DNA of 24,095 nucleotides from contig JBMSQQ010000052.1 in NCBI GenBank assembly GCA_049423385.1, forward strand, positions 1 to 24,095, in the 5' to 3' direction. The DNA comes from Silvanigrellaceae bacterium. GTDB taxonomy: Bacteria; Bdellovibrionota_B; Oligoflexia; Silvanigrellales; Silvanigrellaceae. The position numbers and the translations under genes were made by a program. Under the pieces are notes generated by a model. It saw only the letters and a list, made by a program, of their open reading frames with translations, was not told the DNA's origin and did no database searches. Positions 1-24,095 of this stretch are shown in pieces; within the stretch, counting starts at the first letter, position 1; the number at the start of each line of letters is the position of its first letter.

Positions 1-1
1 T

Positions 2-502
2 CCCAATATTCATCTGGCCTGGATATTCTCGCCGGTCAAGAACAGTGACCGCTATCTTCAGACAGTGTCTCTCCCGATTCGTTTCATACCTGAACGGTAC
101 TTTGCCCGGGGACCGCTGCGCGAACTCGAGAACATTCTTGCGACAGACCTCGCCTACGATGCAAACAACCCCGATTTTTCATTCAATCTGAACAACAAAA
201 ATGAAATGATACCGATTCTTTCCTGGTGGGGGAAACTCGAAAACGATGTCGTTTTGCTGGTTCAAGTCATCACTCCCCAATTCAGGCAAACCCGTGGCAA
301 CGTGATCAAGAACAGCGATGGCACAGCGATTGGTACAGGTTTCAAACCATCAATGGCCGTCATTCCTCCACGACCTTTCAATCGGATCATGTTTTTCACT
401 GCGGCGCCAACCCAAACCGAGAAGAGTATCGTGATTTTATCAAACCGCTCCGAATCAGCAGACATTGCCAAGGAATCCAATCTCTACTCTTGCCTGTTTT
501 AA
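2..502 (+). CDS. Hypothetical protein, 5'-truncated by the window edge
   Basis: Frame is open from position 2 (PNIHLAWIFSPVKNSDRYLQTVSLP...) to TAA at 500-502. The stop overlaps the AAGGAG RBS of the next gene. No motif recognised. Confidence 0.6.
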   Translation, partial: PNIHLAWIFSPVKNSDRYLQTVSLPIRFIPERYFARGPLRELENILATDLAYDANNPDFSFNLNNKNEMIPILSWWGKLENDVVLLVQVITPQFRQTRGNVIKNSDGTAIGTGFKPSMAVIPPRPFNRIMFFTAAPTQTEKSIVILSNRSESADIAKESNLYSCLF

Positions 503-516
503 GGAGCTTTGCGGAA

Positions 517-2229
517 TTGCTTCCTGAACGAAACATAACCTACAGACATCTGGCAGCGGAATTCGACTCCGAAGATTCAGCGATGGTTCGTGAGGCCATC
601 CGCTTCCTTAAAACATCGAAGCCGGACGATTTTGAATCAGCAGCCCGTTGGTTTGGCTACTTTCAGGAACTTTCGGATGCAGTCAACGAAGCTCAAACAA
701 GACTTGACCTGTTGATTTCGCTCAACAACCAAAATGCTGAATACGTTGAACGGGTGCAGAAATTTGAGCGGGATATTCTTGCTCAACTCATCGAAGCGCG
801 TGCAGAACTCATGGACATATATCTCGCTTCCAGCTGGCGTGGTTCGATGCATCCTGATGACCGCGGAAAAATCCACTCGGAAATTCTCCTGCGCAGAAAA
901 TTCGCCTCCGTCGATTTGGGACCATTGCAGATTGAAGAGAACCAGTTGGTGAGGGACTTCAAGAATTTTTCTGCAAACACCACTTGCCTCTATTTCGGCA
1001 GACAAACTCCCATTGGAATTGTGATTGGAAAATTGAATGATCCACGCCCGGAAATTCGAAAGGAAGCATTCTATTCCCACTGGCGGTGCATCAAGGAATC
1101 CCAGGAATGGCTGGAAGACCTTTTTACGCGCCTCCTGAAGAATAGAATACAGCAGGCCAAAGTCTCTGGAGCGTCATCCTATATTGAATTGTGTTTTTCC
1201 GACCTCGGCAGATTCGACTATACGGCCGCAGACTGTTCCACGTTCCGCAAAAGCATCATGAATGAAATAACTCCGCTTGTTCGCAATCTTCAGAGCCGAC
1301 AACTCCTGAGTCTTGGCACCCCCACATTGAAGCCGTGGGATATGAATATCTGGCCACGCTTTATTCCCAACGAACCTCCAGCCCAGGGAGATGTTGGCGA
1401 AATCATCAATGCCGCGGGACGCATCGTGGAGAAAATACATCCCGGATTTGGAGTTTTTTATCGCAAGCTGATTGAGCGGAAATGCATTGACGTTCACCCC
1501 CGCAACCACAAATCGCCCGGCGCTTTTTGCGTCGTCCTTCCCGAATCAGGCACACCGTTTATTTTTGGAAACTTTGCCGGGCACTTCCGCGATGCATTCA
1601 CTCTCCTTCATGAATTTGGACACGCCTTGCATGGTTCCTCGTCGTTGCAGATCCGGAACACACTCCTGCGTCACCCGGGACTGGAATTTTGTGAAGTTGC
1701 TTCCATGGGAATGGAGTTTCTCGCACAGCCCTTTCTGAATGAATTCTGGCCAAGAACTGGCGATTCCGCGCGTGCCTGGGGACTGCATTGTTTCAATGCT
1801 CTTCAGTTTTGGCCTTTCATGGCCATGCTGGATGAGTGGCAACACACCGTCTATGCGCAGGAGCTTTTGGATCCGGACGACCGGAATGCTCTTTGGAAAG
1901 AACTCAATTCACGCTACCGACCCGGTGTCGATTGGACAGACGCAGAAGAATTTGAAGAACTGGGCTGGATCAGCCGTCCACACCCCATGACATCGCCGTT
2001 TTATTACATCGATTATGGCATTGCCCAATTGGGAGCGGTGGAACTTTGGATGAAGAGCGGGTCATCTTACCCCAAGGCAGTGCAGAACTACATTGATGGA
2101 CTGAGTCTGGGCGCCCAGCGCACCCTGCCGCAGTTGTTTGAAGCGACGGAATTGAAATTCGATTTCTCACAAAAATGGGTGGGCACGCTGGGTCGGGTCT
2201 TGTTCGACGAAATCGAGAGTCTGCTCTGA
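517..2229 (+). CDS. M3 family (M3B, PepF-like) oligoendopeptidase
   Basis: Zinc motif HEFGH, third ligand in EFCEVASMGME, K-PGAFC segment and C-terminal PFYYIDYGIAQLGA. Start placed at in-frame TTG 517, downstream of AAGGAG (501-506), giving 570 aa. The ORF-track start at 226 overlaps the upstream gene. Confidence 0.9.
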   Translation: MLPERNITYRHLAAEFDSEDSAMVREAIRFLKTSKPDDFESAARWFGYFQELSDAVNEAQTRLDLLISLNNQNAEYVERVQKFERDILAQLIEARAELMDIYLASSWRGSMHPDDRGKIHSEILLRRKFASVDLGPLQIEENQLVRDFKNFSANTTCLYFGRQTPIGIVIGKLNDPRPEIRKEAFYSHWRCIKESQEWLEDLFTRLLKNRIQQAKVSGASSYIELCFSDLGRFDYTAADCSTFRKSIMNEITPLVRNLQSRQLLSLGTPTLKPWDMNIWPRFIPNEPPAQGDVGEIINAAGRIVEKIHPGFGVFYRKLIERKCIDVHPRNHKSPGAFCVVLPESGTPFIFGNFAGHFRDAFTLLHEFGHALHGSSSLQIRNTLLRHPGLEFCEVASMGMEFLAQPFLNEFWPRTGDSARAWGLHCFNALQFWPFMAMLDEWQHTVYAQELLDPDDRNALWKELNSRYRPGVDWTDAEEFEELGWISRPHPMTSPFYYIDYGIAQLGAVELWMKSGSSYPKAVQNYIDGLSLGAQRTLPQLFEATELKFDFSQKWVGTLGRVLFDEIESLL

Positions 2230-2241
2230 GTTTTTCACAAT

Positions 2242-2272
2242 AAAAAAAGGACCCCTGGAAGGGTCCCTCTTT
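2242..2272 (-). terminator. Intrinsic terminator of rpsO, possibly bidirectional
   Basis: GGACCC (2249-2254) / GGGTCC (2261-2266) stem. A7 at 2242-2248 gives a U7 tail on the minus strand; weaker CTCTTT tail on the plus strand. Lies between convergent genes. Confidence 0.8.
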
Positions 2273-2293
2273 GATTGAATGCATTCCGAAGAA

Positions 2294-2563
2294 TTACTTG
2301 CGGATGTTCAATGCGCCGATCAAGGTCGTGTAACGGCCTTCATCCTTGCTGCGCAGGTAATCCAACAAGCAGCGACGTTGACTCACGAGCTTGAGCAGAC
2401 CGCGGCGACCTGCGAAATCTTTTTTGTGGACCTTGAAATGTTCGGTCAGCATGTTGATGCGCTCGGTCAGAAGAGCAACCTGAACTTCGGTCGAACCCGT
2501 GTCTTTTGCGTGGCGCTTGTACTTGCCGATGATCTCTTCGCGTTGCTGAGTGGTCTGTTGCAT
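2294..2563 (-). CDS. rpsO: 30S ribosomal protein S15
   Basis: 89 aa with [13 protein letters not shown] and [20 protein letters not shown] signatures; AAGGAG RBS upstream. Confidence 0.98.
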
Positions 2564-2680
2564 GATAGGTCTCCTTGCATGCTTTTGCGCGGAAATTCCG
2601 CTTTTGTTAATGGGTCAAAACCAGACGAGGGACGGCTGACCAAAGCCTTGTCCGCAAAACCAGTCATGACCTCTCCGACG
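2564..2680 (-). promoter_or_regulatory. Structured rpsO 5' leader, candidate S15 autoregulatory RNA
   Basis: Nested pairings: GGTCA 2613-2617 with TGACC 2667-2671, and an inner GGAC-GGCT/AGCC-GTCC hairpin at 2630-2653. A separate GCGGAA-A-TTCCGC palindrome lies at 2589-2601. rpsO leaders are known S15-binding operators in several phyla. Confidence 0.45.
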
Positions 2681-2684
2681 CGAT

Positions 2685-2713
2685 GGGCTAACACCCCCTC
2701 CACAGAAAGGCAA
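2685..2713 (-). promoter_or_regulatory. Possible sigma70-type promoter for rpsO
   Basis: Minus strand reads TTGCCT-N17-TAGCCC just upstream of the structured leader; the -10 match is weak. Confidence 0.25.
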
Positions 2714-2721
2714 GTTGGAAA

Positions 2722-4047
2722 ATGCTGCCGTTATCAACCTCGCCCCGATGCAGACTTCCCCAGGGATTTGGCCTGGGCGGGCACATTCCAACATCGGTTT
2801 TCAATGCCGCGGATTCTTTCAGCCAAATTGAATTGGGCTTCCCTGACGGCGCCAACAGTTCCGAATTATTGATGTTGAAGGCCATCATCGAATCGATGCG
2901 AGGAGCCGGGGAAACAATTCCAAATCCGGCCGTGGGCTGCCTTGTGACCCAAAACGGCAAAATTGTCGCACGCGGTGCCACGGAAAAGCTTGGAGGTCGT
3001 CATGCCGAGCGGGTTGCTTTCGACAATGCCAAGGAAAATCGGATAAGTACGTCTGGATCGGACGTCTATGTGACGCTTGAGCCGTGTTCACACCACGGCA
3101 GGCAGCCACCCTGTTGTGATCTTTTCAAGGGCGCCGGGGTACGGCAACTCTTCGTGTCCATTCCGGATCCCAATCCGGCCGTGAATGGACGTGGCCTTTC
3201 ATTTGTCAAAAACGAAGTCGAGAGCCTGCACGTTGGACTTGGCAGAGCGGCCGCAACCGCTTGGCATCTGCCTTTTCTTTGCCAACAACGGCTTTCAAGA
3301 CCTCTTGTCGTGGGCAAGTGGGCGCAAACCCTGGATGGAGCCCTGGCTGATACATCGGGTGAGTCGAAATGGATCACCGGGCCCATGGCCCGCGCCTATG
3401 GGCATTGGCTCCGCCTCAAATACGATGTGACCGCCATTGGTCTCACAACACTGCTCAACGATCAGCCATCGCTGAATGTCAGGGACTGTTGGCGTCCCAA
3501 CAATCGACAACCCAACGTCTGCATCATTGATGCCTTGGGAGAGGCGTCACTGGATGAATCAAGGCTTTTGACGGGTCTCGTCCGAATCCAGAACGCTGCC
3601 TCGAACCGAAAGGTCGCGCTCGCAACCACCGTGGAAAACCGGAGCCGCCTGCTCGGAAGGCTACCGAATTCGATTGATATTTTGGACTTGCCCGACGCGA
3701 GTAACGAATCGGGTCCGCTCTCGCACGCACACGCCATCCACCAGTTCTGGAATTCCCGACAAATGCAGGAATGGCTCGGTCGACCTGCACAGAGCATCTT
3801 TATTGAGGGAGGTGCGAAACTGCTTTCGTCCATGCTCGAAATTAACGCATTGGATGTGATGCATGTTTTCGTTGCACCCATGCTGCTTGCCGGACAAGGA
3901 AGGCGCATCGGGCGCGAAAATGACCCCTCACCAAAGCTTTCGGACGCGGCGCATTTTGACGTTCTCTCCACGTTCGCCCTTGGCAATGATATGCTTGTTG
4001 AACTGGCTGCCAAGCACACAGTGACAGAGTTCTTTTCCGAAGGATGA
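2722..4047 (+). CDS. ribD: Bifunctional riboflavin deaminase/reductase RibD
   Basis: PNPAVG, HAE and TLEPCSHHGRQPPC deaminase motifs; K-AQTLDG, SKWITG and IEGG reductase motifs. The start is uncertain because ~45 aa precede the canonical N-terminus. Confidence 0.93.
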   Translation: MLPLSTSPRCRLPQGFGLGGHIPTSVFNAADSFSQIELGFPDGANSSELLMLKAIIESMRGAGETIPNPAVGCLVTQNGKIVARGATEKLGGRHAERVAFDNAKENRISTSGSDVYVTLEPCSHHGRQPPCCDLFKGAGVRQLFVSIPDPNPAVNGRGLSFVKNEVESLHVGLGRAAATAWHLPFLCQQRLSRPLVVGKWAQTLDGALADTSGESKWITGPMARAYGHWLRLKYDVTAIGLTTLLNDQPSLNVRDCWRPNNRQPNVCIIDALGEASLDESRLLTGLVRIQNAASNRKVALATTVENRSRLLGRLPNSIDILDLPDASNESGPLSHAHAIHQFWNSRQMQEWLGRPAQSIFIEGGAKLLSSMLEINALDVMHVFVAPMLLAGQGRRIGRENDPSPKLSDAAHFDVLSTFALGNDMLVELAAKHTVTEFFSEG

Positions 4048-4056
4048 ACGCAGACA

Positions 4057-5106
4057 ATGTCGGAAACAACGCCGCATAGCGAAATTCCAATCCCACAGGG
4101 CGCCGCATTGTTGATCCCGGAAGCACAGTCTGTTGCGCCTTTCAAAACCGACAAACTTACACCACTGCTTTTGAGATTCTTGAACAGACTCAAACAAACA
4201 GGAAAATCGGTCCACACAATCTCGGCTTATCGCAACGACCTCTCAACTTTTTGCCAATTCCTGATTGAGGAATGCATCGACCCGAGAGATTTTCAGTCGC
4301 GTTTCCAGGACCGATGGACTCATTATCTTGTGACTCACGGCCGAAAATCACCTGCGAGTATCCGAAGGGCCTTGATGAGCGCCCGGACTTTTCTACATTT
4401 CCTGATCAAGGAAAAAATCATCGAACGATCACCACTGCTCGAAGCGAAATCACCAAAACAACCTGCACACGAACTCTTGGTTGTAAAATCCGAGCACTAC
4501 CACACGCTTGTCAATCGCCTCTCTTCAAGCGCAAGGTCAGGTGATCCCAAGGCCATCCGCGACCTCGCACTTATTCAACTTCTCGGCGAATGCGGACTCA
4601 AGGCATCGGAAGCGGCGCAAATCAAGTGGTGTGACATTCTGGTCGAAGGACAACCATCAGATGAAGGCTGCAACGTCACAATAAGAATTGCCGGGCAGAA
4701 CGAACGCATGGTGAAAGGCGATTCGGGTATCGCAAAGACACTCTCCGATTTGCGTTCAGCCCGAATTCATCTGTCGCTCAGCGCAGAACCCCAAGACAAA
4801 CTCTTCTTCGGTTTTTTGAACGTCAGTCGAAGATTGAAGTCAGGCGGCCTGCACCGGCATGGTGTGAAATTTGTCATCTATGAAGTTTGCGAAGAAATTA
4901 TCGGAGTCCCTTACAACTCGGAAAGCCTGCGCAATCACGCCATCATGCGCTGGCTCGACATGGGTCTGAGCAGCCAACAAGTTGCACAGCTGGCGGGATA
5001 TTCTTCATTGAATTCACTGGAACGGTTCCGCACCAAGGCGGGAAACAACCGTCGGCCAATGCGCAAAACAAGAAAAACGGGCATTGAAGGAAACAATTCC
5101 AAATGA
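4057..5106 (+). CDS. XerC/XerD-like tyrosine recombinase-fold protein with a degenerate catalytic site
   Basis: N-terminal core-binding domain (S-HTISAYRNDL, SPASIRRAL), box I IRDLALIQLL-ECGLKASE, box II SESLRNH...VAQLAGYSSLNSLERF. Catalytic positions are substituted (see findings). Confidence 0.85.
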   Translation: MSETTPHSEIPIPQGAALLIPEAQSVAPFKTDKLTPLLLRFLNRLKQTGKSVHTISAYRNDLSTFCQFLIEECIDPRDFQSRFQDRWTHYLVTHGRKSPASIRRALMSARTFLHFLIKEKIIERSPLLEAKSPKQPAHELLVVKSEHYHTLVNRLSSSARSGDPKAIRDLALIQLLGECGLKASEAAQIKWCDILVEGQPSDEGCNVTIRIAGQNERMVKGDSGIAKTLSDLRSARIHLSLSAEPQDKLFFGFLNVSRRLKSGGLHRHGVKFVIYEVCEEIIGVPYNSESLRNHAIMRWLDMGLSSQQVAQLAGYSSLNSLERFRTKAGNNRRPMRKTRKTGIEGNNSK

Positions 5107-6011
5107 GCGAAATCATCGGGCATTGTGAAATTCTGGAATTGGTCGGCTCAGGTGGACTGGGAGAAGTTTATCGGGCCAAATACGTCAAGACAGGCAACAT
5201 CGTTGCGCTCAAGCGTCTGCACGAAAAGTATCAGACAAACCCGAAATTGCTGGGTTTGTTCCACAAGGAAATCCTGATGCACGCGCAGGTTTCGCACAAG
5301 CATTGCGTGAAGTTCATTGAAGCAGACCTGACGCCACCGAATGCACATATCGTCACAGAGTTCATCGAAGGTATCAATTGCCATTACCTTGTGAAAAAGG
5401 TTGGACCACTTCCACCCCTGGTGGCTTGCAGCATCACTCTGGATTTGCTCCAGGGACTCGATCACATTCACTGTCTCGACATGATTCACTCGGACCTCAC
5501 ACCTGCAAACATCCTGCTCGAAGTCACCGGTCGCACGGTGCTCGCGGACTTTGGCCTCAGCTGCAATCAGGAAGTTGAAGACTACGAAGGGATGACAGTT
5601 GGTACTCCTGGCTATCAGGCACCCGAGAGATTGCAGCACGAACCGATGACGCCACTGGCCGACATTTACAATGCAGGGATCATCCTGCACGAGCTTCTCA
5701 CAGGCGATCGAATTTTCCCGAATCCCGATCCAAAAGATGTGATGGCTCGAATGAAGAACTTGCCAAACAAGATTCACACCAGTGGTGACGCAAAGGTTGA
5801 CGAATACATTCAAAAAATGCTCAAAACTGCGCTTCATCTGAACCCGCAAAAACGTTTCCCCTCTGCGCGAGATTTCATGTTTGCCCTGTATCAGGTGCTC
5901 AAGGCATACGACATCCGCTACACGAGAAGAGCAATTTTGCAGTGGATGGCAGACGTGAGAATCACGAAAAACAAACCCGTCGAACCCAAGCAAACCATCT
6001 ACATCAGATGA
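5103..6011 (+). CDS. Cytoplasmic Hanks-type Ser/Thr protein kinase (non-RD)
   Basis: GSGGLG, VALK37, E56, HSDLTPAN, DFG and GTPGYQAPE motifs; no TM segment. ATGA overlaps with both neighbouring genes. Confidence 0.92.
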   Translation: MSEIIGHCEILELVGSGGLGEVYRAKYVKTGNIVALKRLHEKYQTNPKLLGLFHKEILMHAQVSHKHCVKFIEADLTPPNAHIVTEFIEGINCHYLVKKVGPLPPLVACSITLDLLQGLDHIHCLDMIHSDLTPANILLEVTGRTVLADFGLSCNQEVEDYEGMTVGTPGYQAPERLQHEPMTPLADIYNAGIILHELLTGDRIFPNPDPKDVMARMKNLPNKIHTSGDAKVDEYIQKMLKTALHLNPQKRFPSARDFMFALYQVLKAYDIRYTRRAILQWMADVRITKNKPVEPKQTIYIR

Positions 6012-6811
6012 AATCGCCTCACACCGGAAAACGAATTGTTTCCCTGGTTCCGAGCCTGACGGAAACACTTTGCCGTTTTGGATTGATCGATTCAGTGGTG
6101 GCCTGCACCAGCTTTTGCGTTGAGCCACGTGAACTGCGTTCGAAGGTGCCCTCAGTGGGCGGAACAAAAGACCCCCGCATGGAAGAAATCATTGCGCTGA
6201 AACCAACCCATGTTGTCGTCAACAGCGAAGAAAACACAACAAAATTCATCGATCAATTGAACGTTGAAAAAGACAAGTCTGGATTTGAGGTTCTGGAAAC
6301 ATTCATCGAGAAGCCGGAAGACAATTTCGCGCTTGTCACCTTATTGGGAAAAACCTTCGACTTTAGTCATGAAGCAAAAGTCTGGGTGGAACACCAAAAA
6401 AATTCCTTGCTCGATCTCAGAGAAAATTCAAAAAATCTCAGCCCATTCCTTTACAGCTATTTTATATGGATGAATCCATGGATGGTTGCAGGCGATCGAA
6501 CCTACATCGCTTCAACACTCGCACTTGTTGGGGGAACAAACACGATTTCGACATCCAGCAATCTGGACGAGCGCTATCCTGCAATCGAAGCAAGGGATGA
6601 CCGATTGTCGAATGCGAATGTTCTTCTGTTTTCATCTGAACCATATCCATTCAAAAATCGGCATATTGAAGAATTTCGTCGTCAGTCTGAATTAAAGCAG
6701 CCAATGCTCAAAGTTGATGGACAAGCGCTGAGTTGGTATGGCAGCCGATTTGAACAAACCTTGCAGTACCTCGGGAGGCTCCGTGAAGAAATTCAAAAAT
6801 CGCTGGATTAA
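6008..6811 (+). CDS. Helical-backbone metal receptor (BtuF/cobalamin or Fe-siderophore binding-protein-like)
   Basis: RIVSLVPSLTETL, VGGTKDP, IIALKP, SSEPYPF and VDG-LSWYG motifs. ATG at 6008 overlaps the kinase stop codon (ATGA). Confidence 0.85.
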   Translation: MKSPHTGKRIVSLVPSLTETLCRFGLIDSVVACTSFCVEPRELRSKVPSVGGTKDPRMEEIIALKPTHVVVNSEENTTKFIDQLNVEKDKSGFEVLETFIEKPEDNFALVTLLGKTFDFSHEAKVWVEHQKNSLLDLRENSKNLSPFLYSYFIWMNPWMVAGDRTYIASTLALVGGTNTISTSSNLDERYPAIEARDDRLSNANVLLFSSEPYPFKNRHIEEFRRQSELKQPMLKVDGQALSWYGSRFEQTLQYLGRLREEIQKSLD

Positions 6812-7424
6812 AACTTCGGCATTCATTGCTTTTGCAGGAATGGCTGCGGTCCTTTCCCAGCACCTCGCTGCCTCGTCGGGCACTGCAACAACACCATCCG
6901 CCTCAATTTCTGCTCCGGTTGCGGCAACAATCGTGGGTCAGTCCAAAGATTCTGTAGCAGCCGCTGCAAACACTCCCACGTATACGGTCGTTTCCTGCAA
7001 TGACGGTGACACCTGTCGCCTGAAAGCAACTGACAACACTCAAATCAAAGTCCGGCTTGTTGGTATCGACGCACCCGAGACGGGAAAAAAGAGCAAAAGA
7101 AAGCAAAAGGAAGGACAGGCGGGAGGAATTGAGGCCAAGGAGTTTCTCAACCAGCTTGTTGTTGGAAAAACCGTCACTCTGCGCAGCTATGGCGCAGACC
7201 CCTATGGACGCAACCTTGCCGAAATCATCATCGACAATGAACCTGCGAATCTGAAAATGGTCTCTGAAGGCATGGCGGAAGTTTATCGCGGCAAGCCGCC
7301 GAAGGGATTTAATCTTCAGCCCTACCTCACAGCTCAGGAAGAGGCCGTCAGGAGCAAAAAGGGAATCTGGAAAAACGATCAATATGAAAGCCCAAAAGAT
7401 TTTCGCAAACGCATGAAAAATTGA
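6783..7424 (+). CDS. Secreted thermonuclease (SNase) family nuclease
   Basis: DGDT, RLVGIDAPE and DPYGR catalytic motifs are intact. GTG 6783 follows GGAGG (6774-6778) and yields a basic-plus-hydrophobic signal peptide, then an Ala/Thr/Ser linker. Alternative ATG at 6738. Confidence 0.88.
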   Translation: MKKFKNRWIKTSAFIAFAGMAAVLSQHLAASSGTATTPSASISAPVAATIVGQSKDSVAAAANTPTYTVVSCNDGDTCRLKATDNTQIKVRLVGIDAPETGKKSKRKQKEGQAGGIEAKEFLNQLVVGKTVTLRSYGADPYGRNLAEIIIDNEPANLKMVSEGMAEVYRGKPPKGFNLQPYLTAQEEAVRSKKGIWKNDQYESPKDFRKRMKN

Positions 7425-7430
7425 GGAAGC

Positions 7431-9509
7431 TCATTCCGTTTCGGCAGTGCCTTTTTTTTCACTCGCTTTGGCCGCGAAAAATGCAACGACGTTTTCAGCG
7501 ACAGCAGAAGGCAATCCCGCACGTTCCATCAGTTCGGACGAACTTGCCTTGGAAATATTTTCGATACTCTTGAATTCCAGCAAAAGGGCCTTGCGACGTT
7601 TGGGCCCAAGACCAGAAATCTCGGTCAACAAACTGCGCAGACTCTTGCCGTCGCGCTTCTTTCTATGAAAGCTGATGGCAAATCTGTGGGCTTCATTTCG
7701 CACCTGGGTAATGAGCTGAAATTCAGGGCTGCCAACCTCGAGAATTTTTGTTTCGGGCGACTTCTCAGGATTCAACTCCGCGTTTTCGTTTCGCCGCGGC
7801 AAAACCAACCGTTCATTGCTCGCACGAAGGTTTTTGGATCGAAATTCGCTACGGGTTCTGGATTTGGCAATTCCAACGAGCGGTACAGAGTCCAGTCCCA
7901 AACTCTTCAGAATCCAGGCCACCTCACGCACTTGCGGTTCTCCGCCATCCACCAACAACAGGTCAGGAATTTCGTGCCGACGCTCCTCGCGGAAGCGTCG
8001 GCGAATCACTTCCCGCAGACTCGCAAAGTCATCTTGGCCAACAACATCTCTGATGGTGTACTTGCGGTATTCGTTTTTTGCGGGAAGTCCTTGCCTGAAT
8101 ACAACTCCCGAAGCGACTGTCGAACCACCTTGGAATGTCGAAATGTCGTAGCATTCAATCCAGTTGGGCAACTTTGGCAGTGCCAAGAATTCCTGCACGC
8201 CCGACATTCTTCGTTGAGCTGCATCATCGGCATTGATGCTCTCCTGCAGTTTTGTCTTTGCATTCTCCGAAACCATCTCACACAGGCCCGAAAAAGCATC
8301 CAAAAACATTTTCTTGTGCGTGCCTTTCATCTTCTTCGCAATTGCTGGACTTCGGCTGAAGCTCAAATGAATTTCTTTTGCCGAACGATTCTGTCTTTGC
8401 CCTTGATCAGTTTCCATTGCAGTCAGAAGAAGGCTCAGCCGCTCTCGCTTTTCAGTGGTGAGAAAATCATCCCCGGTCGGCAAGAAAACCTGCGCCGGGA
8501 TCTCGTGAGTGGCATAGAACTGGCCGACGACCTGAAAGACAAACTCACTTTTTGCTTCCACGTCGATTCGCGCGGGTTGACTTTTGTCATCGAGTGAAAG
8601 ATCGACAACTCGCTCGAGTCCGTCGCGAATAACGTGTGCATTTCCGCCAATCAGCTTTCCGTCGCGCACCACCGCAAAATAAACTGCCACCGCGCTGCTG
8701 CTCCAGGCAAAATCGATCACATCGGCATCAAACCCGGGTAAAAGGGTGACGCTCTGTTGCTGAGCCAACTTTTCGAGTGCCCGCAGCTGATCCCTGAGCA
8801 TGGCAGCTTTCTCGTAATTCATTGCGTGCGCCGCGATCTGCATGTCGACCTTCAACTTCTGAGCGAGCTCTTGGCTCTTCCCCGCCAAAAGCGAAAGCAC
8901 ACGCTCGACGAGGTCGCTGTAAACCGCCTTTTCAACGGGCAATTTACAGGGTCCCAGACAGCGCTTGATGGAATGGTAATTGCACGGACGGGTGACAGTC
9001 CTGAAGACGTTGGGTGTACATTTCACGAGTGGAAAGAAGCGTTGGACGACGCTCTGGGTCGCCTGCAATTCCGCAGCATTGGAATATGGCCCAAAATAGG
9101 CACCTCCATCGCTCTTTCTGCGGCGGGTTTGAATGACACGAGGCCATTCCTCCTCGAGGGTCACCTTCAGATAGGGGTAGGTTTTGTCGTCACGCAGGAG
9201 GATGTTGTAGGGAGGCCTGTGGTGCTTGATCAGGTTGTTTTCCAGCAACAAGGACTCGTTCTCATTGTCCACAACGATAAACTCGAAATCCTGAATCCTT
9301 GCCACCAGCGCCCGGGTTTTCGGAGTATGACGCTCCAACCCTGTGAAATAACTTCTTAACCTGTTTTGAAGATTTTTTGCCTTACCAACATACAAAACTT
9401 TCCCCTCGGACGATTTGTGGATATAGACTCCTGGAAGATGAGGGACGTTGGCCAGCCTCTGCCTGAGGGCAGCCAATCGCTGATCCGTGGTCCGGTGTGG
9501 TTCAACCAT
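7431..9509 (-). CDS. uvrC: Excinuclease ABC subunit C
   Basis: GIY-YIG domain (PGVY..LYVGKAKNL), Cys cluster C..RPC..RCLGPC, UVR helix YEKAAMLRD, IECYDIS and VDGG endonuclease domain, RNEAHRFAI, and HhH (GLGPKR). Start uncertain: ATG 9509, GTG 9536 or TTG 9590. Confidence 0.96.
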   Translation of the reverse strand: MVEPHRTTDQRLAALRQRLANVPHLPGVYIHKSSEGKVLYVGKAKNLQNRLRSYFTGLERHTPKTRALVARIQDFEFIVVDNENESLLLENNLIKHHRPPYNILLRDDKTYPYLKVTLEEEWPRVIQTRRRKSDGGAYFGPYSNAAELQATQSVVQRFFPLVKCTPNVFRTVTRPCNYHSIKRCLGPCKLPVEKAVYSDLVERVLSLLAGKSQELAQKLKVDMQIAAHAMNYEKAAMLRDQLRALEKLAQQQSVTLLPGFDADVIDFAWSSSAVAVYFAVVRDGKLIGGNAHVIRDGLERVVDLSLDDKSQPARIDVEAKSEFVFQVVGQFYATHEIPAQVFLPTGDDFLTTEKRERLSLLLTAMETDQGQRQNRSAKEIHLSFSRSPAIAKKMKGTHKKMFLDAFSGLCEMVSENAKTKLQESINADDAAQRRMSGVQEFLALPKLPNWIECYDISTFQGGSTVASGVVFRQGLPAKNEYRKYTIRDVVGQDDFASLREVIRRRFREERRHEIPDLLLVDGGEPQVREVAWILKSLGLDSVPLVGIAKSRTRSEFRSKNLRASNERLVLPRRNENAELNPEKSPETKILEVGSPEFQLITQVRNEAHRFAISFHRKKRDGKSLRSLLTEISGLGPKRRKALLLEFKSIENISKASSSELMERAGLPSAVAENVVAFFAAKASEKKGTAETE

Positions 9510-9559
9510 ACCGCTCTGTTCCTTTCGCCCTGTCACGTCACCACCAAGGAGAGACTCTG

Positions 9560-10888
9560 GTGAGTCAATACTCTCAACTCCATCTGACAAACGACTCGTT
9601 CATTTATGCTTGCCAATCGGAATTCGCAGCACGCACGAAAAAAGACGGTTCGTTCAATTCTCATCTTCGCTACGAAGAATTCCTGACCGGAAATTTCCAG
9701 CGGCCAGAAAATCCAACGATGAAGGATTTTTCGCAAGTCGTTCTGGCCATTGCGCGCCACCACAGCCAGGCGACTCCCCAGTTTCGCAGACACGAGCCAA
9801 TTAATCTAGAAACTGTTTCCTATTTCACCTGTGCAATTGCCACACTGTTCGCTGACCTCGAATCAGCGTGCCGTGAATTTTTCGGAACCGGTCTGCCCAT
9901 CATTCCAGAAAATCCGCCCGAATATTCCACCGAAGCCCCTTTTGCCAATGCGCTTCTGAATGCCCGTTCGGCCTGGTTGGCTCAACCCGCATCCGATGCC
10001 GCAGACAGCGACGCCTTCGCAGCATTTCCGCGGAGCGAATTTCCATCTGTCACGACGGAACTTCAGGCTCAAACATGGTCGTGTGAAATTTGGGATCTGC
10101 TTGCCGATGCTTTGTTTGCTTCGCTGGGCGACTATGCAGACGCTGCCATGGGATTCGCGTATTGGAAGTACCAGCAATCACCCGAACGAGCTGCAATCGA
10201 TTGGCGCATTCGTCCACCCGTGGGCGAAGCATATGCCAAAGCATTCAAGCCACTGCTGAGAAGTGCACGTGGAGATCGCGGCGACAGAGGCGATCGCGGA
10301 GGCCGACCCGACCGTGGTGATCGCGGCGACAGAGGCGATCGCGGTGGACGTCCCGACCGTGGTGATCGCGGCGACAGAGGCGATCGTGGTGGCCGTCCCG
10401 ACCGGGGAGAACGTGGCGACAGAGGCGAACGTCGGCCTCATCACGCCGAACGTGCTGCCCAGCCTGGTCACACCGAACGTCCGGACAACAGGGAATTCGA
10501 ACGCAAGGCCGAAACCGAGTCGCAACCTGGCTCAGCTGAGCGCCAAGAACGAGCACCAAGAGAACACAAGCCGCGCGAGTCGCGACACGAAAATCCTCGC
10601 CGCGGAGGTGGAGACCGCAACAGATCCGATCGACCACAACGCGGTTCAGGTGGCCAGCCGGGAGCCGGCCAGTCGAGCGAACAGCAGTTGTTTGAAGCGC
10701 TGGAGGAAGTTCGCGTGGCAGCTGCTTCGCTGAAGCAGAACCCAGGTCAGGGTGAAGTTCAACTCAAGCCGAACAACAGCTTTATCCGCCGCCAACAGCA
10801 CAGCCTCGCGGTCGAAATGGGTTTCGACACAGAAAGTCGCGGTGAAGGCAAGGATCGCGGCGTCGTTCTGCGGATGACTCAAGGTTGA
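9560..10888 (+). CDS. Putative RNA-binding protein: unknown N-terminal domain, RG/RGG-rich disordered region, C-terminal R3H domain
   Basis: C-terminal LKPNNSFIRRQQH...TESRGEGKDRGVVL fits R3H (RxxxH at 10787-10801). GTG 9560 lies 8 nt after AAGGAG (9546-9551). Confidence 0.75.
   Translation: MSQYSQLHLTNDSFIYACQSEFAARTKKDGSFNSHLRYEEFLTGNFQRPENPTMKDFSQVVLAIARHHSQATPQFRRHEPINLETVSYFTCAIATLFADLESACREFFGTGLPIIPENPPEYSTEAPFANALLNARSAWLAQPASDAADSDAFAAFPRSEFPSVTTELQAQTWSCEIWDLLADALFASLGDYADAAMGFAYWKYQQSPERAAIDWRIRPPVGEAYAKAFKPLLRSARGDRGDRGDRGGRPDRGDRGDRGDRGGRPDRGDRGDRGDRGGRPDRGERGDRGERRPHHAERAAQPGHTERPDNREFERKAETESQPGSAERQERAPREHKPRESRHENPRRGGGDRNRSDRPQRGSGGQPGAGQSSEQQLFEALEEVRVAAASLKQNPGQGEVQLKPNNSFIRRQQHSLAVEMGFDTESRGEGKDRGVVLRMTQG
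10268..10432 (+). repeat. In-frame 45-bp tandem repeat, 3 full copies plus a partial, encoding RGDRGDRGDRGGRPD
   Basis: Units start at 10268, 10313, 10358 and 10403, with an internal 9-bp RGD subperiod. Confidence 0.92.
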
Positions 10889-10904
10889 GAATCGGCGAGT
10901 GATC

Positions 10905-10950
10905 AAAAAAAAGCAGGCGCGATGAATCAGTCTCGCGCCTGCTTTTTTTT
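10905..10950 (+). terminator. Strong intrinsic terminator with symmetric A8/T8 flanks
   Basis: A8, GCAGGCGCGA, 10-nt loop, TCGCGCCTGC, T8; starts 16 nt after the R3H gene stop. Confidence 0.93.
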
Positions 10951-10956
10951 GCGTGC

Positions 10957-12327
10957 ATGTCGTCAAACATGCTTCATCGATTCAACCTGATTGGGGAAAA
11001 TCACCACTCCCCACAGAACACATTTTTCTTTGATTCAAAAAGCCAAATTGAAAAATTGATGGCGAACGCCTCCAGATGTTTACCCATCTGGTTGCTCATG
11101 GTTAGCATGCTTCTTTCAAAAAACCAGAGGAACGCAGATTCGCATCTCCAGGACTGGTCGCGCCTCGAATTCTTTCAACAAATCAGGGAGCGAAGCATCG
11201 ATTTCGCAGACCGCGATCCCGAAATTGCCGAACTGAGATTGAACTTTCTCTCAAACACGAAAATCAAAAATGAAAATCTCATGAATGAATTCCGCGAAGC
11301 GGGATTGTCCCACCTCTTGGCGCTTTCGGGTGGGCAAACAGGGCCGGCAGCAACGGTCATTTGCCACACCTTGGTCGTTGTTGTCTGCCTTCTGCTCAGG
11401 GGGCTCTTCCCGCGCCTCAATGCCAGGTGTTTTCTCAATGCCTTGCGTCTCTTCTCACTCCTCGTGCAATCGACGATTTTGCTTTTCCTCGTCGGACTTT
11501 ACCAGAGCACAGGAGCACTCACTCGAAGCCTTGCAAGCCAGATGACTCGTGGAGCTCTTGCACTCTCGGTGCTCAAAAGCAGCGGCGACAGCAAGGGTGT
11601 CAAATGGCTCTCCACATTTTCAATCTGTTCACCCTGGTTGCTGAGTTGGCTGTGGCATCAAAATCCCGCATACGACCTTTCCTTCATTTTGTCGCTGATG
11701 GGAGGTCTCACAGCCAGTCTTCAATTTCATCTGGTCAGCAGGCTCATCGAATTCAAAAAGCCCGAACAGAAAAAGAACAGTATTCTGGAAACCAAACTGC
11801 ATTATATTTTGAACCATCGACTCGTGGGCTGCTGTCTTCATTGGACAATGACAACTGCAATGACAAGTGCAGCAATGACATTCATGACATTGCCCTTGTG
11901 GCCCGCAGGTCATCTTCCCGACAAAATTTTCGCAAATCTTCTGGCGGGTCCGTGCGTGTTGTTTATCGTGACTCCCGCTTCTCTTGCTGTTTGTCTGGGT
12001 GTTCTCATTGAGTCGAATTCATGGACGCTACTTTCCCAAAAGTTCCTTTCATTCGGACTCCACCTTTTGCGCGAGATCGCACGCGCATTCTCGACAGGAC
12101 CGCAATTCGGTGAACTGATGAATAACAATGGGCCGAATCTTGAAGTGCAAATGTTCGTCGAATTTCAACCCACACTGATCATGGTCGCCGAAATTGCGGT
12201 TCTCTATTTTTGCCTGGAGGTTGTCCGGGAAAAAGGAAGGGGTGCCGGCCCAAAAGGCAGAGTGTGGCAGACTCAACCCACTGAAAGACGGAGCCCTGAC
12301 TCACACCCCCTCGAGAGAATCAGCTAA
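10957..12327 (+). CDS. ComEC/Rec2-family competence-domain membrane protein (divergent)
   Basis: AGLSHLLALSG, G..TRS, LSFILS and ANLLAGP motifs with multiple hydrophobic helices. Start uncertain (ATG 11059 is an alternative). Confidence 0.72.
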   Translation: MSSNMLHRFNLIGENHHSPQNTFFFDSKSQIEKLMANASRCLPIWLLMVSMLLSKNQRNADSHLQDWSRLEFFQQIRERSIDFADRDPEIAELRLNFLSNTKIKNENLMNEFREAGLSHLLALSGGQTGPAATVICHTLVVVVCLLLRGLFPRLNARCFLNALRLFSLLVQSTILLFLVGLYQSTGALTRSLASQMTRGALALSVLKSSGDSKGVKWLSTFSICSPWLLSWLWHQNPAYDLSFILSLMGGLTASLQFHLVSRLIEFKKPEQKKNSILETKLHYILNHRLVGCCLHWTMTTAMTSAAMTFMTLPLWPAGHLPDKIFANLLAGPCVLFIVTPASLAVCLGVLIESNSWTLLSQKFLSFGLHLLREIARAFSTGPQFGELMNNNGPNLEVQMFVEFQPTLIMVAEIAVLYFCLEVVREKGRGAGPKGRVWQTQPTERRSPDSHPLERIS

Positions 12328-12361
12328 AATTCCGATAAGATGCCAAACTAGGGGGGCGAGG

Positions 12362-12664
12362 ATGCAAATTAATAGAAAATTGAGTCTTTTTGCAGTCTTG
12401 TCGTTGCTCATTTTGCCAATGGCAGCACTTTCAGCGCCCAAGAACAGCTCCGGAGGCCGAAAAGGCCTGGAAGACAGCAAATCAGTGAAATACAAATCAA
12501 AAACCGAAGTGAACTTTGATGACGCAACAATCGAAGGTTCAGTGCGGACACCCTTTGGCCAGGGCATCAGCTCACGAGACCAAAAGTTCAGCCGGAACTT
12601 CATCAATGTGCGCAAAAACTTCCACGACCAAATGCTTCTCAGCACGGGCGGCATTTCACCGTAA
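12362..12664 (+). CDS. Small exported protein resembling gliding-motility protein CglF/GltF
   Basis: Signal peptide followed by KY..KT.VNFDDATIEG...P.G...R......N.I.VR.NF.D, which matches my recollection of the myxobacterial CglF pattern. ATG 12362 follows a G-rich RBS. Confidence 0.72.
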   Translation: MQINRKLSLFAVLSLLILPMAALSAPKNSSGGRKGLEDSKSVKYKSKTEVNFDDATIEGSVRTPFGQGISSRDQKFSRNFINVRKNFHDQMLLSTGGISP

Positions 12665-12673
12665 CCCCATCTG

Positions 12674-14689
12674 TCATTGTCCCAAAAGCTCCTGCAACCG
12701 ATCCTCGTTGAGAATCGGAATCCCGAGCTTTTTGGCCTGAACATATTTCGATGAACCAGATTCCTCGTTGCACACAAGATAGTGGGTTTTCGAGGTCACA
12801 GATGAAGCCACCTTGGCGCCCACCCGTTCCAGCTTGCGCGCATAGATTTCTCGAGGTTGAGACAACGCTCCGGTGATACAAACCGTCTTTCCGGTCAGAG
12901 GATGATCAGCGAGATGCGCTCTTTCTTGTGCAGTGGTGTCTGGCTCGACGTTCACAAGTGTGAGCAGTTCGTCAATCCACGCTCGTCGTCCCTGCAACGA
13001 TTCAACAAAGTCGCTGGCTGACTTTTCTGCCCAACCTTTCTCACCTGCAAGATCCTCGGCGGAAGCTGCCAGCACTTTCTCAAGAGTTGAATACTTGGCC
13101 GCGACCTCTCGACATTTCACCAAGCCACCGCGCTTGAGCCCAAGTGCCGCAAGAAATATTGCAAGCGGAATATTTTTTTTCTGCTGAATTGAGGCAATCA
13201 AATTCTCAGCAGAGCGACGTGCAAATCCATCGAGCGACTGCGCATCTTCAATACGAAGCCGAAAGAAGTCGGCTGGCGACTTGAGCAATCCAGCTTCACG
13301 CAACTTAGAAACGGTGCGCTCCGACAGACCAAGAATTTCAAGCGTCTGGGCAAAATACAAAAAACTCTCTTGATCCTTGGTTGGACATGAAAGATTTGGC
13401 TGCGAACAGAAAAGATCCGGGCCAGATGAAGTCAGCGGGTATCCGCAAGGACATTCGACAGGCATCTCGTAGGGTGTTGCAGAGGGTTTTTCGAGTCCAA
13501 TGATAGATGGAATCACCTCACCGCTTCGAGTGATCCTGACATGAGCTCCCGGAGCATATCCTCCAACCCGAATAAACTCGGCGTTGTGCAGCGTTGCAAA
13601 GGAAATCTGCGCGCCTGAAAGTTGAACAGGTCGCACCTGCGCCCGAAAAGTGACCTTTCCGCTGCGGCCTATGCTTGTTTCGATGGCTAGAATTTCAGTG
13701 ATTGCACTTTCACTCTCCTGCTTGAAAGCAATGCTTCCGCGCGGATGATGACTGGTTGTTCCAAGTGCTTCAAAAAGAATTTCATCATTGATTCGCAGCA
13801 CCAATCCATCGATTTGATGATCCCTGGTCCTCGCAAAACATTCCGCCACGAAGCTTTGAACGTCTCCATTCAACACGTCGTTGCCAACAATTCGAGTGGT
13901 GGACTCGGGCAAACCGGTGTCGAAGCAGAGACTCTGAAGAAATTTGAGCTTGCCGAAATATTTTTCAAGTTGCATTGCCGGTTGGACTTTTGCCACCTCG
14001 GATGCAGTCAATGGTGCATCCGATCCGTTTGCCACAGGAGTTCTGAATACAAGAAAATCATACGCCCGGAATCGCAAGACATTGAGCACATCAATGGCTT
14101 CATCAACCTCTTTTCTTCCAAATGTTCCAGGAACCGCATTTCTGTAACTGTCGAATCTTTCCGAAAAGGGTTGGAATTCGTTGATTGGAAAATACATTTC
14201 GCCGCGCACTTCAAGGCGCATACCCGACCATGCTTCAGCGAGTTTCAATTGCTTTGGAAGGCTGAGCACATGCATCACGTGTGCACTGACATCCTCACCC
14301 ATCGTTCCATTCCCTCGGGTGCTGGCGCGCGTCAACCGGCCTTCGTGATCGAATTCCAAAGACATTGCCATGCCATCGACCTTGTCACTGACAACCAACT
14401 CACGCCCATCTGCGAAGGAAATGATGTCGGCTGAATCGTATGTTTTAGCGAGCGACAACATGGGTGGACGATGCGGGACTTTTTGGCTGGAATCTCTGAG
14501 TTTGTAGCCAACAAAACTCAAGGCAGGGTGATTCGGAGCCAAGGTGCGAAGTTCATTTTCCATCGCGTCATAGGCTTCGTCGCTGATGGCAGCTCTGCCA
14601 AGATAATAAAGTTCTTTGTATAGCAGAATTTGTGATGCCAATCGCTCGATTTTGGCCTGGGCAGATGAATTCAATGACGACTGTTCCAT
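12674..14689 (-). CDS. ligA: NAD-dependent DNA ligase
   Basis: YY..ISDEAYD, PMLSL, KVDG adenylation motif, EVRGE, DGLV, OB fold (ATLHN, RSGEVIP), Zn finger, HhH and C-terminal BRCT. Confidence 0.96.
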   Translation of the reverse strand: MEQSSLNSSAQAKIERLASQILLYKELYYLGRAAISDEAYDAMENELRTLAPNHPALSFVGYKLRDSSQKVPHRPPMLSLAKTYDSADIISFADGRELVVSDKVDGMAMSLEFDHEGRLTRASTRGNGTMGEDVSAHVMHVLSLPKQLKLAEAWSGMRLEVRGEMYFPINEFQPFSERFDSYRNAVPGTFGRKEVDEAIDVLNVLRFRAYDFLVFRTPVANGSDAPLTASEVAKVQPAMQLEKYFGKLKFLQSLCFDTGLPESTTRIVGNDVLNGDVQSFVAECFARTRDHQIDGLVLRINDEILFEALGTTSHHPRGSIAFKQESESAITEILAIETSIGRSGKVTFRAQVRPVQLSGAQISFATLHNAEFIRVGGYAPGAHVRITRSGEVIPSIIGLEKPSATPYEMPVECPCGYPLTSSGPDLFCSQPNLSCPTKDQESFLYFAQTLEILGLSERTVSKLREAGLLKSPADFFRLRIEDAQSLDGFARRSAENLIASIQQKKNIPLAIFLAALGLKRGGLVKCREVAAKYSTLEKVLAASAEDLAGEKGWAEKSASDFVESLQGRRAWIDELLTLVNVEPDTTAQERAHLADHPLTGKTVCITGALSQPREIYARKLERVGAKVASSVTSKTHYLVCNEESGSSKYVQAKKLGIPILNEDRLQELLGQ

Positions 14690-14766
14690 GGTTCCGGCTC
14701 ACCTCTGTCAATGGGACACAGATTGAACCGAAACACACTGGCTATCAACTTCGAGACTTGCCTTTT

Positions 14767-16842
14767 TTAGGGTCTGCCGCCATTGAAAGCATCAGCATTG
14801 AGCACGATGCGACGTTTGCGGCCCGCCTGACCCAGGGCACCATGGTCCCAACCTGAATACTTGAGCCGCGCCTTTGAACCATCCTGAACAAAAATCTCGG
14901 CACGACGGTTGAACTTGATTTCTACCTTTCCTGCCTCGTGCTTGCCCGAAAAGATGCGTTGGCCATCTGCAGTGACTTGAATCTCAATCGGTTCAGACAA
15001 GGTCAGTGTCGCTGCATTTGAACCTGTCGTCTGAACTTTTGTTGTCGGTTTTGCGGGTGCATTTTCAGCGGCATCGACAGTGGCCGGTTCAGCTTCTGAG
15101 GCATCTGCACTTCCCTCAGAAGGTGCCGTTGTGGTTGCCGTATTGGATTCTTGCTGCACTGCCGCGTTTTCCGGTTTCGATTCGACCTTGGCTGGTTCAC
15201 TTTGAGCTGAAGCATCTGGCTGCACAACCGGGTTGACCGCTCCTGCAACAGCGGTTGATGCAGTCGTTTCCGACACTGATTTTGCAGCATCTGGAGCAGT
15301 TTCCGATGCGCTGGCGCCAGCTTTTTCTTCAGTGGACGACGCGCCATCCGAGGCCGGATTTTGCGCACCTTCAGCATTGACTGTGTTGCCATTGTTATCG
15401 GTATTTGTTGTTTGCGTGCCCTCCTGAAGGGCAAGGCGTCCCACCACGAATACCAACACGCATGCGGCCATCAGGCCCACCGCAATGCTGAGGCCTCGTG
15501 AACCGACAGATTTGGAAACTTCACCCTGCGCTTCCTCCACAACCTCAGCAGGCTGGGTGTGGCTCTTCAAATACTGCTCAGCAGCAGAGACTCCAACCGA
15601 ATCCTTTGATTCTGTCGATTCAAGAACTGCTGTTCCTTCCACGTGAGCTGCGGCGGTCTCTTGTACCTGTGATTTGACTTCAGCCACAGTTTCAACCACT
15701 GGCTCTATAATCTCATTGGACACAGGTGGATTGGAAGCAGACGAGCCAGTTTGCCTGTCGTCGCGCTCGAATTTTCCACCCCTGCTTTTCTTGTTCTTTT
15801 TATTCGAGTTCTGATTGCTCCTGTTGTTGTCGATATTCTGGGTCGACACAGTTTCAGTCTGGTGAACAACGTCGGTGGGGAGTACAACGGTTTCTGTCTT
15901 GTGTTCGACCGCAACTGCCACTGATGTTTGTTCGACTGCAGCAGCTTCCAATGCTTGTTCAACCACCGCTTGAACAACTGGCTCTGCAACAAGGGTGCTT
16001 TCCGCCTTGGGAGTGTTGGTGAAAACCTCCACTTTTGGAGTCTCTGCAGCGCGCAAATCGTCTACCGCCAAGGCAGCCATGATCGGAGCTTCTTCGTGCA
16101 AATTCGAATTTGAAACCGATTGTGCCGCAACCGTGGCCCGCTCTTTTACCGTGACCACTGGCGTTGGTGCCGTTGAAATCGGCCTGATGTTTTGTGGCTG
16201 AGGACGATCATCGATGCTGTCGAGAGTGATTCCCAGAATGCTTGCAACATCGGGAGTCACCACGTCGAGCGGCTCCTCCTCCGGTGTCGATTCAATCATC
16301 CGGTGCATTGTGGTTGGCGGAACCGAGGTCACCCGGGATGCTGCTTGATGGGATTCTGTCGGTCGGACATTCCTTGTGCCGCTTGTCATGGTGCTGGTTT
16401 TGACAGGCTGCTCTGAAGTTCGCGCAGAAACGACAGGATTTGCAGATGGGTCGAGGGTAGCGCGAACCACCGGTATGTCGCGGTCGGAAGCAGTTTCTTT
16501 TTTGTTGCCACCCAACTGATACGGAGCTTGCGCATCCTGCTCGGCTGGCATCACCGTTTGGTTTGCGGCCTGATCGAGCTCTGGAACCGACACGGCCAGT
16601 TCACGTGCATAAATTCTCACGAGTCCGCGTCCGTTCAATCCGGGTGGCAGTTCATTCCATTCACCATCCTCGATGGCAACGAGGTAATGCTCGCGAACCT
16701 TGATTTTGGCCGACAAGGCAGATGTACTGCGTCCAATCGACTCGCGCGCCCTTCGCAGCCGCGCACCGACCTGTTGGGCAATATCAGATGTCACTCCCAG
16801 TGTTGTCCGATTTCCTGATGTTTCCATCCCTGTTCCCATCAC
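14767..16842 (-). CDS. rodZ: RodZ-like protein: HTH, long linker, single TM, periplasmic linker and C-terminal beta domain
   Basis: VGARLRRARE..YLVAIEDG..LP..RGLVRIYARELAV N-terminal HTH; TM near residues 451-471; C-terminal IQVTADG..IFSG...LGQAG (DUF4115-like). Confidence 0.75.
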   Translation of the reverse strand: MMGTGMETSGNRTTLGVTSDIAQQVGARLRRARESIGRSTSALSAKIKVREHYLVAIEDGEWNELPPGLNGRGLVRIYARELAVSVPELDQAANQTVMPAEQDAQAPYQLGGNKKETASDRDIPVVRATLDPSANPVVSARTSEQPVKTSTMTSGTRNVRPTESHQAASRVTSVPPTTMHRMIESTPEEEPLDVVTPDVASILGITLDSIDDRPQPQNIRPISTAPTPVVTVKERATVAAQSVSNSNLHEEAPIMAALAVDDLRAAETPKVEVFTNTPKAESTLVAEPVVQAVVEQALEAAAVEQTSVAVAVEHKTETVVLPTDVVHQTETVSTQNIDNNRSNQNSNKKNKKSRGGKFERDDRQTGSSASNPPVSNEIIEPVVETVAEVKSQVQETAAAHVEGTAVLESTESKDSVGVSAAEQYLKSHTQPAEVVEEAQGEVSKSVGSRGLSIAVGLMAACVLVFVVGRLALQEGTQTTNTDNNGNTVNAEGAQNPASDGASSTEEKAGASASETAPDAAKSVSETTASTAVAGAVNPVVQPDASAQSEPAKVESKPENAAVQQESNTATTTAPSEGSADASEAEPATVDAAENAPAKPTTKVQTTGSNAATLTLSEPIEIQVTADGQRIFSGKHEAGKVEIKFNRRAEIFVQDGSKARLKYSGWDHGALGQAGRKRRIVLNADAFNGGRP

Positions 16843-16861
16843 GTGTCGTTAACCTTTCGCG

Positions 16862-17632
16862 TTATCTTGAAATTTGTTTGCGCAAAGCGAGCGCCTTCTT
16901 TTCAATGGCTGCATCGGGCTTTGCTTTCAAAATTGTGTCCAACTGATTCAGGGCTTGTTTTTTGTCACCGAGTCGATGAGCGACGGCGGCAAGTTCCAAC
17001 TGCGGCTCAAGGCAACCCGGACAAAAATCAACGGCCCGCTGAAAAGATGCCCGTGCTTCCTGCAATCGTCCAGTCGTCATCTGACATTTTCCGATATTAA
17101 AATAGGGCGCGGAGTAGGTAGGGTCGATATCGATGGCCGCACGAAATTCAGGAATGGCGCGATCACAGCGCTTTTCTTCGAGCCAGGTCAGGCCCATGTT
17201 CAAATGCACCCGCTCCATGAACTCATATTTACCGCGCTTGAAAATTTCGCCCAACGAAACACGAGCGTCCTTTTGTCGACCCAGAAGTATTTGCGTGTAT
17301 GCAACGTTCAGTCGGGCAGCATCGTTGGCCGGCTCGATGCGCAGCACATTGGCGAAGCTCTTCAGCGCGCCTTCGGGGTTGTTGAGTCCCAACAAAGAGA
17401 TACCCAGCAGCATGTGGACTTCCGAAGAAGCCGTTTCGGATTTCGATCTCTGCAAAAGGAACTGAACGGCACGTTGATACTCGCCTTGCCCCACCATTTG
17501 CCGAGCAAGCTCAAGACTTGCTTGTTGGTTTCTGCTTTCGGGCGTGTCGGTGCCGGTGCTCGCACATGCCGTCGCAAGCACCAATAACGCTATGGCAGTT
17601 GAAGCAATCCATTTCATAAAACGACCCATCAC
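16862..17632 (-). CDS. TPR lipoprotein, PilF/PilW/Tgl pilotin-like
   Basis: Lipobox LATAC after a hydrophobic signal, then ~5-6 TPR repeats. GTGA overlap with the ftsK stop; lies directly upstream of rodZ, as pilF does in many Proteobacteria. Confidence 0.72.
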   Translation of the reverse strand: MMGRFMKWIASTAIALLVLATACASTGTDTPESRNQQASLELARQMVGQGEYQRAVQFLLQRSKSETASSEVHMLLGISLLGLNNPEGALKSFANVLRIEPANDAARLNVAYTQILLGRQKDARVSLGEIFKRGKYEFMERVHLNMGLTWLEEKRCDRAIPEFRAAIDIDPTYSAPYFNIGKCQMTTGRLQEARASFQRAVDFCPGCLEPQLELAAVAHRLGDKKQALNQLDTILKAKPDAAIEKKALALRKQISR

Positions 17633-20022
17633 ACCTGAGACATCGTTCCACGTTCCGACGACAACACCTGTCTGGGCTTTCCAGCGATATCGCTTGGGCC
17701 CACGAGACCATCTTTAACCATGCGATCCATGAGCCGCGCTGCCTTGTTGTAACCAATGCGGAAATTTCGCTGAAGGCTCGATGTACTCACGGTTCCCGAG
17801 CTGACGGCAAAATCGATGGCGCGGTCGTAAAGGTCATTCTCGTCCATCTGCGAGGTGTCGCCACCTGCCTCGTCAATTTTTCCTCCCGCACCCGCGTCAT
17901 TTTTTTGGCTGATTTGCTGAGCATTCCGTTGAACCGCAGCCATGGTGTCGTTGTCGTATTTCGCTGGATAAAGTTCCCGCAGCTTTTCGCTCAATTGATT
18001 GATTTCGCGATCGCCAATGTATGCTCCATGACCTCGCACAATCCGACTTGTTCCTGGAGGCAGGAACAACATATCGCCCTTGCCCAACAATCTCTCGGCG
18101 CCAATGCTCTCGATGATGGTCCTGCTGTCATGCTTGGATGCAACCTGGAACGAAATGCGACATGGCAGGTTTGCCTTGATGACGCCAGTGATGACGTCAA
18201 CGCTGGGCCGTTGTGTGGCGAGAATCAAATGAATCCCCGCCGCCCGTGCCTTTTGTGCGAGTCGCTGGATGGAATCTTCGATGTCGCGCGGAGCGGTCAT
18301 CATCAGGTCACACAGCTCGTCGATGACAACAACAATATAGGGCAGGGGAGCTGGTGTTTCTCCAGCCAGCTGTTCAACAGTGAGACGGTTCGCCTGAACT
18401 TCCTGGTTGAAGGCTGCTATGTTTCGCACCGCAGCCCGACGCATCAAGAGATAGCGTCGCTCCATCTCATCAATCGCCCACTTCAGGGCACCCGCTGCCT
18501 TGGAAGGATCCGTGACCACAGGCATCAGCAGGTGACCAATTCCGTCGTAGTTCGAAAGCTCGAGCATCTTCGGGTCAACCAGAATAAAACGAACCTGTTC
18601 CGGAGAGCGGGACATCATCAAACTGAGCAGCGTGACGTTGATACCCACTGATTTTCCAGAACCCGTTGCGCCGGCAATCAACAGATGCGGCATCCCGCTG
18701 AGATCTGCCACGAGTGGAGAGCCATCCACATTTTTACCCAAGGCCATCGGCAAGGGTGTGGTGGTATCGCGGAACTGGCCGTGGCTCATCACATCGCGCA
18801 AGGCAACAATCTCGCGAACCGGAGCAGGGACTTCAATACCTATCGTGCTTTTGCCCGGTTGCGGCGCCATGAGGACACTTTGCGCCTTCAAGCCCAGTGC
18901 CAAGTCCTCCTGCAAGGAAAGCACCTTGGTCACCTTGATGCCCGATGCTGGCTCGAATTCATGCACATTCACCACGGGCCCGGGCTGACTCTTGACGACA
19001 CGTCCGGTGACTCCAAAAGTCCCAAGCTTCATCGCCAACAGATGCGCCTGTGCCTCGAGACCCTTTTGAATGGTGAGGCTGTCGCCCTGGGTGGACATTC
19101 CCTGTGGAAGAATCTCCATCAGTGCGTCGAACGTCTGCACCGAAACACTCGCATTCGTGGGTTTGTTGTTCTGCTTGAGCATCGGTCTCAAGGTTGAGGT
19201 CTTCTCGCCAGGCGGCTGGTTGGATTCGGCAATTTTCTGGGCCATGAACAAGGATTCAGTAGCCACTGTTCTTTCCGCAGGCTTGCGCTCAGGCATTGTC
19301 ACGACAGGCTTGCGTGTCACTTCAAGGACGTTCTCTTCTTCCGATCGCTGAACCTCTTTCACGGAATTTGACTTGGCTTCCCTGGCATCCGTCGTTGAAG
19401 CCTCGGCAGCAAGTTCACGGAAACGGCTCCATGGCAAACGACCCAAGAGCCAGACAACCGTGGACACTGGATTCACCCCAAGACACAAAGGCAAACTTGT
19501 CAGCAAGCCTGCGGACAAAACAACCCGTGCTCCGGAAATTCCGAAATTGGGAATCAGCGCCGCAAGTGTTTTGCTGCCCAACCAACCCGCAACCGGAAAA
19601 CCGATTCCAGAAAATGCAATTTCTTCGCGCACCGAACTCAGCAAACCCAAAAGGCACAGTGCAAGCTGGGGATATCCAAAGATGCGCATGACCCAGCGAG
19701 GACGCACGCGTGGCCGCTGAAACAGCTGAAGACTGTGAACGAGCGCAATCGCACTGAAGACGTAGGCACCCACTCCAAAAAATTGAATCAGCCATTCAGA
19801 GAGATTCGCGCCGAATGCACCCAGGATGTTGAAATAGGTTGAGCCATTGGGCATCTTCGAAGTCAGGACGAGATGAAACGTTGAAGCGTCCTTGGGATTG
19901 AACGAATAAACAGACAGGCAAACAACCACCGCAGCCGACAGGGCAACGAGTGCAAAGTAATCGGACACAAAAACAGAATTCTTTTTTGAATCCGAATTCC
20001 AATTTAAACTGAAGCGACCCAT
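17629..20022 (-). CDS. ftsK: DNA translocase FtsK
   Basis: N-terminal TM domain (NILGAFGA), Walker A GATGSGKS, VVVIDE, ATQRPSVDVITG and gamma domain STSSLQRNFRIGYNKAAR. ATG 20022 with GAGGG RBS is preferred over 20079, which overlaps the divergent gene. Confidence 0.96.
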   Translation of the reverse strand: MGRFSLNWNSDSKKNSVFVSDYFALVALSAAVVVCLSVYSFNPKDASTFHLVLTSKMPNGSTYFNILGAFGANLSEWLIQFFGVGAYVFSAIALVHSLQLFQRPRVRPRWVMRIFGYPQLALCLLGLLSSVREEIAFSGIGFPVAGWLGSKTLAALIPNFGISGARVVLSAGLLTSLPLCLGVNPVSTVVWLLGRLPWSRFRELAAEASTTDAREAKSNSVKEVQRSEEENVLEVTRKPVVTMPERKPAERTVATESLFMAQKIAESNQPPGEKTSTLRPMLKQNNKPTNASVSVQTFDALMEILPQGMSTQGDSLTIQKGLEAQAHLLAMKLGTFGVTGRVVKSQPGPVVNVHEFEPASGIKVTKVLSLQEDLALGLKAQSVLMAPQPGKSTIGIEVPAPVREIVALRDVMSHGQFRDTTTPLPMALGKNVDGSPLVADLSGMPHLLIAGATGSGKSVGINVTLLSLMMSRSPEQVRFILVDPKMLELSNYDGIGHLLMPVVTDPSKAAGALKWAIDEMERRYLLMRRAAVRNIAAFNQEVQANRLTVEQLAGETPAPLPYIVVVIDELCDLMMTAPRDIEDSIQRLAQKARAAGIHLILATQRPSVDVITGVIKANLPCRISFQVASKHDSRTIIESIGAERLLGKGDMLFLPPGTSRIVRGHGAYIGDREINQLSEKLRELYPAKYDNDTMAAVQRNAQQISQKNDAGAGGKIDEAGGDTSQMDENDLYDRAIDFAVSSGTVSTSSLQRNFRIGYNKAARLMDRMVKDGLVGPSDIAGKPRQVLSSERGTMSQV

Positions 20023-20056
20023 CGAGCACACCCTCGTCTGGAACAAAGGAGAAGAT

Positions 20057-20779
20057 ATGGAGACACTGCCGACAGCCATTCAGGCTCTCGTCTCGGACGC
20101 CATGATCGGACTATTGTCACCCTTGGATTCTCTCAGATTCATGCGTTCCAAAAAATCGGTTCTGGTCATGGGACTGGCGCCTTACCTTGTTGCCATTGTC
20201 CTGTATGGTGTGCTTGTGGCCCGCTGGGTGATGCCGTTGCTGACCGGATTTCTTATAGAAAAACAGCTGATTCCGGTTGGCTGGAATGGCCTCATCCTGC
20301 TCGACATCATCATCTGGATTTTCGCCCTGACCCTGTTTGCCATTTTGGGGCCTGCCTTCGTCAACACGCTTGCCAGTCCTCTCTTTGATGTCGTTGCAGC
20401 AAGGACGTACGAACACGTGGGTCGGCAAAAATTGCCGGCTGGTAGCCTGTCCACGGCCGTTCGCAGTTTTTTGGGTGAATGCTCAAAACTGGCAATTTGG
20501 CTCATGATCACGATATTTTTGGCATCCATTCCATTTGCTGCAATATTGGGCGGTCCATTCGCGCTCTGGTTCATGGGCTGGACCCAAGTCGACAGAACCC
20601 TCAACCTTAAAACCATGCACCTGCGCGAGAGGCTGCTTTTTGGCCTTGAACACGTACCGGCCTGCATTTGCCTTGGAATCTGGGGGCTCATTCCCGGCCT
20701 CAACACGCTGTTCACCTTCCTCATGGCCTCTGCGGGTGCCGTCGTTGTTGCAAAAGCTGAGCAACGTAATAATCAATAA
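20057..20779 (+). CDS. EI24/CysZ-like membrane protein
   Basis: Hydrophobic helices and a LASPLFDVVA-RTYE segment resembling the CysZ/EI24 family; AAGGAG RBS. Confidence 0.65.
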   Translation: METLPTAIQALVSDAMIGLLSPLDSLRFMRSKKSVLVMGLAPYLVAIVLYGVLVARWVMPLLTGFLIEKQLIPVGWNGLILLDIIIWIFALTLFAILGPAFVNTLASPLFDVVAARTYEHVGRQKLPAGSLSTAVRSFLGECSKLAIWLMITIFLASIPFAAILGGPFALWFMGWTQVDRTLNLKTMHLRERLLFGLEHVPACICLGIWGLIPGLNTLFTFLMASAGAVVVAKAEQRNNQ

Positions 20780-20830
20780 CGACGCCGATTCCCGGTTTGC
20801 AATCGGACAACCCCGCACAAGGAACCACTG

Positions 20831-21697
20831 GTGCTGCAAAGACTCGGGGCCTATCTGGAGGCCATCAAATTCAGCCACACCATTTTTGCGATGCCGTTCG
20901 CGCTGCTTGCAACGGTGCTCGCGTTTCGTGGCGCAACTCCTCCTGCGTCGATTTTGCTTTGGATCATTCTTGCAATGGTCGGCGCACGAACCTGGGCAAT
21001 GGCGGTCAATCGGGTTGTTGATGCCCACTTTGATTCACAAAATCCCCGCACCGCGCAACGTGCCGTTGCCAAAGGTGAGATCAAAAAATCCTCAATGATG
21101 ATATTCGGTGGCGCGGGAGCAGCATTGCTGATTTTCGCAGCCGCAAGCTTGTCGCAAACTGCGCTCTACTGCGCCATTCCGTTGTTGTTGATTTTGGGCA
21201 GCTACAGTTACGCAAAACGCTTCAGCGTATTGTGTCATTATTGGTTGGGCGTATGCCTGGGGCTCGCCCCGTTGGGAGCCTGGGTTGCCATCCGTGGAAC
21301 GCTTCCTGCGGAACTTTTACTCCTCACCGGCGGTATTGCTTTGTGGGTGGGTGGCTTCGACATCATCTACGCACTGCAGGACCGAAACTTCGACAAAGAA
21401 ATCGGACTCAAAAGCATTCCCAGCCGCTTCGGCCTGGTGCCGGCCCTTTGGACGGCGCGCATCAGCCACATGGGAGCAGCAATTCTTTTTGCCCTGTTCG
21501 GATTTTATCACCAGCTGGGTGCCGTTTATTTTTCGGGTCTAGTAATCTCTGTCGCACTGATGGTTCACCAGCACCGGATCGTCCGTAAGGATTCGCTCGA
21601 AAGAATCGAATTTGCGTTTTTCAATTTGAATGGATGGATTGCGGTTCTGTTGTTTGTCGCTGCATCCGTTTCGCTGTGGCTCGAAACCGTTCCGTAA
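20831..21697 (+). CDS. UbiA-family prenyltransferase, MqnP-like (futalosine menaquinone pathway type)
   Basis: IKFSHTIFAMPFA, NRVVDAHFD..NPRT.R, YSYAKRF and FDIIYALQD motifs; multiple TM helices. Confidence 0.88.
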   Translation: MLQRLGAYLEAIKFSHTIFAMPFALLATVLAFRGATPPASILLWIILAMVGARTWAMAVNRVVDAHFDSQNPRTAQRAVAKGEIKKSSMMIFGGAGAALLIFAAASLSQTALYCAIPLLLILGSYSYAKRFSVLCHYWLGVCLGLAPLGAWVAIRGTLPAELLLLTGGIALWVGGFDIIYALQDRNFDKEIGLKSIPSRFGLVPALWTARISHMGAAILFALFGFYHQLGAVYFSGLVISVALMVHQHRIVRKDSLERIEFAFFNLNGWIAVLLFVAASVSLWLETVP

Positions 21698-21717
21698 GCT
21701 CAAGGAGTTTGTCGATC

Positions 21718-24095
21718 ATGACGTACCTGCACAAAGACATCGAACCCAAATGGCAAAAGCACTGGGCCACGAACGATATTTTTGCGACCACGGAAGATCC
21801 CTCAAAACCAAAATATTATGCGCTCGACATGTTCCCTTATCCTTCGGCTGCCGGCCTCCACGTGGGTCACGTGCTCGGCTACACCGCAACCGATATCGTC
21901 GCGCGCTTTTACCGCATGAAGGGCTACAACGTTCTTCACCCGATGGGGTGGGACGCCTTCGGACTTCCGGCTGAGCAACACGCTATCGACACGGGCGAAC
22001 ACCCGGCGAAGCTCACCTACCGCAATATCGACAACTTCCGCCGACAGCTCAGTGCCCTTGGATTTTCCTACGACTGGAGCCGTGAAATCGCCACTTGTGA
22101 TCCGTCGTACTATCACTGGACGCAAAAAATATTTCAGGTCCTGCATGATCGCGGTCTCGCCTATCAAGCAGAAATGGCCGTCAACTGGTGCCCTGCGCTC
22201 AAGACGGTTTTGGCAAACGAAGAAGTGATCGACGGCAAAAGCGAGCGCGGCGGGCATCCGGTCGTGCGCGTGCCGATGCGCCAATGGATGCTCAAGATCA
22301 CGGCCTATGCCGAGCGCTTGCTGGCAGACCTTGATGACCTCGAATGGCCTGAAAACATCAAAGACATTCAGCGCAACTGGATCGGAAAATCGGTGGGTGC
22401 ACGCATCCGCTTTGCGATGTCGAATCATCCCGACGCAAAAGTCGAAGTCTTCACCACACGGCCGGACACACTCTTTGGTGCGACCTACCTTGTGTTGGCG
22501 CCAGAGCATCCACTCGTGGATAAAATCACCACCGCCGCGCAATCAGCAGAAGTCAAAAAATATCAGGACGAAGCTGCGAAAAAGTCTGACCTCGACCGCA
22601 CCGAATTGAACAAAGACAAAACCGGCGCATTCACGGGCGCATTCGCCAAGCATCCTGTCACGGGCGAAAATCTGCCGGTGTGGATCAGCGACTACGTGAT
22701 GATGACCTATGGCACGGGCGCCATCATGGCCGTGCCCGGACACGACGAACGCGATCACGAATTTGCACGTGCATTTGGTCTGACGATCAAACAAGTTGTG
22801 CAATCGGCAGAGCATCCAGTTGATATTCAAAAGACCGCCTACAGTGGCCCCGGAACTCTTGTGAATTCGCAATTCCTCGACGGAAAATCGGTTGCCGACG
22901 CCAAGGCTGCGATGATTGATCACCTGGTGAAATCCGGACACGGCGAGGCCAGCACCACCTACAAATTCCGCGATTGGTTGTTCTCGCGCCAACGCTATTG
23001 GGGTGAGCCCATTCCTGTTTTGAAGAACGCACAGGGGCAAGTGTTGCGCACGCTGCGCGATGACGAATTGCCACTCACGTTGCCAGAAGTCACTAGCTAC
23101 GAGCCCACCGGCGACGGCAAATCACCACTCGCCAACATCACCTCGTGGGTGCAACGCGATGGCGACACTTTCGTTGAAACCGACACGATGCCCGGCAGCG
23201 CCGGTTCAAGCTGGTACTTTTTGCGCTACTGCGACCCGCGCAACACCAAACTTCCGTTCGACTTCAAGAAGGCACAATTCTGGATGCCGGTTGACCTTTA
23301 CGTTGGCGGCCAGGAACACGCGGTGGGGCATCTGCTGTATTCAAGATTCTGGACGAAGGTCTTGTTTGATGCGGGCCTCTGCCCGGTCAAGGAACCCTTC
23401 AAGAAGCTCATCAACCAAGGGATGATTTGCCGCAACGGTGCCAAGATGTCGAAGTCGAAAGGCAATGGTGTCAATCCCGACGAAGTGCTCGAAAAATTTG
23501 GTGCAGATGCACTGCGCGTCTATGAAATGTTCATGGGTCCGCTGACGCAAACCAAGGAATGGGAAGATTCCAACCTGGCCGGCATCTATCGCTTCCTGCA
23601 GCGCATCGAACGCCACGTTGTCGACGAAAACGGACGCAGCCTGCTCAACGACGAAACCCCGAGCCGCGATGAACTGCGCTTGCTGCACAAGACAATCAAG
23701 AAGATCACTGCCGACATCGAAAACTTGTCTTTCAACACGTCGGTTTCACAGATGATGATTTTCCTCAACGGCATGGCCGAATCCAACTGCAGATCCAAGG
23801 CCGTGTGGCGCGAATTCATTCCGCTGCTCGCACCCTTTGCACCACACCTCGCCGAAGATCTCTGGCACACGTGCTTTCATGCCGAAAAATCGCCTGCCGA
23901 GAAATCATATCCATTTGCCAGCGTCACGGCGTGGCCAAGCTTCGACGAGTCGCTTGCGCGCGACGACGAAGTCAAGATTGGTGTTCAGATCAACGGCAAG
24001 GCGAGGGGAGAAATCACCCTGCCGCTCGACTGCGACCAGGACACTGCGGTGAAGATTGCGAACGAAGACAAAACCGTTGCAGCAGCGCTTGCCAC
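21718..24095 (+). CDS. leuS: Leucine--tRNA ligase, 3'-truncated by the window edge
   Basis: Manual translation from ATG 21718 (AAGGAG RBS): MFPYPS..GLHVGH (H at 21859), GWDAFGLPAE, editing domain TTRPDT and GTGAIMAVPGHD, SRQRYWG, KMSKS at 23443, VQINGK. Absent from the ORF track because there is no stop codon in the window. Confidence 0.97.
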   Translation, partial: MTYLHKDIEPKWQKHWATNDIFATTEDPSKPKYYALDMFPYPSAAGLHVGHVLGYTATDIVARFYRMKGYNVLHPMGWDAFGLPAEQHAIDTGEHPAKLTYRNIDNFRRQLSALGFSYDWSREIATCDPSYYHWTQKIFQVLHDRGLAYQAEMAVNWCPALKTVLANEEVIDGKSERGGHPVVRVPMRQWMLKITAYAERLLADLDDLEWPENIKDIQRNWIGKSVGARIRFAMSNHPDAKVEVFTTRPDTLFGATYLVLAPEHPLVDKITTAAQSAEVKKYQDEAAKKSDLDRTELNKDKTGAFTGAFAKHPVTGENLPVWISDYVMMTYGTGAIMAVPGHDERDHEFARAFGLTIKQVVQSAEHPVDIQKTAYSGPGTLVNSQFLDGKSVADAKAAMIDHLVKSGHGEASTTYKFRDWLFSRQRYWGEPIPVLKNAQGQVLRTLRDDELPLTLPEVTSYEPTGDGKSPLANITSWVQRDGDTFVETDTMPGSAGSSWYFLRYCDPRNTKLPFDFKKAQFWMPVDLYVGGQEHAVGHLLYSRFWTKVLFDAGLCPVKEPFKKLINQGMICRNGAKMSKSKGNGVNPDEVLEKFGADALRVYEMFMGPLTQTKEWEDSNLAGIYRFLQRIERHVVDENGRSLLNDETPSRDELRLLHKTIKKITADIENLSFNTSVSQMMIFLNGMAESNCRSKAVWREFIPLLAPFAPHLAEDLWHTCFHAEKSPAEKSYPFASVTAWPSFDESLARDDEVKIGVQINGKARGEITLPLDCDQDTAVKIANEDKTVAAALA

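Follow-up and report, generated by a model that had tools for sequence, protein, structure and literature searches.

Gene PX of the Silvanigrellaceae bacterium studied here encodes a Xer-type protein that has no tyrosine nucleophile and in which four of the five phosphate-activating residues are changed. Xer recombinases are the textbook enzymes for resolving chromosome dimers. Because the cutting residues are gone and yet the single-copy gene is retained lineage-wide, PX probably binds DNA in a structural capacity without recombining it. On balance, we lean towards the view that PX derives from XerD and binds DNA sequence-specifically without cutting it, in a structural role on the chromosome, the role itself being what we infer. 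PX keeps the two-domain clamp by which Xer proteins grip DNA. It would most likely bind a specific chromosomal sequence and leave it uncut, acting as a landmark or a scaffold when the chromosome is handled. Its job would be of the catalysis-independent sort described before for Xer proteins, such as the unloading of Smc-ScpAB at the terminus of the Bacillus subtilis chromosome or the recruitment of Topo IV to dif in E. coli. The features on which this reading is based are listed in Table 1, with positions counted in the window, i.e., the whole stretch of 24,095 nucleotides that was analysed.

Table 1. Features of gene PX and of the two adjoining genes in the window
Feature	Position	Strand	Remarks
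ribD, upstream of PX	2722..4047	+	RibD_C and deaminase domains; ends 9 bases before PX; syntenic in close relatives
PX, pseudo-recombinase gene	4057..5106	+	ORF and translation, 349 aa, ATG start, frame intact; XerD-derived as judged by sequence
N-terminal core-binding (SAM-like) domain	4174..4416	+	residues 40-120; PF02899 Phage_int_SAM_1, E 1.5e-9
Catalytic-fold domain without catalytic residues	4510..5031	+	residues 152-325; PF00589 Phage_integrase, E 1.2e-7
K182, Arg-I position (GLKASE)	4600..4602	+	Lys in 91/91 family members; Lys in the sister family too
N215, beta-hairpin Lys position (AGQNER vs KGNKER)	4699..4701	+	variable
R267-H268-G269-V-K271-F272 motif	4855..4872	+	start of the helix preceding box II
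E289-S-L-R292, replacing H-x-x-R of box II	4921..4932	+	E289 codon 4921-4923, R292 codon 4930-4932; each 91/91
Y315, His/Trp-III position	4999..5001	+	Tyr in 91/91 of the Silvanigrellales-type set
F324, Tyr-nucleophile position	5026..5028	+	Phe in 91/91; His in most of the sister family
Basic C-terminal tail replacing the usual last helix	5029..5103	+	9 K/R vs 1 D/E in 25 residues; pI 12; probably disordered
Ser/Thr protein kinase, downstream of PX	5103..6011	+	Pkinase, E 1.2e-46; start overlaps the PX stop (ATGA)

Fold and former active site of PX

Regarding the fold, both Pfam recombinase domains of PX exceed their gathering scores, which places the protein in the tyrosine recombinase superfamily. 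The AlphaFold (AF2) model, with a pLDDT of 85.8, matches XerA (Z 20.4), Cre (Z 19.6), and XerH (Z 18.4) in VIA-align over approximately 260-280 aligned residues. The core-binding residues T54, Y58, D61, R104, and R110 are invariant across PX, its sister family (see below), and a canonical XerC, and the pI is 9.7 for the whole protein and 10.0 for the core-binding domain. The helix carrying the R267-F272 motif presumably corresponds to the one that reads the DNA bases in Cre and XerD. In the PX family, this motif is conserved at R267 (90/91), H268 (89/91), and K271 (91/91); the form RHG[LIV]KF is retained in the sister family (families f4-f19), and R267 and K271 are common to canonical XerC in the alignment. 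Because of the basic pI, the intact core-binding motif, and the two residues common to XerC, PX is predicted to bind DNA; sequence specificity and a role in chromosome organisation are likewise predicted. The usual C-terminal helix of tyrosine recombinases builds the synapse. In the AF2 model of PX, the final helix stops at residue 325, and the tail, whose basic character the preliminary description had recognised correctly, forms a low-confidence coil with a pLDDT of 47-69.

The catalytic positions were read from an alignment of PX with six canonical proteins of the XerC type, in a stretch free of gaps. PX has K182/N215/E289/R292/Y315/F324 in place of the R/K/H/R/H/Y of Xer enzymes, and only Arg-II is kept; PX thus has neither the R-K-H-R-H/W pentad nor the Tyr nucleophile of an active enzyme. 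The preliminary description, which was made from the DNA letters, had named these residues and their coordinates together with the XerD-like spacing of box II, all of which are correct (R292 at +3 and Y315 at +26 from E289, F324 at +9 from Y315), and its statement that five of the six catalytic residues are changed in an intact reading frame with both domains present agrees with the alignment and with Pfam. The loss of the hairpin Lys, which it had also described, holds for the PX of the window (N215) and does not extend to the family as a whole: position 215 is not fixed among the 91 PX-family members (N in 45, G in 10, K in 8, and others), and most sister-family proteins have R or K there. 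The Glu/Arg pair of box II is found in 16 of the 18 families sampled, the exceptions being f3 (Gln) and f15 (Ser).

These replacements are not signs of erosion. All 91 relatives, the identity of which to PX goes down to 35%, carry K182, E289, R292, Y315, and F324 unchanged, and PX is under strong purifying selection. After removal of L097 (truncated) and L088 (termini identical to those of L087), a dN/dS of 0.075, well below 1, was obtained for L006-L089, the sole unsaturated pair among those listed; in the other listed pairs with the PX of the window, dS is saturated and dN ranges from 0.13 to 0.79. At least 99% of PX is covered by contigs assembled in four runs of another study, and these contain two synonymous SNPs, no indels, and no frameshift. 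Among the runs listed for positions 3900-6100 of the window, none was of RNA. PX is neither a product of decay nor an assembly error, and the proposal of the preliminary description, namely a conserved non-catalytic protein in place of random decay, is supported by the 91/91 invariance, the low dN/dS, the synonymous-only changes, and the occurrence in 124 of 131 genomes described below. Further evidence comes from the genome of the window, which also carries two separate Xer-like paralogues with intact catalytic motifs, a point that the same description had left for inspection. As the residues of the former active site are invariant and not relaxed, the pocket could have acquired a new chemical or ligand-binding job and need not be a mere relic.

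Distribution and descent of the family

A profile search of 1.84 billion proteins revealed a larger sister family with the signature K-(R/K)-E-R-L-H, to which most of the top 150 representatives belong. The sister-family profile matches 124 of the 131 species genomes of the window's phylum, which comprise 19 families of one class; the matches occur in 53 of 55 genera, and there is nearly always one strong match per genome. In the tree, a branch with an SH-aLRT value of 84 separates the canonical enzymes from PX, its sister family, and a group of intermediates (K-N-Q-R-H-Y); on this moderate support, the three would form one clade. A comparison of XerD and XerC model scores for six members gave higher values with XerD in all six, i.e., 82.8/78.0 for P0001 (PX) and 169.9/151.6, 135.8/121.8, 107.9/88.5, 103.4/83.1, and 100.8/75.2 among P0105, P0366, P0157, P0112, and P0134, the margin of PX being small. 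Judged from these sequence comparisons, PX is XerD-derived by descent and vertically inherited. It stands far below the cut-off of the XerD equivalog model (NCBIfam TIGR02225; 82.8 vs 329.6 bits), and a scan of all 131 genomes found no match to TIGR02225 over the cut-off. The intermediates outline an ordered decay path, in which the changes of Arg-I to Lys and of His-II to Gln/Glu would have come first and His-III and Tyr would have been lost later.

In two genomes that each consist of a single contig (G048 and G049), PX is the only match to PF00589; this count comes from a single Pfam model with a threshold of E <= 0.001, and the estimated completeness of the two genomes is 91-93%. As a recombinase, XerD works together with XerC at dif and is activated by the FtsK gamma domain. 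The FtsK gamma domain was not found in either genome, in which PX nevertheless persists. Smc and ScpA are present in all five genomes tested, including these two. A broader scenario, which we put forward tentatively, is that the lineage (131 species genomes, 19 families) turned a XerD orthologue into a near-universal single-copy pseudo-enzyme. Xer dimer resolution would have been given up, the non-catalytic marking of terminus sites by XerD (unloading of Smc-ScpAB or a related step) would have been kept, and the family of the window would have re-acquired recombination through its separate intact Xer-like pair. If this scenario is true, the lineage is a natural separation-of-function mutant for the non-catalytic job of XerD.

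Gene neighbourhood and alternative readings

The genes around PX in the window are ribD, the kinase gene, and genes for a binding protein and SNase, together with uvrC, ligA, ftsK, and leuS; loci in the family of the window are arranged as ribD - PX - (kinase) - (binding protein) - SNase. Sister-family genes instead have a two-component sigma-54 operon upstream and a gene for a TadA-like deaminase downstream, and the neighbours in the wider family also include a SpoU methylase and S15. A gene for FtsK with the gamma domain is located at 17629-20079 of the window, approximately 12.5 kb from PX, and in G119 PX and ftsK are approximately 2 Mb apart. Linkage of PX to scpAB or ftsK was found in none of the 20 neighbourhoods inspected, and the gene neighbourhood of PX provides no link to chromosome biology, which counts against the reading that we favour. 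Of the 21 family loci that could be assessed, 15 have the kinase gene directly after PX, and the kinase is better conserved (62-97% identity) than PX (41-82%). The kinase was considered as an obligate partner of PX and rejected, since it is missing in six family loci (L091, L092, L093, L094, L098, and L099) and from the conserved sister-family neighbourhood.

A first alternative, which we regard as rather unlikely, is that PX is a transcription factor, a repressor or activator that recognises its sites through a recycled recombinase fold in the manner of the phage master repressors YopR/MrpR (SPbeta) and SroF (phi3T). These repressors are not known to be catalytic. According to the titles of their structure entries, they employ the same fold as DNA-binding regulators, and they are among the structural matches of PX (SroF, 9rgl Z 14.3 and 9rd5 Z 14.0; YopR, 8bpz Z 13.2; MrpR, 8a0a Z 12.7), but their Z scores of 12.7-14.3 are well under those of Xer and Cre (Z 18-20), and the sequence of PX is nearest to XerD. 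A common fold by itself says nothing about function. The layout of most sister-family loci, with the gene placed opposite a divergent operon across a gap of 30-190 bases, is frequent among regulators. In contrast, the PX of the window follows ribD so closely that it has no promoter region of its own, and inspection by eye of the upstream sequences (160 bases each) from 11 members of the sister family revealed no shared conserved motif, a result that also weighs against the reading that we favour. Furthermore, YopR/MrpR and SroF are encoded by prophages, whereas PX lies among housekeeping genes in a gene order common to relatives, with no prophage location or lysis-lysogeny genes around it. One conserved chromosomal target, rather than a local regulon, would better account for a single copy maintained through 19 families whose putative recognition motif hardly varies.

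It is improbable that the main partner of PX is something other than DNA, in which case PX would be a factor linked to RNA or ribosomes, or would serve the co-transcribed Ser/Thr kinase as adaptor or substrate. The overlap of the kinase start with the PX stop and the conservation of the kinase are what this proposal would explain, as are the RNA-related neighbours of the wider family (TadA-like deaminase, SpoU methylase, and S15). The loci that lack the kinase speak against it, as does the retention of the DNA-clamp core-binding domain and of the basic charge, both of which agree with the DNA-binding reading that we favour.

Still less credit is due to the idea that PX is an enzyme with a rebuilt active site, in which Y315 or another residue would be the nucleophile, E289 the general base, and K182 and R292 the holders of the phosphate. 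The invariance of K182, E289, R292, and Y315 in all 91 Silvanigrellales-type sequences exceeds what a relic pocket would need, and in genomes with no other tyrosine recombinase the dimer-resolving activity would otherwise be missing. However, the position of Y315 is occupied by Leu in the sister-family loci, which represent 16 other families (Val in L135 of f4; His in L134 of f3), and G105, in the window's own family f1, has Leu/Phe at the positions of Y315/F324. A displaced nucleophile at Y315, which the preliminary description had offered as an alternative, is therefore unlikely. The Tyr position itself holds Phe or, in most families, His, and no other Tyr of the catalytic domain is kept throughout the orthologues (at Y275, several loci have His, Ser, Asn, Ala, or Thr instead). 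The variability of the general-acid Lys position within the family and the absence of the usual C-terminal helix from the model also argue against a working enzyme. Finally, a recent pseudogene or a misassembled normal xerD, in favour of which no argument was found, can be dismissed with near certainty in view of the intact frame, the same residues in relatives down to 35% identity, the low dN/dS, and the two purely synonymous changes in the contigs of another study.

Relation to known recombinase-fold proteins

Dead recombinase folds are already known, as exemplified by the streptococcal XerD-like protein, YopR/MrpR, and TnsF. The streptococcal and lactococcal XerD-like protein YnbA (NF002685) resembles PX in being a conserved chromosomal Xer-type protein from which catalytic residues and the far C-terminal region have gone, PX being without the catalytic set and the last helix. 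According to PMC1914069, YnbA shows no recombination activity and no specific binding to difSL, and two residues of its R-H-R-Y tetrad are lost. In contrast, five of six residues are gone from PX, the Tyr among them, and PX belongs to another phylum; it is not a member of NF002685, with 24.6 bits (E 2e-5) against a cut-off of 178. In the tree, which does not include YnbA, the K-type proteins of Firmicutes nest inside the canonical enzymes, and their loss of catalytic residues is therefore independent of that in PX.

B. subtilis XerD is also a working recombinase, but the unloading of Smc-ScpAB by XerD is not known to need catalysis. This unloading, a role in chromosome organisation, takes place at specific XDS sites of the terminus to which XerD binds, as stated in two reports (PMC11894783, PMC12322038). 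Both proteins are of the XerD type, PX scoring best on the XerD model, but PX cannot be a recombinase. In E. coli, cleavage by Topo IV at dif is restored by the XerC mutants K172A/Q, although these are catalytically inactive (PMC4865107). Here, too, a site-bound Xer protein performs a structural job; however, it is the second job of an active enzyme, and the protein is XerC rather than XerD. TnsF of the Tn6022-like Tn7 transposons has an inactivated tyrosine-recombinase domain that was co-opted for DNA target recognition, as described in PMC10293859. TnsF resides in a transposon, and its architecture combines zinc fingers at the N-terminus with core-binding domains in tandem, whereas PX has a plain Xer architecture with one core-binding domain and no zinc-finger match, and no Tn7 or transposon Pfam family was found among the larger ORFs of the window.

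The first decay steps seen in PX have been repeated independently in Clostridia, where Arg-I is replaced by Lys and His-II is altered in the XerD-type proteins P0229 and P0233. P0229 (K-K-Y-R-H-Y) still passes the XerD equivalog cut-off (346.1 vs 329.6 bits), and P0233 (K-K-S-R-Y-I) is without the Tyr nucleophile. Unlike PX, these two proteins stand much nearer to canonical XerD, and in the tree they branch separately from within the canonical enzymes. The yeast kinetochore protein Ndc10, with which the preliminary description had compared PX, uses the recombinase fold for non-catalytic DNA binding. It is eukaryotic and much larger than PX, is absent from the 50 structural matches listed for PX, and is comparable by analogy only.

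In the literature covered, which did not extend to subscription journals, no published description of the PX family was found, and both Bdellovibrio and Oligoflex are absent from a survey of recombinases (PMC8138268). The catalysis-independent jobs of Xer proteins, such as SMC unloading and Topo IV recruitment, have come to light recently, and genetics can hardly tell them apart from recombination. A XerD-type protein that lacks catalysis, is under strong selection, and is alone in some genomes would provide a clean system for the binding-only function of Xer proteins. In public sources, the proteins of this group are labelled 'site-specific recombinase XerD' or 'integrase', and these labels wrongly imply a working dimer-resolution system or a mobile element.

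A Xer-type fold with replaced catalytic residues

The pseudo-recombinase PX is encoded by an intact, full-length reading frame, as the preliminary description had claimed, and both recombinase domains exceed their Pfam gathering scores (see the table). The nearest NCBIfam models are XerD (82.8 bits) and XerC (78.0 bits), whose equivalog cut-offs (~330) are far higher. Alignment with six canonical XerC-type proteins, gap-free through box II, places K182, N215, E289, R292, Y315 and F324 of PX at the R, K, H, R, H and Y of the enzymes (Arg-I, beta-hairpin Lys, His-II, Arg-II, His/Trp-III and Tyr nucleophile, the order used for all signatures below), and all residue numbers and nucleotide coordinates given for PX at the outset proved correct. 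Nine K/R and one D/E are found in the final 25 residues.

Features in the window and in the PX protein
Feature	Position	Strand	Remarks
PX	4057-5106	+	intact ORF, 349 aa; start ATG, stop TGA overlapping the ATG of the next gene
N-terminal SAM-like core-binding domain of PX	residues 40-120	+	Pfam, E 1.5e-9, above gathering score
Catalytic-fold domain of PX	residues 152-325	+	Pfam, E 1.2e-7, above gathering score
Ser/Thr kinase gene	5103-6011	+	start within PX stop (ATGA)
R3H-domain protein gene	9497-10888	+	463 aa
ftsK	17629-20079	-	full-length; 4TM, alpha, motor and gamma domains

In the AlphaFold model of PX, which was built on a 91-row alignment (mean pLDDT 85.8, pTM 0.71), the last helix stops at residue 325 and the tail beyond it is a low-confidence coil. 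Foldseek against the PDB retrieved XerA (E 1.3e-10), Cre, IntI and XerH. VIA-align superposed the model on XerA (Z 20.4, 260 aligned, with an rmsd of 16.1 because the domain arrangement differs), Cre (Z 19.6, 271 aligned, rmsd 4.9) and XerH (Z 18.4, 277 aligned, rmsd 6.1); the recombinase-fold entries SroF, YopR and MrpR come lower, at Z 12.7-14.3. By these matches, the fold of PX is that of an entire Xer/Cre-type clamp lacking the C-terminal helix normally present. By sequence, the PDB chain closest to PX is 9i5v_14, a 401-residue chain named "Ribosome-associated translation inhibitor RaiA"; between residues 9 and 276 this chain aligns with Xer-type recombinases and has intact LRHSFAT and LLGHDSL motifs, and it is apparently a fusion or carries the wrong label.

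Word-indexed searching recovered 90 relatives of PX at 39-82% BLASTP identity, followed by a gap down to canonical XerC at 25-27%. K182, E289, R292, Y315 and F324 are invariant in the alignment of these 91 window-type sequences, so that position 215 is the only one of the six catalytic positions that varies; R168, A183, E185, R217, K271, A295, I296, G303, A313, G314 and S320 are invariant as well. After removal of a truncated locus (L097) and of one with the same termini as another (L088 and L087), dN/dS was 0.075 in the sole coding-sequence pair with unsaturated synonymous change, and the remaining window pairs among those listed had saturated dS and dN of 0.13-0.79. Contigs of four runs from another study cover at least 99% of positions 3900-6100 with no indel, and differ from the PX gene at two sites, both synonymous (L113, R236). 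PX is under strong selection, and recent decay or assembly error is excluded. The earlier view that the replacements are not random decay is upheld, K, E, Y and F being conserved in the window-type set and dN/dS lying below 1 in the unsaturated pair.

Family, tree and spread in the phylum

The 91 sequences were turned into a profile for a search of 1.84 billion representatives, and the best 150 listed matches were examined. The window-type family ranks first, its full-length members scoring 374-483 bits and its shorter fragments less, and beneath it lies a dense set of proteins of 290-310 residues. The commonest signatures among the 150 are K-R-E-R-L-H (50) and K-K-E-R-L-H (19), which define a sister family sharing the motifs GLKxSE, RHG[LIV]KF, LNxExLRH and LGLRRLGNIAKH; the canonical R-K-H-R-H-Y is found in 22, and intermediates are few (P0105, K-N-Q-R-H-Y; P0108, R-Y-Q-R-H-L; P0172, R-N-Q-R-F-Y). 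By source name, sister-family proteins come from an Oligoflexus MAG and from MAGs given as unclassified "Deltaproteobacteria" or "Pseudomonadota", among others, and many of them are labelled XerD or integrase. NCBI places Silvanigrellales in Oligoflexia, Bdellovibrionota.

Among the 131 species genomes in the phylum (one class, 19 families), 124 have a match to the sister-family profile at E <= 1e-20, nearly always exactly one strong match per genome; the share is 81 of 83 when just high-quality genomes are counted, and 53 of 55 by genus. Completeness of the seven unmatched genomes is 72-94%. The match scores 158-185 bits in the window's family (f1) and neighbouring f2, barring one partial match of 98 bits, and mostly 229-387 bits elsewhere. 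Among 50 loci from 18 families, f1 and f2 carry K-x-E-R-Y-F (with one exception in f1, G105, K-K-E-R-L-F), f3 carries K-N-Q-R-H-Y, and f4-f19 carry K-(R/K)-E-R-(L/V)-H, except for f15 with Ser at His-II. In all three genomes of one genus (g40), the match contains one in-frame TGA (G047:C1:1505233-1506099, G048:C1:2015798-2016658 and G049:C1:1787654-1788517), which may be the end of the gene or a hint of a different reading of TGA.

In a maximum-likelihood tree of 64 proteins, one branch (SH-aLRT 84) separates the canonical enzymes from a group made up of window type, sister type and f3-like intermediates; support for the window type is 89, or 95 when it is joined by the long-branched P0104. 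All six members tested score higher with the XerD model than with the XerC model, and no genome among the 131 reaches the XerD equivalog cut-off. The simplest reading is that PX and the sister family are one ancient XerD orthologue, in which Arg-I and His-II were lost first and His-III and Tyr afterwards.

Gene neighbourhood and other recombinases

Regarding the surroundings of PX, the window contains genes for peptidase M3, a small ORF, ribD, PX, the Ser/Thr kinase, a periplasmic-binding-type protein and SNase, then uvrC on the opposite strand, with ligA, ftsK and leuS farther along. The sister-family gene is preceded by a divergent operon with a histidine kinase, a sigma-54 response regulator and a SpoU methylase, and is followed in 12 of 14 loci (L135-L149) by a co-directional TadA-like deaminase gene (~200 aa); the window's family instead has ribD, whose product contains a deaminase domain, directly upstream of PX. 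These neighbourhoods give no pointer to function, and they show that PX is a vertically inherited chromosomal gene, not a mobile element. Relatives match the R3H-domain protein at both ends and not in its middle (residues ~258-397), which coincides with the G+C maximum of the window (0.59) and positive GC skew at 10001-11000. The ftsK gene lies ~12.5 kb from PX, a proximity that genome G119 does not share.

PF00589 matches four proteins of the window's genome (90.6% complete): PX, a 444-aa integrase and two Xer-like paralogues, L001 (G000:C73) and L002 (G000:C27). Both paralogues retain an intact R...HxxR...H...Y (HxxRAT...LLNH...TTTxxY). With this query at E <= 1e-15, the pair was detected in 31 of 32 f1 genomes and in none of the other 98 of the phylum, and it is probably the working recombinase pair of f1. 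In many genomes outside f1, the PX locus is the sole XerD-model match at E <= 1e-25 (e.g., G048, G049, G054, G074 and G092). A PF00589 search of five genomes matched PX alone in G048 and G049, both single-contig genomes of f15, and one or two further proteins besides PX in G074, G087 and G092; the one extra match examined, L160, carries phage-type integrase motifs. In some genomes, PX is independent of any other recombinase. The FtsK gamma domain was not found in G048 or G049, which may lack any Xer dimer resolution. ScpA and Smc are present in all five genomes tested (G000, G048, G049, G074 and G119), Smc of G000 being divided between two contigs.

Known inactive recombinases and the role of PX

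Inactive recombinase folds are already known, Ndc10 being one, and the YopR/MrpR and SroF repressors, going by their PDB entry titles, reuse the fold. In clostridial XerD proteins, the first decay steps are the same as those of PX. P0229 (K-K-Y-R-H-Y, still above the XerD cut-off) and P0233 (K-K-S-R-Y-I, without the Tyr nucleophile) come from Clostridium and Thermoanaerobacterium, where they are named XerD or site-specific tyrosine recombinase; Lys replaces Arg-I in both, and His-II has become Tyr or Ser. According to the tree, this decay in Clostridia/Firmicutes is independent of the PX lineage. PMC1914069 describes the streptococcal XerD-like YnbA as lacking two catalytic-tetrad residues and the extreme C-terminus, inactive and without specific difSL binding; PX falls outside that family (24.6 bits against a cut-off of 178). 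TnsF is another dead fold (PMC10293859). A search of the openly available literature found no paper on the PX family. PX stands apart by the extent of replacement, by its phylum-wide single-copy spread and by genomes in which it is the only recombinase homologue.

PX is probably a non-cutting DNA-binding protein. Retained DNA binding is inferred from the basic pI (9.7 overall, 10.0 for the core-binding domain), from T54, Y58, D61, R104 and R110 of that domain, invariant from PX to canonical XerC, from R267 and K271, common to canonical XerC, and from the RHGxKF motif retained across families. The equivalent helix start in Cre and XerD carries base-contacting residues, and the constancy of RHGxKF suggests one conserved DNA target for PX. 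As a speculation, the invariant K182, E289 and R292 might form a salt-bridged pocket gripping a backbone phosphate without chemistry. PX would most likely do a catalysis-independent job of the type described for two Xer proteins: XerC scaffolds Topo IV at dif without catalysis, K172A/Q mutants being sufficient (PMC4865107), and XerD of B. subtilis unloads Smc-ScpAB at terminus sites (PMC11894783, PMC12322038). An SMC or terminus role specifically can be assigned to PX just tentatively.

A less likely alternative is that PX works as a transcription factor in the manner of YopR and SroF. It is quite improbable that PX works mainly with the kinase or with RNA. In the 21 family loci that could be assessed, PX is followed by the kinase gene in 15 and not in six; two of the 15, L007 and L086, have identical match patterns and probably represent a single piece of DNA. 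Identity of the kinase among relatives (62-97%) exceeds the conservation of PX. Its catalytic loop reads HSDLTPAN, the usual form being HRDLKPxN, and from this motif it would be a non-RD type with Thr replacing the loop Lys. A rebuilt active site using Y315, which the preliminary description had offered as an alternative with a displaced nucleophile, is unlikely, because the orthologues carry Leu there; across the orthologous group, no Tyr is kept at either candidate position.
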